From an uncultured Bacilli bacterium (GTDB lineage: Bacteria; Bacillota_I; Bacilli_A; RF39; UBA660): a stretch of 64,000 nt of DNA. This document shows positions 1 to 64,000 of this stretch, one piece after another; position 1 is the first letter of the stretch, and each line of letters opens with the position of its first letter. Under the pieces are notes generated by a model. It was not told the origin of the DNA. It searched no databases and worked only from the letters and a program-made list of their open reading frames with translations. A program made the position numbers and the translations under genes. Where the stretch lies: the NCBI GenBank assembly GCA_944332715.1, contig CALVKN010000068.1:11572-75571 (forward strand), given 5' to 3'.

Positions 1-12
1 GAGCACGCCAAG

Positions 13-381
13 ATGTGGTTCAAGGCGCTGCACGGCGACAAGGTGCCCGGCACGGCGGAGAACCTGCTCGACGCGGCCCAGGGCGAGAACTACGAGTGGA
101 CCGACATGTACGCCCAGTTTGCCAAGGAGGCCGAGGAGGAAGGGTTTGCCAAGCTGGCGTTCCAGTTCCGTGCGGTGGCCGGCATCGAAAAGACGCACGA
201 GGAGCGCTATCGCAAGCTGCTCAAGAACGTCGAAGAGTACCGCGTGTTCGAGCGCGACGGCAAGACCTACTGGCAGTGCCGCAACTGCGGCTACATCTTC
301 GAGGGCCCCAAGGCGCCCGAGGTGTGCCCGGTCTGCGCGCATCCGAAGGCTTTCTTCGAGATCCGCTGCGAGAACTACTGA
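13..381 (+). CDS. rbr: Rubrerythrin, 5' partial: ferritin-like diiron domain followed by a C-terminal rubredoxin-like CxxC...CxxC domain
   Basis: C-terminal [10 protein letters not shown]...CPVCAHP rubredoxin-like motif after an EExxH-type ferritin-like region. The ORF runs to the window edge, so it is probably truncated at the 5' end. TGA stop at 379-381. Confidence 0.85.
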
Positions 382-432
382 GCGCGCTGCGTTCCATCCA
401 TACCTGTCACCGCCGGATGACGGCGGTGCGAA

Positions 433-460
433 AAACGGCCCCGTTTGGGGCCGTTTTTCG
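433..460 (+). terminator. Rho-independent terminator after rubrerythrin
   Basis: Hairpin ACGGCCCCGTTTGGGGCCGT followed by TTTTTCG. Confidence 0.7.
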
Positions 461-654
461 TCAAAATCCCCTATGTTGTGGTTGGCGCGGATGCCCGGCA
501 CAAATATACAAAAGTTTTCCCGGCCAAAATGCAACCAAACGTTTGGCAATCGCGTCTTTATAGTGTAGAATGTTGATACAATGGTTCTGCAAGCAACGAG
601 CCGCGTTCAGATCCTCCGGTTCCGGAGGGGGGCGGCATCAGTTCAAGGAGGGGC

Positions 655-3285
655 ATGAAGATGAAACGTAGGAGACTGTTGAGCCTGTTGCTGGCGCTCG
701 CCATGGTGCTGGCCGTGCTGCCCGTGGCCGGCGCAGCCGAGTCGGACGTGGAGTTCGCCAAGAACACCAGCGGCGCTGAAATTGCGGTGTACAAAACAGA
801 CAGCGCAATGCCCGAGAACAAGATCGGCACCGTGGCGGCCGACGCCGTCGTACCATATCTGGGTACCGAGGGCGAATATTACAAGATTACATATGAAACC
901 GAGGATAGCCAGGAAGGCTATGTGATGAGCAAAAACTTCACGCTGCTCGAGCCCACGCTCGTCGTGAAGGGCGATGGCACGGTCACCGAGGACGGCACCG
1001 AGCACACCGTGACGGCCACGGTCGAGAACGGCACGGGCTACAAGGTCGAATACAAGGTCGACGATGGCGAGTGGAGCGAGACGGCGCCGAGCCTCAAAGA
1101 GGTCGGCAAGCTGTCCATCCAGATCCGCGCGACCAAGGACGGCAAGACGACGCTCGAAAAGGCCGCCACGCTCGAGATCACCCCGAAGCCGGAACCCAAG
1201 CTCGTCGTGACCGGCGCCGGCACGTTCGAGTATGACGGCAAGGCGCATACCGTGACGGCCACCGTTAAAAACGGCGAGGGCTACAAGATCGAGTATTCCA
1301 CCGACGGCGGCCAGAAGTGGAGCGAGACTGCGCCGAGCCTGACCGAGGTTGGCATGCTGACCATCCAGATCCGTGCGACCAAGGCGGAGCAGCCGGAACT
1401 GAAGGAGACGGTGACGCTGGAGGTGACGGCGAAGGCCGAGCCGAAGCTCGTCGTGGAGGGCGCCGGTTCGTTTGAGCATGACGGCAAGGCCCATACCGTG
1501 ACGGCGAAGGTTGAGAACGGCGAGGGCTATACCGTCGAGTATTCGACCGACGGCGGCAAGACCTGGAGCACCACTGCGCCGAGCCTGACCGAGGTGGGCA
1601 AGCTGACCATCAAGATCCGTGCGATCAAGAGCGGGGCGGTCACGCTCACCACGGCGGACGTCACGCTGGAGGTGAAGGCTGCGGCCGAAAAGCCCACGAT
1701 GACCGTCACCGGCGGCAAGCGCGCGTATGACGGCAAGGCGTACACCGTGCTGGTCACGTTTGAAAACGCCAAGGCGGAGGACTTCGACATCGTCTATTCC
1801 ACCGACGGCGGCAAGACCTGGAGCGCCACGATCCCCGGCCAGAGGGAGATCGGCAAGCTGACCATCAAGGTCAAGGCGACGCTCAAGTCTGACAAGAGCG
1901 TCGTGCTCGAGGGCGAGGGCGTGGTCGAGATCATCGCGGGCACCACGACCAAGACCATCGGCACGATCGTGAACTGCCGCGTCAGCGTCAACGTGCGCAA
2001 GGGCGCGAGCAGCAGCACCACGAAGATCGGCGAGGCCAAGAAGGGCGCGCAGTACACCGTGCTGGCCGTCGAGGGCTCCTGGTATAAGGTGCAGTACACC
2101 TCCACCCAGGTGGGCTACATCCACAAGGACTACATCAGCGTCAAGACCGTGACGGAGACGGAGACGCCGGCCGCTTCGAACCAGAAGGTCACGATCGTGA
2201 ACTGCAACAACAGCGTCAACGTGCGCAGCGGCGCCGGCACGAGCTACAGCCTGATCGGCACCGCGCCGAAGAGCGCGCAGTATCGGCTCCTGTCCACGAT
2301 CAAGGTCGGTTCCGAAACGTGGTACAAGGTGCAGTATACGTCCGCCAAGGTGGGCTACATCCGCGGCGACTATATCCAGGTCTCCACCGGCACGCCCGAC
2401 ACGCCGTCTGCCGGCCAGACCGTGACGATCGTGAACTGCAACAACAGCGTCAACGTGCGCGAGGGCGCCGGCACGAACACCAAGAAGCTCGGCACCGCTC
2501 CGAAGGGCGCGACTTACAAGTACCTTGGCATGAGCAGCGATGGCAACTGGTATAAGATCCAGTATACCTCGAGCCAGGTCGCCTACATCCACAAGGATTA
2601 CATCAAGCTGAACGCCGGCTCGACGACGACGCCTGATACGCCGACCGGCAAGACCGCCACGATTGTCAACTGCAACGAGTGGGTCAACGTGCGCGAGGGC
2701 GCCGGTACGAACACCAAGAAGCTCGGCACCGCCCCGAAGGGTAAAACGTATACCTATCTCGGCAAGAGCGGCAACTGGATCCAGGTGCAGTACACTTCCA
2801 CGCAGAAGGGCTATATCTACGCGTCCTATGTGAAGGTGAGCGACAGTTCCTCGGGCGGCAGCACCGGCACCGATACGGCCGCGACCGGCTACGGCTACGT
2901 GGTCAACTGCAACAACAGCGTGAACGTGCGCAGCGGCGCCGGCACGAACAACGGCATCATCGGCACCGCGCCCAAGAGCTATGTCTATCAGATCCTGGGC
3001 AAGAACGGCAGCTGGTACAAGATCCAGTACAAGGCCGACACGGTGGGCTATATCCACGAGAGCTATTTCTCCAAGGCCACGAGCGACACGACCAAGAAGG
3101 CGACCGTCGCCAACTGTGACGAGTGGGTCAACGTCCGCAGCGCGGCGACCACGTCCTCCGCAAAGCTGGGCGAGGCCAAGCTGGGCGCGACGTACACCTA
3201 CCTCAAGACGATGAACAACTACGTCATGGTCATCTACAACGGCCGCGTCGGCTGCATCCACAAGAACTACGCGAAGATCAGCTGA
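655..3285 (+). CDS. Large secreted cell-surface protein: signal peptide, 4 Ig-like (Big-type) repeats of about 80 aa, then 6 bacterial SH3 (SH3b/SH3_3) cell-wall-binding repeats
   Basis: N-terminus MKMKRRRLLSLLLALAMVLAVLPVAGAAES is a signal peptide. Four repeats of the ...KLVVxGAGxFEYDGKAHTVTAxVxNGEGYxxEYSTDGG.xWSxTAPSLTEVGxLTIxIRA... unit. Six repeats of TIVNCNNSVNVRxGAGT..xxIGTAPKxxxYxxLG....WYKxQYTS..GYIxxxYI. SD AAGGAGG upstream; the alternative start ATG at 661 has better spacing. Confidence 0.85.
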   Translation: MKMKRRRLLSLLLALAMVLAVLPVAGAAESDVEFAKNTSGAEIAVYKTDSAMPENKIGTVAADAVVPYLGTEGEYYKITYETEDSQEGYVMSKNFTLLEPTLVVKGDGTVTEDGTEHTVTATVENGTGYKVEYKVDDGEWSETAPSLKEVGKLSIQIRATKDGKTTLEKAATLEITPKPEPKLVVTGAGTFEYDGKAHTVTATVKNGEGYKIEYSTDGGQKWSETAPSLTEVGMLTIQIRATKAEQPELKETVTLEVTAKAEPKLVVEGAGSFEHDGKAHTVTAKVENGEGYTVEYSTDGGKTWSTTAPSLTEVGKLTIKIRAIKSGAVTLTTADVTLEVKAAAEKPTMTVTGGKRAYDGKAYTVLVTFENAKAEDFDIVYSTDGGKTWSATIPGQREIGKLTIKVKATLKSDKSVVLEGEGVVEIIAGTTTKTIGTIVNCRVSVNVRKGASSSTTKIGEAKKGAQYTVLAVEGSWYKVQYTSTQVGYIHKDYISVKTVTETETPAASNQKVTIVNCNNSVNVRSGAGTSYSLIGTAPKSAQYRLLSTIKVGSETWYKVQYTSAKVGYIRGDYIQVSTGTPDTPSAGQTVTIVNCNNSVNVREGAGTNTKKLGTAPKGATYKYLGMSSDGNWYKIQYTSSQVAYIHKDYIKLNAGSTTTPDTPTGKTATIVNCNEWVNVREGAGTNTKKLGTAPKGKTYTYLGKSGNWIQVQYTSTQKGYIYASYVKVSDSSSGGSTGTDTAATGYGYVVNCNNSVNVRSGAGTNNGIIGTAPKSYVYQILGKNGSWYKIQYKADTVGYIHESYFSKATSDTTKKATVANCDEWVNVRSAATTSSAKLGEAKLGATYTYLKTMNNYVMVIYNGRVGCIHKNYAKIS

Positions 3286-3307
3286 CCGCGTTCCATCCAA
3301 ACGCAAC

Positions 3308-3345
3308 GGGAAGCGCCGCAACTTGCGGCGCTTCCTTTGCTTTTT
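3308..3345 (+). terminator. Rho-independent terminator after the surface-protein gene
   Basis: Hairpin GGGAAGCGCCGCAACTTGCGGCGCTTCC followed by TTTGCTTTTTG. Confidence 0.7.
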
Positions 3346-3391
3346 GACCCGTGAGGCTGGAGGACAGGCGGCAGGGAACCGGGGCGCGCGC

Positions 3392-4207
3392 CTACAGCGG
3401 CGCGGAGACGAACCCGTCCGCGGTCAGCACCGCGTATTCCGTAAACCCGACGTCGCGCGCCAGCGCGGCCGCCTCCTGCAGGCCGCAGGCCACGCCCGCG
3501 GCGCTGTGCGCGTCGGCCGAAAACGTGATGCGCCCGCCCCGCTCGCGCACGCGCTCCAGCAGGAAGCGGCGCGGGTACGGCGTCCTGCGGTAGCCGCGGG
3601 CGATGGCGCCGGTGTTCAGCTCCACGATGCAGCCCGCGTCCAGCACCGCGTCCAGCGCCTCGAGCGCATGCGCGCGATAGGCGGCGCTGTCCTCCAAAAA
3701 GGCCGCGCCGCTCTCGTCAAACTTCGTGATCAGGTCGAAGTGGCCGAGGATGTCCGGCCGGCAGCGCGCGGCGAACGCGGCCACGTCGGCATAGTAGCGC
3801 CGGGCGAGGCGCAGCGGGTCGCCGCCATAGGCCGCGCCGAGCTCGTGCAGCAGGCGCGCGCGGCTCTCGTCCACGGCAAACAGCCCCTCGCTGCCGGGCA
3901 GCAGGTGCACCGAGCCGATCCGGTAGTCGAGCGGCAGCGCGGCGTCATAGCCATAGCTGTCCAGCTCCAGCCCGACGAACAGCGCGAGCTGCCCGGCGAG
4001 CGTGCGCTGCAGCGCGCGCGCCTCCGCAAGGTAGCGCGCCGTCTCCTCCGGGGTCATCCAGCACGGTTCGCCCACGACCGGCACGGGCACATACCCGTGT
4101 TCCGAAAAGCCGAGCGAGGAAAGCCCCGCCCGGAGCGCCGCCTCCGCCATGGCCGCGAGCGTGTCCGCCCCGTCCACATAGCGCGAGTGGACGTGCAGCG
4201 TCTGCAC
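3392..4207 (-). CDS. hisK: Histidinol-phosphatase, PHP family (HisK)
   Basis: LHVHSRYVDGAD...FSEHGY...ITFSADAHS PHP-domain motifs. Last gene of the his operon. Start set at the GTG (4207) that best matches the HisK N-terminus. The track ORF extends further upstream into hisIE in another frame, which I treat as spurious. Confidence 0.75.
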   Translation of the reverse strand: MQTLHVHSRYVDGADTLAAMAEAALRAGLSSLGFSEHGYVPVPVVGEPCWMTPEETARYLAEARALQRTLAGQLALFVGLELDSYGYDAALPLDYRIGSVHLLPGSEGLFAVDESRARLLHELGAAYGGDPLRLARRYYADVAAFAARCRPDILGHFDLITKFDESGAAFLEDSAAYRAHALEALDAVLDAGCIVELNTGAIARGYRRTPYPRRFLLERVRERGGRITFSADAHSAAGVACGLQEAAALARDVGFTEYAVLTADGFVSAPL

Positions 4208-4257
4208 CGGCGCGGGGCGCGCGGCGTACCAGGGGGCGGCAGGGGCGTCCGCGCGGT

Positions 4258-4902
4258 TCACTGCATCGTCTCCTGCTTCACCTTGTGGTCGATCACGTGG
4301 CGGCTGGCCAGCTCCGCGCGGATGTCCTCCGGCGTGATGCCCATCTCCGCCATGAGCACGAGCACGTGGTACGCCAGGTCCGACACCTCGAAGATCGTCT
4401 CCTCGCGGCTGCCCTTCATCGCGCCGATCACGACCTCGGTGCACTCTTCGCCCACCTTTTTGAGGATCTTTTCCCGGCCCTTGTCGAACAGGTACGTCGT
4501 GTACGAGCCCGCCGGCCGCTCCGCCTTGCGGCTGAGGAGCAGGCGGTACAGCCCGTCGAGCGAGAACGGCGCCTCCGCCGCGTCGCCGTAGAGCAGCCGG
4601 AAGAAGCACGTGTCCGCGCCCGTGTGGCAGGCCGGCCCGTCCGGCAGCACCTCGACCACGAGCGCGTCGCCGTCGCAGTCGGCGCTGATGCGCACGACGT
4701 GCTGCACGTTGCCGCTCGTCTCGCCCTTGCGCCACAGCGTCTGCCGCGAGCGCGAGTAGAAGCACGTGCGCCTTTCCCGGAGCGTGATCTCGAGGCTCTC
4801 CCGGTTCATGTACGCGAGCGTGAGCACCTGCCGCGTGCGGAAATCCTGCACCACGGCCGGGATCAGGCCGTGCGCGTCAAACTTCAGTTCGTTCAGCTCC
4901 AT
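4258..4902 (-). CDS. hisIE: Bifunctional phosphoribosyl-AMP cyclohydrolase / phosphoribosyl-ATP pyrophosphatase
   Basis: N-terminal HisI region (LAYMNRESL...[20 protein letters not shown]) fused to a C-terminal HisE (MazG-like) region. Confidence 0.9.
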
Positions 4903-4918
4903 GGGTCCCCCTTTCCGC

Positions 4919-5695
4919 TCAGGCGCGCGGCGCGCCGGTCAGGCGCACCGGCACGCCCTGGGCGTGCAGATATGTCTTGAGTGTGTGGATGTCGATCTCG
5001 CGGTAGTGGAACACGGAGGCCGCGAGCCCCGCGTCCACGCCCGGCACGCGCGAAAACAGCGTCGCAAAATCCTCCATGCAGCCCGCGCCGCCCGACGCGA
5101 CGACCGGGATGCGCACCCGCGCGGTCACGGCCTCGAGCAGCGGCAGGTCGAAGCCCTGCTTCACGCCGTCGGTGTCGATGCTGTTGACGACCAGCTCGCC
5201 CGCGCCCTCGCCCTCGGCAAAGGCGGCCCAGTCGAGCGCGTCGAGCGCCGTGCGCTCGCGCCCGCCCTTGGCATAGACCGCGTAGCGGCCGCCCTCGCGC
5301 TTCACGTCCATCGAGAGCACGACGCACTGGCTGCCGTAGCGGCGCGCGGCTTCGCCGATGACCGACGGGTTGCGGATGGCGCCGGAGTTGACGCTCACCT
5401 TGTCCGCGCCGCACTGCAGCACGCGGCCAAAGTCGTCCACCGTGTTGATGCTGCCGCCGACCGTCAGCGGGATGAAGATCTCGCGCGCGACGCGCTCGAG
5501 CACGTCGGTGAACAGCGCGCGCCCCTCCGCGCTCGCGGTGATGTCGTAAAAGACCAGCTCGTCCGCGCCGCTCGCGTTGTAAAATCGTGCCAGCGCGACC
5601 GGGTCCTCCACGTCGGCAAGCCCCTGGAAGTTGCGGCCCTTGACCACGCGGCCGTCGCGCACGTCGAGGCAGGGGATGATGCGGCGGGTGATCAT
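4919..5695 (-). CDS. hisF: Imidazole glycerol phosphate synthase, cyclase subunit
   Basis: [16 protein letters not shown]...VNSIDTDG...ASGGAG HisF motifs. 4-nt ATGA overlap with the hisA stop. Confidence 0.92.
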
Positions 5696-6423
5696 GCGCG
5701 CGCCCCCTCTCCGGACAGCAGGCGCAGCGCGCGCGGCAGGTCGAGCCGCCCCTCGTACAGCGCGCGCCCGACGATCGCGCCGTGGACGCCCATGTCACAG
5801 AGCGCCTGCAGGTCCGCCTCGCTGGTCACGCCGCCGGAGGCGATGACCGACAGCCCCTCGATGCCGAGCAGCGCGCGGTAGGCGTCGAGGTTGGCGCCCC
5901 GCAGCGCGCCGTCGCGACCGATGTCGGTGTAGATCACGCACCGCACGCCGCGCGCCGCGAGCGACCGGCAAAAGTCCGGGCCGGCCAGTGCGCTCGTCTC
6001 CAGCCAGCCCTCGACGGCGACGCGGCCGCCGCGCACGTCCACGCCCACGGCGACCTGCGCGCCATAGCGCGCGAGCGCCGCGTCCAGCAGCGCCGGGTCC
6101 TTCACGGCCGCGGTGCCGAGGATCACGCGGTCCACGCCCGCGTCCAGGTAGGCTTCGATGCGCGCAAGGCTGCGGATGCCGCCGCCCACCTGCACAAACA
6201 GGCCGGGCAGCGCGGCGATGCGCCCGATGGTGGCAAAGTTGTCCGTGCGGCCGCTGCGCGCGCCGTCCAGGTCGACCACGTGCAGCTTTTTGGCCCCCTG
6301 CGCGGCCAGGTGTTCCGCCGCGTCGAACGCGTCGGGATAGTAGACCGTCTTTTGGGCATAGTCCCCGTGCAGCAGCCGCACGGCGCTGCCGGACAGGATG
6401 TCGATGGCGGGAAACAGCTCCAT
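5692..6423 (-). CDS. hisA: ProFAR isomerase (1-(5-phosphoribosyl)-5-[(5-phosphoribosylamino)methylideneamino]imidazole-4-carboxamide isomerase)
   Basis: MELFPAIDILSGSAVRLLHGDY...ASGGV HisA motifs. The ATG at 6423 was chosen over the longer track ORF. Confidence 0.9.
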   Translation of the reverse strand: MELFPAIDILSGSAVRLLHGDYAQKTVYYPDAFDAAEHLAAQGAKKLHVVDLDGARSGRTDNFATIGRIAALPGLFVQVGGGIRSLARIEAYLDAGVDRVILGTAAVKDPALLDAALARYGAQVAVGVDVRGGRVAVEGWLETSALAGPDFCRSLAARGVRCVIYTDIGRDGALRGANLDAYRALLGIEGLSVIASGGVTSEADLQALCDMGVHGAIVGRALYEGRLDLPRALRLLSGEGARA

Positions 6424-6484
6424 GGCAATACCTCTCGCCCCGCGGGGCGTCCTTCCTCTCGTGTGTGGCGGCGCGCCATGCGCT

Positions 6485-7117
6485 TCAGCGCGCGCCGGCG
6501 GCCTCTTCTGCAAACGCGCGGAGCATGGAAAGCCCCACGTCGCCGCTCTTTTCCGGGTGGAACTGCGCGCCGGCCACGCTGCCGCAGCGCACGAGCGCCG
6601 GCACGGTCACGCCGTATTCGGCCGTGGCCACGAGGCTGTCCGCGCAGCCGGTCGCATAATAGGAGTGGACAAAATACACCGCGTCGCCCTCGCGGCAGCC
6701 GGCGAGCAGCGGGTCGTCCGGGCGCACCAGGTGCAGCGCGTTCCAGCCGATGGCCGGCACCTTGAGGCCCGGCGGCAAATCGCGCTCGAGCGGCTCGACC
6801 GCGCCGGGGATGAGACACAGCCCCTCGTGTGTGCCGAACTCGCTGCTGCGTTCAAACAGCAGCTGCATGCCGAGGCAGATGCCGAACAGCGGCTTGCCGG
6901 CGCGCCCGAGCGCGCGCAGCGGCTCGAACAGCCCGGCGTCGCGCAGCTTCTGCGCCGCGTCGCCAAAGGCGCCCACGCCCGGCAGCAGGATGCCGCCGGC
7001 GTCTTCGAGCGCGCGCACGTCGCGCGTCACCGCCGCGTCATAGCCGAGGTGCACGAGCGACGCCCGCAGCGAAAACAGGTTGCCCACGCCATAGTCGACG
7101 ATCGCGAGGCCGCCCAA
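6485..7117 (-). CDS. hisH: Imidazole glycerol phosphate synthase, glutaminase subunit
   Basis: IAIVDYGVGNL...GICLGMQLL...HSY class-I glutamine amidotransferase motifs. The start is uncertain: TTG at 7117 sits right after the hisB stop and gives a conserved-looking N-terminus, or TTG at 7156 as in the track. Confidence 0.85.
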   Translation of the reverse strand: MGGLAIVDYGVGNLFSLRASLVHLGYDAAVTRDVRALEDAGGILLPGVGAFGDAAQKLRDAGLFEPLRALGRAGKPLFGICLGMQLLFERSSEFGTHEGLCLIPGAVEPLERDLPPGLKVPAIGWNALHLVRPDDPLLAGCREGDAVYFVHSYYATGCADSLVATAEYGVTVPALVRCGSVAGAQFHPEKSGDVGLSMLRAFAEEAAGAR

Positions 7118-7118
7118 C

Positions 7119-7706
7119 TCAGAGCACCCCCTTGGTCGACGGGATCTCCCCGGCAAACGCCGGGTCCGGCGCGACGGCCTGCCTGAGCGCCCGCCCGAGG
7201 CCCTTGAACGCCGCCTCGAGGATGTGGTGCGAGTTGCGCCCGGCCAGCTGCCGCACGTGCAGCGTGAGCCCCGCGGCGCGGGAAAGCGCGAGCAGGAATT
7301 CCTCGCCCAGCTCCGTGTCGAACGTGCCCACGCGCGGCGCGGGGCAGCTGAGGCCGCACGCGAGGTACGCCCGGCCGCTCACGTCCAGCGCGACCTCTAC
7401 GAGCGCCTCGTCCATCGGCAGCACCATGTGCCCATAGCGCCGAATGCCGCGGCAGTCGCCCAGCGCGGCGCGCAGCGCCTGCCCGAGCGTCAGCCCCACG
7501 TCCTCCACCGTGTGGTGCGCGTCCACGTCCAGATCGCCGCGGCACGCGACCGTGAGGCCGAAGCGCCCGTGGCGCGCAAAGAGCGTGAGCATGTGGTCGA
7601 AAAAGCCGCAGCCCGTGTCGATTTCGACCGGGTCGGCGCAGTCGAGCCGCAGCGTGAGCGCGATGTCCGTTTCGCTGGTCGTGCGCGTGAGCGTGGATTC
7701 TCTCAT
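7119..7706 (-). CDS. hisB: Imidazoleglycerol-phosphate dehydratase
   Basis: RTTSETDI...DAHHTVEDVGL...HHILEAAFKGLGRAL IGPD motifs. ATG at 7706; 4-nt ATGA overlap with the hisC stop. Confidence 0.92.
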   Translation of the reverse strand: MRESTLTRTTSETDIALTLRLDCADPVEIDTGCGFFDHMLTLFARHGRFGLTVACRGDLDVDAHHTVEDVGLTLGQALRAALGDCRGIRRYGHMVLPMDEALVEVALDVSGRAYLACGLSCPAPRVGTFDTELGEEFLLALSRAAGLTLHVRQLAGRNSHHILEAAFKGLGRALRQAVAPDPAFAGEIPSTKGVL

Positions 7707-8776
7707 ACCGTTCCCTCCCGTAAGATTGCCGCCGTCTCCGATAGCAGCGTGTCCATCTGTTCGTCCGTGCCGATCGTGATGCGCACAAAGTCGGCGATGC
7801 CGGGCTTGTCGAAGTGCCGCACCAGCACGCCGCGCGCCTTGAGCTGCGCGTACAGCGTCCCGCCCGCGATGGCCGGGTGCCGCGCGAACACGAAGTTCGC
7901 CAGCGACGGCAGCACCGAAAAGCCCAGCGCGGCGAGCGCCGCGGCGGTGCGCGCGCGCGTCTGCCGGATAGCGCCGGTGCAGGCGGCAAAATACGCCTCG
8001 TCCTCCATGGCCGCGAGCCCCGCCAGCTGCCCGGTGCGCGACACGTTGTAGGGGTTGAAGCTGAACTTCACCGTGTTCAGGTCTTGGATGAGCGCGGCGT
8101 CGCCGAGCGCCATGCCGAGCCGCATGCCGGCCAGGTTGCGCGACTTGGAGAAGGTCTGCACCACGAGCAGGTTGTCGTAGCGCCCAAGTAGCGGCACGGC
8201 GCTCTCCGCGCCGAAGTCCACGTACGCCTCGTCGATGACGACGACCCGGTCCGGGTTCTCCCGCACGATGGTTTCCACCTGCGCGCGCGAGAGCGCCATG
8301 CCGGTGGGCGCGTTCGGGTTGGCGAGCACGATCGTGCGGCCGAGGCGGAAATAGTCCTCCGGCGCGATGGAGAAGTCCGGCCGCAGCGGCACCTGCAGCG
8401 CGTCGGTGCGCGTGAGCGCCGCGTAGACCGGGTAAAACCCGTACGATACGGCCGGGAAGGCCACGCCGCACGACGGCGGGCAGAACGCCAGGAAGCAGAA
8501 CGCCAGCAGCTCATCCGAGCCGTTGCCGACGAGCACCTGCGCCTCCGTGAGGCCGTAGCGCCGCGCAATGGCGGCCGTGAGCGCGCCCGCGGCCGGGTCG
8601 GGATAGCGGTTGAGCAGCGCCGCGGCGTCCGCGTCCGCCACCGCCGCGACGACCTTTCTCGACGGCGGGAACGGGCTCTCGTTCGTGTTCAGCTTGACAT
8701 ACCGCCGGTTTTGCGGCTGCTCGCCCGGCGTATACGGGGCGAGCGCGGCCAGGCGCGGGTCCAGGAAACGGCTCAT
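7703..8776 (-). CDS. hisC: Histidinol-phosphate aminotransferase
   Basis: KLNTNESPFPP...TFSKSRNLAGMRLG class-II aminotransferase motifs. ATG at 8776. Confidence 0.92.
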   Translation of the reverse strand: MSRFLDPRLAALAPYTPGEQPQNRRYVKLNTNESPFPPSRKVVAAVADADAAALLNRYPDPAAGALTAAIARRYGLTEAQVLVGNGSDELLAFCFLAFCPPSCGVAFPAVSYGFYPVYAALTRTDALQVPLRPDFSIAPEDYFRLGRTIVLANPNAPTGMALSRAQVETIVRENPDRVVVIDEAYVDFGAESAVPLLGRYDNLLVVQTFSKSRNLAGMRLGMALGDAALIQDLNTVKFSFNPYNVSRTGQLAGLAAMEDEAYFAACTGAIRQTRARTAAALAALGFSVLPSLANFVFARHPAIAGGTLYAQLKARGVLVRHFDKPGIADFVRITIGTDEQMDTLLSETAAILREGTV

Positions 8777-8779
8777 CGT

Positions 8780-10060
8780 TCAATCCTCGTCAAAACGGAT
8801 GGTCACGCTGCGCGCATGCGCCTGCAGGCCCTCGGCCTCGGCAAAGGCGCGCACGTCGTCGCGCGCGCGCCGCAGCGCGTCCTCCGTGTAATACAGAAAC
8901 TGGGTCTTTTTTACAAAATCGTCCACCGACAGCGGCGACGAAAAGCGCGCCGAGCCGCCGGTCGGCAGCACGTGGTTGGGGCCGGCAAAATAGTCGCCGA
9001 GCGCCTCGGGCGTGTGGTGGCCGAGGAACACGCTGCCCGCGTTTTTCACGCGCGGCAGCAGCGCGAACGGGTCGCGCACCATGAGCTCCAGGTGCTCCGG
9101 CGCAATGCGGTTGGCCGCGTCGAGCGCCTCGTCCAGGTTGCGCGCGACGATCAGCTTGCCGCGCCCGTCGATCGACGCGCGGCAGATGTCGCGCCGGGGC
9201 AGCAGCGGCAGCTGCCGTTCGAGCTCGGCCTCGACCGCGTCGGCCAGCGCCGGACAGTCGGTCACGAGCACCGCGCTGGCCAGCCGGTCGTGCTCCGCCT
9301 GCGAGAGCAGGTCGGCCGCGGCGAGCGCGGGGTCGGCGCTGTCGTCCGCGAGCACGAGGATCTCCGAAGGGCCGGCGACCATGTCGATGCTCACCTGCCC
9401 GAACACGAGCTTCTTGGCCGTGGCCACGTACAGGTTGCCGGGGCCGGTGATCTTGTCCACGCGCGGCACCTGCTCCGTGCCGAACGCCATCGCGGCGACG
9501 GCCTGCGCGCCGCCGGCCTTGACGATGCGCGTCACGCCCGAGAGCCGCGCCGCGGCCAGGATCAGCGGGGAGACGCTGCCGTCGCGCCGCGGCGGCGTGG
9601 CGATCAGGATTTCCGACACGCCGGCGAGCCTGGCCGGGATGGCGTTCATGAGCACGCTCGACGGGTAGCTGGCCGTGCCGCCCGGCACATACAGCCCCAC
9701 GCGCGCGATGGGCGTGAACCGCTGGCCGAGCACCACGCCGTCCTCTTCGAGCAGCACGGTGTCCTGCCGAACCTGGCGGCGGTGGAACGCCTCGATGCGC
9801 GCCGCGGCGCGCTCCATCGTACCGAGCAGCGCCGGGCCCACCGCGTCCATCGCGGCGTCCAGCTCCCGCTCCGTGACCAGCAGCGGGTCGGGGCGCACGC
9901 CGTCGAAGCGCTCCGTATAGTCCAGCAGCGCGCGGTCGCCGCCGGTGCGCACCGCCTCCAGAATCTCTGCGACGGCCGCCTCCGCGCCGGTGAGCATGGC
10001 GGCCTCGCGGCTCAAAATCTCGTCCAGTCCGATGGATTGCAGGTCATAGCGGCGAATCAT
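8780..10060 (-). CDS. hisD: Histidinol dehydrogenase
   Basis: ...GPGNLYVATAKK...SQAEHD...HLEL...GDYFAGPNHVLPTGG HisD motifs. ATG at 10060; ATGA overlap with the hisG stop. Confidence 0.92.
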   Translation of the reverse strand: MIRRYDLQSIGLDEILSREAAMLTGAEAAVAEILEAVRTGGDRALLDYTERFDGVRPDPLLVTERELDAAMDAVGPALLGTMERAAARIEAFHRRQVRQDTVLLEEDGVVLGQRFTPIARVGLYVPGGTASYPSSVLMNAIPARLAGVSEILIATPPRRDGSVSPLILAAARLSGVTRIVKAGGAQAVAAMAFGTEQVPRVDKITGPGNLYVATAKKLVFGQVSIDMVAGPSEILVLADDSADPALAAADLLSQAEHDRLASAVLVTDCPALADAVEAELERQLPLLPRRDICRASIDGRGKLIVARNLDEALDAANRIAPEHLELMVRDPFALLPRVKNAGSVFLGHHTPEALGDYFAGPNHVLPTGGSARFSSPLSVDDFVKKTQFLYYTEDALRRARDDVRAFAEAEGLQAHARSVTIRFDED

Positions 10061-10680
10061 GCGCGGCACACCTCCGAAAGTTTTCCCGTCAGCGCCTTGA
10101 GCTCCGCCTCGTGGAAGCGGTAGCTGGCGCGCCCGGCGATCAGGCGCGCGCTGATGTCCATGATGCTCGACACGACCGACAGGTCGTTTTCCCGGAGCGT
10201 CGTGCCCGTCTCCACGATGTCCACGATCACGTCCGACAGGCCGAGCAGCGGCGCCAGCTCGATCGAGCCGTGCAGCTCGATGATCTCGATCTCGCGCCCC
10301 TCGCGCTGAAAGTGCGCGCGCGCGATGTTCGGGTATTTCGTCGCCACGCGCAGCGGGCCGACGCCCGGGTCCGAAAACCCGTTTTTGGCCGCGATGGCCA
10401 TGCGGCACCTGCCCACGCCGAGATCCAGCAGCTCGTAGACCTCCGCGCGCGACTCGAGGATGGTGTCCTTGCCGGCCACGCCGAGGTCGGCCGCGCCGCG
10501 CGCGACATACGTGACCACGTCCGTGGGCTTGACGAGAAAGTACCGCACGCCGGCGTCCGGGTTTTCAAACACGAGCTTGCGGCTGTCGTCCGCCACGCCG
10601 TCGCAGCAGTAGCCGACCTGCTCCAGCAGCCCGTAGACGCACCGGCCGAGCCGGCCCTTGGGCAGCGCGATGTTCAGCAT
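10057..10680 (-). CDS. hisG: ATP phosphoribosyltransferase, short form (needs HisZ)
   Basis: MLNIALPKGRL...ELHGSIELAPLLGLSDVIVDIVETGTTLREN HisG-short motifs, about 207 aa. Confidence 0.92.
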   Translation of the reverse strand: MLNIALPKGRLGRCVYGLLEQVGYCCDGVADDSRKLVFENPDAGVRYFLVKPTDVVTYVARGAADLGVAGKDTILESRAEVYELLDLGVGRCRMAIAAKNGFSDPGVGPLRVATKYPNIARAHFQREGREIEIIELHGSIELAPLLGLSDVIVDIVETGTTLRENDLSVVSSIMDISARLIAGRASYRFHEAELKALTGKLSEVCRA

Positions 10681-11777
10681 GAGGCCCCCTCCTTTCTAAG
10701 ATCGACCGTGCGGGCAAAGCGGCCCCCGGCCGGCGCCTCGGTCAGCGCCGTCACGCGCTCGCCCGCGGCGACGCGCGCCTCGACCGCCGCGCGCACGCGC
10801 TCGGGCGGCATGGCCGGGTCGTAGAGCAGCAGCGTGCCGCCGTCGTCCGCCGCCGGGGCGGGCAGGCAGCGCGCCAGCTCGCCGAGGTACAGCGCAAAGC
10901 CGATGGCGCGCATGGCGCCCTTGCCCATGCGCTCGAGCAGGTTGTCGTATTCGCCGCCGCGCAGCACCGGCACCGGCGCGCCCTGCACATAGCCGCGGAA
11001 CGCCACGCCGTTGTAATACGCCGTGTCGGACACGATGGAAAAGTCCAGCCGCACGCGGTCGCTGCACAGCGCGTCGCACAGCCGCTCGAGCGCGTCCGCC
11101 GCGCGGCGCATGCGGCCGCCCTGCGCCGCCCGGCGCGCCGCGGACAGCGCCTCCGGCACGGTGCCGGGCGCGGTGATGAGCGTGAGCAGCCGGTCCACGT
11201 CCGCGCTGCCGAGGCCCGCCCGCTCTGCGGTGGGCAGCAGGTCGTGCGCGTTCTTCTGCTTGACGCAGGCGAGGATCGCCTCGCGCGCGCCGTGCGGCAG
11301 CGACAGGCCGTCCAGCAGCGCGGAGAGCAGGTCGAGGTGCGACAGCTCGAGCGCGAAGTCCAGCCCCGTCTCCCGGAGGCTCTTTTCCGCGAGCGACACG
11401 ACCTCCGCCACGGCATATTCCGTCACGCAGCCGATGCACTCGAGCCCCATCTGCGACAGCTCGCGGAAGCCCCCCGCCTGCGCCGAGGCGCGGAACACGT
11501 TTTCGGCGTAGTACAGCCGCTGCAGCTGCGTGTTGTCGACCGGCACGCTGCGCACGATGGACAGCGTCACGTCCGGCTTGAGCGCCAGGAGCCGCCCGTC
11601 CAGGTCGGAAAAGACGGCGATCTCCGGCTGCTCGAGAAAATTGCGGTTTTCGATGTAAAACGCGTATTCCTCCATGTGCGTCATGGAGAAGGCGGCGTAG
11701 CCGTACTGCTCGTACAGGCGGCGCAGCGCGAGCGTCAGCGTTTCGAGCGGGCGCAGCGCGGGCAGGGCAGGCTGCAT
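10674..11777 (-). CDS. hisZ: ATP phosphoribosyltransferase regulatory subunit (HisRS paralog)
   Basis: Class-II aaRS-like HisZ. ATG at 11777 with AGGAGG at -8; first gene of the his operon. Confidence 0.85.
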   Translation of the reverse strand: MQPALPALRPLETLTLALRRLYEQYGYAAFSMTHMEEYAFYIENRNFLEQPEIAVFSDLDGRLLALKPDVTLSIVRSVPVDNTQLQRLYYAENVFRASAQAGGFRELSQMGLECIGCVTEYAVAEVVSLAEKSLRETGLDFALELSHLDLLSALLDGLSLPHGAREAILACVKQKNAHDLLPTAERAGLGSADVDRLLTLITAPGTVPEALSAARRAAQGGRMRRAADALERLCDALCSDRVRLDFSIVSDTAYYNGVAFRGYVQGAPVPVLRGGEYDNLLERMGKGAMRAIGFALYLGELARCLPAPAADDGGTLLLYDPAMPPERVRAAVEARVAAGERVTALTEAPAGGRFARTVDLRKEGASC

Positions 11778-11892
11778 GGCGGGTCCTCCTGTTCTGTGCG
11801 CCGGGCGTGCCCGGCGGGGATAGTTCAGCATAGCACGGCGGGCGGCGTTTGTCAATACGCTGCCGCGTTATCGCGCTAAAGCACGGAAGGGG

Positions 11893-11968
11893 GTGGCGGT
11901 TCAGCGGAAGTAGAGGTTTAGCGGAAAGCGGCGGTTCAGGGAAAGCGGTGGTTGCGGCGATGCGGGTC
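11893..11968. repeat. Four imperfect direct repeats of about 17-18 nt (GGTTCAGCGGAAG-like) in the his-operon leader, upstream of hisZ
   Basis: On the plus strand: GGCGGTTCAGCGGAAGTAGA / GGTTTAGCGGAAAGCGGC / GGTTCAGGGAAAGCGGT / GGTTGCGGCGATGCGGG, about 90-170 nt upstream of the hisZ start (which is on the minus strand). Confidence 0.5.
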
Positions 11969-12093
11969 GCCCGGAAGGGCAAGACGGGAAAAACCGCGCA
12001 TGCGGGCGCCGGGGGCCACGCGGCCAGCCGGCCGCGCAGGGGAGGCGTGCCGCCGGGGACAAGCCCGCCGCAGGCCGCGCAGGGGGAGCCGCT

Positions 12094-13296
12094 TTAGTGG
12101 TGGAACAGCCGGAGGCCGGTGAACGCCATGGCGATGCCGTGCCGGTCGCACGCGGCGATGACCTCCTCGTCCCGCACGGAGCCGCCCGGCTCGGCGATGT
12201 AGGACACGCCGCTTCGCGCCGCGCGCTCGATGTTGTCGGCAAACGGGAAGAACGCGTCGCTGCCGAGCGCCACGCCCGTTACCCCGCCGAGCCACGCGCG
12301 CCGCTCGTCCGCCGTCAGCGGTTCCGGGCGCGCGGAGAACAGCGCCTGCCATGCGCCGTCGGCGAGGACCGCTTCCGGCTCCGCGCCGAGATACTGGTCC
12401 ACCGCGTTGTCGCGCGCGGGGCGGCCAATGCCGGGCAAAAACGGGAGCTCCAGCACCTTCGGGTGCCGCCGCAGGTGCCACAGGTCGGCCTTGTCGCCGG
12501 CCAGGCGCGTGCAGTGGATGCGGGACTGCTGCCCGGCGCCCACGCCGATGGCCTGCCCGCCCGCGGCAAAGCACACGGAGTTCGACTGCGTGTAGCGCAG
12601 CGTGACGAGCGCCACGAGCAGGTCGCGCACGGCCGTCTCCGGCAGGTCGCGGCGGGCGGTCACGACGTTTTCGAGGCACGCGGGGTCGATCGGCTGCGCG
12701 CTGCGCGCCTGGGTGAACGTCACGCCGAACACCTCGCGCCGTTCGAGAGAAGGCGGCGCATAGTCCGGGTCGATCTCCAAAATGGTGTAGTTGCCGCCGC
12801 GCTTCTGGGTCAGCAGCGCGAGCGCCTCCGGCGTGTAGCCGGGGGCGATGATGCCGTCGGACACCTCGCGGCGCAAAAAGGCCGCCGTGCTCTCGTCGCA
12901 CACGTCGGACAGCGCGGCAAAGTCGCCAAAGCTGCTCATGCGGTCGGCCCCGCGCGCGCGGATGTAGGCGCAGGCGATGGGCGAAGGCGCGCCGATCCCC
13001 TCGGCGCGCAGCGCGCGCACGTCCGTCTCGTCGAGCGGCAGGCCGAGCGCCGCGCCGGCGGGGCTCACGTGCTTGAACGACGCGGCGGCCGGCAGGCCGC
13101 ACGCGCGCTTCAGCTCCCGCACGAGCTGCCAGGCGTTCAGCGCGTCGAGCAGGTTGATGTAGCCCGGCCGCCCGTTCCGCACGCGGAAGGGTAGCCCGCC
13201 GGGCGCGCTGACGCTCGCCGGGCGCTGATCCGGGTTGCAGCCGTATTTGAGGGGCAGTTCCTCGATGGGGGTCGGGTTGGCGGTTGGTTCCAGCAT
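12094..13296 (-). CDS. purH: Stand-alone AICAR transformylase (PurH C-terminal formyltransferase-domain homolog, no IMP cyclohydrolase domain)
   Basis: About 400 aa, consistent with the AICARFT domain only. It is adjacent to a PurO-like gene. ATG at 13296 with a GGAG Shine-Dalgarno. Confidence 0.75.
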
Positions 13297-13345
13297 GGGG
13301 AGTCCTTTCTCCCGCCCCGATGGGCGGGCTGCCGGGGGGCGGACG

Positions 13346-14068
13346 TCAGGATGCTGCGTCCGGCGCCTCCAGGCGGTTGATCACGTGTTCGGTACGGGCG
13401 CCGGTGGCCAGGTCGATGGCGCAGGCATAGACCGCCACGCGGTTGCGCGCGTCCAGCGCCCGATAGAGCGCCTCGGCCAGCTGGCGCGCCGTCTCCGGCA
13501 GCGCGACGGCGCGCGGCGCGCCCGCAAACGGCGGCAGCGGGTCGCCGTCGCCGGCATAGGTGTGCAGCAGCCGGCCCTCGCCCGGCGCCGGTGCAAAGGC
13601 GGGGAAATACGCCCGCTCGCACGCGCCGCCTGCCGTCCGGCGCAGAATGGCCAGCCGGCACGACACGGCGCCGCCTGCCGTGCGCAGCAGGCCGGCAATG
13701 CGCGGCGTGCAGTGCGGCGCATCCGGCTCGTATTCGCGCGTGTCGAGCGCCGCCTCCAGGCTGGCGCCGCGCGCGAGGCAGGCCGCCACGGTGTCGGTGT
13801 GGTCGCCGTTGGTGACGATCAGGCCGTCCGGCAGGTAGCGCACCGGCGCGTACAGGATCAGCGACGGGTCGGTGACCCGCGCCGGATCGACCGCCTGCGT
13901 GCGCACGCCGTCCGGCACCCGCACGAGGATGCGGTTGCGGCTGTTTTCGCTGCGGCCCATGAGGAAATAGGCGGCGAGTGCGGCTTTTCCGCTCTCACTG
14001 CGGCCGAGCAGCACGCCGCGTCCCGGGTAGGGGTTGGCGCCGAGGAGCGCTTTGAGGGATGGCAGCAT
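13346..14068 (-). CDS. purO: IMP cyclohydrolase, archaeal PurO-like type
   Basis: GRGVLLGRSESGKAALAAYFLMGRSENSRNRIL, TNGDHTDT and CTPRIAGLL resemble the PurO (PF07826) core as I remember it. AGGGAGGAA Shine-Dalgarno upstream of the second ATG (14068). Confidence 0.65.
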   Translation of the reverse strand: MLPSLKALLGANPYPGRGVLLGRSESGKAALAAYFLMGRSENSRNRILVRVPDGVRTQAVDPARVTDPSLILYAPVRYLPDGLIVTNGDHTDTVAACLARGASLEAALDTREYEPDAPHCTPRIAGLLRTAGGAVSCRLAILRRTAGGACERAYFPAFAPAPGEGRLLHTYAGDGDPLPPFAGAPRAVALPETARQLAEALYRALDARNRVAVYACAIDLATGARTEHVINRLEAPDAAS

Positions 14069-14145
14069 AGGTTCCTCCCTTAAAATCATATATAATCTTA
14101 TCTTATCTTATTGTAGTGTGCCGTCCGCCCCGTGTCAACGGCCAA

Positions 14146-14185
14146 AAAGACGGTCGCAGCGCCAGGGGCGCTGCGACCGTTGCCC
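14146..14185 (-). terminator. Rho-independent terminator after the lipoprotein gene (minus strand)
   Basis: Hairpin GGTCGCAGCGCCCCTGGCGCTGCGACC followed by GTCTTTTT, reading on the minus strand. Confidence 0.65.
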
Positions 14186-14237
14186 GGCACCGTCCGACGC
14201 CGCTGCGCTGCCGCTCCCGCCGGGAACGGCAGCGCTT

Positions 14238-14699
14238 TTACGGCGTCGCGTCCGCCTCCGGTTCGTCAAAGGTGATGTACAGGGTCAGGCAGCCGGGCAC
14301 ATAGCTGACGCTCAGCCATTTTTCCCCGTCCGACAACAGGTTGCCGATGGACACATAGTCCTGCCCCGCAATTTGCTCCGATACCTCTTCGATCACGGAA
14401 AAGCCGGCCTGTTGCAGGCGTGAGAGATAGTCGACGCAGTCCGCCTCGCTCAAGCCGGTCAGGCTGACGCTGCAGTTCCCGCGCGCCGTGTCGAGCATGG
14501 CCCAGTCGACCGTGCCCGGCGGGACGGGGAGGCCCTCCGTGTATGCGTTGGCCGGCCACATCCCTTCGTCCAGCATTTCGATGGTTTCGGGCGGCCGGCC
14601 GCCTGCGCTCTCTCCGGCGTCGGACGGCCCGTCCTGTTGAGAACACGCGCCGGAACAGAGCAGCAGCAGCACGGCGGATACACAAAGAAACTTTTTCAT
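14238..14699 (-). CDS. Putative lipoprotein, function unknown
   Basis: MKKFLCVSAVLLLLCSGAC signal peptide with a lipobox-like cysteine. GGAGG at -7. ATGA overlap with the upstream gene's stop. Confidence 0.7.
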   Translation of the reverse strand: MKKFLCVSAVLLLLCSGACSQQDGPSDAGESAGGRPPETIEMLDEGMWPANAYTEGLPVPPGTVDWAMLDTARGNCSVSLTGLSEADCVDYLSRLQQAGFSVIEEVSEQIAGQDYVSIGNLLSDGEKWLSVSYVPGCLTLYITFDEPEADATP

Positions 14700-15160
14700 A
14701 TGTTACCTCCTTTTTTGCGGATCGTGCGGAGGATCAAAACGACGGCGATGCAGGCGGCGAGCACGCCGGCCGCCAGCGCAATGTGCGGGACGTCAGGGCC
14801 AAAGGTCCCCACAACCTGCAGGTTCGTCATGGCGTCCGCCTGCCCGATGGCGCCTTCCGGCGCCCAGCCGGGCCGCGCGCCCGCATAGAGCGCGAAAGCC
14901 GCCGCCGCGACGGCGAGCGCGGAACCGCCTGCGACAAGCCCCCTGCGCCTGGCCCGCGCCGCGCGATCGACGCCGAACTGCTCCGCGATGCTTTCGGCAA
15001 ATTCCTGCGGCGTCCCCAGCCGCTCGATCACCTGCCGCTCCGTCTCCCCGTGCTCCAGCGCGGAGGCAAACGCCTCGTCCAGGTCGCGCGCGACTTTCCG
15101 CCTGACGCTTGGCGACCAGTTGAGTTCCCGTTTCACCTGCCTGATATATTGCCGTTTCAT
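14696..15160 (-). CDS. DUF1700-family membrane protein, the usual partner of PadR regulators
   Basis: N-terminus MKRQYIRQVKRELNWSPSVRRKVARDLDEAF, a C-terminal transmembrane segment, and ATGA overlap with the padR stop. The track ORF extends upstream; I treat that extension as spurious. Confidence 0.7.
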   Translation of the reverse strand: MKRQYIRQVKRELNWSPSVRRKVARDLDEAFASALEHGETERQVIERLGTPQEFAESIAEQFGVDRAARARRRGLVAGGSALAVAAAAFALYAGARPGWAPEGAIGQADAMTNLQVVGTFGPDVPHIALAAGVLAACIAVVLILRTIRKKGGNI

Positions 15161-15516
15161 GTTGCTTCCTCCGTTTGCCGGTAGCCGGCGATAAAACCGT
15201 TGACGCATTGCGCATAGCCCGACCAGAACCCGATCAGCTCGTCGAGCGTCTCCTTGCCCCTGTCGGTCAGCGAATAGTACTTTTTCGAGCCGCCGTTTGC
15301 CCTGGCCGGAGCCAGCCGGCACCGGACGAGGCCGGCCTCCTCCAGCCGGTACAGGATGGGGTAAATCGTCCCCTCCTTTGCAGATCCCCACACGGCCGCG
15401 CTGGCGTTCAATGCGGTGAGGATCTCATAGCCGTACGTTTCCCTGCACCCGATCAGGCACAGGAGCACCATTTCCAGGGAACCTTTTTTAAACTGCTGCA
15501 CATATCTGCTGTCCAT
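15157..15516 (-). CDS. PadR-family transcriptional regulator
   Basis: Winged-HTH PadR motifs (GYEILTAL...GTIYPILYRLEEAGLV...KKYYSLTDRG). ATG at 15516 with a GAGG Shine-Dalgarno. Confidence 0.85.
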   Translation of the reverse strand: MDSRYVQQFKKGSLEMVLLCLIGCRETYGYEILTALNASAAVWGSAKEGTIYPILYRLEEAGLVRCRLAPARANGGSKKYYSLTDRGKETLDELIGFWSGYAQCVNGFIAGYRQTEEAT

Positions 15517-15738
15517 GCGCGCCGCCTCAAACAAAATCTACTACTTAGCAATACTAAGTAGTAGCTTGATTATATCGACAATGGGGTGCGCTGTCAAGAG
15601 GCGGTTCGGCGCCTGCGGGGCGCGGACGGTGGGCAGGGCGCCCTGCAAGCGGGAGGGTTGCCGCATCGCGGCGGGCGCGCGCCTGCCTGCCCGTCCGCTT
15701 CCGGCGCCGGCGCCGCAAGGGGGGGGCGCGCCGGAGCG

Positions 15739-16920
15739 TCAGGCGCGCCGCGCGCTCGCGCGGTAATCACGGGGCGTTTTGCCCATGTAGCGCTTGAAGG
15801 TCTTGCAAAAGTAGTTGGCGTCCGGCATGCCGCAGTGCATGCCCACGGCCTGCACCTGCAGGTCGGTAGAGGCGAGCAGAAAGGCGGCGCGGTCCATGCG
15901 GCGGCGCGTCACAAAATCGGTGAGCGTCGAGCCGGTCTCACGCCGGAACAGCAGCGACAGGTGGCCGGGGCTGATGTTCAGCCGCTGCGCGAGCGCGTGC
16001 AGGCTGAGGTCGGCCGTGAGGTCGGCGTCCATGTGCAGGATGGCGTCGCGCACCGGGGCGGAGCGGTACGGCATGGCGCGCGCGTTCACGAGCGCGCAGT
16101 AGTCCTTCACCATGGCGAGGAACAGCTGCCGCGACTGGCCGGCGGACTGCAGCGCCTCGATGCGGAAGGCGTACTGGCGCGACAGCCCGTCGATATAGAG
16201 CGGATGCACGCCGCCGGCCTCCACCGCCTTGCGCAGCAGCGTGTTCATGATGATGGCATAGTTTTTGAAGTTGCGCACCGGGTCGGACGCGCGGCTCTCG
16301 ATTGCGGTCTGCCCGGCCATGGCGATGAGCCCGGTGGCCTCCTGCGTCCGGCCGAGCGAAACGGCCTGCAGCAGCCGCCGCTCATAGGCGTACCGCTCCT
16401 CAAGCAGCCGCGCTTCAAACGGTTCGGTGGACGGCACGTCGGCAGGTTCCACCAGGGTGGAGGCGGAGAAGTTCGTGTGCTGCACGGAAAAGGCTTCCAC
16501 CCCACCAAAGAGCGTTTCGCCAAGCGTGGCGAGCAGGGCCTCCATGACCCCGTCGTGCAGCAGCGCCAGGCTGCAGTAGTAGCGCCGCAGCGCGGGCAGC
16601 AGGCGTGGCGGCAGGTGCAGCCGGTCGAGCAGGGGGATGATCGCCTCGTCTGTCATCTCTTCATGCAGGTACGGGCCGATCAGCAGCGCCTCTCCCGTGT
16701 CCGGCAGGAGCGTACAGATGTAGCGGCAGGAGAAGTCGTCGTCCGCCAGATAGATGGCGTTTGGCTGCAACGTGGAAAATGGCGGGAACGGCGGCAGCCC
16801 GGCCTGCCGGCGCAGGCCCAGATCGACCTCGGGCGGCGCGTCCGGGGGGAAGCGCAGCACCTGTACGTTGAGCCGGTCGAGCAGCCGCCGCAGAAACAGC
16901 AGTTCGGGTTCGGGGAGCAT
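15739..16920 (-). CDS. AraC-family transcriptional regulator (C-terminal HTH_AraC), divergent from the transporter-GH2 gene
   Basis: C-terminal region ...LSLHALAQRLNISPGHLSLLFRRETGSTLTDFVTRRRMDRAAFLL...YFCKTFKRYMGKTPRDYR is a typical AraC HTH. ATG at 16920 with AAAGGAGG at -7. Confidence 0.85.
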   Translation of the reverse strand: MLPEPELLFLRRLLDRLNVQVLRFPPDAPPEVDLGLRRQAGLPPFPPFSTLQPNAIYLADDDFSCRYICTLLPDTGEALLIGPYLHEEMTDEAIIPLLDRLHLPPRLLPALRRYYCSLALLHDGVMEALLATLGETLFGGVEAFSVQHTNFSASTLVEPADVPSTEPFEARLLEERYAYERRLLQAVSLGRTQEATGLIAMAGQTAIESRASDPVRNFKNYAIIMNTLLRKAVEAGGVHPLYIDGLSRQYAFRIEALQSAGQSRQLFLAMVKDYCALVNARAMPYRSAPVRDAILHMDADLTADLSLHALAQRLNISPGHLSLLFRRETGSTLTDFVTRRRMDRAAFLLASTDLQVQAVGMHCGMPDANYFCKTFKRYMGKTPRDYRASARRA

Positions 16921-17214
16921 GGAGGAGCCTCCTTTCCTGGCGTTGCGCGCGGCCGGCGGGCGGGTCGCGCGGGGGAAAGACATGAAAATTTTACGAATAA
17001 TGGAGAGAATTTTACTATCTGCTCCGGGAATATGTTGATTATACTGTATTTGTACCAATTCCGAAACCCCTGATTTTTTCGCAAACAAAGGCCGCGGGCG
17101 GCACGCCGCCCGTCACACAGGCAGTATGGACGGATTTTGCCCGGCCGCCGCGCCGGATACATAGACGACGACCAAAAGGACAACAACATATATAAAAAGG
17201 AGGAGTTTCCCAAC

Positions 17215-20200
17215 ATGGAAGGCAAACCGACCGCCGCCCACCGCCCGTTCGGCATGCGGGACAACCTGGCGTATGCCGCGGGCGACTTTGGCTGCAACAT
17301 GAGCTTTGCGCTCAAGGGCACGCTGGTCATCTTCTGGACGCAGTACATGGGCATGGACTCGCTGCTCTACGCCGCGCTGCTGCTCATCGTGCAGGTCTGG
17401 GACGCGATCAACGACCCGCTCATCGGCGCGCTGATCGACGCCGACCGCCGCCGCTACAAGCTCGGCAAGTTCAAGGCGTACATCTTCGCCGGCTCCATCG
17501 GCCTGGTGGTCGCGGGCGCGCTGTGCTTCATCCCGTGGCCGAGCGCGCCGGACATCGCCAAGAACATCCTGTTCGTGGCCGGCTACATCATCTGGGACGC
17601 GTTTTACACCGTGGCCAACGTGCCCTACGGCTCGCTGCTGTCGCTGATCTCGTCCGACCCGGGCGACCGCGCGGCGCTGTCCACCTGGCGCAGCATCGGC
17701 TCGCTGCTGGGCAACATCGCCACGATGGTGCTCATCCCGCTGCTGATCTACGACGCGAACCAGAACATTGTCGGCACGCGCGTGTTCTTTGTGGCGCTGA
17801 TCATGGGCGTGATCGGCTTTGCCGCCTTCCAGTTCATGATCCGCAACACCGAGCAGCGCGTGGAGGCGGAGCCGCCCGCCAAGGCAGAGAAACAGAAGTT
17901 CAACGTGTTCAGGGCCATGGGCAACTTCGTCAAAAACCGCGCCGCCGTCGGCACGACGCTCGCGGCCATGGGCATGTTCATCGGCATGCAGGGCGCGACC
18001 GCGGCCGTGACGGTGCTGTTCCAGTCGTATTTTAAAAACGTGCAGCTCTCCGGCGTCGTGCAGATGTTCGCCATGCTGCCGATGATCGTCTTTGCGCCGT
18101 TCATCCGCCGGTTCTCGGTCAAATACGGCAAAAAGGAGATCTCGGCTGTCGGGTCGCTCTGCAGCGTGGCCGCCTGCGTGCTGCTGCTCGTGCTGCCCAT
18201 CACGCCGAACACCATGGGCATGGTGCTGTATGTGGCGTGCCTGCTGCTGTACAGCCTCGGCGTGGGCGTGTACAGCTGCGTGAGCTGGTCGCTCATGGCC
18301 GATGCGATCGACTACAACCAGTGGCGCTTCGGCATGCGCGAGGAGGGCACGGTGTACTCGCTCCACTCCTTCTTCCGCAAGCTGGCGCAGGGCCTCGGGC
18401 CGTCGCTCGTGCTCGTGATCATGGTTGCGCTCGGCTATGTGGAGGAGAACCAGGGCGCGCAGACGGCCGACGTGGCGCTGAACATGCGCTATCTGGTGGC
18501 CGGGCTGTACCTGTTCAGCGCGCTGATGCAGTTTGTGTCGCTGGCGTTTATCTACAACATCGATAAAAAGACGCTGGCGCGGATGAACGCGGAGCTGCTG
18601 GCGCGCAACGAAGGGGATGGCGGGGCCGCACAGGCGCCGGATCCGGGGTGTGCCTGTGCGCGCGACGTCCGCCCGCTGAACGACGGCTGGACGTTCACCA
18701 AGCCGGGGCAGCCGGCGCAGGCCGTCACGCTGCCGCACACGTGGAACGCCGAGGACGGGCAGGACGGCGGCAACGACTACTATCGCGGCACCTGCCGCTA
18801 CGAGCGGCGCATCGCGCGCAGCGAGCTGCCGGCCGGCGAGCGGGTGTACCTCGAATTGCAGGGGGCGAATTCCTCTGCGGACGTGACGCTCAACGGGACG
18901 CCGCTCATGCACCACGACGGCGGCTACTCCACGTGGCGCGTGGATTTGACCGACGCCCTCCGGGATGACAACGTGCTGACGGTGGACGTGGACAACGGCG
19001 CGAACGAGCGCGTCTACCCGCAGATGGCCGACTTCACGTTCTATGGCGGGCTGTACCGCGAGGTCCGGCTCATCGGCGTGCCGGCCTCGCACTTCGACCT
19101 GGATTACTGCGGCGGCCCCGGCATCGCCGTCACGCCCGCCCTGTCGGGGGACGACGCGGACGTGACCGTGCGCGTGTGGCTCACCGACGCGCGGGAGGGG
19201 CAGCAGCTTCGCTATACGCTGTCCGACGCCGCGGGCGAGGCCGTGGCCACGCAGACCGTGCCGGCCGGGCAGGACGAGGCCGTGCTGCACATTGCGGGCG
19301 TGCGCCGCTGGCACGGGCGCAAGGACCCGTACCTGTACACCGCCCGGGTGGAGCTGCTCGACGGGGAGGCCGTGCTCGACTGCGTCGGCGCCCGCTTCGG
19401 CTGCCGCACGTTTGCAATCGACCCGGACCGCGGCTTCCTGCTCAACGGGGAGGAATACCCGCTGCGCGGCGTTTCCCGCCACCAGGACTGGAAGGGCATT
19501 GGCAACGCGCTGCACGCAGAGCACCACCGCCGCGACGTCGACCTGATCTGCGAGCTGGGCGCGACGACCGTGCGCCTTGCCCACTACCAGCACAGCCAGA
19601 CGTTCTACGACCTGTGCGACGAGCGCGGGCTCGTCGTGTGGGCGGAGATCCCGTACATCTCGCGGCACATGCCCGGCGGGCGCGAAAACACGCTCTCGCA
19701 GATGCGCGAGCTGGTCGTGCAGAACTACAACCACCCGTCCATCGTCGTGTGGGGCCTGTCCAACGAGATCACGATGAACGGCGAGAACGACCCCGACCTG
19801 ATTGAGAACCACCGCCTGCTCAACGACCTGTGCCACGAGCTGGACGCGACGCGCAAGACGACCGTCGCCGTGGTGTCGATGTGCGACATCCACGCGCCGT
19901 ACCTGTCCATTCCGGACGTGGTGTCCTACAACCACTACTTCGGCTGGTACGGCGGCGACACGGACATGAACGGCCCGTGGTTCGACCACTTCCACAGCGA
20001 GCGGCCCGATTTGCCCATCGGCATCAGCGAGTACGGGTGCGAGGCGCTGGATTGGCACACCTCCGACCCGCAGCAGGGCGACTACACCGAGGAATACCAG
20101 GCGTATTACCACGAGGAGCTGATCCGGCAGATCCGCGAGCGCCCGTACCTCTGGGCGACGCACGTGTGGAACATGTTCGACTTTGGCGCCGACGCGCGCA

Positions 20201-20865
20201 ACGAGGGCGGCGAGAACGGGCAGAACCACAAGGGCCTGGTCACGTTCGACCGCGCGTACAAGAAGGACGCGTTCTATGCGTACAAGGCGTGGCTGAGCGA
20301 CGAGCCGTTCGTGCACCTGTGCGGCAAGCGGTATGTGGACCGCGTGGAGGACGTCACGCGCGTGACGGTGTATTCCAACCAGCCCGAGGTGGAGCTGCTC
20401 GTCAACGGCAAGCCGTTTGCCCGCCAGCAGGGCGACCTGTTCTTCTACTTTGACGTGCCAAACGCCGGCCGCACCCGGCTCACCGCCGTCGCGGGCGATT
20501 GCCGCGACGAGAGCCACATCCGCAAGGTCGCCAAGTTCAACGAGGCGTACCGCCTGCGCGAGACCGGCGCCGTGCTCAACTGGTTCGACGTCACCGCGCC
20601 GGAGGGCTACTTCTCCCTGAACGACAAGGTCGGCGCCATCCTCGCCGTGCCGGAGGGCAAGGCCCTGTTCGAGCAGCTCATGGCCAAAATGGGCGAGGGT
20701 AAAAAGGAGTTCGCCGGGTTCCAGCTTAACAAGAGCATGATGCGCATGATGGGCGGGTTTACCGTGCTGCGCCTCACCGGCATGCTCGGCATGGCCAACA
20801 TCCACCTGACCAAGGAGCAGCTGCTTTCGCTCAACGAGCAGCTCAACCGCATCCCCAAGCCGTAA
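17215..20865 (+). CDS. Single ORF fusing a GPH-family (glycoside-pentoside-hexuronide:cation symporter, MFS) transporter to a glycoside hydrolase family 2 enzyme (beta-galactosidase/beta-glucuronidase-like)
   Basis: Residues about 1-480 are a 12-TM GPH transporter (MelB/GusB-like: ...DNLAYAAGDFGCNMSFALKGTLVIFWTQYMG...). Residues about 490-1216 are GH2 (LNDGWTFTKP...TLPHTWNAEDG...NGANER...VRLAHYQHSQTFYDLCDERGLVVWAEIPYIS...WGLSNEI...EYGCEA). No stop between the two domains in this frame. AGGAGG upstream of the ATG at 17215. Confidence 0.8.
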   Translation: MEGKPTAAHRPFGMRDNLAYAAGDFGCNMSFALKGTLVIFWTQYMGMDSLLYAALLLIVQVWDAINDPLIGALIDADRRRYKLGKFKAYIFAGSIGLVVAGALCFIPWPSAPDIAKNILFVAGYIIWDAFYTVANVPYGSLLSLISSDPGDRAALSTWRSIGSLLGNIATMVLIPLLIYDANQNIVGTRVFFVALIMGVIGFAAFQFMIRNTEQRVEAEPPAKAEKQKFNVFRAMGNFVKNRAAVGTTLAAMGMFIGMQGATAAVTVLFQSYFKNVQLSGVVQMFAMLPMIVFAPFIRRFSVKYGKKEISAVGSLCSVAACVLLLVLPITPNTMGMVLYVACLLLYSLGVGVYSCVSWSLMADAIDYNQWRFGMREEGTVYSLHSFFRKLAQGLGPSLVLVIMVALGYVEENQGAQTADVALNMRYLVAGLYLFSALMQFVSLAFIYNIDKKTLARMNAELLARNEGDGGAAQAPDPGCACARDVRPLNDGWTFTKPGQPAQAVTLPHTWNAEDGQDGGNDYYRGTCRYERRIARSELPAGERVYLELQGANSSADVTLNGTPLMHHDGGYSTWRVDLTDALRDDNVLTVDVDNGANERVYPQMADFTFYGGLYREVRLIGVPASHFDLDYCGGPGIAVTPALSGDDADVTVRVWLTDAREGQQLRYTLSDAAGEAVATQTVPAGQDEAVLHIAGVRRWHGRKDPYLYTARVELLDGEAVLDCVGARFGCRTFAIDPDRGFLLNGEEYPLRGVSRHQDWKGIGNALHAEHHRRDVDLICELGATTVRLAHYQHSQTFYDLCDERGLVVWAEIPYISRHMPGGRENTLSQMRELVVQNYNHPSIVVWGLSNEITMNGENDPDLIENHRLLNDLCHELDATRKTTVAVVSMCDIHAPYLSIPDVVSYNHYFGWYGGDTDMNGPWFDHFHSERPDLPIGISEYGCEALDWHTSDPQQGDYTEEYQAYYHEELIRQIRERPYLWATHVWNMFDFGADARNEGGENGQNHKGLVTFDRAYKKDAFYAYKAWLSDEPFVHLCGKRYVDRVEDVTRVTVYSNQPEVELLVNGKPFARQQGDLFFYFDVPNAGRTRLTAVAGDCRDESHIRKVAKFNEAYRLRETGAVLNWFDVTAPEGYFSLNDKVGAILAVPEGKALFEQLMAKMGEGKKEFAGFQLNKSMMRMMGGFTVLRLTGMLGMANIHLTKEQLLSLNEQLNRIPKP

Positions 20866-20888
20866 CGGACGGGCGCGGCAGACAAAAC

Positions 20889-20930
20889 AAAACGCCCCCG
20901 GCATATGCCGGGGGCGTTGGCGTTGTTTGG
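20889..20930. terminator. Bidirectional Rho-independent terminator between the convergent GH2 gene and the cytidylate-kinase-like gene
   Basis: AACGCCCCCGGCATATGCCGGGGGCGTT hairpin flanked by A-rich and T-rich runs. Confidence 0.7.
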
Positions 20931-20999
20931 GGCCGGGCGGCGCCTTGGCCGCTTTTTGGGCGCACCGCCTCAAAAGGGCGACACAGGGGGCGCGGGCGC

Positions 21000-21629
21000 T
21001 TACGGGCGCGGCAGCGCGGCCGCGCGCACGAGCAGCTCCGCGCAGCCGTCCACGCCGAAGCGGCCGCAGTCCAGCATCAGGTCGTAGGCGTCGTAGCTGC
21101 CCCAGCGCTTGTCGGAAAAATACGAGTAGTAGCCGGCGCGCTGCCGGTCGATCTGGCGGATGCGGCTGCGGGCGGTGGCCTCGTCGATGCCGTAGTAGCG
21201 CACGCAGCGCTGCACGCGCGTCTCGAGGTCGGCGTGGATGAACGCGGTCACGAGCCCCGCTTGCCCGCGCAGCACATAGTCCGCGCAGCGGCCGATGATC
21301 ACGCAGTCCTCCGTCTGTGCCAGCTGGCGGATCACCGCGGACTGGGCGAGGAACAGCCGGTCGGTCAGGGGCGTTTGCACCATGCCGGCCGCCGTGCCGC
21401 GCGCGGCGCCGAGGCCGAGCGGCGCGTTGTAGAGCAGGCCGTTCGTGGGGCGCTCCTCCGCCTGGGCGGCGACCTCCGGGTCCAGCCCGGCGCGCTTTGC
21501 CGCCAGCGTGAGCAACTCGCTGTCGTAAAAGGAGAAGCCCAGCCTGGCCGCCGTCCGGCGGCCGATTTCGCGTCCGCCGCTGCCATACTGGCGGCCGATG
21601 GTGATGATGCGGTGCGGCTGTGATTCCAT
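21000..21629 (-). CDS. Cytidylate kinase-like family protein
   Basis: IITIGRQYGSGGREIG P-loop-like N-terminus typical of the cytidylate kinase-like (PF13189) family. AAAGGAGG before the ATG at 21629. Confidence 0.7.
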   Translation of the reverse strand: MESQPHRIITIGRQYGSGGREIGRRTAARLGFSFYDSELLTLAAKRAGLDPEVAAQAEERPTNGLLYNAPLGLGAARGTAAGMVQTPLTDRLFLAQSAVIRQLAQTEDCVIIGRCADYVLRGQAGLVTAFIHADLETRVQRCVRYYGIDEATARSRIRQIDRQRAGYYSYFSDKRWGSYDAYDLMLDCGRFGVDGCAELLVRAAALPRP

Positions 21630-21742
21630 GGGACAGACCTCCTTTGCCTGCATCGGTGGTGGGGGAATGGTTCCTCTTTGTCATTATACCGCCGTCCGGC
21701 AGCGGCAAACAAGCAAAACATTTTGCGGCCGCGCATCAGGCG

Positions 21743-23176
21743 TCAGGCCGCGTGCCGGGATGCGGCGGCCTGGGCCCGGGGCTGCTGCGCCGGCGTCGCG
21801 GCGGCCACGGCAAAGCGCTTCCACGCGCCGCAGCGCAGGCGCAGCGTGAACAGCACGCCGCGCAGGCACTCGTCCGCCGCCATGCCGATCCACAGGCCGA
21901 CGAGCCCCATGCCGTAGTGCACGCCCAGCAGATAGCCGAGCCCGACGGCGACCACCCACGTGGAGAACAGCGCGGCGCCGACCGGGAAGCGCACGTCGCC
22001 CACGGCGATCAGGCAGCGCACCATCGTGATGTTCACCGAGCGGCCGAGCTCGAGCACAAACTCGACGAGCAGCACCTGCCGCGCCAGCGCGATGACGGCG
22101 GCGTCCTGCGTAAACAGGCGGAAGATGGGCTCGACCAGCAGGAACACGGCCAGGTTCATGCTCTCCGACACTGCGATGGAGAGCAGTACCGAGCGGGCAA
22201 TGCGCCGCCCGGCCGTGTGCAGGTCGCCCCGCCCGGCCAGATAGCCGACGACGATCTGCGTCGCCTGCGCAATGGCCACGGAGTACAGGTAGATGGCGTT
22301 GGCCACCATGCAGCAGTAGATCTTGGTGTTGATCGCCACCGTGCCGAGGCGGTTGACGAACTTCATGATCATCAGCTGCGAAAACTGGTAGGAGAACGAC
22401 TCGAGCGCGCAGGGCAGGCTGATGCGCAGCGTCTGCTTGGCCGCCGTGGCCGGGAAGGGCCGCAGGAGCGACGGGCGCACGCGCGCGTCGGTGCGCCGCA
22501 CGAGCACATAGGCCGCGAGCGCAAGCCCCACGCACTTGCTGACGTTGCTCGAGATGGCGGCGCCCACGGCCCCGAGCCGCGGCAGGCCGAACAGCCCGTT
22601 GATGAGCAGCGCGTTGCCGCCGATGTTGAGCAGGTTCATGACCGCGGCGGTGAACAGCACCTGCTGCACGAGGCCGTGGCTGCGCAGCACGGCGCACAGC
22701 AGCATGTACAGCCCCTGCACGAACAGCCCGAGCGCGACGATGCGCGTGTAGCTCACCGTCTCCGCCATCAGCTCTTCCGGCACGCTGATGGCGCGGAACA
22801 TCGGTTCCGGCAGCAGGTACAGCGCGGCCGACACGAGCGCCGCGCTGACGAGCACGAGCAGCGCCGACACCGTCGTGACGGTGGAGACGTTGCGTTCGTC
22901 GCGCGCGCCGAGCGACTGCGCCACGAGCACCGTGGCGCCCATGCACAGCGTGCTGAGCACGAGGATGGCGATGTTGATGATCTGGTTCGCGTTGCCCACG
23001 GCGCCCACCGCCGTCTGGGAATAGCCGCTGAGCATGGCCTGGTCGGCGTTGCCCACCAGCAGCTGCAGCAGCAGCTCGAGAAAGATCGGCAGGGACATAA
23101 AAAAGACCCTGCGCGCGCTGTATTCGGTTTCTGCCGGCGCTGCGAGGCGCGGCGCCCGGCTCTGTCGCTTTTGCAT
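21743..23176 (-). CDS. MATE-family efflux transporter
   Basis: 12-TM protein with a MATE-like duplicated structure (LPIFLELLLQLLVGNADQAML ... second half FPVGAAL...). AAGGAG before the ATG near 23176. Confidence 0.8.
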   Translation of the reverse strand: MQKRQSRAPRLAAPAETEYSARRVFFMSLPIFLELLLQLLVGNADQAMLSGYSQTAVGAVGNANQIINIAILVLSTLCMGATVLVAQSLGARDERNVSTVTTVSALLVLVSAALVSAALYLLPEPMFRAISVPEELMAETVSYTRIVALGLFVQGLYMLLCAVLRSHGLVQQVLFTAAVMNLLNIGGNALLINGLFGLPRLGAVGAAISSNVSKCVGLALAAYVLVRRTDARVRPSLLRPFPATAAKQTLRISLPCALESFSYQFSQLMIMKFVNRLGTVAINTKIYCCMVANAIYLYSVAIAQATQIVVGYLAGRGDLHTAGRRIARSVLLSIAVSESMNLAVFLLVEPIFRLFTQDAAVIALARQVLLVEFVLELGRSVNITMVRCLIAVGDVRFPVGAALFSTWVVAVGLGYLLGVHYGMGLVGLWIGMAADECLRGVLFTLRLRCGAWKRFAVAAATPAQQPRAQAAASRHAA

Positions 23177-23385
23177 GGCAAAGCTCCTTTCCGGCCCCGG
23201 CGCCCGGCGGGCGGCGGGGGATTCTGTGCAGGGGGGCGGCGCGCTTGGCCGGCCCCCGCGTTTGCCGCGGACTATCATAGCACGGCGCGCGCAGAATGCA
23301 AGCGTATCCACAAAGAGTTTACAATTTGCCGCCGGCGCTTGACGGGACCGGGCGGCTGGCTTACACTGGAGGGGAAACGGAGGGG

Positions 23386-24312
23386 ATGCGGGTGGAAACG
23401 GCGCTCATCGTCGCCGAAAAAGTGCTGTTTATCGGGCTGCTGATGGCGGTCGGGTTCCTGTGCGGCAAGCTCGGGCTGATCGACCGGGAACTGAACCGCA
23501 AGGCGTCGGAGCTGCTGCTGCTCGTCGTCTCGCCGTGCCTCATCTTTTCCTCCTACCAGGTGGAATACGATGCCGCGCTGCTGGGCAACCTGCTGCTGGC
23601 GTTCGGGCTGTCGGCGGGGAGCTTTGCCGTGCAGCTGCTGTGCGCGCACCTGCTGCTGCCGCGCAGGCGGCCCGACGCGGCCGTGGAGCAGCTGAGCGTG
23701 GTGTATCCCAACTGCATGTTCCTCGGCATCCCGCTCATCGAGGCGCTGTACGGCGCGGAGGGCGTGCTGTACCTGACGGCGTACATCACCTGTTTCAACG
23801 TGCTGTTTTGGACGCACGGCGTGATCGTCATGGACGGGAAATGCGACGGGCGGCAGCTGCTCAAAAAGCTCTGCTCGCCGGCGCTGATCGCCATTGCGAT
23901 GGGTCTCGCGCTGTTCCTGCTGCGCGTGCGGCTGCCGGGCTGGATACTCGGCCCCGTGCGCTCCATCAGCGGCATGAACACGCCGCTGGCGATGCTGATC
24001 GCGGGCGCCACGATCTCGCAGACGCCGCTGCGCAGCTGCGTGCGGGAGGGGCGGCTGTACCGGGTGCTGGCGATCCGGATGCTGCTCGTGCCGGCGCTGC
24101 TGCTTGCGGCGTTCTGGGCGCTGCCGGTGCCGGTCATGCCGAAGATGGCGGTGTTCCTCGCCGCCTCCTGCCCGACGGCGTCCTATTGCACGATGTTTGC
24201 GCTGCGCTATGGGCACGACGGCGGCTATGCGGCCCGCATCTTTGCGCTTACGACGCTGTCGGCGGCGGTGTGCCTGCCGCTCATGGCGCTGGCCGCGGGG
24301 TTGCTGTTCTGA
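23386..24312 (+). CDS. AEC-family (auxin efflux carrier / malate permease-like) membrane transporter
   Basis: 10-TM permease with the AEC N- and C-terminal repeat architecture. GGAGGGG before the ATG at 23386. Confidence 0.75.
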   Translation: MRVETALIVAEKVLFIGLLMAVGFLCGKLGLIDRELNRKASELLLLVVSPCLIFSSYQVEYDAALLGNLLLAFGLSAGSFAVQLLCAHLLLPRRRPDAAVEQLSVVYPNCMFLGIPLIEALYGAEGVLYLTAYITCFNVLFWTHGVIVMDGKCDGRQLLKKLCSPALIAIAMGLALFLLRVRLPGWILGPVRSISGMNTPLAMLIAGATISQTPLRSCVREGRLYRVLAIRMLLVPALLLAAFWALPVPVMPKMAVFLAASCPTASYCTMFALRYGHDGGYAARIFALTTLSAAVCLPLMALAAGLLF

Positions 24313-24434
24313 CGATTGTTCGAATGTAGCGGTGTTGCGGCTTGCGGCTTGCCGCAGGGGCGCGCGCATGCTATAATAAACAAAATATCCTGGCAGTATT
24401 GTCTTTTTGACAGAACGGGGGGAAAAAGGCAGCC

Positions 24435-25853
24435 ATGGAAACGCGACAGAAACCCGGCTCCCACGGGCGGCGCAGGGTGGTGCTGTGGGCGGTGCTGATC
24501 GTCCTCGCCATCGCGCTCGTTGCCGCCGCCGTGCACCTGTACCGCGTGCTGCGCGCGCCGCGATCCATGTTCCAGGGGCCGGATCAGGCGGCGCTGGAGG
24601 CGTCGCCGGAGCAGGCGGGCACGGCCGGCCAGACGCCGGCCCCGGCCCCGACGCAGGCGCCGCTGCCGGAGGGCATGGTAAACTTTCTCGTGTTGGGCGT
24701 GGACGCGCTGTCCGACGGGTCGGGCAAGACGTACAGTGCGGACTGCCATACCGATACGATCCTCGTGGCGGCGGTGGACTTTGACCGGGACACGGTAGAC
24801 CTCATCTCCATCCCGCGCGACACGTTCCGCCGGGTGCCCGGCAGCACCGGGTATTATAAGATCAACGCGGCCGTCAACGTCGGCGGCGGGGCGGACGCGC
24901 CGGGCGGCGCCGGGTATTTGCGCACGTGCGAGACGGTGTCCGAAATGCTCGGCGGGATGCCGGTGGACTACTATGTGGCGCTGCATTTCGACTCCGTCAT
25001 CCAGCTCGTGGACGCGCTGGGCGGCATCGACTATGAGCTCGAGGGCTGGATCAACGAGGGCGGGCGCCACTATGACGCCGGCATGCAGCACCTGGACGGG
25101 CAGGGCGTGCTGGACTATCTGCGCGTGCGCAAGAGCTCGCGCACGAACATGGACACCGGCGACCAGGCGCGCGTGGAGCGGCAGAAGCGGATGCTCGTGG
25201 CCATCTATGAAAAGGTGCGCGAGCAGGACATGCTGCGCCTCATCCCGACGCTGCTGACCACGCTCGAGGGCGTGCACACCAACCTGAACCTGTCGCAGAT
25301 GCTGGCGCTCGCCAACTACGGCAGGAGCGCGGTGAGCGCCGACCAGATCCGCATGTATACGATGGGCGGCGCGTCGCGCCAGTCGGAGGACACGCCCTGG
25401 AATTTCGTGTTTACCGACCAGGAGGACCGCATTGCGCTCATCGAGACGGTCTACGGGGTGACGGCGGAGCCGGAGGCCTGCTGCTCCTATGCGCACCTGC
25501 TGTACCTCGAGCGGTACGGCTTTGAGAGCATTCGCACGCAGTCGATCGTGCGGGAGATGTGCGCCGCGGTCGACCCGGACGCGCTGGACGCGGAGCAGCG
25601 CGAGCTGTATGAAGCGGTGCTGGCCGGCCAGGAGACGCTGCAGCAGCGCATGGACGAGGCGGCGGCCTTCCTCGTGGAGACGCCGAAGCCCTCCGCGGAA
25701 CCGTGTGTGGCCGCCCGCACGGAGGCCCGCAGGCTGCAAAAGGCGGCGGACGCGTTTGCCAAGGCGTATGGCTATGAATTGCCGCACTGGTGGGTGCAGG
25801 ACGACTGGTGGAACGACACGTACATCAACGACGTGACGGTGGATTTCCGCTGA
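24435..25853 (+). CDS. LytR-CpsA-Psr (LCP) family cell-envelope phosphotransferase
   Basis: N-terminal TM segment, then an LCP core (NFLVLGVDA...DTILVAAVD...ISIPRDT...YKINAA). Confidence 0.85.
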   Translation: METRQKPGSHGRRRVVLWAVLIVLAIALVAAAVHLYRVLRAPRSMFQGPDQAALEASPEQAGTAGQTPAPAPTQAPLPEGMVNFLVLGVDALSDGSGKTYSADCHTDTILVAAVDFDRDTVDLISIPRDTFRRVPGSTGYYKINAAVNVGGGADAPGGAGYLRTCETVSEMLGGMPVDYYVALHFDSVIQLVDALGGIDYELEGWINEGGRHYDAGMQHLDGQGVLDYLRVRKSSRTNMDTGDQARVERQKRMLVAIYEKVREQDMLRLIPTLLTTLEGVHTNLNLSQMLALANYGRSAVSADQIRMYTMGGASRQSEDTPWNFVFTDQEDRIALIETVYGVTAEPEACCSYAHLLYLERYGFESIRTQSIVREMCAAVDPDALDAEQRELYEAVLAGQETLQQRMDEAAAFLVETPKPSAEPCVAARTEARRLQKAADAFAKAYGYELPHWWVQDDWWNDTYINDVTVDFR

Positions 25854-25960
25854 CGGCAGCTCCGCCGGCCGCCGGGCCTGCGCGCGCAAGGCGGCCGCGT
25901 CCTGAGGGAAAATGTATCGCGGACCGGATTTTTTGACATAAGTGAGTGAGGAGAACGCAT

Positions 25961-26875
25961 ATGCTGGATATTGCGATTATCGGCGGCGGGCCGGCCGGGC
26001 TCTCCGCGGGGCTGTACGCCATGCGCGGCGGCGCGGACGCCGCGCTCTACGAGGGCCTGTTTGTGGGGGGCCAGGCGACCAAGACGCACCGGATCGACAA
26101 CTATCCCGGGTTCCGGGAGGGCGTGGAGGGCTTTCAGCTCGGCGTGGAGCTGGAGCAGCACGCGGCGCGCTTCGGGCTTACGGTGACGTATGCCACCGTG
26201 GAGTCGGTCGACCTGGCGGGCGACGTCAAGAAGCTGGTCGTGGACGGCGAGACGGTCGAGGCGCGGACGGTGATCCTCGCCATGGGCGCCAAGCCGCGCC
26301 CGCTCGGGCTGCCGCGCGAGGCGGAGCTGACCGGCAAGGGCGTGTCGTACTGTGCCACGTGCGACGGCGCGTTTTTCAAGGGGAAGCAGGTGGCCGTGGT
26401 CGGCGGCGGCGACACCGCCGTTTCCGACGCGCTGTACCTGGCCCGGTTCGTGGAGCGGGTGTACGTCGTGCACCGGCGCGGCGAGCTGCGCGCGGCCAAA
26501 TCGCTCCAGCAGGCGGCGTTTGCCGAGGAGAAGGTCGAGTTCGTGTTCCACAGCGTCGCGGAGGCGTTCGTGGGCGAGGAGAAGGTCGAGGGGCTGACGG
26601 TCAAGGACGTCCGCACCGGCGCGCTGCGCACGCTGCCGGTCTCGGGCGTGTTCGCGGCGGTGGGCATCGTGCCGGAGTCCGGGCTCGTGCGCGGGCAGGT
26701 CGCCTGCACGGAGGACGGCCGCATCCGCACGAACGAGTTCATGGAGACGGACGTGCCGGGCGTGTACGCCGCGGGCGACATCCGCACGACGCCGCTTCGG
26801 CAGGTGATCACCGCCTGCGCGGACGGCGCGGTGGCCGCCACGCGCGCGCTGGAATATTGCAGCGAGCGGGGCTGA
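25961..26875 (+). CDS. trxB: Thioredoxin-disulfide reductase
   Basis: IIGGGPAGLSAGLYA FAD motif, CATC redox-active disulfide, GGGDTA NADPH motif. ATG at 25961 with a GAGGAG Shine-Dalgarno. Confidence 0.9.
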   Translation: MLDIAIIGGGPAGLSAGLYAMRGGADAALYEGLFVGGQATKTHRIDNYPGFREGVEGFQLGVELEQHAARFGLTVTYATVESVDLAGDVKKLVVDGETVEARTVILAMGAKPRPLGLPREAELTGKGVSYCATCDGAFFKGKQVAVVGGGDTAVSDALYLARFVERVYVVHRRGELRAAKSLQQAAFAEEKVEFVFHSVAEAFVGEEKVEGLTVKDVRTGALRTLPVSGVFAAVGIVPESGLVRGQVACTEDGRIRTNEFMETDVPGVYAAGDIRTTPLRQVITACADGAVAATRALEYCSERG

Positions 26876-26915
26876 GCGGCCCCGGATCAAGACGCATACA
26901 GGGGGAATTTGACAC

Positions 26916-28274
26916 ATGGCAAGACTTTTTGGAACCGACGGCGTGCGCGGCGTGGCCAACCGCGACCTGGACTGCACGCTCGCATTTAAAATTGGCGCGG
27001 TGGGCGCGTATGTGCTGGCAAACGAGGTGCATTCGCCCCGCATCCTGATCGGCATGGACACGCGCCTGTCCGGCCCCATGCTGGCGGCGGCGCTGACGGC
27101 GGGGATCTGCTCGGTCGGCGGCAACGCGCTCCACGTGGGCGTGATCCCAACGCCGGCGATGGCGTATCTCGTCCGGCTCTATGAGGCCGACGCGGCGGTG
27201 ATGATCTCCGCGTCGCACAACCCCATGGAGTACAACGGCATCAAGTGGTTCGACGGCAAGGGCTTCAAGCTGTCCGACGCGCTCGAGGACCGCATGGAGG
27301 CGCTCATCCGCTCCGGCGAGGCGCTGCCGCACCCGGAGGGGCGCGACGTGGGCACCGTGATCGACGTGCCGCGCGCCCGCCAGGACTACTGCGACTACCT
27401 GGTCGGCAAGTCGGCCGGCCGGTTTGAGGGCATGAAGGTCGTGCTCGACTGCGCCAACGGCGCCACGTCGGCCATCGGCCGCGAGGTGTTCGAGCGGCTG
27501 GGCGCGAACGTGATCGCCACGTTCTGCTGGCCGGACGGCATGAACATCAACGACGAGTGCGGCTCCACGCACCCGGAGCGGCTGCAGCAGCTCGTGGTGG
27601 CCAACGGCGCGGACATCGGCTTCGCGTTCGACGGCGACGCCGACCGGCTGATCTCGTGCGACGAGCACGGCAACATCGTCGACGGCGACCAGGCCATGGG
27701 CATCCTCGCGCTGGCCATGCAGAAGAAGGGCACGCTGAAAAACGACACGCTCGTGATCACCGTCATGTCCAACCTGGGCCTCAAAAAGCGCATGCAGCAG
27801 GCCGGCATCCGCGTGGCGGAGACGAAGGTGGGCGACCGGTATGTGCTCGAAACCATGCTCGAGCACGGCCACAGCATCGGCGGCGAGCAGTCCGGGCACA
27901 TCATCCTGCTCGACCACAACACGACCGGCGACGGCATGATGAGCGCCATCGCGCTGCTCAACGCCGTGGCGGAGAGCGGCAAACGCCTCTCGCAGCTGGC
28001 TGACGACATCCCGAAATACCCGCAGGTGCTCGTCAACGTGCTCGTGGACAACGGGAAAAAGGCCGAGGCCATGGCGGACGCGGCGCTGCTGCGCCGCAAG
28101 GAGGAGGTGGAGGCGGCGCTGGGCGACAACGGCCGCGTGCTCGTGCGCGCGTCCGGCACCGAGCCGCTCATCCGCATCATGCTCGAGGGGCAGCGGCAGG
28201 ACGAGATATTGGAGCTGGCGCTGTCGCTGGCGCACATCCTCGTGAACAACTACGACGGCAGGATCAAGTCCTGA
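26916..28274 (+). CDS. glmM: Phosphoglucosamine mutase
   Basis: MARLFGTDGVRG...SASHNP active-site serine loop...GEQSGH. Confidence 0.92.
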   Translation: MARLFGTDGVRGVANRDLDCTLAFKIGAVGAYVLANEVHSPRILIGMDTRLSGPMLAAALTAGICSVGGNALHVGVIPTPAMAYLVRLYEADAAVMISASHNPMEYNGIKWFDGKGFKLSDALEDRMEALIRSGEALPHPEGRDVGTVIDVPRARQDYCDYLVGKSAGRFEGMKVVLDCANGATSAIGREVFERLGANVIATFCWPDGMNINDECGSTHPERLQQLVVANGADIGFAFDGDADRLISCDEHGNIVDGDQAMGILALAMQKKGTLKNDTLVITVMSNLGLKKRMQQAGIRVAETKVGDRYVLETMLEHGHSIGGEQSGHIILLDHNTTGDGMMSAIALLNAVAESGKRLSQLADDIPKYPQVLVNVLVDNGKKAEAMADAALLRRKEEVEAALGDNGRVLVRASGTEPLIRIMLEGQRQDEILELALSLAHILVNNYDGRIKS

Positions 28275-28313
28275 CGCGGCGCCGGCTGGAAATTTGGGAG
28301 AGGGGCGCAACGC

Positions 28314-28949
28314 ATGCTGTTGTCCAAAGAGAAATACGACCGGGCGCTCGCGCTGCTGGCGGCGGCCTATCCGGACGTCAGGCCGGCGCTCGAATACTCG
28401 TCGCCGTTTGAGCTGCTGGTGTCGACCATGCTGGCGGCGCAGTGCACCGACAAGCGCGTGAACGAGTGCACGCGCGTGCTGTACGCGCGCTACCACACGC
28501 CGGAGCAGTTTGCCGCGCTCACGCAGGAGGAGCTCGAACCATATATCCGCAGCTGCGGGTTTTTCAACACGAAGGGGAAGAATATCCTCGCCATGTCGCG
28601 CATCCTCGTGGAGCGGTATGGCGGGGAGGTCCCGCGCGAGCGGGACGTGCTGACCACGCTGCCGGGCGTCGGCCGCAAGACGGCCAACGTCGTGGTGTCG
28701 AACGCGTTCGGCACGCCGGCCATCGCCGTGGACACGCACGTGTTCCGCGTGAGCAACCGCATCGGCCTGGCGGACGCGAAGAACGTCGAAAAGACCGAGG
28801 AGCAGCTCATGGCGCACATCCCCGAGAAGGACTGGTCGGACGCGCACCACTGGCTCATCTACCATGGCCGGCAGGTGTGCCACGCCAGAAAACCGGCCTG
28901 CGACGGCTGCTGCGTGGCGTGCGTGTGCGACACGATGCACCGCGGCTGA
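28314..28949 (+). CDS. nth: Endonuclease III
   Basis: HhH-GPD motif (LPGVGRKTANVV) and a C-terminal CxxxxxxCxxCxxxxxC 4Fe-4S cluster loop. Confidence 0.9.
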   Translation: MLLSKEKYDRALALLAAAYPDVRPALEYSSPFELLVSTMLAAQCTDKRVNECTRVLYARYHTPEQFAALTQEELEPYIRSCGFFNTKGKNILAMSRILVERYGGEVPRERDVLTTLPGVGRKTANVVVSNAFGTPAIAVDTHVFRVSNRIGLADAKNVEKTEEQLMAHIPEKDWSDAHHWLIYHGRQVCHARKPACDGCCVACVCDTMHRG

Positions 28950-28982
28950 CGGGACAGGCCGTTACGGAAAGGGACGTCTTAC

Positions 28983-30254
28983 ATGCAGTTCATTGACCAG
29001 ACGCGCATCGTCATCAAGGCCGGCAACGGCGGCGACGGGTGCGCGGCCTTTCACCGGGAAAAATATGTCGCGCGCGGCGGCCCGTCCGGCGGCGACGGCG
29101 GGCGTGGCGGCGACGTGATCTTCGTCGCGGACGCGCAGCGTACCACGCTCGTGGAGTTCCGCTTCCAGCGGCACTACCGCGCGGAAAACGGCGGCAACGG
29201 CCAGCCGGAGCTCAAGACCGGGCGCGACGGCGCGCCGGTGCGCGTGCGCGTGCCGGTAGGCACCGTCGTGCGCGACGTGGAGACCGGCGCGGTGCTGGCC
29301 GACATGAACGAGGACGGCAAGGAGCGGACGGTGCTGCGCGGCGGGCGCGGCGGCAAGGGCAACGCGCGCTTTGCCACCCCCACGCGGCAGGCGCCCCGCT
29401 TTGCGCAGAACGGCGTGCGCACCGAGGAGCGCGAGGTGGAGCTGGAGCTCAAGACCATTGCGGACGTCGGGCTGATCGGCCTGCCGTCCGTCGGCAAGTC
29501 CACGATCCTGTCGGTGCTCACCGCGGCGCGGCCGAAGATCGCCGCCTACCACTTCACGACGCTGACGCCCAACCTCGGCGTGGCCACCCGGCACGGGCGC
29601 TCGTTCGTGCTGGCGGACATCCCGGGGCTCATCGAGGGCGCGGCCGAGGGCGCGGGGCTCGGGCACGACTTTTTGCGCCACATCGAGCGCACGCGCATGC
29701 TCGTGCACGTGCTGGACGCCTCCGGCAGCGAGGGGCGCGACCCGCTCGACGACTATGAAAAGATCAACCTGGAGCTGACGAAGTTCAGCGAACGGCTGGC
29801 GGCGCTGCCGCAGGTCGTCGCGGCCAACAAGATGGACCTGCCGGACGCGGAGGCGCAGCTGGCGCGGCTCAAAGCGGCGCTCGAGCCGCGCGGGGTGCGC
29901 GTGTTCCCGGTGTCGGCCGCCACGGCGCAGGGCTTTGACGCGCTGCTCGATCACGTGGTGCAGGTGCTATCGGCGCTGCCGCCCGTGCTCGAATACCCGG
30001 AGCAGACGCTCGAGGTCGGCCCGCAGTATGAAAAGGGCTTCCACATCGAACGGGACGATACGGGCGCGTACGTGGTCAGCGGCGGCGACGTGGACCGCCT
30101 GCTGGACACGACCGACCCGAACGACGAGACGTCCATGCGCCGGTTCCAGCAATACCTGATCCGCACCGGCATCATCGCCGCGCTGCGGGAGATGGGCGTG
30201 CAGGAGGGCGACACCATCTGCATGGGCGAGTGGTCGTTCGACTTTGTGGATTGA
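28983..30254 (+). CDS. obg: GTPase Obg/CgtA
   Basis: N-terminal glycine-rich Obg fold (GGDGGRGGDV), GLPSVGKST P-loop, C-terminal TGS/OCT domain. Confidence 0.92.
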   Translation: MQFIDQTRIVIKAGNGGDGCAAFHREKYVARGGPSGGDGGRGGDVIFVADAQRTTLVEFRFQRHYRAENGGNGQPELKTGRDGAPVRVRVPVGTVVRDVETGAVLADMNEDGKERTVLRGGRGGKGNARFATPTRQAPRFAQNGVRTEEREVELELKTIADVGLIGLPSVGKSTILSVLTAARPKIAAYHFTTLTPNLGVATRHGRSFVLADIPGLIEGAAEGAGLGHDFLRHIERTRMLVHVLDASGSEGRDPLDDYEKINLELTKFSERLAALPQVVAANKMDLPDAEAQLARLKAALEPRGVRVFPVSAATAQGFDALLDHVVQVLSALPPVLEYPEQTLEVGPQYEKGFHIERDDTGAYVVSGGDVDRLLDTTDPNDETSMRRFQQYLIRTGIIAALREMGVQEGDTICMGEWSFDFVD

Positions 30255-30281
30255 CAGGACAGCGAGAGGAGGAGCAGGAGG

Positions 30282-30668
30282 ATGAACGAACCGAAATTTT
30301 ACCGCTGCGCGCATTGCGGCAATCTCGTGGGGCTGATCGAGGACCACGGCGTGCCCATGCTCTGCTGCGGCGAGCCGATGCAGCGGCTGGAGCCGAACAC
30401 GGCCGAAGCGTCGCACGACCGGCACCTGCCGTTTGTGGAGATCGGCGGCGACACGGTCACCGTGCAGGTGGGCATCGAGCCGCACGAGATGACGGAGGCG
30501 CACCACATCGCCTGGGCGTACCTGCTCACGGTCAAGGGCGGGCAGCGCAAACGCTTTACCCTCGGCGAGGACGAGGTGCCGGTGGCCGAGTTCAAGGTCA
30601 TCGACGACCTGCCGGTGGCGGCCTACGCCTACTGCAACCGCGACGGCCTGTGGAAGACCGGCATCTGA
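30282..30668 (+). CDS. dfx: Desulfoferrodoxin (superoxide reductase, 2Fe type)
   Basis: N-terminal desulforedoxin CxxC...CC site (YRCAHCGNLV...MLCCGEPM) plus a neelaredoxin-like C-terminal domain (HxxxW...C). Confidence 0.85.
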   Translation: MNEPKFYRCAHCGNLVGLIEDHGVPMLCCGEPMQRLEPNTAEASHDRHLPFVEIGGDTVTVQVGIEPHEMTEAHHIAWAYLLTVKGGQRKRFTLGEDEVPVAEFKVIDDLPVAAYAYCNRDGLWKTGI

Positions 30669-30687
30669 GCCGCGGGAGGGAGACGCC

Positions 30688-30960
30688 TTGAAGGGGAAAG
30701 AACGCGCGGCACTGCGCAAACAGGCAAACACGCTTGCGCCCATCTTCCAGATCGGCAAGGGCGACATTGGCGACGCGATGATCGAGGCGATCGACGCGGC
30801 GCTGCAAAAACGCGAGCTCATCAAGATCTCGGTGCTCGAGACGTCGGGCCTGACCGCGCGGGACGCGGCCGAGGTGCTGAGCGTCGCGACCGGCGCGGAC
30901 GTCGTCCAGTGCATCGGGCGGCGGTTCGTGCTGTACCGCGAGCGCACGGAAGAGGCGTGA
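30688..30960 (+). CDS. yhbY: YhbY-like CRM-domain RNA-binding (ribosome assembly) protein
   Basis: About 90 aa; LRKQANTLAPIFQIGKGDI...IKISVLE matches YhbY/CRS1. TTG start with a GGAGGGAG Shine-Dalgarno. Immediately downstream of obg. Confidence 0.8.
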   Translation: MKGKERAALRKQANTLAPIFQIGKGDIGDAMIEAIDAALQKRELIKISVLETSGLTARDAAEVLSVATGADVVQCIGRRFVLYRERTEEA

Positions 30961-31026
30961 CGCGGTCGCCCGCCCGGCGCGGCGGGCGGGGACGGTCCGC
31001 CCGCGAAGGCGGGGACGGAGAGAGAC

Positions 31027-31584
31027 ATGCAGATGACGATCCTTTGGCGCGCGCTGCCGGGCGTGCCCGAGCGGGAGGCGCGCGATGCGTTTGTCCGCCG
31101 TGCACTGGGGCAGGCGCGCTTTTTGCGCCTCGCGCGGGAGCCGGGCGGCAAGCCGTTTCTGCTGCCGGCGGCGGACGACCCGCGCCCGCCGCACCTGAGC
31201 CTGACGCACACGCGCGGACTGATCGCGTGCGCGCTTTTTGACGCGCCCGTGGGCGTGGACGCGGAGCCGGCGGACCGGCAGGTCGCGGCCGCGCTGGCGC
31301 GGCGCATCCTGTCGGAACCGGAGCGCGCGCGCTATGCGGCGCTGCCGGCGGCGGCGCGCGGCGCGTTCCTGCTCGGGCGCTGGGTGGCCAGGGAGGCGCA
31401 CGGCAAGCGCACGGGCGAGGGCATTGCGGGCGGCGGCGCACATCTCGTGGTGACGGACGACGGGCGCGTGCTGGACGCCGGCGGCGCGGTGCTCTCCCGC
31501 GTCAGGACGCTTTCGCTTGCCGGCTGCCTGGTCGCCGTCGCGGGGCCGGACGCCCCGTTTACGCTCTTGACGGAGCAGATCTGA
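31027..31584 (+). CDS. 4'-phosphopantetheinyl transferase, Sfp-type
   Basis: GKPFL motif, SLTHT (FxxSHS-like) motif, W..REA..K (WxxKEA) motif. Confidence 0.7.
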   Translation: MQMTILWRALPGVPEREARDAFVRRALGQARFLRLAREPGGKPFLLPAADDPRPPHLSLTHTRGLIACALFDAPVGVDAEPADRQVAAALARRILSEPERARYAALPAAARGAFLLGRWVAREAHGKRTGEGIAGGGAHLVVTDDGRVLDAGGAVLSRVRTLSLAGCLVAVAGPDAPFTLLTEQI

Positions 31585-31722
31585 CGCCCGGGCGCGTTGC
31601 CGGAGGCTTTTTTTGAAAACCTGACCCATATCTGAAACCAAATTCCCTCCCCCATAGTCTTCTATATGGAAGTGCCCATCCAAATCACATCGAACATGCG
31701 CAAAAAGGAGGAGACAACCGGT

Positions 31723-32781
31723 ATGAAACGCAACAAGTGGAAGCTGCTGTCCCTGGCGCTTGCGCTGGTGCTGCTGCTGTGTGGCTGCAGCGCCGCGTCG
31801 CAGAGGGACGAAACGAGCAACAGCTTTGACGTATCGTCGCCCGCCGCGCCGGCGGCGCCGGAGGGCAACATGATGACCAGTGAGGAGTCCGACGCGGTGC
31901 TCGACACCGGGGAAGCCGGCGGCCTGGCCGGCGACCCGCTCGCCTCGCGCAAGGTCATCCGCGACGCGACGCTGCGCATCCAGACGCTCGAGTACGACAA
32001 GTTCCTGCCCGCGCTCGAGCAGGCGGTGCTGGACGTGGGCGGCTACGTCTCGAGCCGCTATTCGAGCGGCAACAGCTACTATGGCAAGCACCTGCGCTCG
32101 GCCGAGCTCGAGGTGCGCGTACCGGCCGACCGGCTGGACGAGTTCCTGACCGGCGTGAGCGGCCTCGGCAACGTGGTCGACCGGCGCGAGAGCCTGCGCG
32201 ACGTGACCACGGCTTATGTGGACACGGAGGCGCACCTGAACGCGCTCCGCACCGAGCGGGACGCGCTGCTCGAGATCCTGGCTGCGGCGGACACGGTCGA
32301 GGACCTGATCACCGTGCAGAACCGGCTGAGCGACGTGCAGTACGAGATCGAGTCGTACGAGGCCGTGCTGCGCACCTATGACGACCAGATCGCGATGAGC
32401 ACCGTGACGATGTATATCGACGAGGTGGAGCGCGAGACGCCGGTCCAGGAGGAGACGTTCTGGCAGGAGGTGTCCCGCCGGTTCTCCGAGAGCCTGGGCG
32501 CCGTGGGCGAGGGCTTCCGCACGTTTGGCGCGTGGTTTTTCGGCAACCTGCCGTCGATCGTCGTGTGGGTCGTGATCCTGGGCGGGCTGACGGTGGGCAT
32601 CGTGGCCATCGTGCGCCACGGCGGCAAACGCCTGGCGCGGCAGGCTACGGCGCGGCAGGCCGAGACGGCCAGGCGCCTGCGCGAAACGCAGGCCGCGCAG
32701 GCGGCGGCGCGGAACGCGGCGCCGGCGGCGGAACAGCCGCGGGAGCCGGAACGGGCGCCGGAGGAAAAGCCGGAGGGCTGA
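31723..32781 (+). CDS. DUF4349-like lipoprotein with a C-terminal TM anchor
   Basis: MKRNKWKLLSLALALVLLLCGCSA lipoprotein signal, a coiled-coil/DUF4349-like middle, a C-terminal TM segment and a charged tail. AAAGGAGGAG Shine-Dalgarno. Confidence 0.65.
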   Translation: MKRNKWKLLSLALALVLLLCGCSAASQRDETSNSFDVSSPAAPAAPEGNMMTSEESDAVLDTGEAGGLAGDPLASRKVIRDATLRIQTLEYDKFLPALEQAVLDVGGYVSSRYSSGNSYYGKHLRSAELEVRVPADRLDEFLTGVSGLGNVVDRRESLRDVTTAYVDTEAHLNALRTERDALLEILAAADTVEDLITVQNRLSDVQYEIESYEAVLRTYDDQIAMSTVTMYIDEVERETPVQEETFWQEVSRRFSESLGAVGEGFRTFGAWFFGNLPSIVVWVVILGGLTVGIVAIVRHGGKRLARQATARQAETARRLRETQAAQAAARNAAPAAEQPREPERAPEEKPEG

Positions 32782-32804
32782 TCGCGCCGGCATGGGGACG
32801 CACA

Positions 32805-32840
32805 TCGGGGGCGCGCCGGCAGGGCGCGCCCCGTTTTTTG
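32805..32840 (+). terminator. Rho-independent terminator after the DUF4349 gene
   Basis: GGGGCGCGCCGGCAGGGCGCGCCCC hairpin followed by GTTTTTTG. Confidence 0.7.
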
Positions 32841-32842
32841 GC

Positions 32843-32871
32843 TTGACATATACCCATAGGGGGTATATAAT
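32843..32871 (+). promoter_or_regulatory. csoR-copA promoter (TTGACA, 17 nt spacer, TATAAT) with an embedded CsoR operator pseudo-palindrome ATACCCATAGGGGGTAT
   Basis: TTGACATATACCCATAGGGGGTATATAAT. The inverted repeat TACCC-N5-GGGTA between the -35 and -10 matches the GC-rich CsoR operator type known from Bacillus (from memory). Confidence 0.7.
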
Positions 32872-32935
32872 GGGCGCGACGGGTGGGGACACTGCCCATG
32901 TGGCCCGGCACGCCGGGCGGAACGGGAGGCGGAAG

Positions 32936-33235
32936 ATGGAACACAGGTGCTGCAGCGGGCGCACCAAGCAGCGTACGCCGGAGGAGCGCAAACAGCTCAT
33001 CCACCGGCTCAACCGCATCGAGGGGCAGATCCGCGGCATCCGTGGCATGGTGGAGCGGGACGCCTATTGCAACGACATCCTGATCCAGTCGGCGGCGGTC
33101 AGCGCGGCGGTCAGCGCGTTCAATCGCGCACTGCTCGAGGCGCATTTGCGCACGTGCGTGACGGAGGACATCCGCGCCGGACGGGAAGAGACGGTCGACG
33201 AGCTGCTCGCCACGCTGCAAAAACTGATGAAATAG
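32936..33235 (+). CDS. csoR: CsoR/RcnR-family copper-sensing transcriptional repressor
   Basis: About 99 aa; [17 protein letters not shown]...YCNDILIQ with the conserved Cys/His metal ligands. Directly upstream of copA. Confidence 0.85.
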
Positions 33236-33248
33236 GCGAGGGAGGACG

Positions 33249-35771
33249 ATGAAGCAATACACGGTGACCGGGATGAGCTGCGCGGCGTGCAGCGCCCGGG
33301 TGGAAAAGGCGGTGCGCGGCGTCCCGGGCGTGACGGACTGTTCCGTCAACCTGCTGACGGGCGCCATGGGCGTGGAAGGCGCGGCGGCGGACGCGGCGGT
33401 CGTCGCGGCGGTGGAGGCCGCCGGCTATGGCGCGCGCCCGAAGGAGGCGCCGGGCGCGCCTGCGCCCGCGGCGGCGGAGGATGCGCTGCGGGATCGCGAG
33501 ACGCCGGCGCTCGTGCGGCGGCTCGCCGCGTCGGTGGGCTTTCTGCTCGTGCTGATGTACGTTTCGATGGGGCATACCATGTGGGGCTGGCCGCTGCCGG
33601 CGTTCTTCCGGCAGAACCCGGTGGCGGTGGGCGTGCTGGAGCTGCTGCTCACCGCGGCGGTGATGGTCGTGAACCAGCGCTTTTTTACGAGCGGCTTCCG
33701 CAGCCTGTGGCACCGCGCGCCGAACATGGACACGCTCGTCGCGCTCGGCAGCATGGCGGCGTTCGGCTACAGCACGGTGGAGCTGTTTTCGATGACGGCG
33801 GCGGCGGCGCGCGGCGACCTGGCGGCGGCCATGCACGGGTTGCACGGGCTGTATTTTGAGTCTGCGGCCATGATCCTTGCGCTGATCACCGTCGGCAAGA
33901 TGCTCGAGGCCCGCTCCAAGGGCCGCACGACCGACGCGCTGCGCGGGCTGATGCGGCTCGCGCCGCGGACGGCGACGGTCGTGCGCGGCGGCGTGGAGCA
34001 GGCGGTGCCGGTCGAGCAGGTGCGCCCGGGCGACGTGTTTGTCGTGCGGCCGGGCGAGCAGATCCCGGTGGACGGCGTGGTGCGCGACGGGACGGGCGCG
34101 GTGGACGAGGCGGCGCTGACCGGCGAGAGCCTGCCGGTGGACAAGGCGGCGGGCGCGCCGGTGTACGCGGCGACGCTGAACCAGACGGGCTTTTTGCGCT
34201 GCGAGGCCACGCGCGTGGGCGAGGATACGACGCTCTCGCAGATCATCCGCATGGTCGGCGACGCCGCGGCGACCAAGGCGCCGATCGCCAAGGTGGCGGA
34301 CCGGGTGTCCGGCGTGTTCGTGCCGGCGGTGATCGCCGTCGCCGCGGTGACGGTCGCCGTGTGGCTGCTCGTCGGGCAGAGCGCGGGCTATGCGCTGGCG
34401 CGCGGCATCTCGGTGCTCGTGATCAGCTGCCCGTGCGCGCTCGGGCTGGCGACGCCCGTGGCGATCATGGTCGGCAGCGGCGTGGGCGCGCGCCAGGGCA
34501 TCCTGTTCAAGACCGCCGTCTCGCTCGAGGAGACGGGGCGCGCCCAGACGGTCGTGCTCGACAAGACCGGCACCATCACGCGCGGCGAGCCGGGCGTGAC
34601 GGACCTGCTGCCCGCGCCGGGCGTGGACGAGGACGAGCTGCTTCGCCTGGCGGCGGCGCTGGAGCGGCCGAGCGAACACCCGCTTGCCCGCGCCATATTG
34701 CGCGAGGCGGAGGCGCGCGGCCTGGCGGCCGCTTCGGTGACGGACTTTCAGGCGCTGCCGGGCAGCGGGCTGACGGCCGCGCTGGACGGGCACGCCCTGT
34801 TTGGCGGCAACGAGCGCTTTGCCCTCTCGCAGGCGGACGTGCCGGAGGCGCTGCGCGCGCAGGCGGCGGCGCTGGCCGAAACGGGGCGGACGCCGCTGTT
34901 CTTCGGCCGGGACGGGGCGCTGCTCGGCGTCGTGGCCGTGGCGGACACGATCAAGCCGGAGAGCGCGCAGGCGGTGCGGGAGCTGCAGGGCATGGGCGTG
35001 CGCGTCGTGATGCTCACCGGCGACAACGAGCGGACGGCGCGCGCCATCGGCCGCGAGGCGGGCGTGGACGAGGTGATCGCCGGCGTGCTGCCGGACGGCA
35101 AGGAGCGCGCCGTACGCGAGCTGCAGGCGCAGGGACGCGTGGCCATGGTGGGCGACGGCATCAACGACGCGCCGGCGCTCACGCGGGCGGACATCGGCGT
35201 GGCCATCGGCGCGGGGGCGGACGTGGCGATCGACGCGGCAGACGTGGTGCTCGTCAAAAGCCGCCTGACCGACGTGCCGGCGGCCATCCGGCTCGGCCGC
35301 GCCACACTCAAAAACATCTACGAGAACCTGTTTTGGGCGTTTCTGTACAACACCATCGGCATCCCGCTCGCGGCGGGCGTGTTCGTGCCGGTGCTCGGTT
35401 GGGAGCTGAACCCCATGTTCGGCGCGGCGGCGATGAGCCTGTCCAGCTTCTGCGTCGTGACCAACGCGCTGCGGCTGAACCTGTTCCGGCCGCACGACGC
35501 GCGGCGGGACGGGCATGGCCGGATCAAACGGAACCAGAAGAGAAAAGGAGAGGAACGGAACATGGAAAAGACGTTGCAGATCGAAGGCATGATGTGCGCC
35601 CACTGTGAGGCGCGCGTGAAGAAGGCGCTCGAGGCGGTGCCCGGCGTGACGCAGGCGACGGTCAGCCACGAGGCGGGCACGGCGGTCGTGACGCTCGGCG
35701 CGGCTGTGACGGACGAGGCGCTGCGCGCCGCCGTGGAGGCGCAGGACTACCATGTGACGTCGGTCGGCTGA
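33249..35771 (+). CDS. copA: Copper-translocating P-type ATPase with an N-terminal HMA domain and an additional in-frame C-terminal CopZ-like HMA domain
   Basis: N-terminal [15 protein letters not shown] domain. CPC motif ([11 protein letters not shown]), DKTGT phosphorylation site, GDGINDAP. After the last TM segment (..[10 protein letters not shown]) the frame continues without a stop into [29 protein letters not shown]... (69 aa, CopZ-like), preceded by an internal AAAGGAGAGG Shine-Dalgarno. Confidence 0.85.
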
Positions 35772-35786
35772 AACGGGCTGCCCGGC

Positions 35787-35831
35787 AAACGCAGACGAGG
35801 CTCCGCCGGTGGCGGAGCCTCGTCTGCGTTT
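35787..35831. terminator. Bidirectional terminator between convergent copA and the SDR gene
   Basis: Long perfect hairpin AAACGCAGACGAGGCTCCGCC GGTG GCGGAGCCTCGTCTGCGTTT. Confidence 0.75.
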
Positions 35832-35849
35832 GCGTTGCGGGAGCGCGTG

Positions 35850-36650
35850 TTACGCCTTTGCGTACAGCAGCCCGACGAGCCAGTTGAGCGTGCGTACGGG
35901 CAGCAGGCGCGCCAGCAGCAGGAAGAACTGGTATTGCAGCCCGCACGAGTACAGCGCCTTGGGGTGGCGCTTTTGCGCGATGGCCACGATGCGCCGGCCC
36001 AGCACGTCCACAGACATGCCGTTCTGCTCGTCGCGCTCCATGCCGGCGACCGAGCGGGCGAGCGCGGCATACACCTCGCCGCCCGCGGCGCTCTTCTGCC
36101 GCGCGGCGGTGAACCCGGTCTTCACGTCGCCCGGCAGCAGCGCGACGGCGTGCACGCCGAACGGGCGCAGCTCGTTTTGCAGCGCCATCGTGACCGAGGC
36201 GATGGCGGCCTTGGCGGCGGAATAAAACGCCTGGAACGGGATCGGGATCGACCCGGCCACGGAGCCGAGGTTCAATATCAGCCCGGCGCGGGCCTGCCGC
36301 ATGTGCGGCAGCGCGGCGCGGATGCAGTGCAGCGTGCCGAAGAAGTTGACGTCGAACTGGCTGCGCGCTTCCGCGTCGGTCGTGAATTCGATCGCGCCCG
36401 AAATGCCGAACCCGGCGCTGTTGACGAGGATGTCGAGCCGCCCCTCCCGCGCGAGCACGGTTTCCACCGCCGCGCGCGCCTGTGCTTCGTCCGCAATGTC
36501 GGCGGTCAGGTGGGTGTGGCGCGCCGCCGGGAACGGGTGCCGGCTCAGGCCGTAGACGGTGTAGCCGGCGTCGAGAAAGGCGTTGGCGGCGGCCAAACCG
36601 ATGCCGCTGGAGGCGCCGGTGACGAGCACGACGCCCTTACTTTCCGACAT
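35850..36650 (-). CDS. Short-chain dehydrogenase/reductase (classical SDR) with a hydrophobic C-terminal tail; 3-ketodihydrosphingosine-reductase-like architecture
   Basis: TGASSGIGLAAA, NSAG, YSAAK. C-terminal ...KALYSCGLQYQFFLLLARLLPVRTLNWLVGLLYAKA is a hydrophobic tail anchor. 14-nt overlap with the upstream alpha-oxoamine synthase gene. Confidence 0.75.
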   Translation of the reverse strand: MSESKGVVLVTGASSGIGLAAANAFLDAGYTVYGLSRHPFPAARHTHLTADIADEAQARAAVETVLAREGRLDILVNSAGFGISGAIEFTTDAEARSQFDVNFFGTLHCIRAALPHMRQARAGLILNLGSVAGSIPIPFQAFYSAAKAAIASVTMALQNELRPFGVHAVALLPGDVKTGFTAARQKSAAGGEVYAALARSVAGMERDEQNGMSVDVLGRRIVAIAQKRHPKALYSCGLQYQFFLLLARLLPVRTLNWLVGLLYAKA

Positions 36651-37818
36651 GCCGCTTCACCACCCTTTCGATGATGTCCAGCGCCTCGTCGAGCAGCGCC
36701 TCGGTGTGCGTGGCCATGTAGCTCGTGCGGAGCAGGCACTCCGACGGGTGCGTCGCCGGCGGCAACACGGGGTTGACGTACACGCCCTCGTCGTAGAGCT
36801 CCTTGGCGATGGTCAGCGTGGTGACCGCGTCGTGGGTGTAGATCGGGATGATCGGCGTCGTGCTCTCGCGGATGGCGATGCCGCGGCGCTTGAGCCCTTC
36901 GCGCATGTGCCGCGCGAGCGCAGCCAGCCGTTCCGGCAGCTCCGGCTGCTCGCGCAGGATGTGCAGCGCCTCGATGGCCGTGGCGCACGAGGCGGGCGGG
37001 ATCGACGCGCAGAAGATGTACGGCCGTGAGGCGTGGCGCACGTAGTCCACGACGTCCGCGCTTGCGGCCATGTAGCCGCCGATGGACGCGAGCGACTTGG
37101 AGAACGTGCCCATGACGACGTCGACCTGGTCCTCCAGACCGAAATACGACGCGGTGCCGCGCCCGCCCTTGCCGATGACGCCGAGCCCGTGCGCGTCGTC
37201 CACCATGACGCGCGCGCCGTATTGGCGCGCGAGGCGCACGATCTCCGGCAGGTTGCAGATGTCGCCGCCCATGGAGAACACGCCGTCGGTCACGATCAGG
37301 CAGCCGGCCTTGTCCGGCACCTGCTGCAGCCGGCGCTCGAGCTCGTCCATGTCGTTGTGGCGGTAGCGGAGCATCTTGGCGTAGGAGAGCTTGCAGCCGT
37401 CGTAGATGCTCGCGTGGTTTTCCTTGTCGCAGAGCACGTAGTCGCTCTTGCCGCACAGGGCGGAGAGGATGCCGAGGTTCGTCTGGAAGCCGGTGGAGAA
37501 CGTCATCACGGCTTCCCTGCCGAGAAAGTCCGCCAGCTCGCGCTCGAGCTGCGTGTGCAGGCTCAGCGTGCCGTTCAGGAAGCGGGAGCCGGAGCAGCCG
37601 GTCCCGTAGGTTTCGAGCGCGGCGACACCCGCGGCGATCACGCGCGGGTGCACGGTCAGGCCGAGATAGTTGTTGGAGCCGAGCATGATGCGGCGCTTGC
37701 CCTCCATCATGACTTCCGTATCCTGGCGGGATTCCAGCTCGTGAAAATACGGGTAGATGCCCAGGGCGCGCGCCTGTTCGGCGTATTCGTTTTTGCGCTT
37801 GTCAAAGATGTCGTGCAT
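36637..37818 (-). CDS. PLP-dependent alpha-oxoamine synthase family enzyme (Kbl/BioF/serine-palmitoyltransferase-like)
   Basis: LGSNNYLGL, DGVFSMGGD...MVDDAHGLG, and TFSKSLAS with the PLP lysine; about 393 aa. GGGAGGAG Shine-Dalgarno. Confidence 0.8.
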   Translation of the reverse strand: MHDIFDKRKNEYAEQARALGIYPYFHELESRQDTEVMMEGKRRIMLGSNNYLGLTVHPRVIAAGVAALETYGTGCSGSRFLNGTLSLHTQLERELADFLGREAVMTFSTGFQTNLGILSALCGKSDYVLCDKENHASIYDGCKLSYAKMLRYRHNDMDELERRLQQVPDKAGCLIVTDGVFSMGGDICNLPEIVRLARQYGARVMVDDAHGLGVIGKGGRGTASYFGLEDQVDVVMGTFSKSLASIGGYMAASADVVDYVRHASRPYIFCASIPPASCATAIEALHILREQPELPERLAALARHMREGLKRRGIAIRESTTPIIPIYTHDAVTTLTIAKELYDEGVYVNPVLPPATHPSECLLRTSYMATHTEALLDEALDIIERVVKRHVGK

Positions 37819-37881
37819 GGTTCTCCTCCCATCGGTTGCATGGCGCGGCGCGCGGGCCGCGCCGGTCGGTCGGCGGCGCGG

Positions 37882-38763
37882 TTACCGCTCTGGTTCCGGC
37901 ATCGCCTCATAGGCGCGGATGAGCGCCTGCGTCCCCAGCTGGCCGTCGCCGGCGGCCAGCAGCTGTTCGTACATGGCGGCGACGAGGTCGAGCACGGGGA
38001 GCGCGGCGCCGTGGCGCTCCGCCTCCTCGCGGGCGATGCGCAGGTCCTTGACCTGGTGCTTGATGAAGAAGCCGGGGTTCAGGTCGCCGCGCAGGATGCG
38101 CGGCACCATGTTGGAGAGCTGCCACGAGCCGGCGGCGCCGCCGCTGATGCACGAGAGCATGTTCTCCGGGTCGAGCCCGGCCTTCCTGGCATATTGGAGC
38201 GCTTCGCATGCGCCGGCGATCGCGCCGCAGATGGCGATCTGGTTGGCCATCTTCGTGTGCTGGCCGGTGCCGGCCGGGCCGGTGTGGTGGATGGCGCTGC
38301 CCATGCGCTCGAACAGCGGCATGGCCCGCTCGAACGCCTCGCGGTCGCCGCCGGCCATGATGGACAGCGTGGCGTTTTTCGCGCCCACGTCGCCGCCGGA
38401 GACCGGCGCGTCCAGGGCGGAGAGAGAGCGCGCGCGGGCCGCCTCGTAGATGCGCACGGCGAGCGACGGCGCGGTCGTCGCCATGTCGATCAGCAGCGTG
38501 CCGGGCCGCGCGTTTTCCACGATGCCGTCCGGGCCAAAGTAGACCTCCTCCACGTCGGGCGGGAAGCCCACGATCGTGATCACGGCGTCCGCCTCCGCCA
38601 CGCAGCCGGCAACGGCGTCGTGCCAGTGGGCGCCGCGCCCCACGAGCGGCAGCGCCTTTTCCCGCGTGCGGGTGTAGAGGTGCATGTCGTAGCCCGCGTC
38701 CAGCAGGTGCCCCGCCATGGCGCCGCCCATGACGCCGAGGCCGATAAATGCAATGTGCTGCAT
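37882..38763 (-). CDS. NAD(P)-dependent beta-hydroxyacid dehydrogenase (3-hydroxyisobutyrate dehydrogenase / 2-hydroxy-3-oxopropionate reductase family)
   Basis: IAFIGLGVMGGAMA Rossmann motif. HIBADH-like catalytic region (..GTGQHTKMANQI..). First gene of the 3-gene minus-strand operon. Confidence 0.75.
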   Translation of the reverse strand: MQHIAFIGLGVMGGAMAGHLLDAGYDMHLYTRTREKALPLVGRGAHWHDAVAGCVAEADAVITIVGFPPDVEEVYFGPDGIVENARPGTLLIDMATTAPSLAVRIYEAARARSLSALDAPVSGGDVGAKNATLSIMAGGDREAFERAMPLFERMGSAIHHTGPAGTGQHTKMANQIAICGAIAGACEALQYARKAGLDPENMLSCISGGAAGSWQLSNMVPRILRGDLNPGFFIKHQVKDLRIAREEAERHGAALPVLDLVAAMYEQLLAAGDGQLGTQALIRAYEAMPEPER

Positions 38764-38918
38764 AGGTGTCATTCTCCCGTCCGCGCAGATGCGCAAATGA
38801 TGAAAAAGTATATCATATGGCGAAAAGAATCGCAAACAAAAGCGGTCCCGCTCGTTGACATTTTTGCCGGTTGTGAGCATAATAAAATGAACTACTTTGG
38901 AAACGGACAGGGAGGCGG

Positions 38919-40583
<1,665 letters not shown>

Positions 40584-40652
40584 CGGAGGCCGCGTGCCCG
40601 CCCGCGCCGGGCGCGGGCGGCAGGCAGCGGACAGACGGAGAGGGAATGGATC

Positions 40653-42098
40653 ATGGAAAAGACGGTCAGAACCAGGTTTGCGCCGAGCCCCACGGGGTAC
40701 ATGCACCTCGGCAACCTGCGCAGCGCGCTGTACACCTATCTCTATGCGCGGCACAACGGCGGGCGCTTCATCCTGCGCATTGAGGACACCGACCGCGAGC
40801 GCTATGTGGAGGGGGCCACGGAGGTCATCTACCGCACGCTCAGGAGCATCGGCATGGACTGGGACGAGGGCCCGGATGTGGGCGGCGCGTTCGGCCCCTA
40901 TGTGCAGAGCGAGCGCAAGGAGATGTACCTGCCGTATGCCGAGCAGCTCGTGCGCGAGGGCAAGGCGTACTACTGCTTCTGCACGGTGGAGGAGCTGGAG
41001 GTGCGCCGCGCGGCGGCGGCCGCGCGCGGCGAGACGTTCAAATACGACAAGCACTGCCTGCACCTGTCCCAGGAGGAGGTGGCGCGGCGCCTGGCGGCGG
41101 GCGAGCCGTATGTGATCCGGCAGAACGTGCCGGAGAGCGGCGAGGCGTCGTTTGACGACGTGATCTACGGCCACATCGCCGTGGACTGCGCCGAGCTGGA
41201 CGACATGATCCTCATCAAGGCCGACGGCATGCCGACCTACAACTTTGCAAACGTCATCGACGACCACACGATGGGCATCACGCACGTCATGCGCGGCAAC
41301 GAGTACCTGGCCAGCACGCCCAAGTACAACCTGCTCTACGAGGCGTTCGGCTGGGAGAAGCCGGTCTACATCCACATGACGCCCATCATGCGCGACGCGA
41401 CGCACAAGCTCTCCAAGCGCGACGGCGACGCGTACTTTGAGGACTATCTCCAAAAGGGCTACCTCAAGGAGGCGATCGTCAACTATGTGGCGCTGCTCGG
41501 CTGGAACCCGGGCGACGAGCGCGAGTTTTTCACGCTCGACGAGCTGGTGGAGGCGTTTTCGATCCGCGGCATGAGCAAGTCGCCCGCCATTTTCGACGTG
41601 AACAAGCTCACCTGGATGAACGCGGAGTACATCCGGCGCCTGACGCCGGAGGCGTTCACGGCCCACGCGCTGCCGTATTACGAGCAGGCGGGCGTCGCCG
41701 GCATGGACGCGGGCATCCTGTGCCGCATTTTGCAGCCGCGCACGGCGGTGTTTTCGGAGATTCCCGGCATGGTGGATTTCCTCGCCGCGCTGCCGGCGTA
41801 CGACACGGCGCTGTTTACGAACAAGAAATCCAAGACCGACCCGGCCGTGGCGAAGGCGGTGCTGTCGCTCGTGCTGCCGGCACTCGCCGCGCTGCCGGCG
41901 TGGACGGAGGCGGCGCTGCACGAGACGCTGCTCGGGCTCGCCGAGCGGGAGGGGCTGAAGAACGGCACGCTGCTCTGGCCGGTGCGCGTTGCGCTGGCCG
42001 GCCGGCAGGTCACGCCCGGCGGAGCGATCGAGATCGCCGCGCTGCTTGGCCGGGAGGAATCGCTGCGGCGGCTCGAGGCGGGGCTTGCCCGCCTGTGA
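40653..42098 (+). CDS. gltX: Glutamate--tRNA ligase
   Basis: PSPTGYMHLGNLRSAL (HIGH motif), KLSKR (KMSKS-like), 481 aa. Confidence 0.92.
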   Translation: MEKTVRTRFAPSPTGYMHLGNLRSALYTYLYARHNGGRFILRIEDTDRERYVEGATEVIYRTLRSIGMDWDEGPDVGGAFGPYVQSERKEMYLPYAEQLVREGKAYYCFCTVEELEVRRAAAAARGETFKYDKHCLHLSQEEVARRLAAGEPYVIRQNVPESGEASFDDVIYGHIAVDCAELDDMILIKADGMPTYNFANVIDDHTMGITHVMRGNEYLASTPKYNLLYEAFGWEKPVYIHMTPIMRDATHKLSKRDGDAYFEDYLQKGYLKEAIVNYVALLGWNPGDEREFFTLDELVEAFSIRGMSKSPAIFDVNKLTWMNAEYIRRLTPEAFTAHALPYYEQAGVAGMDAGILCRILQPRTAVFSEIPGMVDFLAALPAYDTALFTNKKSKTDPAVAKAVLSLVLPALAALPAWTEAALHETLLGLAEREGLKNGTLLWPVRVALAGRQVTPGGAIEIAALLGREESLRRLEAGLARL

Positions 42099-42162
42099 CG
42101 CGCCGCGGGACACGGAAATGCGCCGGGGGCGCGCGGCAGACGGCCCCCAAAAGGAGAGGACC

Positions 42163-43254
42163 ATGAAATTAGGCGTCGTGGGATTGCCAAATGTCGGAAA
42201 GAGCACGCTGTTCAACGCCATCACGCAGGCGGGCGCGCAGGCGGCCAACTACCCGTTCTGCACGATCGAGCCGAACGTGGGCGTGGTGCCGGTGCCGGAC
42301 GCGCGGCTGGACCGCCTGGCGGAGCTGTACAGCCCGAAAAAGGTCACGCCGACCACGATCGAGTTTGTGGACATCGCGGGGCTGGTGCGCGGCGCGAGCC
42401 GCGGCGAGGGGCTGGGCAACAAGTTCCTCTCGCACATCCGCGAGGTGGACGCGGTGGTGCACGTGGTGCGCTGCTTTGAAGATGAAAACGTCGTGCATGT
42501 GGACGGCAGCGTCGACCCGGCGCGCGACATGGAGACGATCAACCTCGAGCTGGTGTTTGCAGACCTCGAGACGGTGGAGCGCCGCATCGACCGCACGAAG
42601 AAGATGATGAAGGGCGGCGACAAGCGCCTGCTGCACGAGCTAGAACTGCTGGAGGGCATCCACGCCACGCTCGAGGCCGGCCGGCCGGTGCGCACGATGG
42701 CGTTTGACGCGGAGGACGAGCCGTTTGTCCGCGGGCTGTTTTTGCTGACCACGAAGCCGGTCATCTATGTGGCCAACGTGGCGGAGTCCGCGCTCGGGGC
42801 CGCGCCGGACGCGCTGGTGCGGCAGGTGTACGACGCGGCGGCGGCGGAGCACGCCGAGGCGCTGACCATCTGCGCGCAGCTGGAGGAGGAGATCTCCGCG
42901 CTGGAGCCGGAGGAAAAGGCGGCGTTTCTCGAGGAGATGGGCGTGGCGGAGAGCGGGCTCGACCAGCTCGTGCGCGCGTGCTACCGGCTGCTGGGGCTCA
43001 TCAGCTTCCTGACCGCCGGCGCGGACGAGGTCCGCGCGTGGACGATCCGCCGCGGCTGGAAGGCGCCGCAGGCGGCCGGCGTGATCCACACCGACTTTGA
43101 GCGCGGGTTCATCCGCGCCGAAGTCGTGCCGTATGAGACGCTCGTGGCGCTCGGCTCCATGGCCGCGTGCCGCGAAAAGGGGCTCGTCCGCTCGGAGGGC
43201 AAGGACTACGTGATGCAGGATGGCGACGTGACGCTGTTCCGCTTCAACGTCTGA
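42163..43254 (+). CDS. ychF: Ribosome-binding ATPase YchF
   Basis: GLPNVGKSTLFNA P-loop, central coiled-coil, C-terminal TGS domain (DFERGFIRAEV). Confidence 0.92.
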   Translation: MKLGVVGLPNVGKSTLFNAITQAGAQAANYPFCTIEPNVGVVPVPDARLDRLAELYSPKKVTPTTIEFVDIAGLVRGASRGEGLGNKFLSHIREVDAVVHVVRCFEDENVVHVDGSVDPARDMETINLELVFADLETVERRIDRTKKMMKGGDKRLLHELELLEGIHATLEAGRPVRTMAFDAEDEPFVRGLFLLTTKPVIYVANVAESALGAAPDALVRQVYDAAAAEHAEALTICAQLEEEISALEPEEKAAFLEEMGVAESGLDQLVRACYRLLGLISFLTAGADEVRAWTIRRGWKAPQAAGVIHTDFERGFIRAEVVPYETLVALGSMAACREKGLVRSEGKDYVMQDGDVTLFRFNV

Positions 43255-43343
43255 CCGGGAACGCCCGGATGCCGGGCAGGCAGAGGCAACAAATTGCCCG
43301 CGCAGAGGCCGTGGCCGGTGCGCGGGCTTTCTTCATTTTGAAG

Positions 43344-43850
43344 TCAGAGATTCAGCAGCAGTGTGCCGAAATTCAGGTACGCGGCAAAGGTGAGCCACAG
43401 CAGGTAGGGTAGAAGCAGCAGCGCGGCCGTCCGGTTGCACCGCAGGCTGGCGAGCAGCAGCAGGAGCACCAGCACCCAGAGCAGCAGCAGGTCGACCAGC
43501 GCGGCGAGCAGCAGCCCGGCGGCAAAATACAGCAGCGGCCAGAGGAAGTTGAGCGCAAGCTGCACCGCGTACAGAAACAGCGCGTTGCGGCATGCGCCGT
43601 CCGCTTCGGAAAGCGGCAGCACCCTGCCGTCCGCCCCGCGCGGCAGCAGCAGATAGCTGGAAAGGCCCATGAGCAGGTAGAGGATCGTCCAGACGACCGG
43701 GAACACCCAGCCCGGGGGCGACAGCGGCGGCTGCCGCAGCGCGGCATAGGCGTCCGTCGAGTCGCGGGTCAGCAGCCCGGCGAGCGCGCCCACGGCGAGC
43801 GGGATGGCCAGGCAAAGCAGCAGCGGTTTCCATTGCACATGTCGTTTCAT
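43344..43850 (-). CDS. tspO: TspO/MBR-family (tryptophan-rich sensory protein) membrane protein
   Basis: 5-TM protein with Trp-rich motifs (PPGWVFPVVWTILYLLMG...NFLWPLLYF). ATG at 43850. Confidence 0.8.
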   Translation of the reverse strand: MKRHVQWKPLLLCLAIPLAVGALAGLLTRDSTDAYAALRQPPLSPPGWVFPVVWTILYLLMGLSSYLLLPRGADGRVLPLSEADGACRNALFLYAVQLALNFLWPLLYFAAGLLLAALVDLLLLWVLVLLLLLASLRCNRTAALLLLPYLLWLTFAAYLNFGTLLLNL

Positions 43851-44050
43851 GTCAAAAGTGTATGCTGGATCGCGGCCGGTTATGCGCCCGGCGGGCCTGC
43901 CGGGGGCAAGGAGAGCCCGCCCGCGCCCTGCCCGGGCGCGAGGGCGGCGCGCCGCCGGATTGCCCTGCGGCGCGGCGCGAATTTTACTTGACACGCGCGG
44001 AGAACTCCTCTATAATAGACTGGCACGCGGGGTTCCCGCGGCAGGTTTGT

Positions 44051-44127
44051 GGCGGCGTAACTCAGCTGGCTAGAGTAGTCGGTTCATACCCGGCCTGTCA
44101 TCCGTTCGAGTCGGATCGCCGCTACCA
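44051..44127 (+). tRNA. tRNA with anticodon CAT (Met, or Ile2 if lysidine-modified)
   Basis: Manual cloverleaf: acceptor GGCGGCG/CGCCGCT, D-arm ACTC/GAGT, anticodon stem GTCGG/CCGGC with loop TTCATAC (anticodon CAT), T-arm ATCCG-TTCGAGT-CGGAT, and a 3' ACCA tail. The 1-72 G-U pair argues against the initiator. Confidence 0.85.
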
Positions 44128-44156
44128 CATGGTAGTCGCCGTTTCTGGCGGCAGCA

Positions 44157-44185
44157 GAAAAAGCCCGTTTGAACGGGCTTTTTTG
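44157..44185 (+). terminator. Rho-independent terminator after the tRNA
   Basis: AAAAAGCCCGTTTGAACGGGCTTTTTT. Confidence 0.85.
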
Positions 44186-44267
44186 TTGCGCTCTCGTCTG
44201 CGTTCTCGTCTTTGCCGCGCTCTCGCCGCTCGTCCCGTGATTCCGTTTTGACCACCGCGCCCGCCGG

Positions 44268-45374
44268 TCAGCCGCCGCCCTTCGCCTGGCCGCCCGGAAA
44301 GCCGTCCTCCGGCGCGCCGGGGCGCAGCAGGCCGCCCAGCTGCTGCGCCAGCGCCGCCACGGCCTGCGCCGCGCCGGCGGCCTCGCGCCGCTGCTCGGGC
44401 GGCCAGGCGTCCAGCGGGGCACGCGCGCACTCCTCCAGCAGCTGGGCGAGCGCCGCGCGCAGCGTGCCGCAGCGCGCGCACAGACCCTGCGCCCCCACGC
44501 CCGGCTGCGCGCTGAGCGTCTGCTGCAGCGTGGCATACCGCAGCGCCATGTCCCGGTATCGCCGCCGCGCGGCGCTCAGCTGCCGCCCCTTTTCCCGCGC
44601 CTCCAGCGCGTGGCGCGCCGCCTCCTCCCGCGTACGCTCGGACAGCGACTGCAGCTCCAGCACCTGCCGGCGCAGCGCCGTGTCCGCCGTGCTGCCGAGC
44701 GCGCGGCGCAACTGCGCGTTGGACTCCTCGAGGCGGTGCAGCTTCTGCTCCATGCCGTCGATCTGGTCGGAAGCGGCGCTCTCCAGCGCCTCCAGCTGGG
44801 CGTTGCAGCGCTGCAGCCGCTGCACCTCTGCCCGCAGCTTCTGGTAGGCGGCGTTCACGGAGATCTGCCCCTCGTCCAGGCTGCGGATCAGCTCTGGCGG
44901 GGCGTGGCTCACGATGTACTTGGCCTGGCGGTACTTGTCCCGCCCGCCGATGCCGGCCTGCTGCGCCACGGCCTCTTCCACGCGGCCCACCGGCGCGCCC
45001 GCCGGCCGCTGCGCCCCCGGCAGGTTGGCCGCAGAGTTGCCCGCCGCCACCTGCCGGAGCGCCGCTTCCAGCCGCGCCGCCCAGCGCATGCGCTCGGAAA
45101 ACGTGAAGTCCTTGCGGTTTTCGTTCTCGCTGACCTCCAGCCGGAGCAGGTGCACCGCGTCCCGCACGGGCATGACGCGCACCTCGAGCTGCTTCCAGCC
45201 GAGCGACTTGCACGCGCGCAGCCGCCGTTCCCCTGCGATGAGCAGCAGCTCCGGCGTCACGAGCGGCGGCTGGATGAGCCCGTTTTCCGCGATGTCCGCC
45301 GCCAACTCCGCCACGTCGCCATAGTCCCTGCGGATCCGGTCCGCCAGCCGGATCCGGTCGATGTCCACCAGCAT
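44268..45374 (-). CDS. ParB/Srx-fold (ParB N-terminal nuclease-like domain) protein with a long C-terminal coiled-coil
   Basis: N-terminal MLVDIDRIRLADRIRRDYGDVAELAADIAENGLIQPPLVTPELLLIAGERRLRACKSLGWKQLEVRV with a GERR-like motif. Coiled-coil heptads follow (QLEALESAASDQIDGMEQKLHRLEESNAQLRRAL). Strong promoter TTGTCA-17-TATACT upstream on the minus strand. Confidence 0.7.
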   Translation of the reverse strand: MLVDIDRIRLADRIRRDYGDVAELAADIAENGLIQPPLVTPELLLIAGERRLRACKSLGWKQLEVRVMPVRDAVHLLRLEVSENENRKDFTFSERMRWAARLEAALRQVAAGNSAANLPGAQRPAGAPVGRVEEAVAQQAGIGGRDKYRQAKYIVSHAPPELIRSLDEGQISVNAAYQKLRAEVQRLQRCNAQLEALESAASDQIDGMEQKLHRLEESNAQLRRALGSTADTALRRQVLELQSLSERTREEAARHALEAREKGRQLSAARRRYRDMALRYATLQQTLSAQPGVGAQGLCARCGTLRAALAQLLEECARAPLDAWPPEQRREAAGAAQAVAALAQQLGGLLRPGAPEDGFPGGQAKGGG

Positions 45375-45569
45375 TTCGCGTCTGTCCCCTCTCTTATGGA
45401 TTTCAGAATGCAAACATTTGTTCGTATAAGGCAGTATAACATGGTATACTGCAAATGACAACCGGCCCGGCCGGTTTTTTCACGGGTTTTTTGCGCGGGT
45501 GCCGGCCCGCGCGCCAAGTGGCGGAAATCGGCCGGCCGGCATGGACACGAGCACGGAAAGGGGAGCAAC

Positions 45570-46748
45570 ATGGCACGACGGGAGAGGATACGCATCGGCG
45601 CGGTGGACGCCACGGCGCTGTATACGGAGCGGGAACGGGCGCTGGACGAGCGGCTGCGGCGAGCCGTGCGGAACCGGGTGCGGTACGAGCGGGCGCGGCG
45701 GGTGGTGCGCGCGTGCGCTGCCGGGCGGCGCGGGGAGCGGCAGGCGCTCGCGCAGCTGGAGCGCATCTATGGGTATGCGGTATTCCTGCTGCCGGAGGAG
45801 GACGAGCTTGCCGCCGCCATTGCCGCCTGCCGGGCGGAGGCCGCCGCGCAGCGGCGGGCGCTGCGCGCGGCGCTCCTGGCGCACGCCGGGCCGCGCAGCC
45901 TTGCGCCGGAGCGGGCGCGCGCAGGGGACGGCGCGTCGCTGCCCGCGTCGGCGCTGACGCGGCAGCTCGGGCTGCGGCCGGGCGCGCGCACCGGCGCGCT
46001 GCTCCTCGTGCGGGCGGCGCGGCCGGAGGCGCTTTTCAGCCTGGCGCGGCACGGGTTCACGGTGGGCGGGGCGCGCTATGTGGCGCTGGCCGCCGCGCCC
46101 GCGCCGGACGCGCTGCTGTTTCTGCGCGAGACGCTGTTCCGGCGGCATGAAAAGGCGCTGCTGGGCGGGCTGACCCGTGCGCGCATCCGTGCGCTGGCCG
46201 GCCGCCGGGCGGACCCGCGCGCACCGCTGCAGGCCTGCGCGGAGGCGACGGAACCGTGGGCGGCGTTCGACATCGGGCGCGCGATCGTGGTGGACGACGT
46301 GCCGCTGCCCGCGGGCGGCGCGGCGCCGTTCGGGCTCGTGCTGCCGCAGGTTTCGGGCGGGGCGGCGGTGCACGTGCGGCTGCCGTGGATCGAGGGGCGG
46401 CTGGAGCCGTTCCCGTTCGACGCGTTCCTCCGGGCGCGCGGCCAGGCCGGCCGCACGGTGCGCGACATCTACGGCAAGACGCACGACGTGCTCGCGGAGG
46501 GCGTACAGGTCATCTTTACGCGCAGCCAGTTCCGGCTCTGGCGGTGCTATGCGTGCTGGGCGGAATACCGCCTGTATTTTCGCGCGTACGGCTGCGAGGC
46601 GGAGCGCCGCGCCGCGCCGGCGGGCGCGTGCGCGGCGGGCGGGGCGGACGCGCGCGCCTTTTGCGAGCGGCTGTTTGGCGCCCGGCGTGCCCGGCGGCGG
46701 GCGGGACGGCCCGGCGCGGGCGGCGCGGCGCAAAGCGACGGGGAATGA
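45570..46748 (+). CDS. Hypothetical protein, no recognisable domain, first gene of the plus-strand NlpC/P60-holin cluster
   Basis: 392-codon ORF with AAAGGGGAG at -7 to -13, co-oriented and nearly contiguous with the downstream NlpC/P60 gene. Arg/Ala-rich, as expected at this GC content. Real coding status rests on the RBS and operon context only. Confidence 0.5.
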   Translation: MARRERIRIGAVDATALYTERERALDERLRRAVRNRVRYERARRVVRACAAGRRGERQALAQLERIYGYAVFLLPEEDELAAAIAACRAEAAAQRRALRAALLAHAGPRSLAPERARAGDGASLPASALTRQLGLRPGARTGALLLVRAARPEALFSLARHGFTVGGARYVALAAAPAPDALLFLRETLFRRHEKALLGGLTRARIRALAGRRADPRAPLQACAEATEPWAAFDIGRAIVVDDVPLPAGGAAPFGLVLPQVSGGAAVHVRLPWIEGRLEPFPFDAFLRARGQAGRTVRDIYGKTHDVLAEGVQVIFTRSQFRLWRCYACWAEYRLYFRAYGCEAERRAAPAGACAAGGADARAFCERLFGARRARRRAGRPGAGGAAQSDGE

Positions 46749-46775
46749 GGAGGAAAGGGGAATGAGGAGGAAACC

Positions 46776-47510
46776 ATGGTGGAATATACGAGATTGCTCA
46801 AACATTTGATGAAAGGCGACGACGTGCGGGCGGTCAAGGACCGGCTCGTGGCGCTCGGCTATCTGCATGCGGCGACGCACGACACGTTCGGGGACGACAC
46901 GCTGGAGGCGGTGCGGTCGTTCCAGCGCGCCGCGGGGCTCACGGTGGACGGCGTCGTGGGCCCGCTCACGTGGGCGGCGCTGTTTGCCGACGGCGCGCCG
47001 GAGCCGCCCGCGCCTGCCACGCCGTCGGATCTGGCGGAGCGGATGTGCGCGCTTGCCCAGCAGTACATCGGCCATCCGTATGTGTGGGCCGCGTCGGGGC
47101 AGGAGAACCCGACCGACGGCGACATCCGCGGCCTGGACAAGACGGAGGCGGACGCGGAGCGCTCCATCCGCTTTTGCGACGCGCTTCGGCGCGGAGGCGT
47201 GACGCAGATGCGCTGCTTCGACTGCTCGGGGTTCGTGTCGTTCCTGCTGCGCGAGGTGGGCGCGTGGGACGGGCGGCGCGACTGCGACGGGCTGTGGGGC
47301 TATTGCACGCCGCTGGCGCGGAGCGAGCTGATCGCGGGGGATTTCGTGCTGCGCGGGAGCGACGGCGACAAGACGCACATCGGCCTGTATGTGGGCGGCG
47401 GCTGGGTGGTGCACGCCAAGGGGCGCGACGACGGCGTGGTGAAGGAACCGGTGCAGCAGAGCGCGGGGTACTGGAAGTACTTTGGGCGTTGCCGCCTGCT
47501 GTACCCGTGA
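46776..47510 (+). CDS. Cell-wall hydrolase: N-terminal peptidoglycan-binding domain (PG_binding_1) plus C-terminal NlpC/P60 (C40) peptidase; endolysin-like
   Basis: VKDRLVALGYL...TLEAVRSFQRAAGLTVDGVVGPLTWAAL is a PG_binding_1 domain. CFDCSGFVSFLL ... H(IGLYVGGGWVVHA) is the Cys-His NlpC/P60 core. GGAGGAAACC Shine-Dalgarno. Confidence 0.8.
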   Translation: MVEYTRLLKHLMKGDDVRAVKDRLVALGYLHAATHDTFGDDTLEAVRSFQRAAGLTVDGVVGPLTWAALFADGAPEPPAPATPSDLAERMCALAQQYIGHPYVWAASGQENPTDGDIRGLDKTEADAERSIRFCDALRRGGVTQMRCFDCSGFVSFLLREVGAWDGRRDCDGLWGYCTPLARSELIAGDFVLRGSDGDKTHIGLYVGGGWVVHAKGRDDGVVKEPVQQSAGYWKYFGRCRLLYP

Positions 47511-47519
47511 GGTGGCGCG

Positions 47520-47837
47520 ATGGACGTGTGGGAGATCGTGCAGGCGGCGCTGCCGTCGCTGCTGGTGTCCGTCGCCATGGGGGTGTTCAGCCGCCGCCAG
47601 AGGAAGCGCGACGCGGCCACGCGGGAGCGGGAGGCGGCGCGGCTCGAGGCGGAGAACGTGCAGGTGTCGCTGCTCGTGGCGAGCGCCAAGCTGTCGTACG
47701 CGCTGGCCATGGCGGCCAAGCGCGGCGCGCCCAACGGCGAGGTGGAGGACGGCGTGGAGCAGTACCGGGAGGCGATGCGGGCGTTCAAGCGCCTGGAGCG
47801 CAAGCTCGTCGCCCGGAACAACTCCGAGGGGGCGTGA
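47520..47837 (+). CDS. Small single-TM protein of unknown function (N-terminal TM, charged coiled C-terminus)
   Basis: MDVWEIVQAALPSLLVSVAMGVFSRRQRKRD... one TM then an Arg/Glu-rich helix. GAGGTG Shine-Dalgarno. Tightly packed between the P60 gene and the holin. Confidence 0.55.
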   Translation: MDVWEIVQAALPSLLVSVAMGVFSRRQRKRDAATREREAARLEAENVQVSLLVASAKLSYALAMAAKRGAPNGEVEDGVEQYREAMRAFKRLERKLVARNNSEGA

Positions 47838-47941
47838 CGCGCCGCCAGGCACGGGGGCGCGCTTTGCGCCATATGATGAAAGTGGGCGGCGTGTGCGGCG
47901 CCGCCCGAAACCGACCAAGGAACGAAAGGAGAGAACACGAC

Positions 47942-48145
47942 ATGAAGGCCAATTTCATACTGTGGCTGAAAGCGGCGGCGGTGCGCGCGGTAAAGACGCT
48001 CGCACAGACGGCCGTGGCGACCATCGGCACGACGGCGATGCTGTCGGAGGTGGACTGGGTGCTGGTGGCGTCGGCCTCGGCGCTTGCGGGTATCCTGTCC
48101 ATCCTCACGAGCGTGGCCGGTCTGCCCGAAGTGAAGGAGGAATAG
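47942..48145 (+). CDS. Small phage-type holin (about 67 aa, 2 TM; Phage_holin_1 / phiLC3-like)
   Basis: MKANFILWLKAAAVRAVKTLAQTAVATIGTTAMLSEVDWVLVASASALAGILSILTSVAGLPEVKEE has the K..TxxQTxVAxIG pattern, two TM helices, and a charged C-terminal tail. AAAGGAGAG Shine-Dalgarno. Confidence 0.65.
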   Translation: MKANFILWLKAAAVRAVKTLAQTAVATIGTTAMLSEVDWVLVASASALAGILSILTSVAGLPEVKEE

Positions 48146-48149
48146 CGTA

Positions 48150-48220
48150 GGCCGACCGGCCTGGTCGGCTGTTTGACGGCGGGGATGCGCGTCCGGGGGA
48201 CGCGCATCCCCGCCTTTTTG
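48150..48220 (+). terminator. Tandem hairpin terminator after the holin
   Basis: GCCGACCGGCCTGGTCGGC followed by TGTTT, then GGGGATGCGCGTCCGGGGGACGCGCATCCCC followed by GCCTTTTTG. Confidence 0.75.
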
Positions 48221-48277
48221 CCGCGTGCACCGCTGTACATCCGCTTTTTGGCCGCGCCCGCCACGCCGGACGGCGTA

Positions 48278-48368
48278 AAATTGAACTTTTATCAACAAAT
48301 TGAACTTCCAAAAAGATATTGAACTTTTGTGGGTGGCGTGGTATAATGCTCAAACAGATTGAACTTTC
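48278..48368 (+). promoter_or_regulatory. AT-rich promoter region with four TTGAACTT direct repeats (19-nt spacing for the first three) flanking an extended -10 (TGGTATAAT), upstream of the HTH-aminotransferase gene
   Basis: AATTGAACTTTTATC...AATTGAACTTCCAAA...ATATTGAACTTTTGT...TGGTATAATGCTCAAACAGATTGAACTTTCGAGGAGG. The fourth copy lies between the -10 and the RBS. Confidence 0.6.
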
Positions 48369-48382
48369 GAGGAGGCAGGGCG

Positions 48383-49888
48383 ATGCCGCAGGAGACGTTT
48401 GCAGACCGGCTGAAGGTGGCAATGGCGCAGCGAGGCGTCAAGCAGGTGGACCTCATCCGCCTGGCGGCGGAGCGGGGCGTGAAGCTGGGCAAGAGCCACG
48501 TGAGCCAGTATGTCGGCGGCAAGACCGTGCCGCGTGCGGACGTGCTGCGCTTTCTTGCCGCGGCGCTGCAGGTGGACGAGGCGTGGCTGAAGGGGAGCGG
48601 GCCGGACGCGGCGCAGGGCGCCGGCACGGCCGGCGCAGACAGGACGGGAGACAGGACGCTTGGAGGAGAGAACATGCGCGAATTCAAAAAATCGTCAAAG
48701 CTGAACAACGTGTTGTACGACGTGCGCGGCCCGGTCGTGGACCAGGCGGCCAGGATGGAGGAGGACGGCACGCAGGTCCTGAAGCTGAACATCGGCAACC
48801 CGGCGCCGTTCGGGTTCCGCACGCCGGACGAGGTCATCTACGACATGCGCCGGCAGCTGACCGAGTGCGAGGGCTATTCCCCTGCCAAGGGGCTGTTCTC
48901 CGCGCGCAAGGCCATCATGCAGTATGCGCAGCTCAAGCAGATCCCGAACGTGACCATGGAAGACATCTATACCGGCAACGGCGTGAGCGAGCTCATCAAC
49001 CTCAGCATGTCGGCGCTGCTGGACGACCAGGACGAGATCCTGATCCCGTCGCCCGACTATCCGCTGTGGACGGCGAGCGCCACGCTGGCCGGCGGGCGGG
49101 TGGTGCACTACGTGTGCGACGAGCAGTCGGGCTGGTATCCCGACCTCGAGGACATCAAAAAAAAGGTAACGGATCGCACGAAGGCCATCGTCATCATCAA
49201 CCCGAACAACCCCACCGGCGCGCTGTACCCGAAGGCGGTGTTGCAGGGCATCGTGGACGTGGCGCGGCAGCATGGGCTGATCATCTTTTCGGACGAGATC
49301 TACGACCGGCTGGTCATGGACGGCGAGGAGCACGTCTCCATCGCGTCGCTGGCGCCGGACCTGTTCTGCGTCACGTTCAGCGGCCTGTCCAAGTCGCACA
49401 TGATCGCCGGCTTCCGCATCGGCTGGATGATCCTGAGCGGCAACAAAAAGCTGGCCAGGGACTACATCGAGGGGCTGCAAATGCTGTCCAACATGCGTTT
49501 GTGTTCCAACGTGCCGGCGCAGTCCATTGTGCAGACGGCGCTCGGCGGGCACCAGAGCACCCGCGCGTACCTCGTGCCGGGCGGGCGGCTGTATGAGCAG
49601 CGGGAGTACATCTACAATGCGCTGACCGACATCCCGGGCATCACGTGCGTCAAGCCGAAGGCCGCGTTTTACATGTTCCCGAAGATGGACGTGAAGAAAT
49701 TCCACATCGTGGACGACGAGCGGTTTGCGCTCGACCTGTTGCAGGATAAAAAGATCCTGCTGATCCACGGCGGCGGCTTCAACTGGAAGCAGCCGGACCA
49801 CTTCCGCGTGGTCTACCTGCCGCGCATCGAGGTGCTCAAAGAGGCGATGGAGAAGATCACGGACTTCTTCAGCTATTACCGGCAGTGA
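48383..49888 (+). CDS. XRE-family HTH domain fused in frame to a class-I PLP aminotransferase (AlaA/YfbQ-like alanine aminotransferase)
   Basis: N-terminal about 70 aa HTH_3 (FADRLKVAMAQRGVKQVDLIRLAAERGVKLGKSHVSQYVGGKTVPRADVLRFLAAAL). A Gly/Ala linker, then MREFKKSSKLNNVLYDVRGPVVDQAARMEEDGTQVLKLNIGNPAPFGF..., very close to E. coli AlaA; PLP lysine in SGLSKS. There is a Shine-Dalgarno before both the first ATG (48383) and the internal ATG (48674). Confidence 0.8.
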   Translation: MPQETFADRLKVAMAQRGVKQVDLIRLAAERGVKLGKSHVSQYVGGKTVPRADVLRFLAAALQVDEAWLKGSGPDAAQGAGTAGADRTGDRTLGGENMREFKKSSKLNNVLYDVRGPVVDQAARMEEDGTQVLKLNIGNPAPFGFRTPDEVIYDMRRQLTECEGYSPAKGLFSARKAIMQYAQLKQIPNVTMEDIYTGNGVSELINLSMSALLDDQDEILIPSPDYPLWTASATLAGGRVVHYVCDEQSGWYPDLEDIKKKVTDRTKAIVIINPNNPTGALYPKAVLQGIVDVARQHGLIIFSDEIYDRLVMDGEEHVSIASLAPDLFCVTFSGLSKSHMIAGFRIGWMILSGNKKLARDYIEGLQMLSNMRLCSNVPAQSIVQTALGGHQSTRAYLVPGGRLYEQREYIYNALTDIPGITCVKPKAAFYMFPKMDVKKFHIVDDERFALDLLQDKKILLIHGGGFNWKQPDHFRVVYLPRIEVLKEAMEKITDFFSYYRQ

Positions 49889-49921
49889 CGCGCCCGGCGC
49901 GGGCGCAGGGGAGGCGAGAGG

Positions 49922-50938
49922 ATGACGCAGGTCACGGTCATATCCGGGTTTTTGGGCGCGGGCAAGACCACGCTCGTGCGCAAGCTCGTGGCGGAGGCCT
50001 ACCGGGGCGAGCGCCTCGTGCTGCTGGAGAATGAATTCGGGCAGGCCGGCATCGACGGCGGCTTTTTACGGGATACGGGGCTGGCCATTTCGGAGCTGGA
50101 CGCGGGCTGCATCTGCTGCTCACTGTCCGGCGCGTTTACCGACGCGCTGCTCGAGGCACAGCGCACATACCGGCCGGACCGCATCCTCGTGGAGCCGTCC
50201 GGCGTGGGAAAACTTTCGGACATTTTGTCGGCCGTACATGCGCTCGAGGCGCGCGGCGAGCCGCTGCGCCTGACGGGGGCGGCGACGGTCGTGGACGCCA
50301 CGCGGTGCCAGACGTATCTCGACGAGTTTTCCACCTGGTACGACGACCAGATCGCGCATGCGGCGCTGCTCGTGTGCAGCCGCACGCAGGAGCTGCCGGA
50401 ACGCCGGCTGCTGGACGTGGTGCGCCGGTTGCGGCAGCTCAACGGCCGCGCGACGATCGTCACGACGCCGTGGGACGCGCTGGACGGGCGGCAGATCCGG
50501 CAGGCGCTCGAGGACCGGGCGGCGTTTGCGGACGCGCTCGCGCGTGAGCTGCTTGGCGGCGAAGCGCAGCCCGGCTGCGGCCACGGGCACGAACACGAAC
50601 ACGGGCACTGCCATGCGCATGAGCACTGCCACGAGCACGAACACGGGCACGCCCACCCGGCCGCGCCGTTTGAGAGCTGGAGCGCCGAAACGCCGCGGCA
50701 GTTCACGGAGCAGGCGCTGCGCGCCATCCTGGACGAGCTGGGCAGCGGGCGATACGGCGCGGTTTTGCGCGCCAAGGGCATCGTGCCGGCGGGGGTGGAC
50801 GCGTGGTGGCACTTCGACTATGTGCCGGGCGAGCCGGCGCTCCGCGCCGGGGGCGCGGAGGTGACGGGCCGCGTGTGCGTCATCGGCGTGGGGCTCGACC
50901 GGCACGGCATTGCCGCGCTGTTTGGCGAGCAGGCATAG
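49922..50938 (+). CDS. CobW/COG0523-family GTPase (putative metallochaperone) with a His-rich metal-binding stretch
   Basis: GFLGAGKTT P-loop, CxCC motif (GCICCS), His-rich GHGHEHEHGHCHAHEHCHEHEHGHAH, and a C-terminal CobW_C-like domain. Confidence 0.8.
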   Translation: MTQVTVISGFLGAGKTTLVRKLVAEAYRGERLVLLENEFGQAGIDGGFLRDTGLAISELDAGCICCSLSGAFTDALLEAQRTYRPDRILVEPSGVGKLSDILSAVHALEARGEPLRLTGAATVVDATRCQTYLDEFSTWYDDQIAHAALLVCSRTQELPERRLLDVVRRLRQLNGRATIVTTPWDALDGRQIRQALEDRAAFADALARELLGGEAQPGCGHGHEHEHGHCHAHEHCHEHEHGHAHPAAPFESWSAETPRQFTEQALRAILDELGSGRYGAVLRAKGIVPAGVDAWWHFDYVPGEPALRAGGAEVTGRVCVIGVGLDRHGIAALFGEQA

Positions 50939-51066
50939 CGGGCCGGGACGGCGCGGAGACGAGACAGAGACGACATACGGGAGAGGGGCTTTGGCCTCTC
51001 TCCCGTATGTTTTGTCTGTTTGTCTTGCAGGGCAGGCCGTGCCGGCCCGCGGTTGAAAACGGCGGC

Positions 51067-51270
<204 letters not shown>

Positions 51271-51483
51271 TTATACGCAATCCGCGCCGCAAAAGCAAGC
51301 GCAAGCGGGGGATTGCCGCCGGAAAATACGGCTTTGGGCGCCTTTCTCAAAGACGGCGGGCGCGCGGATGGCCGCGGCGGCGGGGCGGCCGCGCGTCTGC
51401 CCACGCCGCGCGCACGGCGCGCGGGGGCGGGGCGCTGTATAACGGCCCGGCGGGTTGTCCATACTCATGCCGAGGTGATGGAT

Positions 51484-52080
51484 ATGTTACAGACCCTTTC
51501 CGGACGCAAATTCCTTGTCCGGTGCGCCGTGTGCCTGGTGCTTTCCGGCGCGCTCGTCGGGATCGGCCTGCTGGTTGCCGGGGAAGCCGGCGCCGCCGCG
51601 GCGGATGCAGCCGACGTGATCGAGACGCGCGACGGCATTTTGCGGCTGCACGTGATCGCCAACAGCGATTCGGCGGAGGATCAGGCCGTGAAACTGCGCG
51701 TGCGCGATGCGATTCTCGCGTGCATGGAGCCGGGCGACACCATGGAGGAGGCGGAGGCGTTTGTGCGCACGCACGGCGCGGAGCTGCTCGCCGCAGCGGA
51801 GGACACGCTGCGCGAGGCGGGTTTTTCCTACTCGGCGCAGCTGATGCTGGGCACGTACCCGTTCCCCGACCGCACGTATGGCGGCACGCTGTATCCCGCC
51901 GGCGAGTATGAGGCGCTGCGCGTGGTGCTGGGCGACGGCGCGGGGCAGAACTGGTGGTGCGTGCTGTTCCCGCCGCTGTGCATCGTGACGGAAGACGTGG
52001 AGGCGCTGCCGGCGCCGGACGCGCTGACGTTTAAGAGCAGCCTGCTCGCGTGGCTGCGGGAGCTGGGGGTGATCGCATGA
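51484..52080 (+). CDS. spoIIR: Stage II sporulation protein R
   Basis: Signal/TM N-terminus, then the LRLHVIANSDSAEDQAVKLRVRDAIL SpoIIR core. Start at the second ATG (51484) on SD spacing; the alternative is 51478. Confidence 0.8.
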   Translation: MLQTLSGRKFLVRCAVCLVLSGALVGIGLLVAGEAGAAAADAADVIETRDGILRLHVIANSDSAEDQAVKLRVRDAILACMEPGDTMEEAEAFVRTHGAELLAAAEDTLREAGFSYSAQLMLGTYPFPDRTYGGTLYPAGEYEALRVVLGDGAGQNWWCVLFPPLCIVTEDVEALPAPDALTFKSSLLAWLRELGVIA

Positions 52081-52772
52081 GGATGAACCGGAAGCTGAAG
52101 CATTTTCTCGTGCTGGTGCTCGCGATGACGGTGCTGCTGTGCGCCGTGACGCCGGTGTCGCACGCCGAGTCGCTCCGGCGCGGCAGCCGCGGCGACCTGG
52201 TGACCACGCTGCAAAAGCGTCTCAAGACGTGGGGCTACTATACCGGAAATGTCGATGGCATCTTCGGCAGCCAGACCGAGCAGGCGGTCAAGTATTTCCA
52301 GCGCAAGAACGGGCTGGAGGTGGACGGCATCGTCGGCCCGGCCACGGCAAAAGCCGTCGGCATCTCCCTCACGGGCGGCTCGTCCGGCGGCAGCAGCAGC
52401 TCCTCCGGCACCGGCAGCTCGAGCAGCGACGTGTATCTGCTGGCGCGCTGCGTGTATGGCGAGGCGCGCGGCGAATCGTACAAGGGACAGGTGGCCGTGG
52501 CCGCGGTGGTGCTCAACCGTGTGAGGAGCAGCAGCTTTCCGAACACGATTTCGGGCGTGATCTATCAGCCGGGCGCGTTCTCCGTCGTGTCGGACGGGCA
52601 GATCAACCTGACGCCAAACGACACCGCGCTCAAGGCCGCGCGCGACGCGATGAACGGCTGGGACCCGACCGGCGGCTGTCTGTACTACTATAACCCCGCC
52701 AAGACGAGCAACAAGTGGATTTTGTCCCGGCCGATCATGATGCGCATCGGCAACCACGTATTCTGCAAGTGA
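52077..52772 (+). CDS. sleB: Spore cortex-lytic enzyme SleB-like: PG_binding_1 plus a Hydrolase_2 (SleB/CwlJ) domain
   Basis: Signal peptide. LQKRLKTWGYYTGNVDGIFGSQTEQAVKYFQRKNGLEVDGIVGP is a PG-binding domain. A Ser/Gly linker. ARCVYGEARGESYKGQVAVAAVVLNRV...GVIYQPGAFS is the Hydrolase_2 domain. ATGA overlap with the spoIIR stop. Confidence 0.85.
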   Translation: MRMNRKLKHFLVLVLAMTVLLCAVTPVSHAESLRRGSRGDLVTTLQKRLKTWGYYTGNVDGIFGSQTEQAVKYFQRKNGLEVDGIVGPATAKAVGISLTGGSSGGSSSSSGTGSSSSDVYLLARCVYGEARGESYKGQVAVAAVVLNRVRSSSFPNTISGVIYQPGAFSVVSDGQINLTPNDTALKAARDAMNGWDPTGGCLYYYNPAKTSNKWILSRPIMMRIGNHVFCK

Positions 52773-52817
52773 CGGCGCGGCATGTGCCCGCAGGACGGGC
52801 GGAAAGGAGTGAATTGG

Positions 52818-54239
52818 ATGGAAAACCAGGAGACCGGAACGCGGCGCGCCCGCATGGCGGGCCGGATTGCGGCCATTGCGGCGCCGGTGCTGCTCGCGGT
52901 GGCGCTGGTGGTCGCGTGCATCTGGGGCGCAGAGCAGAGCGCGCGGGCGGAGTCGCTCGAGCGCGGCATCCGGTCGGTGTACCGGCAGGCGTTTTTGGAG
53001 CTGAATGACAACGTGCACGACATGCAGGTGTCGCTCAAGAAGCTGATGGTCGTGTCCAGCCCGAAGCAGTATGTGCTGCTGCTGGACGACGTGTGGCGTC
53101 TCTCCGGCGCGGCGGCGGCCAACCTGGCGGCGCTGCCGGTGTCGCACACCGAGGTGGAACAGTTCAACCGCTTTGTGGTGCAGGCGGGCGACTATGCCCG
53201 CACGCTGTCCACGCAGATCCTGTCCGGCGCAGTGCTCGGGCAGGAGGACCGCGACCAGCTGGCCGCGGTGTATGAGGCGAGCGTGCAGACGGCGGCGGAG
53301 CTCGAGCGGCGGCTGCAGGAGGAGGACTTCCCGCTCACGGCTTTGACGGTGGACGGCTACTATGGCGACGGGACGGGCGCTACAGCCGGCAGCGACAGCA
53401 CGTCCGGCGAGGACGAGGGCGCCGCCGGCGGCGAGGGCGCGGCGGGCAGCGAGGACGAGGCGAGCATCGCCAACTATCCGACGCTGATCTATGACGGGCC
53501 GTTTTCCGAGAGCACGGAGAAGGCCGAGCCGCGCGGGCTGCCGGAAGAAGAGGTGGACGCGGACGCGGCGCTGCAGGCGGCGGCGGAGTATGTCGGCGGC
53601 AGCCTGCAGCTGGCCGGCGAGGCGGGCGGCACGATCCCGACCTATGAGATCATCGGCACCGACGCCGACGGGCGCAGCGTGGAGCTGGCCGTGACGAAAC
53701 AGGGCGGCAAGGTGCTCTGGATGATGGCGGAGGCGCAGGGCGGCGCGGAGGGCGTGCCCGAGGAGGCCGAGAGCGCGCGCATGCGCGACGCGGCCAAGGC
53801 GTATCTCAACGCGCGCGGGTACGACGGCATGGAGGCCACCTATGCGCAGTTTTATGCCGGCATTGCGGTGTACAACTTTGCTTCCGTGCAGGGCGGCGTG
53901 ATCCTGTATCCCGACCTGGTGAAGGTCTACGTGGAGCGGGCGAGCGGGAAGATCGTCGGCGTGGACGCATACAACTACCTGTTCAGCCACACCGAGCGCC
54001 AGCTGCCCGTGCCGGTCGTGACGGAGGAGGAGGCGCGCGAAAGCGTGAACGAAGCGCTCGAGATCGTCTCCGTGCGCCTGGCGCTGATCCCGCGCACGGC
54101 CGTGACCGAGGTGCTCTGCTATGAGTTCAAGGGCACGTATGGCGGCGCAAGCTTCATCGTGTACATCAATGCGGTGACCGGCAGCGAAGAGCAGATCTTT
54201 GAGATTGTCAACAGCGACGAGGGCCAGCTCGTGGTGTAG
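52818..54239 (+). CDS. ypeB: Germination protein YpeB (SleB partner, PepSY domains)
   Basis: N-terminal TM segment, a YpeB-like middle, and C-terminal tandem PepSY-like regions. Directly downstream of sleB. GGAAAGGAG Shine-Dalgarno. Confidence 0.8.
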   Translation: MENQETGTRRARMAGRIAAIAAPVLLAVALVVACIWGAEQSARAESLERGIRSVYRQAFLELNDNVHDMQVSLKKLMVVSSPKQYVLLLDDVWRLSGAAAANLAALPVSHTEVEQFNRFVVQAGDYARTLSTQILSGAVLGQEDRDQLAAVYEASVQTAAELERRLQEEDFPLTALTVDGYYGDGTGATAGSDSTSGEDEGAAGGEGAAGSEDEASIANYPTLIYDGPFSESTEKAEPRGLPEEEVDADAALQAAAEYVGGSLQLAGEAGGTIPTYEIIGTDADGRSVELAVTKQGGKVLWMMAEAQGGAEGVPEEAESARMRDAAKAYLNARGYDGMEATYAQFYAGIAVYNFASVQGGVILYPDLVKVYVERASGKIVGVDAYNYLFSHTERQLPVPVVTEEEARESVNEALEIVSVRLALIPRTAVTEVLCYEFKGTYGGASFIVYINAVTGSEEQIFEIVNSDEGQLVV

Positions 54240-54383
54240 CCCCGGCGCGGCGGATGGATTAGGGGCCCCGGCCTGTGGCGGGGCCCTTGGCACGCCGGCA
54301 ACCATGAAATTTCGATGAAGGTTTAAAAAAAGCCGGTCTGGCGGATTGAAAAGCGGCATGCGGCAATGGTATACTGGTGCAGT

Positions 54384-55421
54384 ATGAAGAAACAGGCATG
54401 GAAACGCATCCTGGTGGTGCTGCTGACGCTGGCGGTGCTCGTGGGATTTGTGGTGTTTGATAAAGACGTGGGCAACATCGCGGAGGTGCTGCAGTCCGTT
54501 TCGCCGCCCTGGCTGATCGGCGCGCTGCTGTGCGCCCTGTTGTACTTTTTGGGCGATACGCTCATGTATCAGATTGCCTGCCGCGACATGCAGATCCCGC
54601 AGCCGCTGCACGAGGCGCTCATCACCACCATGATCGGCTTTTTTTATAGCGCGCTGACGCCGCTCTCGTCGGGCGGACAACCCTTCCAGGTGCTGCAGAT
54701 GCGTGGCCGCGGCATCAACGTCGGCACGGCGACCTCCGTGCTGATGGTCAAGTTCATGGCCTGGCACATCGCACTCTCCTGTGTGGGATTGATGGGCGCG
54801 GTGTTCTGCGGCGGCACGCTGCTGCAGGAGAGCACGACGATGTTTGTGCTGTTCTGCATCGGCTTTTTACTGCACCTGTTCTGCGCCGGGACGGGGCTGC
54901 TGCTCATGGTGCGGCCGCAGCTGGTGTATCGCGCCGGGCGCGCGGTGGTGGGTTTCGTCGGGCGCGTGGCGTGCCGGCGCCGGCCTGACCGGCTCGAGCG
55001 GATGTACGCGGCTTGGGACCGGTTCATCGGCGAGTACAAGCAGGCCGTCGCATATTCGCTACAGCACCGGGCCGGCATGGTGCAGATCGTGCTCGTGGCG
55101 TTTGTCGAGGTCACGGCCTACCTGTCGGTCACGTACTGCGTGTACCGCGGCCTGGGCTTTTCCGAGGTCACCTACCCGACGATGACGCTGCTGCAGGGCA
55201 TGCTGTCCATCGGCGTGGCGTTTGTGCCGCTGCCGGGCGCGTCGATCGCCACGGAGGGCGGGTTCTATGCGCTGTTTACCACCTACTTTGGCGATTTCCG
55301 CCTGGCCGGCATGCTGGTGTGGCGGTTTCTGACGTATTATCTCGTCATTTTGCTGGGGCTCGTCGCCGTGCTCGTGGACGGCTTCCGTGCCGACCGGCGC
55401 GTGGGCGCCCGGGAGGGCTGA
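54384..55421 (+). CDS. Lysylphosphatidylglycerol-synthase-TM-domain-like (UPF0104/YbhN-type, flippase-like) integral membrane protein
   Basis: About 8 TM segments with the typical GD..MY and proline-rich loop pattern of LPG_synthase_TM family proteins. The start is uncertain (54366 or 54384). Candidate promoter TTGAAA-18-TGGTATACT ending a few nt before the ATG. Confidence 0.65.
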   Translation: MKKQAWKRILVVLLTLAVLVGFVVFDKDVGNIAEVLQSVSPPWLIGALLCALLYFLGDTLMYQIACRDMQIPQPLHEALITTMIGFFYSALTPLSSGGQPFQVLQMRGRGINVGTATSVLMVKFMAWHIALSCVGLMGAVFCGGTLLQESTTMFVLFCIGFLLHLFCAGTGLLLMVRPQLVYRAGRAVVGFVGRVACRRRPDRLERMYAAWDRFIGEYKQAVAYSLQHRAGMVQIVLVAFVEVTAYLSVTYCVYRGLGFSEVTYPTMTLLQGMLSIGVAFVPLPGASIATEGGFYALFTTYFGDFRLAGMLVWRFLTYYLVILLGLVAVLVDGFRADRRVGAREG

Positions 55422-55423
55422 AC

Positions 55424-56284
55424 ATGTATCTGGCGGATGGCTGGCAATCTTATACGCTGCTCGATGCGGGCGACGGGCAAAAGCTCGAGCGCTGGGGCGA
55501 CGTCACGCTGCTCCGGCCCGACCCGCAGGCGGTCTGGCCGATGGCGGCGCCGGACAGGACGGCGGTCGACGCGGTGTACCACCGCAGCGAGCGCGGCGGC
55601 GGGCACTGGGAGTTCCTGCGCAGCCTGCCGGACGCGGCCTGGCCCATCGCCTATCGCGACCTGCGCTTTCTCGTGCGGCCGACCGGGTTCAAGCACACCG
55701 GCCTGTTCCCGGAGCAGGCGGTCAACTGGGACTGGATGCGCGCGCGGGTGGAGGCAAAGCGCGCGCAGGACGGGGCGTGCCGCGTGCTGAACCTGTTTGC
55801 CTATACCGGCGGCGCGACCTGCGCCTGCCTCAAGAGCGGCGCGCAGGTGGTGCACGTGGACGCGGCCAAGGGCATGGTCGCCTGGGCGAAGGACAATGTC
55901 GCCGCCTGCGGCCTGGCCGACGCGCCCGTGCGCTACATCGTGGACGACTGCGTAAAGTTCGTGCAGCGGGAGCTGCGCCGCGGCAACCGCTACGACGGCA
56001 TCCTCATGGACCCGCCGAGCTATGGCCGCGGCCCGTCCGGCGAGCTGTGGAAGATCGAGGAGTCGCTCTATCCGCTCGTCGCCCAGTGCGCCGCGCTGCT
56101 GTCTGAAAGGCCGGCGTTCTTTCTCATCAATTCCTACACGACCGGGCTGGCGCCCACGGTCCTGTCCAACGTGCTGCGCGTGGCGCTGCCCGGCGGCCAT
56201 GCCGAGGCGGACGAGGTCGGCCTGCCCATCCGGCGCGGCGGGCTCGTGCTGCCGTGCGGCGCGACCGGCAGGTGGACGCCGTGA
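55424..56284 (+). CDS. Class I SAM-dependent methyltransferase (RlmI/RlmK-like rRNA methyltransferase-like)
   Basis: LNLFAYTGGATCACLKSGAQVVHVDAAKGMV (motif I) ... ILMDPPSYGRGPSGE (DPP[FY] motif IV). GGGAGGG Shine-Dalgarno. Confidence 0.8.
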   Translation: MYLADGWQSYTLLDAGDGQKLERWGDVTLLRPDPQAVWPMAAPDRTAVDAVYHRSERGGGHWEFLRSLPDAAWPIAYRDLRFLVRPTGFKHTGLFPEQAVNWDWMRARVEAKRAQDGACRVLNLFAYTGGATCACLKSGAQVVHVDAAKGMVAWAKDNVAACGLADAPVRYIVDDCVKFVQRELRRGNRYDGILMDPPSYGRGPSGELWKIEESLYPLVAQCAALLSERPAFFLINSYTTGLAPTVLSNVLRVALPGGHAEADEVGLPIRRGGLVLPCGATGRWTP

Positions 56285-57600
56285 GCGCGCCTTCCTCCGG
56301 CGGCGTCGTGCCGCCGTTTCGCATTCTCTATGAGGACAACCATCTGCTGGTGGTCGAAAAGCCGGTCAACGTGCCCGTACAGGCCGATGCGACCGGCGAC
56401 GACGACCTGCTCTCCCAGTGCCGCCGCTACATCAAGGCCGCCTACGATAAGCCGGGCGAGGCGTTCGTCGCGCTCGTGCACCGGCTGGACCGGCCCGTGG
56501 GCGGCGTCATGGTGTTTGCGCGCACGAGCAAGGCGGCCGCGCGGCTGACCGCGCAGTTCAAGGCGCACACCGCCGGCAAGCGGTACGCCGCCGTCGTGGA
56601 GGGCTGCCCGCCGCCCGAGGGCCGGCTCGTGGACTGGCTGTACAAGGACGAAAAGAGCTTTTCCTCCGCTGTCGTGCCCGAGGGGACCGCGGGCGCCAAG
56701 CGCGCCGAGCTGCGCTTTGACACGCTGGCTGCGCGCGACGGCCGCGCGCTGCTCGACGTGTCGCTCCGGACCGGCCGGCCGCACCAGATCCGCGTGCAAT
56801 TGGCCCATGCCGGCTTCCCGATCGAGGGCGACCAGCGCTACAATCCCGCCGCGCGCCCCGGCGCGCAGATCCGGCTCTGGGCATATGCGCTGACGCTGCG
56901 CCACCCCACGCAGGGCGAGGAGATGACCTTCTTTTCCCTGCCGCAGGGGGACGGCTTTTCCGCGTTCCCCGCGCAGCTCGCGTTGCTGCCGGCATTTGCC
57001 GTCTGCCGCGGCGTGTATGTGGACGACGAGCTGCTGGTGGTGGACAAACATGCCGGCGTGGAGGTCGAGACGGACCTCGCGGGCGCGCTCGAGAGCATTG
57101 TGGGCACGGTCTATCCCGTGCACCGGCTGGACGCCAATACCGAGGGGCTCGTCGCCTTTGCGCGCACCGAGCCGATGCGCGACCGGCTGCTCCAGGCGTT
57201 CCGCACGCACGAGGGCGTGGAAAAGACGTATCGGGCCGTGCTCGCCGCCGTGCCGGAACGGCGCGAAGGCACGCTCGAGCACTGGCTACTCAAGGATCCG
57301 GAGCGCGCGTTTGTGCGCGTCGTGCCGGCCGGCACGCCCGGCGCGCAGCAGGCGCGCCTGTCCTACCGGGTGTTGCAGGAGAAGGACGGCCTGGCGCTGG
57401 CCGAGATCTCCCTCTTTACCGGGCGCACGCACCAGATCCGCGTGCAGATGGCCGCCATCGGCTGTCCCGTGCTCGGCGACGACCGGTACGGCGACCGGGA
57501 GGCAAACCATCGCTTCCACGTCCGGCGGCAGCAGCTGCTCGCCGCCCGGCTCACGCTGTTTGGGCGGACGTTCGTCTCCGGCCGGCGCCTTTCGCTTTAG
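56281..57600 (+). CDS. Tandem double RluA-family pseudouridine synthase (two complete catalytic domains in one polypeptide)
   Basis: Domain 1: ILYEDNHLLVVEKPVNVPV...HRLDRPVGGVMVFARTSKAA...GRPHQIRVQLA. Domain 2: VYVDDELLVVDKHAGVEVE...HRLDANTEGLVAFARTEPM...GRTHQIRVQMA. Both keep the catalytic HRLD aspartate. Start set at the GTG (56281) that overlaps the upstream stop as GTGA; the track starts at 56254. Confidence 0.75.
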   Translation: MSAPSSGGVVPPFRILYEDNHLLVVEKPVNVPVQADATGDDDLLSQCRRYIKAAYDKPGEAFVALVHRLDRPVGGVMVFARTSKAAARLTAQFKAHTAGKRYAAVVEGCPPPEGRLVDWLYKDEKSFSSAVVPEGTAGAKRAELRFDTLAARDGRALLDVSLRTGRPHQIRVQLAHAGFPIEGDQRYNPAARPGAQIRLWAYALTLRHPTQGEEMTFFSLPQGDGFSAFPAQLALLPAFAVCRGVYVDDELLVVDKHAGVEVETDLAGALESIVGTVYPVHRLDANTEGLVAFARTEPMRDRLLQAFRTHEGVEKTYRAVLAAVPERREGTLEHWLLKDPERAFVRVVPAGTPGAQQARLSYRVLQEKDGLALAEISLFTGRTHQIRVQMAAIGCPVLGDDRYGDREANHRFHVRRQQLLAARLTLFGRTFVSGRRLSL

Positions 57601-57730
57601 CACGCCGCAGAGGGGCGAAGGACAACCGGGAGCGGGAGGCGGCCTCCGCCCGCGCCGCCCTTTGGGGCGCCCGTTGGTTTGGAAAAGGGGAGGCCAGGAT
57701 CGACCGGGTACAGGTGGAGGGGGAGGAGCG

Positions 57731-58204
57731 GTGCCGGCGTTGCGGGACATATCCATCGAAATCCGCCCGTACGGGCCGGAGGATTTTGCGGCCCTGTGCC
57801 GCGTGCACGACGCGGCGCGCAGGGTAGAGCTGGAACTGGCCGGCCTGTCGCCCGCGTTTGTGCCGCTGTGCCTTGCGGCTGAGCGGGAGGGGCTGTTCCG
57901 CTATCGGGTGTACGTGGCCGAATATGGCGGCGCCGTCGCGGGGTTTGTGGCGTTTTCGGCGGAGGAGCTGGCGTGGTTGTATGTGGACCCCGCGCTGGCG
58001 CGCCGGGGCATCGGGTCGCGTCTTGCGGCGTTTGCGCTGGGGCAGATGGAGGGCCGCGCGACGGTCGAGGTGCTGCTGGGCAACGCGCCGGCGCTGGCGC
58101 TGTATGCGCGGCTGGGGTTTGTGCCACTTGCGGTGCAGGCGGGCGTGATGCCCGGGAACGAGGCGTTTCCCGTCCAGGTGCACGTGCTTGGACGCGGGCG
58201 GTGA
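57731..58204 (+). CDS. GNAT-family N-acetyltransferase
   Basis: About 157 aa; ...LYVDPALARRGIGSRLAAFAL is the acetyl-CoA binding motif A (Q/RxxGxG/A). GTG or TTG start after a GGGAGGAG Shine-Dalgarno. Confidence 0.7.
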   Translation: MPALRDISIEIRPYGPEDFAALCRVHDAARRVELELAGLSPAFVPLCLAAEREGLFRYRVYVAEYGGAVAGFVAFSAEELAWLYVDPALARRGIGSRLAAFALGQMEGRATVEVLLGNAPALALYARLGFVPLAVQAGVMPGNEAFPVQVHVLGRGR

Positions 58205-58216
58205 GGAGGAAGGGCG

Positions 58217-58900
58217 ATGCAGGATCGGACGGCGCTGCTGATCGGGCAGGCGGGCGTCGAGCGCCTGGCCGCGTGCCGCGTGGCGGTGGTCGGGCTGGGC
58301 GGCGTGGGCGGCCATTGCGCGGAGGCGCTGGCGCGCGCCGGCGTGGGCGCGCTGCACCTGGTCGATGCGGACGCGGTGACGGAGAGCAACCTGAACCGCC
58401 AGCTCGTGGCCACGTTTGACACGATCGGCAGGAAAAAGACGGAAGCGATGGCCGAGCGCCTTGCGGCCGTGTCCCGCTGCCGGGTGACGGCGGCGGACGT
58501 GTTTGTGCTGCCGGACACGGTGGAGCAGGCGCTGCCGGGCGCGTTTGACTTTCTCGTGGACGCGATCGACACGCTGGCCGGCAAGCTCGCGCTCGTCGAT
58601 TTTTGCCGTGCCCGCGGCGTGCCCATGGTGTCGTGCATGGGCGCGGGCAACCGGTTGGACGCCTCCCGCTTTGCCGTGCGGGACGTGTTTGCCACGTCCG
58701 GCTGCCCGCTTGCGCGGCGGATGCGCGCGGCGCTGCGCAAGCGCGGCGTGCCGTCCCTGCCGGTCGTCTGTTCCGACGAGCCGCCGCATGCCGCGCCGGG
58801 GCAGGCGGCCATCGGCAGCCTCGCGCCGGTCACGGCCGCCGCGGGGTTGATCGCGGCGGATTACGCCATCCTGACCCTGTTGGGCGTGCGCGGCGCGTAG
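58217..58900 (+). CDS. tcdA: tRNA threonylcarbamoyladenosine dehydratase (TcdA/CsdL; ThiF/MoeB E1-like)
   Basis: VAVVGLGGVGGHCAEALARAGVG Rossmann/ATP motif...DAVTESNLNRQ. Confidence 0.8.
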   Translation: MQDRTALLIGQAGVERLAACRVAVVGLGGVGGHCAEALARAGVGALHLVDADAVTESNLNRQLVATFDTIGRKKTEAMAERLAAVSRCRVTAADVFVLPDTVEQALPGAFDFLVDAIDTLAGKLALVDFCRARGVPMVSCMGAGNRLDASRFAVRDVFATSGCPLARRMRAALRKRGVPSLPVVCSDEPPHAAPGQAAIGSLAPVTAAAGLIAADYAILTLLGVRGA

Positions 58901-59093
58901 TGCGCCGCTTTTTTTGCCGCCTCCGCAAAAAACTATTCCATAATTTTGATGGATCATGTATAATAGCTCGGTTAGGGCTCAACCTGTCGCCGGGGCGCAC
59001 GGCGTGCGCGGCGGAGGGGTTGCGCGCGGCGCGCGGCGCCGGCGAGATTTCGGGTCCGGGGGGACCCGAACAGAGAGAAGAGGGAACGAAGAG

Positions 59094-60917
59094 ATGGAAA
59101 TCAGAAATGTGGCGATCATCGCGCACGTGGACCACGGCAAGACCACGCTGGTCGATCAGCTGCTGCGCGGCGCGGGCGCGCTGCGCAGGAACGAGCTGGG
59201 CGGCGAGCGCGTGATGGACAGCAACGACCTCGAGCGGGAGCGCGGGATCACGATCCTGTCCAAAAACACGGCCGTGACGTATGGCGACGTGCGCATCAAC
59301 ATCGTAGACACGCCGGGCCACGCCGACTTTGGCGGCGAGGTGGAGCGCATTTTACAGATGGTGGACGGCGTGCTGCTGCTCGTGGACGCGTTCGAGGGCT
59401 GCATGCCGCAGACGCGCTTTGTGCTCCGGAAGGCGCTGGAGCTTGGCAAGGTGCCGGTCGTGGTCGTGAACAAGGTGGATCGCCCGGACGCGCGGCCGAT
59501 GGAGGTCGTGGACGAGACGCTCGAGTTGTTCATCGAGCTGGGCGCGACGGCCGAGCAGCTGGACTTCCCGGTGATCTATGCCTCCGCGCGCGACGGCAGC
59601 TCCGGCATGTCGCCGGATGCGCTCGAGCCGAACATGAACGCCGTGTTCGACACGATCCTGCAATATATCCCGGCGCCGCAGCAGGACTTTGACGCGCCGC
59701 TGCAGATCCTGTTCTCGGCCATTGAGTACGACGAGTACGTCGGCCGCATCGGCATCGGCCGGATCGAGCGGGGCGTGGCGCGCAGGCTGCAGCCCATCGT
59801 GCTCTGCGGCGGCGAGGGCGACCGGCGCATCGACGCGAAGATCACGCGGCTGTACCGGTTCGAGGGCCTGCGCCGCGTGGAGATTGAGGAGGCCGAGCCG
59901 GGCGAAATTGTCTGCGTCGCGGGCGTGGAGGGGCTGAACGTCGGGCAGACCGCGTGCGACCCTTCGTGCGTGGAGCCGATGCCGTTCGTCAAGATCGACG
60001 AGCCGACCGTCTCCATGCTGTTTATGGTCAACGACAGCCCGTTTGCCGGGCGCGAGGGCAAGTATGTCACCTCCCGCAACCTGCGCGACCGCCTGTTTAC
60101 GGAGGTCAAGACGAACGTGTCCATGCGCGTGGAGGAGACCGACAGCACCGATACGTTCCGCGTGAGCGGCCGCGGCGAGCTGCACCTGTCGATTTTGATC
60201 GAGCAGATGCGCCGCCAGGGGTATGAGTTTGCCGTGTCGCGCCCGAAGGTCATCCTGCACAGGGACGACCAGGGCCGCACGACCGAGCCGATCGAGGAGC
60301 TGACCATCGACGTGCCGCAGGAGTATTCGGGCGTCGTCATCGAAAAGCTGGGCCAGCGCAAGGGCGTGATGGTGGACATGCAGCCGCAGGGCGAGGCCAG
60401 CGTGCGCCTGCGCTACCTGATCCCGGCCCGCGGGCTGATGGGGTATCGCTCCGAGCTGCTGACCGACACGCGCGGCAACGGCGTCATGAACCACCTGTTC
60501 CACGGCTATGAGCCGTACAAGGGGGAGATCGAGGAGCGCAAGACGGGCAGCCTGGTCGCGCACGAGACGGGCGAAACGACCAGCTACGGCCTGTTCAACA
60601 CGCAGGATCGCGGGCGGCTGTTCGTCGGGCCGGGCGTGCCGGTGTACGAGGGGGAGATCGTGGGCGAGTGCGCCAAGGCGGAGGATATCGTGGTCAACGT
60701 GTGCAAGAAAAAGCACGTCACCAACATGCGCGCCGCGGGCAGCGACGAGGCGCTGCGCCTCACGCCGGCGACGGTCTTTTCGCTCGAACAGTGCCTGGAG
60801 TTCATCGCGGACGACGAGCTCGTCGAGGTCACGCCCAAGAGCATCCGCATGCGCAAGCGCTACCTGACCAAGGAGCAGCGCGTCAAGATGCTCAACCGCT
60901 CAAAGAGCGTGGAGTGA
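59094..60917 (+). CDS. typA: Translational GTPase TypA/BipA
   Basis: MEIRNVAIIAHVDHGKTTLVD...DTPGHADFGGEV...NKVDR, about 607 aa with C-terminal BipA domains. Confidence 0.92.
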   Translation: MEIRNVAIIAHVDHGKTTLVDQLLRGAGALRRNELGGERVMDSNDLERERGITILSKNTAVTYGDVRINIVDTPGHADFGGEVERILQMVDGVLLLVDAFEGCMPQTRFVLRKALELGKVPVVVVNKVDRPDARPMEVVDETLELFIELGATAEQLDFPVIYASARDGSSGMSPDALEPNMNAVFDTILQYIPAPQQDFDAPLQILFSAIEYDEYVGRIGIGRIERGVARRLQPIVLCGGEGDRRIDAKITRLYRFEGLRRVEIEEAEPGEIVCVAGVEGLNVGQTACDPSCVEPMPFVKIDEPTVSMLFMVNDSPFAGREGKYVTSRNLRDRLFTEVKTNVSMRVEETDSTDTFRVSGRGELHLSILIEQMRRQGYEFAVSRPKVILHRDDQGRTTEPIEELTIDVPQEYSGVVIEKLGQRKGVMVDMQPQGEASVRLRYLIPARGLMGYRSELLTDTRGNGVMNHLFHGYEPYKGEIEERKTGSLVAHETGETTSYGLFNTQDRGRLFVGPGVPVYEGEIVGECAKAEDIVVNVCKKKHVTNMRAAGSDEALRLTPATVFSLEQCLEFIADDELVEVTPKSIRMRKRYLTKEQRVKMLNRSKSVE

Positions 60918-60951
60918 GACGCGGCAAGCGGCCGATTCGAAGGGAAACAGT

Positions 60952-60996
60952 AACCGGGCGCGCCGCCCCCATTTGGGGAGCGGCGCGCCCGGTTTG
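60952..60996. terminator. Bidirectional terminator between convergent typA and the DUF11 gene
   Basis: AACCGGGCGCGCCGCCCCC ATTTG GGGAGCGGCGCGCCCGGTTT. Confidence 0.7.
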
Positions 60997-61076
60997 TCTG
61001 CCGGCGGGGGCAGGGGGCGGCGCCGGCCATGCGGTTTGCGGCGTGAGCCATGCCGCCGGAAACGGTAGCCTGGCGG

Positions 61077-61925
61077 TCAGACGGTGCCGCTCACGACGAG
61101 CGTGCTGCGGCCGGGGCGGATGGTCCAGCTGCCGTCGTCGGCCTGCTCGGCGGTGGCGGCGGGCACGGTGAGCTGGCCCGGCACGGTCGAAAACGCGCCG
61201 GTGTCCGCGTCGTAGGCGTAGTGCGCGGGCGCACTCCAGGGCGCGCCGTCAAACGTGACGGACAGGTCGGCGAGGATCGGGTCAAACACGTCGGACAGCA
61301 CGGCGGCCTCCGTCGCCTCCGCCGCCGTGTTGCCGGCGTTCTGGATCACAAAGGTGTAGGTCACGCGCGAATTTGCCGTGACGGACGTGGGGCTGAGCGA
61401 TTTGACGACCGAGAGGATGGGCCTCTCCGCCGCTTCGACCGTCTCCGTGGCGGTAGGCACGGACGACAGGCCCGCGCCCGTGACCGAGACGGTGTTGGTG
61501 ATCGACCCGCCGGCGGCGGGCGGCGCATACTGGTTGACCCGCGCCCGATAGACCAGCACGGCGCTGCCGCCGGCCGGCACTGCAAGGCCGGAAAAGACGA
61601 GCGGCGGGCCGGCCGTCGCCGCCGGCACGGGCTGCGGCAGGCCGTCTGCAAACAGGCGGGCGGAATCCGGCACATAGGAAAGCGGCGCGGGCGCCCCGCC
61701 CGCGGCCGGCGCGCCGAGATCGTCCGTCACCGTCAGGCCGGAGAGCGGCGTGCCGCCCGTGTTGACGAGGCCGATGGCATAGGTCACGTCGCCGCCCGGC
61801 AGATAGCTGTCGCCCGCGGCCGCCACGGAGACGGCGAGGACGCTTCTGAGCTCGCCGGTCACCGGGTTGGAGCTGGCGACCAGCCCGCGGTATGTGAGCG
61901 TCGCCACATTGGTAAACGTTGGCAT
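61077..61925 (-). CDS. DUF11 (conserved repeat domain) protein, no signal peptide
   Basis: Two to three Ig-like DUF11-type repeats (..TYTFVIQNAGNTAA.., ..VTYAIGLVNTGGTPLSGLTV.., ..ITNTVSVTGAG..). Rich in Thr, Val, Gly and Ala. Confidence 0.6.
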   Translation of the reverse strand: MPTFTNVATLTYRGLVASSNPVTGELRSVLAVSVAAAGDSYLPGGDVTYAIGLVNTGGTPLSGLTVTDDLGAPAAGGAPAPLSYVPDSARLFADGLPQPVPAATAGPPLVFSGLAVPAGGSAVLVYRARVNQYAPPAAGGSITNTVSVTGAGLSSVPTATETVEAAERPILSVVKSLSPTSVTANSRVTYTFVIQNAGNTAAEATEAAVLSDVFDPILADLSVTFDGAPWSAPAHYAYDADTGAFSTVPGQLTVPAATAEQADDGSWTIRPGRSTLVVSGTV

Positions 61926-62142
61926 GCGGTTCCCTCCCGAGAAAAAAAGAGTGTTTCACCCACATACTATGCCGGCGGCGCGGAATGTGCCACGGCGCGC
62001 GGCGGACGGGACGGAAGCGGTCGGGGCTGATCGGGACGTGTTGCTGCGTCGGTGCAGGGAAAAGCCGCCCCCACCCGGCGCGAAAGGCGACGGGCGGGGA
62101 CGGCCTTGGCTTGTACGACGTATGGGCGCCGGGGTGCGCTGT

Positions 62143-62493
62143 TTATGCGTAGAGGATCAGCGCGATGAGCTCAAGCGGCTCGTCGCCGGTGTTCACCATG
62201 GCATGCCCGGTGCCGGAGGGCGTGAACGTGGTGTCGCCGGCGGACACGGGCACGATGGTGCCGTTGTCGTTGAACTCGCCGGTGCCGCTGTAGATGTAGT
62301 AGATCTCGGAATCGCCGTTGTGCGTGTGGAAGCCGATGCCGCAGCCGGGCAGCAGCGTGGTGTGCGCGAACACGCGCCCCTTGCCGTTGAGCTCCGCGTC
62401 CGAATTGACCAGATGCCGCACGGTGATGAACCCGTCGGCGCCAAACTTGTGCTCCGCGACCTCCACATTCCGATCGTTTGCCTTGCGTACCAT
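62143..62493 (-). CDS. Cupin-domain protein (about 116 aa)
   Basis: GxGFHTHNGDSEIYYIYSGTGEF...GHAMVNTG matches cupin motifs 1 and 2. ATG at 62493 with a GAGGAAGG Shine-Dalgarno. The long track ORF upstream in the same frame is treated as spurious. Confidence 0.7.
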   Translation of the reverse strand: MVRKANDRNVEVAEHKFGADGFITVRHLVNSDAELNGKGRVFAHTTLLPGCGIGFHTHNGDSEIYYIYSGTGEFNDNGTIVPVSAGDTTFTPSGTGHAMVNTGDEPLELIALILYA

Positions 62494-62693
62494 GTATGCG
62501 TTCCTTCCTCTGATGATTGGCTTGCCGCGCACGCCGATGTCTTGCGGGCGCGAATACGAATAAAAGAAAACGATTGCAAGGAAAATATAATACAAACCGG
62601 GAAAACTTGTCAAGCGCCGCGGCCATCCGGCCGCGGCGCGCGGATCGGCTGACGGGCCAAACGGCGGGCGCGCGGCGCAAGCGCCCGCGGCGC

Positions 62694-63920
62694 TCACCGC
62701 GCGGCGCGCAGGCGCTGGGCCAGATAGCCTTTGAGCTGGGCAAAGGCCTCTGAAAGCCCGTCGCGGACCGGCGCGCTGCCCTGGGCCATCGTGCCGCGGC
62801 CGCCGCCCTTGCCGCCGAGCGCGGCGTTGACCGCCTGGCACAGCTCGCCCATGTCGAGCCCCACGCCGTCGCTGCACAGCAGCACGTATTGCACGCGCGA
62901 CTCGTCCACGGCGAGCAGGAACACGAGCGTGGGCGCGTTGCAGAGCGCCTGCTGGGCGAGCGGACGGAGCGCCTTGGCCTCCACGCCGTCCACCTGCGCG
63001 GCGACGAGCAGCGCCCTGCCGGCGCGTTCCGCGCCGGCGCGCAGCTCCTGGGCGAGATAGGCGGAGACCCTGGCGCCGAGCGCGCGCTCTGCCCTGCGGG
63101 CGGCGCTCAGCTCGTCCGTCTGCTTCTGCACGGCCGCCTCCACGTTTTCGCGGCCCGTGGAAAACCGCCGGGCGAGGCGGTCCACCGCGTCGTGCATGGC
63201 GCGCGCGTGCCTGAGCGCGCGCAGGCCGCACAGGAACGTGAGGCGCACGCCGCCCTTCCAGGCCACGGCGTCGGTGAGGAACAGCATGCCGATCTCCCCG
63301 GTGCGCGCGCAGTGCGGCGCGCAGCAGGTGCAGCAGTCCGCCCCCTCGATGGTCACGACGCGGATCGGCGCGGTCAGCCCCTCCGCGTGCTTGCGCAGCG
63401 ACAGGCCCTCGAGCGCCGCTTCGGACGCATAGCTTGCGGCGGTCACGGCGAGGTCGCGCGCGGCCAGCTCGTTTGCGGCCTGCTCCAGCTCCTGCAACTG
63501 TGCGGCGTCGAGCGGCCGGTCGAGGTCGATCGTGCCGTAGGCCTCGGACAGGTGGAAGCCCACGTTCACCGCGCCAAAGCGTTGAAACGCGCACCAGGAG
63601 AGCAGGTGTTCGCCGGTGTGCTGCTGCATGTGGTCGAAGCGGCGCGCCCAGTCGATCTCCGCCTCCACGTCCGTGCCTGCCGGCACGGGCCGGTCGGCAT
63701 GGTGGAGAAGCGCGCCGTCCGTCTCGTCGCAGCCGGTGACCGTGACGGCGCCGCCGGGAAAGCGGAGCGTGCCGGCGTCGCACGGCTGCCCGCCGGCGTT
63801 GGGGAAAAAGACCGTCTGGTCGAGCGTGAGGTCGTAGCCCGCCTGCGCCGGCGTGCAGGAGAGCACGCGCGCGCGGCAGCGGGTCAGGTGGCTGTCTTCG
63901 AGATACAGGCGTCGGGTCAT
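62694..63920 (-). CDS. alaX: Alanyl-tRNA editing protein, AlaX-L type (AlaRS editing-domain homolog)
   Basis: HTGEHLL zinc motif...CCAPHC (CxxxH) editing-site motif, C-terminal DHHA1-like region. Start at the ATG (about 63920) with a GGAAAGGGG Shine-Dalgarno. Confidence 0.75.
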   Translation of the reverse strand: MTRRLYLEDSHLTRCRARVLSCTPAQAGYDLTLDQTVFFPNAGGQPCDAGTLRFPGGAVTVTGCDETDGALLHHADRPVPAGTDVEAEIDWARRFDHMQQHTGEHLLSWCAFQRFGAVNVGFHLSEAYGTIDLDRPLDAAQLQELEQAANELAARDLAVTAASYASEAALEGLSLRKHAEGLTAPIRVVTIEGADCCTCCAPHCARTGEIGMLFLTDAVAWKGGVRLTFLCGLRALRHARAMHDAVDRLARRFSTGRENVEAAVQKQTDELSAARRAERALGARVSAYLAQELRAGAERAGRALLVAAQVDGVEAKALRPLAQQALCNAPTLVFLLAVDESRVQYVLLCSDGVGLDMGELCQAVNAALGGKGGGRGTMAQGSAPVRDGLSEAFAQLKGYLAQRLRAAR

Positions 63921-64000
63921 GGGGGTCCCCTTTCCGGTCGTGGGCGCGGCTTTTGGCGAACCGCGCGTTCCGTTTTTGTAGATTGGCACCTCATTATAGC

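Follow-up and report, generated by a model that had tools for sequence, protein, structure and literature searches.

An in-frame fusion of a GPH-family transporter gene with a GH2 beta-glucuronidase-type gene in a single lineage of uncultured Bacilli

Does a single open reading frame that joins a membrane transporter to a complete glycoside hydrolase represent a distinct class of importer-hydrolases, a recent accident in one lineage, or an error of assembly? The question is raised by a locus within a 64 000-nt stretch of DNA from an uncultured Bacilli bacterium (hereinafter, the window), where a continuous plus-strand ORF of 1216 codons spans positions 17215 (ATG) to 20865, with an alternative TTG start upstream, at 17137. 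The ATG agrees with the N-termini of the homologs (MEGKPTA...) and lies 9 nt downstream of a ribosome-binding site (GGAGGAG, 17199–17205), the only such site of the fused gene, which is located in a divergent intergenic region and putative promoter (16921–17214). On the other side of this region is a minus-strand gene for an AraC-family regulator of 393 amino acids (15739–16920), with the HTH_18 and HTH_AraC domains of Pfam at residues 310–388. The initial annotation had described both this divergent regulator and an uninterrupted reading frame that leads from a transporter into a GH2 glycosidase, and both descriptions, along with all the sequence strings that it quoted, hold.

The encoded protein consists of a GPH/MFS_2 transporter (residues 1–465), a 17-residue linker and a GH2 enzyme (residues 483–1216). 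Pfam finds a full-length MFS_2 domain (residues 20–451, 5e-64, profile positions 2–427 of 427), followed by the GH2 N-terminal, sugar-binding domains (499–623), the Ig-like domain (637–731), the TIM barrel (739–1024, 5e-30) and DUF4982 (1047–1082), with a C-terminal domain extending to residue 1216. The string NEGDGGAAQAPDPGCACARDVRPLNDGW covers residues 465–492, and the linker proper, residues 466–482 (EGDGGAAQAPDPGCACA; 18610–18660), is delimited by DNA alignments to the unfused loci denoted L097 and L084 and by the codon map; the junction peptide is NEGDGGAAQAPDPGCACAR. Because the local GC content is 65–70%, ORF length alone is weak evidence (a spurious antisense ORF of 1531 amino acids overlaps the same region), and at the sequence level, the fusion is established by the domain matches and homolog alignments rather than by length. 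No second copy of either half is present within the 64-kb window, and an Rfam scan of the window yielded no match.

The transporter half (17215–18609, plus strand) belongs to the GPH family (TC 2.A.2), with a score of 244.5 bits against the NCBIfam model TIGR00792 ‘gph’ (cut-off 231.35). The score against the glucuronide transporter GusB/UidB equivalog NF007353 is 168 bits, below the cut-off of 528, and specificity for glucuronides is suggested solely by the linkage to the hydrolase. The domain aligns end-to-end with the melibiose permease MelB (4M64, 7L17; residues 13–462 against 4–448 of 4M64), and its helix-II motif VWDAINDP (D63, N66, D67) pairs with IWDAINDP of MelB, where the cation-site residues are D55, N58 and D59; however, the alignment scores only 83 bits, and MelB Asp124 is replaced by Asn135. 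Crude hydropathy analysis detects 11 clear segments, with TM1 falling below the threshold, and the full-length alignment with MelB supports 12. Loops rich in Lys and Arg (residues 75–87, 210–250, 298–308 and 361–390), together with a conserved basic tail (DKKTLARMNAELLAR), fit an N-in/C-in topology, so that the C-terminus is predicted to be cytoplasmic. The placement of the hydrolase on the cytoplasmic side that was proposed originally is thus supported by the loops, hydropathy and the MelB alignment.

The second half (18661–20865, plus strand, including the stop codon) is a complete GH2 enzyme that can be narrowed down from a generic glycosidase to the beta-glucuronidase (GUS) type. Its full-length matches in PDB are Rh2GUS of Roseburia hominis (6MVH and 8GET, 1182 bits), the Ruminococcus gnavus GUS (6MVG, 1148 bits), 7KGZ, presumably Rh3GUS (848 bits), and Fp2GUS of Faecalibacterium prausnitzii (6MVF, 662 bits). 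The structures matched at ∼1180 bits are those of FMN-binding GUS (PMC9377255). The best NCBIfam model, ‘beta-glucuronidase LacZ4’ (NF050095), reaches 557 bits, short of its membership cut-off of 950. The N-terminal, Ig-like and TIM-barrel domains are all present, as are the predicted acid/base catalyst Glu851 (19765–19767; WGLSNE, residues 846–851) and the predicted nucleophile Glu939 (20029–20031; SEYGCEA, from residue 938), both conserved in the alignment with 6MVH. The N-x-K motif, which recognizes the glucuronate carboxylate and marks glucuronide-specific GH2 enzymes, is represented by Asn1004-His-Lys1006 (20224–20232), the same as in Rh2GUS. The FMN-binding No-Loop subclass is indicated by aromatic residues at the FMN-site positions, where any aromatic residue is accepted (bioRxiv 10.64898/2026.06.20.733316): Tyr631 and Trp655 (19105–19179) align with Tyr154 and Phe179 of Fp2GUS (chain residues 177 and 202 of 6MVF, given a 23-residue tag offset), with Trp in place of Phe179. 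Together with a C-terminal domain of ∼150 residues, these features suggest an enzyme that would hydrolyze glucuronides specifically. A relative consisting of the GH2 enzyme alone (P0161) shows ∼85% identity.

A lost stop codon or a collapsed repeat could produce such an ORF artificially, and the initial annotation kept a sequencing or assembly artefact as its alternative. The junction adjoins a region where a 21-nt tandem repeat varies in copy number among the sister lineages, and such regions are error-prone, but the window itself contains no tandem repeat at the junction, and the segment deleted from it is unique sequence without repeat units. The exact 1216-aa protein is encoded on 14 contigs, and an identical 101-nt junction is found in at least seven samples (ERZ28615057, ERZ24773308, ERZ24773520, ERZ28614000, ERZ28617187, ERR4096360 and ERR4096551) from several studies that used different pipelines, among SPAdes-style NODE contigs, scaffolds and Logan contigs, in both NCBI and ENA records. 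All contigs that carry the exact AraC gene or downstream neighbor of the window and reach the junction contain one continuous ORF. An artefact is excluded for all practical purposes because the identical junction recurs in this many samples and assemblers.

The fusion is, however, confined to a single lineage. Among genomes of related species, 80 of 80 encode the transporter and the hydrolase as two genes and none carries the fusion. An exhaustive HMMER scan of 1.84 billion representative sequences with residues 17–1216 as the query detected no two-domain protein among the top 150 matches and no hidden transporter domain in the long or odd matches. A junction-centered search likewise recovered no junction-spanning protein among the best 120 of 6751 matches. 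In a full-length word-indexed search, the two-domain query saturated the results, and close relatives escaped detection, to be found with the junction-centered query and a cluster look-up; these searches omit the query's own cluster, so that the absence of a self-match is uninformative. Nothing relevant on natural transporter-glycosidase fusions was found in the literature, which is absence of evidence only. An ancient, conserved family of bifunctional importer-hydrolases, for which the ORF itself is the whole of the case, is accordingly refuted for this clade and, in general, has a negligible chance of being correct. A conserved or designed importer-hydrolase architecture is not supported either, given the 80 two-gene genomes and an unfused allele within the same species. 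The fusion is a young, natural strain-level variant of an ordinary, widespread gene pair and does not define a new protein class.

The unfused allele of the same species (L097, Logan ERR13965911) reveals how the fusion arose. This locus is syntenic with the window (IMP cyclohydrolase, HAAS, PadR, AraC, ..., cytidylate-kinase-like), with 98–99% nucleotide identity, and encodes a 479-aa transporter that ends with TGA, followed by gcgggcAGGAGGAGGatgcgcat and an ATG-led GH2 enzyme of 744 amino acids with 97% protein identity to that of the window; the 23-nt spacer between TGA and ATG contains a ribosome-binding site, AGGAGGAGG. Compared with L097, the window lacks 3+44 nt (47 nt, 3n+2), and compared with L084, it lacks 136 nt (3n+1), in each case a length that fits the frame offset between the two genes. 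The segment missing relative to L097 includes the stop codon, the binding site, the ATG and GH2 codons 1–8, so that the two frames are joined. Cys479 (TGT, 18649–18651) occupies the place of the TGA stop in the relatives, codon 480 (18652–18654) straddles the deletion joint, and codons 481–482 correspond to GH2 codons 9–10. The initial annotation had named, as one that would refute its reading, the case of uniformly split orthologs combined with a unique point change at the junction; the split and the uniqueness of the lesion stand, but the lesion is a deletion of 44–47 nt accompanied by stop loss. Another 479-aa transporter (P0287) was rejected as a syntenic unfused allele on account of its different genomic context.

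The junction lies inside a recombinant tract (18055–18870, plus strand) that shows 75–93% identity to L097, compared with 98–100% over the rest of the locus, and is closer to the L084 lineage. This lineage and two other sister lineages (L091 and L098) carry the allelic two-gene cassette, unlike the window. In two other fused contigs (L112 and L113), the left boundary of the tract is different, after 18306, so that the fused junction resides on two haplotypes. Otherwise, the fused alleles are invariant: the window, L001 and L002 show no differences in 3651 nt. The successive steps by which a Rosetta-stone fusion forms between adjacent genes can be traced at this locus: first a recombination tract, then a deletion of 44–47 nt that took out the stop codon together with the translation start and its ribosome-binding site.

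The most plausible interpretation, to which we assign a probability of roughly 0.55, is that this is a genuine, young, lineage-restricted fusion in which both activities are most likely retained and glucuronides are cleaved at the membrane face. The ancestral state is an AraC-regulated pair of genes, the first for a GPH symporter of the cation:glucuronide type and the second for a cytoplasmic GH2 beta-glucuronidase of the FMN-binding type, and it survives in the same-species strain and all other relatives. A short deletion inside the recombination tract eliminated the transporter stop, the ribosome-binding site between the genes and, on the GUS side, the start codon and codons 1–8, and it put the two frames in register, such that one mRNA with one ribosome-binding site would yield a polypeptide of 1216 residues. 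The 12-TM importer would insert with its C-terminus in the cytoplasm, and the intact GUS would be attached to it by ∼35 residues, namely, the conserved basic tail and the Gly/Ala/Pro linker. Imported glucuronides would then be cut at the inner face of the membrane, with the importer:enzyme ratio fixed at 1:1.

There are no in-frame ATG, GTG or TTG codons between residues 457 and 544, and the GH2 enzyme, having no start codon of its own, can therefore be produced only tethered to the cytoplasmic C-terminus of the importer. Two separate proteins could still emerge from the fused ORF, with a phenotype close to that of the two-gene state, through proteolysis of the linker, which is rich in Gly, Ala, Pro and Asp and is probably exposed, or through weak internal initiation at Met457, an in-frame ATG located 26 codons upstream of the GH2 fold. 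This scenario appears improbable, considering that the 20 nt preceding ATG457 (ATAAAAAGACGCTGGCGCGG) contain no Shine-Dalgarno-like sequence, that no further in-frame start follows up to residue 544, and that cleavage is pure conjecture.

A more serious competitor of the retention of both activities, albeit a distinctly less probable one, is a lesion of recent origin with neutral to deleterious effects: the fused polypeptide would be made, but at least one activity would be impaired by misfolding, failed GUS dimerization or insufficient enzyme, with pseudogenization under way and possibly buffered by other GUS genes. The fusion is restricted to one young, nearly invariant lineage, and related cassettes do decay by deletion, as in P0001/L083, where transporter residue ∼321 is joined in frame to GH2 residue ∼856. 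Occurrence of the transporter-GUS cassette in at least three genomic contexts makes paralogous or replaceable copies plausible. With its own strong ribosome-binding site and start lost, GUS now depends for its abundance on the expression of a membrane protein, a coupling that may be a cost. A derived change, N946D, is located seven residues past the nucleophile, at a position occupied by Asn in both L097 and Rh2GUS. Furthermore, Rh3, a known FMN-binding GUS, is a dimer (PMC8748916), and by analogy, tethering could disturb assembly. Against impairment, none of the 1216 codons is disrupted, and every catalytic and binding motif is preserved; R483 pairs with residue 2 of Rh2GUS in the PDB alignment, and the fusion therefore removed no conserved element of the fold; the predicted C-in topology would suit a cytoplasmic enzyme; and the allele recurs across numerous samples of several studies and on two haplotypes.

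Substitution patterns also weigh, to a limited extent, against a lesion. Outside the tract, the window branch accumulated 6 nonsynonymous and 7 synonymous substitutions, a lower ratio than expected under neutrality (binomial P = 0.037), although these changes may predate the fusion. With 13 and 11 changes, the polarized test is underpowered, and the ratios of the window branch and the unfused branch do not differ significantly (Fisher P = 0.21). Purifying selection after the fusion cannot be shown because the fused alleles are almost invariant.

Whether the fusion is beneficial is a separate issue, and neutrality or slight harm is just as conceivable. An adaptive tether, which at a 1:1 ratio would pass glucuronides derived from drugs, hormones or the diet directly from uptake to cleavage, is a doubtful proposition: an advantageous fusion would be expected to arise or persist in some of the many other lineages that carry this pair of genes, and this is not the case. 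If the tether is adaptive, the identical junction would be shared by two recombinant haplotypes and numerous samples because a beneficial allele had undergone gene-specific spread, and the protein would be the first transporter-glycosidase fusion from nature to confer a functional advantage.

At present, the fusion amounts to a polymorphism between strains in an ordinary, widespread cassette. FMN-binding GUS rank with the principal enzymes that reactivate the glucuronides of mycophenolate, regorafenib and triclosan in the gut. Reactivation by this class is described for the glucuronides of mycophenolate and further drugs (PMC9377255, PMC8748916). The known FMN-binding GUS are soluble, stand-alone proteins, in contrast to the enzyme in the window that is covalently joined to a 12-TM transporter. 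The fused strain and the near-isogenic two-gene strain provide a ready comparison for asking whether coupling of uptake and hydrolysis alters flux, substrate range or inhibitor access.

Among the characterized systems, tolerance of C-terminal fusions within this family is demonstrated by the GPH carrier LacS of Streptococcus thermophilus, which bears an extra IIA-like domain at its cytoplasmic C-terminus. The extra domain of LacS is a regulatory phosphotransfer domain of ∼160 residues that is conserved across species, whereas the extra part in the window is a 734-residue catalytic enzyme found in a single lineage. The gus operon of Escherichia coli, which consists of uidA (GUS), uidB (GusB, the GPH glucuronide transporter) and uidC, with the regulator GusR, similarly pairs a GPH-family glucuronide importer with a GH2 beta-glucuronidase, but the genes are separate, the enzyme precedes the transporter, the GUS is of the Loop-1 type and the regulator is of the TetR type. 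A divergent AraC gene, as in the window, is also located 5' of the transporter-GUS pair in L083, L084, L087, L090, L091 and L097.

On the forward strand, a single open frame extends from 17137 (TTG) or 17215 (ATG) to 20865. The true start of the fused gene is the ATG at 17215, because a GGAGGAG ribosome-binding site lies 9 nt upstream and the homologs start with MEGKPTA…. The product contains a full-length MFS_2 domain (residues 20-451; Pfam, 5e-64) and, between residues 499 and 1082, the GH2 sugar-binding, Ig-like and TIM-barrel domains together with DUF4982, and it scores over the cut-off of TIGR00792, the NCBIfam GPH model. The Pfam and NCBIfam matches and the homolog alignments bear out the continuous transporter-GH2 ORF of the initial annotation, and the divergent AraC gene that it placed at 15739-16920 (reverse strand) is real as well. 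The length of the ORF is no evidence for the fusion, because the GC content of 65-70% around the locus also yields a meaningless 1531-aa antisense ORF (17113-21708, reverse strand) that covers the whole fusion gene and is a by-product of high GC and codon bias; several further long overlapping ORFs lie in this part of the window. The case for the fusion rests on domain matches and homolog alignments.

The independent assemblies speak against the sequencing or assembly artefact put forward in the initial annotation as the alternative. Fourteen contigs in NCBI and ENA, up to 253 kb in length, encode the exact 1216-aa protein. The exact flanking proteins were looked up as well (AraC, 23 contigs; the downstream cytidylate kinase-like protein, 21 contigs), and every flank-bearing contig that reaches the junction has one continuous ORF, with 14 complete genes and additional ORFs truncated by contig ends (1046, 913, 968, 925 and 785 aa). 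The 101-nt junction (18590-18690) is identical across contigs of seven samples (ERZ28615057, ERZ24773308, ERZ24773520, ERZ28614000, ERZ28617187, ERR4096360 and ERR4096551) that come from different assemblers. An assembly artefact is thereby ruled out, and the fused gene is real, with a probability above 0.95. Digestion of the fusion with trypsin would give the junction peptide NEGDGGAAQAPDPGCACAR.

The initial annotation asked whether the fusion is conserved in relatives; it is not. One genome per GTDB species was scanned, which yielded 80 loci with 45-69% identity from Oscillospiraceae, Acutalibacteraceae, Faecousia, Vescimonas, Lachnospiraceae and Christensenellaceae, and by stop-to-stop ORF analysis none of the 80 has one ORF that covers the two domains. 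Of these loci, 63 have separate ORFs for transporter (query ~9-468) and GH2 (query 478/483-1216), the transporter first, and the remaining 17 have a stand-alone GH2. The transporters of these relatives terminate, mostly with TAA, soon past …MNAEL-x-x-R…, the spacer, 4-400 nt long, often contains a hairpin plus a GGAGG site, and the GH2 proteins begin with M-R-x-[IV]-x-N-[LF]-N. Among 1.84 billion cluster representatives searched exhaustively with HMMER, the best match was a GH2-only protein of 756 aa (1098 bits), and none of the 150 top-ranked matches, which extend down to 400 bits, has both domains; the odd long matches are GH2 domains joined to GH1, esterase, GH20 or carbohydrate-binding modules, none with an MFS domain. 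With a junction-centred query (residues 330-630), the best 120 of 6751 matches all cover at most 53% of the query.

The origin of the fusion can be gleaned from its closest unfused counterpart. At 90% identity, the fused protein falls in a cluster of 379 members, of which those listed are transporters of 478/479 aa and GH2 proteins of 744 aa. One member, P0282, sits on L097, a contig of the same species with exactly the synteny of the window (IMP cyclohydrolase, 153-aa ORF, HAAS, PadR and AraC on one side, the cytidylate kinase-like gene on the other) but with two genes, not one, between these flanks: a 479-aa transporter ending in …AAAEPAAQ-TGA, the spacer gcgggcAGGAGGAGGatgcgcat, and a 744-aa GH2 with an ATG start (MTHDAKQPCG-RDVRPL…). 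Over ~9 kb, L097 matches the window at 98-100% identity; only in a patch at ~18055-18870 does this drop, to 75-93%, and in that patch 47 nt of L097 (3 + 44) are absent from the window. Since the L097 GH2 lies two positions out of frame, this loss (3n+2) joins the frames. Cys479 (TGT, 18649-51) occupies the position of the L097 TGA, codon 480 straddles the deletion joint, 481 and 482 correspond to codons 9 and 10 of the GH2 gene, and Arg483 is GH2 residue 11, aligned with residue 2 of the crystallised Rh2GUS; judging from this alignment, the deletion cost no conserved portion of the GH2 fold. Compared with L084, from a sister lineage (85.5% nucleotide identity), the window lacks 136 nt, which also matches the frame offset. 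The transporter tail of the L084 lineage is a 21-nt tandem repeat, (AAEDAGx)~6, and in the alignment the window linker, EGDGGAAQAPDPG, resembles what degeneration would leave of such repeats. The repeat (L084 6402-6525, also in L085; consensus GAAGACGCCGGGACGGCCGCA, ~6 copies) encodes the (AAEDAGx)n C-terminal tail, and repeat-tailed transporters of 489, 496, 503, 510, 517 and 524 aa in sister lineages reflect copy-number polymorphism in 7-aa steps. The fusion is a young, lineage-restricted deletion joining of a very common Clostridial cassette of AraC, GPH transporter and FMN-type β-glucuronidase (GUS).

The patch around the junction is a recombination tract: transporter residues 1-280 and GH2 residues from 553 onward are L097-like, and residues ~281-550 are nearer to L084 than to L097, yet not identical to L084. 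Two further fused contigs from different studies, L112 and L113, are of the L097 type at all 34-41 variable sites in 18033-18306 and of the window type past 18306 through the junction, so that the fused junction is present on two haplotypes. The second haplotype could, less probably, be an assembly chimera from mixed-strain samples, given that the differences fall within a few hundred nt of contig ends. The cassette itself occurs in three neighbourhoods with near-identical segments in common, namely that of the window, that of L084/L098 (DHH, Oxidored_FMN ... ABC/NIL) and that of L091-L096 (SerRS, sigma-70, VanZ ... PNP_UDP). Thirteen loci share an identical 69-nt unfused junction, and the window and L091 have 98-100% nucleotide identity over transporter residues 41-280 but only ~80-95% over the GH2 genes. 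Such sharing implies frequent interspecies recombination or horizontal transfer, or else gene conversion between paralogs. Elsewhere in the window, 43 of the 44 differences from the otherwise identical fused-strain contig L002 fall within ~1.8 kb (~25060-26860; L002 13846-15643) over LytR_cpsA_psr and Pyr_redox_2 genes, which looks like a second recombination tract in a nearly clonal background.

Residues 476-1216 align full-length with solved FMN-binding gut β-glucuronidases, 6MVH/8GET (Rh2GUS; 1182 bits), 6MVG (1148), 7KGZ (848) and 6MVF (Fp2GUS; 662), entries whose identity PMC9377255 confirms. Glu851 (WGLSNE), Glu939 (SEYG) and the glucuronate-recognising motif Asn1004-x-Lys1006 are intact. 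Tyr631 and Trp655 align with Fp2GUS Tyr154 and Phe179, the two aromatic positions that serve as the criterion for FMN-binding GUS (bioRxiv 10.64898/2026.06.20.733316), and the ~150-residue C-terminal domain, which raises the activity of Rh2GUS eightfold (PMC9377255), is kept. At codon 946 (20050-20052), the window branch has acquired Asp in place of Asn (EYGCEALD), 7 residues past the predicted nucleophile; L097 and Rh2GUS have Asn. In the same clade, P0017 (937 aa; 48% identity to the window GH2) has an N-terminal extension of ~200 residues with a DUF308 membrane-protein repeat and may be an independent membrane-anchored GUS-like enzyme.

In an end-to-end alignment with MelB (4M64), the transporter half retains the helix-II motif WDAINDP. 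It scores far under the cut-off of the GusB equivalog model, and a specificity for glucuronides is suggested solely by linkage to GUS. By hydropathy and the positive-inside rule, the transporter C-terminus is predicted to lie on the cytoplasmic side, with no hydrophobic segment past residue 470, in support of the cytoplasmic GH2 domain expected earlier. P0002, a stand-alone ortholog (701 aa, NCBI), has several exact internal segment duplications, such as DKIAYAAGDFGCNMSFALKGTLTVFWTQYMGISEAGMAMLLVLVQVWD twice, and looks like a mis-assembled or mis-polished record.

A single ribosome-binding site serves the single ORF of the fused gene. Between residues 457 and 544 there is no in-frame start (ATG, GTG or TTG), and hence GUS can be translated solely within the fusion; the strong AGGAGGAGG site that GUS has in the two-gene allele is lost. 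The 12-TM domain would be inserted N-in/C-in, with GUS held in the cytoplasm by a tether of ~35 residues (the conserved basic tail DKKTLARMNAELLAR and the linker), so that imported glucuronides would be cleaved at the membrane at a fixed 1:1 importer:GUS stoichiometry. A dimeric GUS beneath two transporter protomers is conceivable in principle; Rh3GUS is a dimer (PMC8748916).

Because the fused gene is invariant among the window, L001 and L002, constraint after the fusion is not measurable. For differences between the window and L097 outside the tract, polarised by outgroups, 6 nonsynonymous and 7 synonymous changes fall on the window branch; for the L097 branch, the counts are 2 and 9, respectively. 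The nonsynonymous share on the window branch lies below the neutral expectation (P = 0.037), but the fused and unfused branches do not differ significantly (P = 0.21), and the window-branch changes may be older than the fusion. Retention of both activities is slightly favored; an impaired or decaying fusion is rather unlikely, and an adaptive one improbable. The chief value of the fusion is that it can be compared, as one half of a natural pair, with a near-isogenic two-gene allele.

At least 63 species-level Clostridia genomes (Oscillospiraceae, Lachnospiraceae, Acutalibacteraceae and Christensenellaceae) have a GPH transporter directly upstream of FMN-type GUS, which contradicts the statement that, among gut taxa, a GUS operon including glucuronide transporters is confined to Enterobacteriaceae (PMC7132129). 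A divergent AraC regulator precedes the pair in the close relatives inspected (L084, L087, L090, L091 and L097); in L098, L101 and L103, this gene is broken into ORFs of 268 and 129 aa by a frameshift or stop, with transporter and GUS intact. In another species (64-72% identity), a 691-aa ORF, P0001 (L083 5001-7076, ENA ERZ28636811), joins transporter residues ~1-321 in frame straight to GH2 residues ~856-1216 downstream of a divergent AraC gene; present on 2 contigs, it is an independent ~1.6-kb internal deletion or an assembly collapse of the cassette. Between the purine genes and AraC, the window also encodes a small cluster (14238-15534, reverse strand) of a PadR-family regulator, a HAAS-domain protein and a 153-aa lipoprotein-like ORF, which is kept in L097.

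Follow-up and report, generated by a model that had tools for sequence, protein, structure and literature searches.

A conserved gene pair resembling serine palmitoyltransferase and 3-ketosphinganine reductase, a candidate sphingoid-base module of uncultured gut Clostridia

Organization and signals of the locus

In the window (the whole stretch of 64,000 nucleotides that was analysed), three open reading frames (ORFs) occupy the minus strand between positions 35850 and 38763, and the ORF calls agreed with the initial annotation on all three, on their coordinates and on a 14-nt overlap between two of them. Moreover, public contigs encoding the identical protein give the same gene calls. The features of the locus are as follows.

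37882..38763, minus strand: beta-hydroxyacid dehydrogenase (HIBADH/tartronate-semialdehyde-reductase family), 293 aa; Pfam NAD_binding_2 and NAD_binding_11
36637..37818, minus strand: PLP-dependent alpha-oxoamine synthase of the bacterial serine palmitoyltransferase (SPT) type, 393 aa; Pfam Aminotran_1_2, with NCBIfam, PDB and AF2 evidence
35850..36650, minus strand: classical SDR ketoreductase, 266 aa; Pfam adh_short, best NCBIfam model NF049977
36637..36650, minus strand: overlap of synthase stop and SDR start, 14 nt, sequence ATGTCGGAAAGTAA
37819..37881, minus strand: spacer between the HIBADH and synthase genes, 63 nt, holding the synthase ribosome-binding site GGGAGGAG
38807..38835, minus strand: promoter-like site TTGCGA-17-TG-TATACT (extended TG), about 45 nt upstream of the HIBADH start, from a consensus scan and the sequence
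35785..35833, no strand assigned: perfect inverted repeat of 23 bp between SDR and copA, which are convergent

A ribosome-binding site (GGGTGGTGA) lies upstream of the SDR start, and the 14-nt overlap suggests, at the sequence level, translational coupling of the synthase and the SDR. On the minus strand the inverted repeat folds into a hairpin of -62.9 kcal/mol (z = -10.7), and for the plus strand the values are -66.1 kcal/mol and z = -9.7; the repeat has no U-tract and is likely a bidirectional transcript end. At the other end of the gene group, the promoter-like site falls inside a longer ORF beginning at 38880, and for this reason the HIBADH start at 38763, as given by public gene calls, was favoured. 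The 63-nt spacer showed neither a promoter-like site (consensus scan) nor significant RNA structure (fold z = 0.32), and the site at 38807..38835 is the probable start of a three-gene transcript in the source organism. GC3 ranges from 0.89 to 0.93 in the three genes and their codon-position GC equals that of the rest of the window, which indicates that they are native.

The best NCBIfam model for the HIBADH gene was TIGR01505 (tartronate semialdehyde reductase), at 272.5 bits against a cut-off of 340.75, and the gene reached no equivalog cut-off. Among 80 related loci, only those of the four closest relatives (L002-L005) have this gene; since it is absent from the other 76, it was rejected as a member of the module, and it is a lineage-specific upstream neighbour, probably co-transcribed with the pair in the source organism. 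Of the three-gene operon first proposed, the shared promoter is probable, the spacer having no promoter-like site, but the HIBADH gene stands outside the conserved unit. The phosphopantetheinyl transferase (PPTase) gene that had been pointed out at 31027-31584 is real (PF01648), but in none of the other loci does a homologue lie close to the pair, and a link between them was rejected.

Conservation of the synthase-SDR pair

Regarding operon conservation, the synthase-SDR part held firmly: the SDR directly followed the synthase in 77 of 80 species-level Clostridia loci, the remaining three being contig ends, so that the genes were adjacent in 77/77 testable loci while the flanking genes varied. 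Such a pairing is far beyond chance, and, besides the source organism, at least 77 uncultured gut Clostridia carry the spt-kdsR-like pair. In 54 of the 63 related loci that were scored, the SDR start overlapped the synthase stop or was at most 6 nt away from it, a count based on the starts of the longest ORFs, which can exaggerate overlaps. L084, a sister lineage with a synthase of 55% identity, also has the pair, followed there by a small GNAT gene. More distant synthase relatives have a GNAT N-acyltransferase as neighbour or fusion partner (L085, P0131, P0129), resembling spt-ceramide synthase arrangements.

When all ORFs lying up to 7 kb from the synthase were clustered across the 80 loci, no third conserved gene emerged, only antisense shadows and sporadic neighbours, namely a xylose-isomerase-like TIM barrel (11 loci), GalE (11) and a lipid kinase (6), the latter of the YegS/BmrU family and adjoining the pair in two different arrangements. 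Likewise, no ACP or acyl-activating gene recurred near the pair in these loci, in line with the early remark that no ACP lies nearby, nor did tdh, bio or cysteate synthase genes. Searches by tblastn with two GNAT queries (from L085 and L084) found no ceramide synthase within 10 kb of the pair in the window or in the clostridial loci, which is a weak negative. Furthermore, none of ten scanned multidomain relatives of the synthase carried an SDR; their additional domains were GNAT/FemAB-like, STAS, PilZ, DUF1571 or PKS-type.

According to cluster look-ups, all carriers found are uncultured metagenome-assembled genomes (MAGs), of Christensenellales and Oscillospiraceae type, including the very prevalent Clostridium sp. 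CAG:138 and Candidatus Faecousia, and one exact orthologue sequence occurs on at least 1000 public contigs. The pair is also present on the complete MAG chromosomes OY762275.1 and OY762936.1. In public annotation, the two genes are named only "aminotransferase class I/II" and "SDR family oxidoreductase", and because of such generic names the pair would be missed by annotation-reliant metagenomic surveys.

Family affinities, active sites and structure models

The best NCBIfam model for the synthase was SPT-CFB (NF047600; 537.5 bits), with lower scores for SPT-BetaP (428), Kbl (395) and BioF (388), and SPT-CFB was also the top model for its ten nearest 50%-cluster representatives. All SPT equivalog cut-offs were missed (NF047600, 537.5 of 640; NF047599, 427.6 of 500; NF047603, 353.5 of 670). 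Among solved structures, the best match was the S. multivorum SPT (3a2b/8guh; 424.7 bits), whereas sphingomonad SPTs scored about 314, E. coli KBL 278 and BioF 200 bits. The AF2 model (pLDDT 95.5) superimposed on 8guh and 3a2b with an rmsd of 1.0 A, and SPTs took ranks 1-5 of the Foldseek search. On this evidence, the synthase is closest to bacterial serine palmitoyltransferases.

In agreement with these matches, the synthase is 49.7% identical to the Sphingobacterium (S. multivorum) SPT (SmSPT) in a gapless alignment and 43% identical to that of S. paucimobilis, the two characterised SPTs being mutually only 37.5% identical. The catalytic set, comprising the Schiff-base Lys, the PLP-stacking His, the Asp at N1, the His at O3' and the carboxylate-binding Arg, aligns without gaps (K241, H135, D207, H210 and R364, corresponding to K244, H138, D210, H213 and R367 in SmSPT), and K241 is proposed as the PLP lysine. 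When the active-site residues named in PMC10196870 and their neighbours were compared (21 positions), 20 were identical between the synthase and SmSPT, the exception being M271 -> I. Further matches to the Sphingobacterium active site were N49, S78, F80 and A271, and the SPT serine-site residues Asn52 and Ser81 are conserved.

A neighbour-joining tree built from 88 sequences, among them the two SPTs and the E. coli enzymes Kbl and BioF, recovered the synthase clade as a distinct lineage with 100% support. The clade fell, very tentatively, in a group with both SPTs and with Kbl outside, the deep nodes having bootstrap values of only 0-29%.

Of 18950 models, the best for the SDR was KdsR (NF049977, bacterial 3-ketodihydrosphingosine reductase), at 220.9 bits against a cut-off of 400 and with an end-to-end alignment. 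KdsR was the top model for all nine SDRs scored, namely the window protein, its orthologues at seven diverged clostridial loci and that of L084; the eight orthologues reached 204-268 bits, and the nine alignments covered positions 3 to 265/267 of the 267 in the model. The lead over the generic PRK06179 model was 11 bits for the window SDR and 3-50 bits across the orthologues. By family model, the SDR is closest to bacterial KdsR, an assignment that is weak evidence when taken alone, since many SDRs promiscuously reduce 3-keto long-chain bases (PMC11211663). Neither the synthase nor the SDR reaches the curated equivalog cut-offs, and so neither can count as a certified member of its family.

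The SDR carries the motifs TGASSGIG and NSAG (a variant of NNAG) and the catalytic residues S130, Y143 and K147. Residues G12, G16, G18, A79, G80, S130, Y143 and K147 were invariant in the SDR alignment (A1), and N78 was near-invariant, the window protein itself having Ser at this position. R37, after strand beta-2, was also invariant among the SDRs, and by classical SDR cofactor rules the enzyme is predicted to be NADPH-dependent.

The SDR had been described initially as tail-anchored, with a long hydrophobic tail like that of KDSR. That description did not survive: the maximum 19-residue Kyte-Doolittle hydropathy was 1.49, the C-terminal segment contains two Arg and one Pro, and in the AF2 model (pLDDT 87.9) the C-terminus folds into two helices that pack against the catalytic domain. 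The highest TM-scores (0.84-0.87) were to human 17beta-HSD1, with superposition over the full length. From hydropathy, model and fold search, the tail anchor was rejected in favour of packed amphipathic helices as in 17beta-HSD1, and helices 238-249 and 252-263 are probably a hydrophobic substrate lid. The fold, as modelled, is of the lipophilic-substrate, NADPH-dependent ketoreductase type.

Candidate pathway and comparison with known systems

We infer the substrates, chain length, cofactor and product of the pair to be those of a two-gene module, spt-like followed by kdsR-like, that would yield a sphinganine-type long-chain base. By decarboxylative condensation, the PLP enzyme would join L-serine to a long-chain acyl thioester, in a Firmicute probably acyl-ACP, to give 3-ketodihydrosphingosine (3-ketosphinganine), and the SDR, presumably coupled to it in translation, would reduce the 3-keto group with NADPH to the 2-amino-1,3-diol. 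In the source organism the pair would probably be transcribed from the promoter of the unrelated upstream HIBADH-family gene. Family models, active-site residues, structure models and conservation of the pair all back the original reading of an SPT-like synthase with a KDSR-like SDR, formal family membership aside, and we consider it fairly probable that the module makes a sphinganine-type base.

A different outcome of the same chemistry, which we regard as unlikely, is that the enzymes act on other substrates (Ala, Gly or Thr and/or short or medium acyl chains) and form a 1-deoxy base or a small amino-alcohol metabolite or signal. Such a reading would fit the scores of both enzymes under the equivalog cut-offs, the distinct synthase clade (100% support) joined to others at weakly supported deep nodes, the acceptance of Ala and Gly by SPTs, at low efficiency (PMC10196870), the lack of a linked ceramide synthase and the small GNAT after the pair in L084. 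However, the serine carboxylate and hydroxyl contacts of SmSPT are all identical in the synthase (N49, G77, S78, H135, S240, K241 and R364), as are the acyl-wall residues Y24 and F80; the backbone model lies within 1.0 A of SmSPT, and the CqsA-type autoinducer synthase model reached only 213 bits against a cut-off of 428.

A housekeeping role for the synthase, as Kbl (glycine C-acetyltransferase, threonine catabolism) or BioF (biotin synthesis), beside an SDR that is an unrelated neighbour, is very unlikely. These models still score 395 and 388 bits, the latter near the BioF cut-off (388.2 of 426.45), and one relative is named 8-amino-7-oxononanoate synthase in one public source; yet both scores are below cut-off (for Kbl, 395.3 against 460 and 330 against 493) and about 140-150 bits under the SPT model. 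In addition, the synthase motifs GSRFLNGT, TFSKS, STGF and F-x-A-S agree with SPTs and not with Kbl or BioF: GSRFLNGT is replaced by ASVRFICGT in Kbl and GSGHVSGY in BioF, FSKS by LGKA and FGKG, and Ala271 by Asn and Thr, respectively. A synthase firmly within Kbl beside a threonine-dehydrogenase-like SDR had been named at the outset as the refuting outcome, and this was not what was found. No tdh or bio genes recur in the 80 loci, the SDR is invariably coupled to the synthase, and it is a classical SDR with the NADPH-type Arg37, not a threonine dehydrogenase.

Finally, a sulfonolipid (capnine) pathway of cysteate acyltransferase and 3-ketocapnine reductase shares the enzyme logic, is known in gut Bacteroidota (PMC9304779, PMC11211663) and has kcr homologues counted in Firmicutes by a loose survey (PMC11211663), but it is scarcely credible here, given that Ala271, the SPT state, occupies the position of the SulA active-site lysine (K281) that is diagnostic against the SPT alanine (PMC9304779), that SulA/CapB structures scored 240.6 (7u7h) and 231.5 bits (28eh) against 425 for SPT, and that cysteate synthase genes do not recur beside the pair in the 80 loci.

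Returning to the sphinganine-type base, we found no report in the literature of SPT, KDSR or sphingolipids in Clostridia or Firmicutes. The wider claim, that many uncultured gut Clostridia make free sphingoid bases or their phosphates through a self-contained spt-kdsR operon with no linked ceramide synthase, is put forward tentatively, at slightly short of an even chance. If true, this would be the first pathway for sphingoid lipids in spore-forming, monoderm Firmicutes; next to Bacteroidota, the gut would have a second large bacterial source of sphingoid bases, and the known producers would grow by a large, prevalent share of the Clostridia. Sphingolipids from gut bacteria pass into the sphingolipid metabolism of the host and modulate immunity, and the claim is directly testable with two cloned genes.

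Compared with eukaryotic KDSR (FVT1/Tsc10), the proposed reaction is the same and both proteins belong to the SDR superfamily, whereas the SDR described here has no transmembrane anchor and, in the model, packs two amphipathic helices as 17beta-HSD1 does. The sulfonolipid enzymes SulA/CapB and CapC/KCR likewise combine an alpha-oxoamine synthase with an SDR acting on a long-chain substrate, but the cysteate-specific lysine is absent here (Ala271) and similarity to SulA/CapB is much lower than to SPT. With the Caulobacter-type ceramide pathway (Spt, bCerS, CerR), the first step is alike and distant synthase relatives are GNAT-linked (L085, P0131, P0129); in contrast, the two-query tblastn search found no bCerS-like gene within 10 kb in any clostridial locus, and the reductase is a Bacteroides-type classical SDR, implying that the free base would be reduced before any acylation.

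The bacterial 3-ketosphinganine reductase of B. thetaiotaomicron, BT_0972 (PMC9278070; model NF049977), and the SDR are both classical SDRs of about 265 aa that align with the model from end to end, C-terminal helices included, and by family model share Ser-Tyr-Lys and the NADPH-type arginine, although the SDR scores 220.9 against a cut-off of 400, only 11 bits above the generic SDR subfamily model. BT_0972 has been co-expressed with the B. thetaiotaomicron SPT (BtSPT) in E. coli (PMC9278070). Similarly, the Bacteroidota SPTs (S. multivorum 3A2B/8GUH; B. thetaiotaomicron BT_0870; NF047600) and the synthase are soluble proteins of about 390 aa that lack membrane segments, sharing PLP- and serine-binding residues, acyl wall and SPT-type motifs over a gapless alignment (49.7% identity) and a backbone within 1.0 A. 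They differ in that the synthase falls under the equivalog cut-off (537.5 against 640), that its host is a monoderm, spore-forming Clostridium, and that its gene appears translationally coupled to that of the reductase, whereas BT_0870 and BT_0972, judging from their locus tags, lie at distant loci.

Gene layout and host genome

Three minus-strand genes were found exactly where the initial annotation had placed them, and identical gene calls are present on public contigs encoding the same synthase protein. The features of the locus are:

38763-37882, minus strand: beta-hydroxyacid dehydrogenase-family (HIBADH) gene, 293 aa; Pfam NAD_binding_2 and NAD_binding_11
37818-36637, minus strand: PLP-dependent alpha-oxoamine synthase, 393 aa; Pfam Aminotran_1_2
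36650-35850, minus strand: classical SDR, 266 aa; Pfam adh_short
38835-38807: promoter-like site TTGCGA-17-TG-TATACT, 5' of the HIBADH start, within the divergent region common to glnS
35785-35833: perfect 23-bp hairpin lacking a U-tract (-62.9 kcal/mol, z = -10.7), 3' of the SDR, before the convergent copA

The synthase stop and SDR start overlap by 14 nt, with a Shine-Dalgarno-like GGGTGGTGA upstream of the SDR start. The 63-nt spacer between HIBADH and the synthase includes a ribosome-binding site, is free of promoter-like sites and folds no better than expected by chance (z = 0.32). Since a promoter-like site precedes HIBADH, none lies in the spacer and a hairpin follows the SDR, the three genes probably form one transcript in this organism. 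An in-frame ATG at 38880 would lengthen HIBADH to 332 aa (minus strand); this longer form is probably not translated, because the extension (38764-38880) holds the promoter-like site and public annotations begin the gene at 38763.

The GC3 of the three genes is 0.89-0.93 and their codon-position GC equals that of the rest of the window, so they are native. The window has a G+C content of about 68% and encodes SleB and YpeB, denoting a spore-forming Firmicute as host; the nearest genomes are uncultured Clostridia MAGs, e.g., UMGS251 and Candidatus Aphodomorpha. Further genes of the window include a single 1216-aa product (17215-20865, plus strand) joining MFS_1/MFS_2 to a complete GH2 glycosidase (Glyco_hydro_2_N2, GH2, GH2_C, DUF4982), a transporter-glycosidase fusion of unusual architecture; adjacent genes (12094-14068, minus strand) for a 400-aa AICARFT_IMPCHas protein and a distinct 240-aa IMP_cyclohyd protein (PF07826), which split the final purine-synthesis steps beside a complete his operon; and a 168-aa homologue of TspO/MBR, the tryptophan-rich sensory protein (43344-43850, minus strand), amid housekeeping genes. 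Moreover, the 44268-47510 neighbourhood encodes a 368-aa ParB_N-domain protein (minus strand), an adjoining 392-aa protein that matches no Pfam family (45570-46748), and a hydrolase with NlpC/P60 and PG_binding_1 domains (46776-47510).

Family assignment of the synthase and the SDR

Among 18950 NCBIfam models, the synthase scored best against the Bacteroidota-type serine palmitoyltransferase (SPT) NF047600 (SPT-CFB; 537.5 bits against a cut-off of 640), followed by SPT-BetaP (427.6), Kbl (395.3), BioF (388.2) and the CqsA type (213 bits), reaching no curated cut-off. Against solved structures, sequence comparison ranked the Sphingobacterium multivorum SPT (SmSPT; PDB 3a2b/8guh) first (424.7 bits), ahead of sphingomonad SPTs (about 314) and E. 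coli KBL (278). Identity to SmSPT is 49.7%, gapless over 378 residues; the S. paucimobilis SPT follows at 43%, E. coli Kbl at 39% and BioF at 31%. Between themselves, these two characterised SPTs share only 37.5%. Over 21 positions, comprising the SmSPT residues named in PMC10196870 and their immediate neighbours, 20 are identical and the sole change is Met271 to Ile. Conserved residues (SmSPT numbering) include Asn52, Gly80, Ser81, Phe114, His138, Ser185, Asp210, Ala212, His213, Thr241, Ser243, Lys244, Phe272, Ala274 and Arg367, as well as the acyl-wall residues Tyr27 and Phe83. Furthermore, superposition of the AF2 model (pLDDT 95.5) on 8guh and on 3a2b gave 1.0 A, and the model's top five Foldseek matches are all SPTs. 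A neighbour-joining tree, in which the clostridial synthases form a clade with 100% bootstrap, P0121 (a protein from a sister lineage) is sister at 67% and deep nodes reach 0-29%, is compatible with SPT membership without proving it.

The SDR carries TGASSGIG, a variant NNAG (here NSAG) and S130/Y143/K147, and Arg37 after strand beta-2, invariant in an alignment of homologues, indicates NADP(H) as the predicted cofactor by usual SDR rules. Its best NCBIfam model, aligned end to end, is the 3-ketodihydrosphingosine reductase KdsR (NF049977), at 220.9 bits against a cut-off of 400; the generic PRK06179 model trails by only 11 bits. KdsR was likewise the top model for the SDR partners in seven diverged clostridial loci (204-264 bits) and in sister locus L084 (268.5 bits, 37-bit margin).

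The tail anchor initially proposed for this SDR is not supported. Its C-terminal hydrophobic pattern is kept across homologues (Y.F..L...LP.R..NW.VG.LYA); the segment reaches a maximum 19-residue hydropathy of 1.49, includes two Arg and one Pro, and is modelled by AF2 (pLDDT 87.9) as helices 238-249 and 252-263 packed on the catalytic domain. The whole chain best matches human 17beta-HSD1 (TM-score 0.84-0.87), which reduces a lipophilic ketone with NADPH. The C-terminus is therefore most likely a substrate lid or peripheral membrane-binding surface rather than an anchor.

Conservation and neighbourhood of the pair

When one genome was scanned for each species, 517 stretches encoding relatives were found. 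The best 80 (69-90% synthase identity) all come from uncultured Clostridia of human, chicken and ruminant guts, with labels such as Christensenellaceae/Christensenellales and Oscillospiraceae. The synthase gene is immediately followed by the SDR gene in 77 of the 80, and the remaining three are cut short by a contig end. Taking longest-ORF starts, which may overstate overlaps, the SDR start overlaps the end of the synthase gene or is at most 6 nt away from it in 54 of the 63 loci scored. SDR identity falls to 42% and synthase identity to 69%, flanking genes change completely, and no third conserved gene accompanies the pair in the 80 loci. Exact synthase orthologues P0408 (L054, Clostridium sp. 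CAG:138) and P0429 (L073, Candidatus Faecousia) occur on at least 1000 and on 553 public contigs, respectively, their carriers being very prevalent gut organisms. Public databases give the proteins of the pair generic names ("aminotransferase class I/II", "8-amino-7-oxononanoate synthase", "SDR family oxidoreductase").

HIBADH, initially counted in the pathway operon, was rejected as a module member, being limited among the 80 loci to the four closest relatives (L002-L005). The phosphopantetheinyl transferase gene (31027-31584, plus strand; PF01648, 185 aa, between yhbY and a DUF4349 gene), which had been mentioned alongside the pair, is unrelated to it, since no other related locus examined has one near the pair.

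Six of the 80 species have, directly beside the pair, a lipid kinase of the YegS/BmrU family (DAGK_cat and YegS_C domains), downstream in L017, L023, L037 and L042 (about 12010-12970) and upstream in L074 (8627-9496) and L077 (8936-9844). It could be a long-chain-base kinase, a lead only, which fits the known theme of bacterial dihydrosphingosine kinases (PMC10191378). Outside the clade, the nearest synthase, P0121 (55% identical; L084 6001-8462), is followed in a Firmicute-like context by an overlapping KdsR-like SDR and a 151-aa GNAT protein; P0123 (52%) is followed by a 390-aa GNAT protein, as in L085 (1661-4244); and P0131, P0129, P0135 and P0150 carry fused acyltransferase domains of the GNAT or FemAB-like type. 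These arrangements resemble those of spt and ceramide synthase, and the partners look like candidate N-acylation (ceramide-synthase-like) enzymes. A ceramide-synthase-like gene was seen neither in the window nor up to 10 kb from the pair in any locus, a weak negative. Apart from the pair, a single lipid-related gene was noted in the window; it encodes a 351-aa LPG_synthase_TM (PF03706) membrane protein (54366-55421, plus strand), about 16 kb from the pair.

Proposed pathway and known systems

An SPT-like synthase coupled to a ketosphinganine-reductase-like SDR, the core of the initial annotation, is supported as far as sequence and structure analysis allow. Condensation of L-serine and a long-chain acyl thioester by the synthase would yield 3-ketodihydrosphingosine, which the SDR would reduce with NADPH to a sphinganine-type base; acyl-ACP, the donor shown for SulA (PMC9304779), seems likely for a Firmicute. 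Substrates and chain length are predictions. The same two-step chemistry may act on other substrates, as both proteins score below the curated cut-offs and make up a clade of their own; full conservation of the serine site and acyl wall speaks against this. A capnine pathway is unlikely: at the lysine of cysteate acyltransferases (SulA K281; PMC9304779) the synthase has alanine, as SPTs do, and similarity to SulA (241 bits) and CapB (231) is low. Kbl/Tdh or BioF function is also unlikely, given lower scores (BioF structure, 200 bits), motifs in the SPT state (GSRFLNGT, TFSKS, STGF, F-x-A-S) that differ in Kbl and BioF, no recurring tdh or bio genes, and a coupled SDR left without a role.

Both enzyme families and the chemistry of the proposed sphinganine-type pathway are known from Bacteroidota (PMC9278070; PMC10196870). 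A 2023 review described detection as largely confined to Bacteroidota and some alpha-Proteobacteria (PMC10191378), one survey tallied loose reductase homologues in Firmicutes without a specific claim (PMC11211663), and our literature search found no report for Clostridia. The phylum-level setting and the tightly coupled operon arrangement, with no linked ceramide synthase found, are new. The proposed order, with reduction before any acylation, is that of Bacteroides (PMC9278070), and differs from that of Caulobacter, where Spt is followed by bCerS and then CerR.

Follow-up and report, generated by a model that had tools for sequence, protein, structure and literature searches.

What is the compact group of phage-like genes at positions 44051-48220 of the 64-kb stretch of DNA analysed here (64,000 nucleotides; the window), and does the bacterium that carries it still make use of any part of it? 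An earlier note, made from the sequence alone, had read these genes as phage-derived material short of an intact prophage. It took them for either a decayed lysis cassette retained at a tRNA integration site or a domesticated holin/endolysin pair serving toxin export or mother-cell lysis, and it left two of the five proteins without an assignable function.

The locus and its left neighbour

The tRNA, the five ORFs and the terminators described for this locus are all present where they had been placed. At the left edge lies a tRNA-Met gene with a CAT anticodon and an encoded CCA (44051-44127, plus strand; ARAGORN; Rfam tRNA, 52.7 bits), which, carrying G1·U72 and lacking the GGG/CCC anticodon stem, does not qualify as an initiator. 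Upstream of the gene is a consensus sigma-70-type promoter, TTGACA-17-TATAAT, matching at 12/12 positions (43988-44016, plus strand) and situated in the host flank, outside the remnant. A bidirectional intrinsic terminator made up of an A-run, the stem GCCCGT/ACGGGC and a T-run (44158-44184, both strands; z -4.9 on the plus and -3.6 on the minus strand) stops transcription arriving from the tRNA and, from the opposite side, from the convergent ParB-like gene. ARAGORN, Rfam and the folding scores thus agree with the tRNA and terminator first read beside the cassette. Integrase, terminase, capsid and tail genes, noted earlier as missing, were likewise absent from the gene calls over 10 kb to each side of the cassette in syntenic strains. 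Together with the phage-family matches of the genes themselves, this upholds the reading of the locus as phage-derived and not as an intact prophage.

A truncated phage RNA polymerase

YonO is the single-subunit, two-barrel RNA polymerase of the Bacillus subtilis prophage SPbeta (Forrest et al. 2017, PMC5467207), with homologues in the Clostridium botulinum phages c-st and D-1873. An Asp triad is essential for its activity, and it transcribes the structural and lysis genes of SPbeta as one operon (PMC5467207). The 392-aa ORF of the cassette (45570-46748, plus strand), previously deemed unassignable, is, as judged by homology searches, alignment and predicted fold, the N-terminal ~40% of a polymerase of this type with the catalytic half gone. 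By tblastn, YonO of SPbeta-like phages and its D-1873 homologue match ORF residues 109-341. An exhaustive HMMER search returned 202 relatives; among the matches listed (150 of the 202), most are 820-1060 aa long and their homology to the query always stops at about residue 344-346. Residues 1-346 (45570-46607, plus strand), hereafter yonO', are colinear with residues 1-371 of full-length YonO-family two-barrel RNA polymerases. Of the 847 positions of phrog_8308, only the front part is matched by yonO', whereas the orthologue on contig L089, the closest intact-like relative, matches end to end (E 1e-217). An AlphaFold2 model of the 392-aa protein (pLDDT 88) finds its best PDB matches among RDR2 two-barrel polymerases.

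Alignment to full-length YonO shows that yonO' is without the DxDGD triad and all sequence starting with the second barrel. Also lost is SAGQIRTKK, the first barrel's conserved lysine motif, and in-frame deletions have removed 3 aa and 23 aa. Lacking the catalytic triad, the whole second barrel and the lysine motif, yonO' is unable to polymerise. All 48 of 48 outgroup sequences resemble it less than they do its L089 orthologue (27% vs 39%). Of 71 family-conserved columns, yonO' retains 44 and the orthologue 67, and a further 7 conserved columns are deleted from yonO'; its GC2 is raised to 0.58.

The remaining 46 codons of the ORF (46608-46748, plus strand) show no significant homology to YonO, no codon periodicity (GC1/2/3 = 0.87/0.81/0.85) and no significant similarity to anything in our searches, and AlphaFold2 predicts residues 374-392 to be disordered. 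The length of the ORF varies between strains, at 388 or 392 aa. In the window's haplotype only, a 17-bp tandem duplication (GGGGAATGAGGAGGAAA x2; 46740-46773, plus strand) covers the stop codon of yonO' together with the ribosome-binding site of the endolysin. The 46-codon tail is probably junction sequence left by a deletion.

The divergent gene and the shared control region

Facing yonO' is a gene for a phage ParB-like protein of 368 aa (44268-45374, minus strand) that appears intact. It matches Pfam ParB_N at 31.5 bits (cut-off 26.3) and phrog_12047 with an E-value of 6e-63; an N-terminal ParB/Srx domain and a GERRLRA arginine patch are followed by a long coiled coil. The domain call of the earlier note therefore stands, but its length of 397 aa does not: the 368-aa start is the gene call in all relatives, and the longer ORF, from a TTG at 45461, was rejected because it would traverse its own promoter. 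The protein is 49% identical to CST185 of phage c-st and 74% identical to its L089 homologue and, unlike yonO', the gene shows no rate asymmetry against the outgroup. Linkage of such a gene to yonO recurs in c-st, D-1873 and three IMG/VR contigs. Sequence comparison thus assigns a protein once considered unassignable to a phage ParB-like family repeatedly linked to yonO.

On the L089 contig the ParB-like gene faces a 917-aa YonO that is 50% identical to yonO' over residues 1-344, and downstream of it lie genes for YomW, YomV and the YomU tube protein, which are SPbeta-type tail genes. Viral contigs bearing YonO are mostly 100-170 kb in length.

The ParB-like gene has its own promoter, TTGTCA-17-TATACT with a TG (45433-45461, minus strand). 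Recognised in the earlier reading, this was confirmed by a consensus scan that found 3 promoter-like sites in 5.5 kb against 0.3 expected; by inspection, its L089 counterpart is TTGCCT / TATAAT. The predicted start region of this promoter overlaps a palindrome resembling a LexA/DinR box (45411-45424; CGAACAAATGTTT on the minus strand), which is perfect in L089 (CGAACATTTGTTCG) and lies inside a block of ~40 bp conserved between the window species and L089. The LexA-like box is the sole exact consensus match in 64 kb, where 0.15 would be expected, and the only GAAC-N4-GTTC of L089 sits at the orthologous place. It is absent from 73 other yonO upstream loci and is found only in the lineage of the window and L089.

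Upstream of yonO' the consensus scan yielded no plus-strand promoter. By eye, we recognise a candidate extended -10 element for a rightward transcript through yonO' and the lysis genes (TGgTATACT, 45442-45450, plus strand; TGgTATGAT in L089), the -35 zone of which overlaps the LexA-like box. Beyond it, in the yonO' leader, lies a short hairpin, AACCGGC-CCG-GCCGGTT, with a T-run (45460-45480, plus strand), and an equivalent hairpin and T-run occupy the same place in L089. The hairpin earlier described as abutting the promoter is thus present (45460-45476), but its fold energy is ordinary (z -0.6; the leader hairpins score -0.6 and +0.5). Tentatively, it may act as a leader terminator.

The lysis genes

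Pfam matches bear out both the hydrolase and the phage-type holin of the earlier note. The endolysin (244 aa; 46776-47510, plus strand) matches PG_binding_1 at 64.8 bits and NLPC_P60 at 44.6 bits and possesses the NlpC/P60 endopeptidase motifs around Cys (DCSGF) and His (HIGLY, VVHA), and the 67-aa holin (47942-48145, plus strand) belongs to the Phage_r1t_holin family (60.4 bits, cut-off 26.9; phrog_443). Between them, the small TM protein already noticed is encoded by a 105-aa ORF, orf105 (47520-47837, plus strand), with an N-terminal membrane helix, a charged helical tail and 66% identity to its L171 homologue. The lysis genes end, as first read, at a double-hairpin intrinsic terminator (48150-48219, plus strand), with a 17-bp stem containing 14 GC pairs, a T-run and a z-score of -6.0.

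The closest endolysin homologues (67-71% identity) stand at the ends of phage late operons, after giant tail proteins, and are themselves followed by an orf105 homologue and then a small holin; orf105 is hence a conserved partner that in phages comes after endolysins of this type. Lysis modules that otherwise resemble one another have exchanged their holins. The nearest relatives of the endolysin and orf105 belong to a ~37.5-kb phage with ERF, SSB and HNH genes, in which no YonO was seen across the ~21 kb examined, and the analysis yielded no link between the lysis module and the parent phage of yonO'.

Conservation among strains

In all assemblies of the species that we read, the cassette sits at one and the same chromosomal site, which answers the earlier call for a synteny comparison, and the 195 index blocks that list an identical holin protein all show it in this context. 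No empty-site strain or sister species was found, so that we infer insertion at this site rather than observe it. All five ORFs are open in 16/16 aligned assemblies, and no stop codon or frameshift was seen within the cassette in any short-read assembly.

Polymorphism in yonO' comprises 49 synonymous and 32 non-synonymous changes (P 3.5e-6 under a neutral model), and in the endolysin 21 and 14 (P 1e-3); in both genes the synonymous excess is confined to the annotated frame. The holin has 3 segregating sites where 20 would be expected, and holin and ParB diversity falls far under the intergenic level. Across the 1038 nt of yonO' there are zero indels, against several in the flanking spacers, and the promoters and LexA-like box are invariant across all strains. 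The polymorphism of orf105 and the synonymous/non-synonymous ratio of the ParB-like gene are indistinguishable from neutral. The population data show purifying selection on the yonO' fragment, the endolysin and the holin; some of the remnant, at the least, is therefore still in use. Such selection on a catalytically dead yonO' was unexpected, and it is a poor fit to simple decaying junk.

Origin of the cassette

We consider it likely that the cassette is a cryptic deletion remnant of a large SPbeta-like, YonO-type temperate prophage. The parent phage would have carried, as the L089 contig does, a ParB-like early gene divergent from yonO, a short shared control region between the two, and late structural genes after yonO; in SPbeta, the lysis genes come last in the late operon. 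One or more internal deletions would then have taken nearly the whole prophage, leaving the ParB-like gene, the control region, the first ~346 codons of yonO, a junction, and the terminal lysis module with its terminator; the short, non-coding-like junction would hold the frame open to 392 codons. Since the ParB/yonO control region contains the only promoter-like signals upstream of the lysis genes, yonO', endolysin, orf105 and holin probably form one unit transcribed by the host polymerase. With the predicted LexA-like box lying over both divergent promoters, and with a possible leader terminator, this unit would be silent under ordinary conditions and responsive to DNA damage.

A composite origin, in which the ParB-yonO' and endolysin-orf105-holin parts derive from two prophages that entered the same site at different times and were each trimmed by deletion, is possible but somewhat unlikely. 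The small ERF/SSB/HNH phage with the closest endolysin and orf105 speaks for it, as do the holin swaps, which mark the lysis module as mosaic, and a junction unlinked by sequence to either parent. However, it requires more events than a single internal deletion, GC content changes little along the cassette (0.65-0.77), and the arrangement here is exactly that of SPbeta, where the lysis genes follow yonO on the same strand within the YonO-dependent operon. Integration of a small mobile element, such as a satellite or integrative island targeting the tRNA-Met gene, can be regarded as effectively refuted, despite the compactness of the locus, its adjacency to the tRNA and the terminators at both ends. 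No integrase, excisionase, replication or packaging gene accompanies it, and the identical holin occurs in one chromosomal context only, in many samples. The att-like repeats of the tRNA for which a search had been proposed did not appear: the 3' end of the tRNA recurs nowhere in the 64-kb window, the cassette is not flanked by direct repeats, and no tRNA occurs in the 17.5 kb of L089 examined. In the absence of both an att repeat and an integrase, tRNA integration is unsupported, and the tRNA is merely the left neighbour. Of the earlier decayed lysis cassette retained at a tRNA site, retention is favoured by open ORFs and three genes under purifying selection; the integration site is unsupported.

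That the locus is inert junk heading for deletion, its ORFs open only because stops are rare at 72-77% GC, is improbable. In its favour, a random mutation in yonO' has only a ~2% chance of introducing a stop, the catalytic half of yonO' and a third of its conserved residues are gone, and orf105 and the ParB ratio fit neutrality; against this stand the frame-specific synonymous excess, the low holin and ParB diversity, the indel-free yonO', the invariant promoters and LexA-like box, and ribosome-binding sites intact in all cassette genes. We regard as very doubtful a domesticated holin/endolysin pair that lets proteins or toxins out without lysis or lyses the mother cell in sporulation, although intact ORFs in every strain examined, purifying selection on endolysin and holin, and a spore-forming host with spoIIR, sleB and ypeB 3-5 kb downstream would suit it. 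No toxin or other secreted cargo gene adjoins the cassette; the sporulation genes lie outside it, in a conserved chromosomal flank beyond three non-phage genes (aminotransferase, cobW and ferredoxin); the sole regulatory signal found appears SOS-like, not sporulation-like; and PADLOC and NCBIfam gave no match to a dedicated host system. Overall, we read the cassette as an ordinary cryptic prophage remnant, in which the unusual detail is a dead phage polymerase fragment directly upstream of lysis genes.

Relation to known systems

The nearest systems to the ParB-like protein are the phrog_12047 proteins (CST185 of c-st and ORF013 of Staphylococcus phages EW and 85) and the chromosomal CTP-dependent clamps ParB, Noc and KorB. 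Shared features are the ParB/Srx N-terminal domain, the GERRxRA arginine patch, an early-region position in temperate phages and the recurrent linkage to yonO. As differences, the C-terminal half of the protein is a long coiled coil, its scores fall well short of the ParB, RepB and Noc equivalog cut-offs, and the cassette has no ParA partner or recognisable parS site.

Lysis modules under LexA control are familiar from colicin lysis genes and SOS-box-controlled phage switches. The resemblance here is a match to the Gram-positive SOS-box consensus, putatively placed over the only promoters found upstream of the lysis operon; the differences are that this box is predicted, is confined to one lineage of yonO loci and accompanies no cargo gene.

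With YonO itself, yonO' is homologous and colinear over the first ~370 residues (27% identity to SPbeta YonO, 32% to the homologue of the Clostridium botulinum phage D-1873 and 50% to that of L089); it shares the same start context and, in its modelled fold, resembles two-barrel RdRPs. As in SPbeta, it lies upstream of lysis genes on the same strand. It differs in having 40% of the length, neither the DxDGD triad nor the second barrel, no C-terminal zinc-ribbon-like CxxC pairs, a destroyed SAGQIRTKK motif and two internal deletions; moreover, the divergent partner is ParB-like here and the YonR repressor in SPbeta.

The cryptic prophages Rac, Qin and DLP12 (S/R/Rz lysis cassette) of E. coli K-12 are defective remnants that retain lysis genes. 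Like them, the cassette is a fixed deletion remnant from which structural and integration genes have gone, with the holin-endolysin pair intact. Here, in contrast, the parent was a giant temperate phage of the YonO type and the host is a high-GC, spore-forming member of the Clostridia; through the deletion, the lysis genes now follow the early promoter of a phage polymerase gene, and the polymerase fragment is itself under selection.

Results

A prophage remnant beside the tRNA-Met gene

The cassette beside the tRNA-Met gene is what remains, in cryptic form, of an SPbeta-like prophage that encoded YonO; its host is a spore-forming, high-GC bacterium of the Clostridia (window GC approximately 69%). 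Every feature described in the earlier note was recovered, namely the tRNA, five ORFs and a double-hairpin terminator that closes the set at its right end. The tRNA-Met(CAT) gene (44051-44127), the sole tRNA in the window, has a perfect consensus promoter upstream and is followed by a bidirectional terminator (44158-44184, both strands). A ParB-like gene lies on the minus strand (44268-45374). The plus strand carries a 392-aa ORF (45570-46748) with homology to YonO, the single-subunit two-barrel RNA polymerase of SPbeta-type phages; an endolysin gene (46776-47510) with PG_binding_1 and NlpC/P60 domains (Pfam); orf105 (47520-47837), encoding 105 aa; and a gene for a 67-aa holin of the r1t family (Pfam; 47942-48145). 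We refer to residues 1-346 of the 392-aa ORF as yonO'.

The conclusion that this is not an intact prophage holds, as gene calls and Pfam searches in syntenic strains, covering 10 kb to either side, returned host genes only, with no integrase or recombinase, terminase, capsid or tail gene. Integration at the tRNA, by comparison, is not supported. The only full match to the tRNA 3' end anywhere in the window is the tRNA itself, no direct repeats bracket the cassette and there is no integrase; two 15-mer near-matches, at 11949-11963 and inside parB (45056-45070), do not lie at a boundary. Nor is there a tRNA in the 17.5 kb examined of L089, a related contig of 42.4 kb (ENA ERZ28566297, ASCI21-1_SAMEA7045476 scaffold_760) on which a ParB-like gene faces an intact yonO. 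We found nothing pointing to the suggested roles in toxin export or sporulation, the downstream spoIIR-sleB-ypeB genes belonging to the conserved chromosomal flank, and the defence-system models of PADLOC returned nothing meaningful on the cassette.

Two features of the surrounding chromosome merit description. Between 48280 and 48366, ATTGAACTT occurs in four exact direct copies (0.06 expected in the window). Three are 19 nt apart and the fourth lies 40 nt later; together they straddle the promoter (48319-48347) of a downstream gene, whose product is an aminotransferase with an HTH domain at its N-terminus, and they resemble operators for autoregulation by this protein. Furthermore, one strain carries an integrative element directly upstream of ychF (L205 1-9888 and L228 488-4136), where other strains have glnS/gltX, with genes for a tyrosine integrase, Tn916-type Xis, IstB, NikA/MobC, AbiEi/AbiEii, an N6/N4 methyltransferase and a ResIII helicase.

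The presence of the ParB-like gene and of its ParB domain was borne out, and only its length needs correction: the true gene is shorter, encoding 368 aa, with the same extent as called in all relatives. The protein matches ParB_N (PF02195) at 31.5 bits against a cut-off of 26.3 (Pfam) and phrog_12047 with an E-value of 6e-63, contains GERRLRA, a form of the GERRxRA motif, in its translation, and is matched by ParB and Noc structures of the PDB over residues 12-104. The TIGR00180, RepB and Noc models all scored under their cut-offs and, with respect to a ParABS system, no ParA-like gene occurs within 10 kb of the ParB-like gene. Some strains have about 80 bp of extra sequence (L003; L090 11120-11210) in the gap that separates the tRNA terminator from the ParB stop codon (approximately 44262-44274), with a shorter version in strain L207; it repeats CCGCCGGTCAGCCGCC around the stop codon and, judged by this repetition, is a local duplication.

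A truncated and decayed two-barrel polymerase

The 392-aa protein, which had been held to be unassignable, can be assigned as a truncated polymerase of the YonO family. It has no match in Pfam, NCBIfam, PADLOC or a PDB sequence search; in PHROGs, its rear part matches positions 256-349 of the 847-position phrog_8308 (E 5.6e-28). Searching phage genomes with tblastn matched YonO, under its annotation as a DNA-directed RNA polymerase, in SPbeta, phi3T and the Goe phages with E-values down to 2e-23, together with a homologue in Clostridium phage D-1873. An exhaustive HMMER search yielded 202 relatives; among the 150 listed, most are 820-1060 aa in length and homology to the query always stops at approximately residue 344-346. 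The ORF aligns colinearly with the family from residue 1, spans 392 aa (388 aa in some strains) against a full length of approximately 820-1060 aa, and its stop codon is followed 28 nt later by the endolysin start.

The catalytic DxDGD triad of the second double-psi beta-barrel, which occupies near-invariant columns in full-length members and is needed for YonO activity (Forrest et al., PMC5467207), is absent from the 392-aa ORF together with everything beyond it. In place of the conserved first-barrel motif SAGQIRTKK the ORF has AAAPA and a 3-residue gap (S176A, A177P, G178A, K180D, K181A), and a 23-residue deletion has removed the HTDGCG segment. An AlphaFold2 model built with 46 homologues (pLDDT 88) is confident to approximately residue 370 and disordered beyond 374; its sole significant Foldseek matches in the PDB are the two-barrel RNA-dependent polymerases RDR2, with maize and Arabidopsis at the top (E 3e-4). 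The Pfam RdRP model matches the L089 orthologue and not the ORF of the window. Since the catalytic triad and the remainder are missing, the first-barrel motif is lost and only RDR2-type folds are matched, the ORF is the front 40% or so of a two-barrel polymerase and is incapable of polymerising.

The final 46 residues have no alignment partner. An origin from the C-terminal part of the L089 YonO was rejected because the best local alignment was equalled by 14 of 500 shuffled sequences. The resemblance of ADARAFCERLF in this tail to the family motif PDLYAFCEWLF is suggestive, yet scores below the rejected alignment, and nothing in the tail resembles the 3' ends of genes preceding the endolysin in related phages. 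Short YonO matches of approximately 350-430 aa in the representative search were considered as a natural short form and discounted: several extend right up to the last residue of the protein, the pattern expected of fragments cut off at a contig edge, and the one checked (P0025) has a frameshift on a contig at 2.4x coverage. Separately, the YonO homologue CST179 of phage c-st (L008 14743-16419), annotated as 'N-ter only' in the published genome, has 558 aa, compared with 886 aa for the version in its sister phage D-1873; hence, yonO is apparently also found truncated or split in other phages.

The relative-rate test and base composition show that the polymerase fragment has undergone long-term decay. 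Compared with its L089 orthologue, yonO' is less similar to all 48 of 48 full-length outgroups (27% vs 39%) and, of 71 columns conserved in the family, it retains 44 and the orthologue 67, a further seven conserved columns being deleted from yonO'; the ParB-like protein displays no such asymmetry (50% vs 52%). The second-codon-position GC of yonO' (0.58) is the highest among local genes, and the 46-codon tail has no periodicity (GC1/2/3 of 0.87/0.81/0.85).

Parent layout and origin

The layout of the parent is represented by L089, in which a ParB-like homologue (P0154, 74% identical) is divergent from a 917-aa YonO that shares 50% identity with the 392-aa ORF across residues 1-344 and matches phrog_8308 from end to end. 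Downstream of this yonO are the SPbeta-type YomW, YomV and YomU tube protein. The same ParB-like protein (P0154) is also carried by a 68-kb contig. A 58-aa ORF called upstream of yonO in L089 begins within the promoter block and is likely a false call. Phages c-st and D-1873 and three IMG/VR contigs likewise have a ParB-like gene 2-7 kb from yonO, and viral contigs bearing YonO are mostly 100-170 kb in length. Beyond its ParB-like gene, L089 (8577-17575) borders a second mobile element of lower GC, in which the integrase gene has 46% GC against 64-68% in the phage genes measured; this element carries genes for a tyrosine integrase, HTH regulators, an HTH_17 (Xis-like) protein, a MobA/MobL relaxase, TnpV and a beta-lactamase-family protein.

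The nearest relatives of the endolysin (67-71% identity) are found where phage late operons end, downstream of giant tail proteins; in each case an orf105 homologue (66% identity) comes next, and then a small holin of a different family. With the intact ParB/yonO arrangement in L089 and the endolysin-orf105 pair at late-operon ends elsewhere, the simplest history is that of one L089-type prophage in which an internal deletion took everything between approximately codon 346 of yonO and the endolysin gene. The cassette might instead be a composite of two different phages, which we judge to be rather unlikely. As to direct traces of the donor, no relatives of the endolysin were found in IMG/VR, and a search for the parent phage through the identical holin recovered that sequence only in the same chromosomal context. 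A search for an empty site, with the downstream aminotransferase as query against genome contigs, returned 80 loci (at most 81% identity), none with the same neighbourhood.

Lysis genes and a conserved control region

The endolysin scores 64.8 bits for PG_binding_1 and 44.6 bits for NLPC_P60, the Cys and His motifs are present in its sequence, and its homologues sit in a phage-lysis context at late-operon ends, beside holins. The 67-aa protein, in line with the earlier note, is predicted to be a phage-type holin from its match to the r1t holin profile (PF16945; 60.4 bits against a cut-off of 26.9) and to the holin family phrog_443; 430 nt separate its gene from the endolysin gene upstream. The spacer of 104 bp that divides orf105 from the holin gene (47838-47941) contains one segregating site in 16 assemblies, compared with about 10 expected at intergenic density, and a 10-bp GC stem (GGGCGGCGTG / CGCCGCCC region) with no T-run and a fold that is not unusual (z -1.3). 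It may be an RNA element or processing site.

A consensus promoter scan of 5.5 kb detected three sites, the tRNA, ParB and downstream aminotransferase promoters, and no promoter-like site before the endolysin or holin genes. Ribosome-binding sites are good in all four plus-strand ORFs. Within the 195-bp spacer between the ParB-like gene and yonO', a block of approximately 40 bp is conserved between the window and L089, which is noteworthy given that the flanking proteins are only 50-74% identical. Here, CGAACAAATGTTT (45411-45424) fits the Gram-positive SOS-box consensus CGAACRNRYGTTYC at 13 of 14 positions and is the sole exact core match in 64 kb (0.15 expected); in L089 the orthologue of this site, CGAACATTTGTTCG, is perfectly palindromic and the only one of its kind in that locus. 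The box coincides in part with the start predicted for the leftward ParB promoter and also with the -35 zone of a candidate rightward extended -10 element identified by eye (TGgTATACT in the window, TGgTATGAT in L089). A Gram-positive box overlapping a promoter in this manner is that of a putative LexA (SOS) regulon site. The box, both -10 elements and a short hairpin with a T-run in the leader are invariant within the species; the hairpin is found in L089 as well and has an ordinary folding energy. Neither its action as a terminator nor an alternative long-range leader fold exceeded shuffled sequence, and both were set aside.

The SOS-box-like site is absent from 73 other yonO loci. Scanning for exact matches to the conserved operator block gave no viral matches, and nine metagenome matches fall in unrelated loci; at least two of them (L218 and L219) resemble SOS boxes just upstream of a divergent gene.

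Retention and polymorphism within the species

In contrast to the long-term decay of the polymerase fragment, other observations show that the remnant is not falling apart. The cassette occupies the same chromosomal site in every retrieved assembly of the species, from several metagenome cohorts. The exact holin sequence occurs in 195 index blocks, and every contig read has the same context. No stop codons or frameshifts interrupt the five ORFs in 16 aligned assemblies (15 haplotypes). Apparent pseudogenes (a 185-aa endolysin, a 352-aa yonO', a 192-aa fragment at 78% identity and a 184-aa endolysin) were dismissed, as they come from indel-ridden long-read assemblies or a scaffold N-gap.

The neutral synonymous fraction is 0.35 when the model takes in the observed transition bias and doubles the mutability of G and C. 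Against this value, the 16 assemblies yield 49 synonymous and 32 non-synonymous changes in yonO' (P 3.5e-6) and 21 and 14 in the endolysin (P 1e-3), with diversities of 84 and 40 compared with intergenic expectations of 100 and 70. The holin (2/1) has too few sites to test, its diversity being 3 against 20 expected; ParB (19/23; diversity 43 vs 106) and orf105 (8/9; 22 vs 30) are not significant. The skew in yonO', for which omega is put at about 0.35, is absent in the other two frames. If only G/C sites are assumed to mutate, 0.40 of the segregating sites in yonO' would be expected at third positions, by our own arithmetic from the GC1/2/3 values and site counts, and 49 of 84 are observed. 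From the synonymous excess in yonO' and the endolysin and the low diversity of the holin, endolysin, holin and, surprisingly, the dead polymerase fragment appear to behave as expressed, constrained genes, a statistical signal within a single species that we take as a lead and not as proof.

Third-position diversity differs approximately threefold between yonO' (49/346; 45570-46607) and parB (17/369; 44268-45374) in the same strains, which suggests that neighbouring segments of the remnant have different coalescent or recombination histories. In addition, a 17-bp tandem duplication (GGGGAATGAGGAGGAAA x2; 46740-46773) takes in both the stop codon of yonO' and the Shine-Dalgarno sequence of the endolysin gene. 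The duplication is confined to the window haplotype (shared by strains L202, L203 and L208); other strains have a single copy and, in some of them, the further loss of 12 nt from the yonO' tail shortens the ORF from 392 to 388 aa.

Discussion

In SPbeta, the structural and lysis genes form one late operon transcribed by YonO (Forrest et al., PMC5467207). The lysis genes of the remnant, YonO-dependent in the parent phage, may now be expressed from the early host-polymerase promoter of yonO', such that yonO' and the lysis genes would form one unit, normally repressed and possibly controlled by LexA. The single transcript, predicted to begin near 45455 and to end at the terminator at 48219, the binding of LexA and induction by damage are steps that we infer; the leftward ParB transcript would begin near 45426.

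It is tempting to extend this to an exapted module, in which the dead polymerase fragment is kept by purifying selection and, with the ParB-like protein, may oppose superinfecting YonO-dependent phages, and in which a holin-endolysin pair rewired from a phage polymerase to an SOS-controlled host promoter would act as a suicide-lysis switch triggered by damage or infection. For example, an incoming polymerase may be deprived by titration of a partner that it needs for promoter specificity or assembly, or its late promoter may be occupied. We regard such a module as a long shot. Should the selection, the rewiring and the other steps fail to hold, the cassette is an ordinary cryptic prophage remnant.

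These observations have wider implications. Very high-GC, spore-forming gut Clostridia have been lysogenised by SPbeta-like, YonO-encoding phages, and in that phage lineage the ParB-like gene opposes yonO across a control region with a LexA-box-like operator. YonO-type genes can persist as truncated ORFs that escape naming by Pfam, NCBIfam and PDB sequence searches, and such ORFs will turn up in the annotation of gut Clostridia. If the selection signal is real, yonO' provides a natural example of a retained dead polymerase fragment; if true, the shift of a lysis cassette from phage-polymerase to host control would be a simple route from a prophage to a host-owned lysis switch.

Set beside known systems, the cassette is a remnant of a known kind that is new in its detail, with three features standing out: a truncated two-barrel polymerase gene that eludes annotation, a lysis module behind the early promoter of that gene with an SOS-box-like operator, and population-genetic signs of the upkeep of a dead fragment and its lysis genes.
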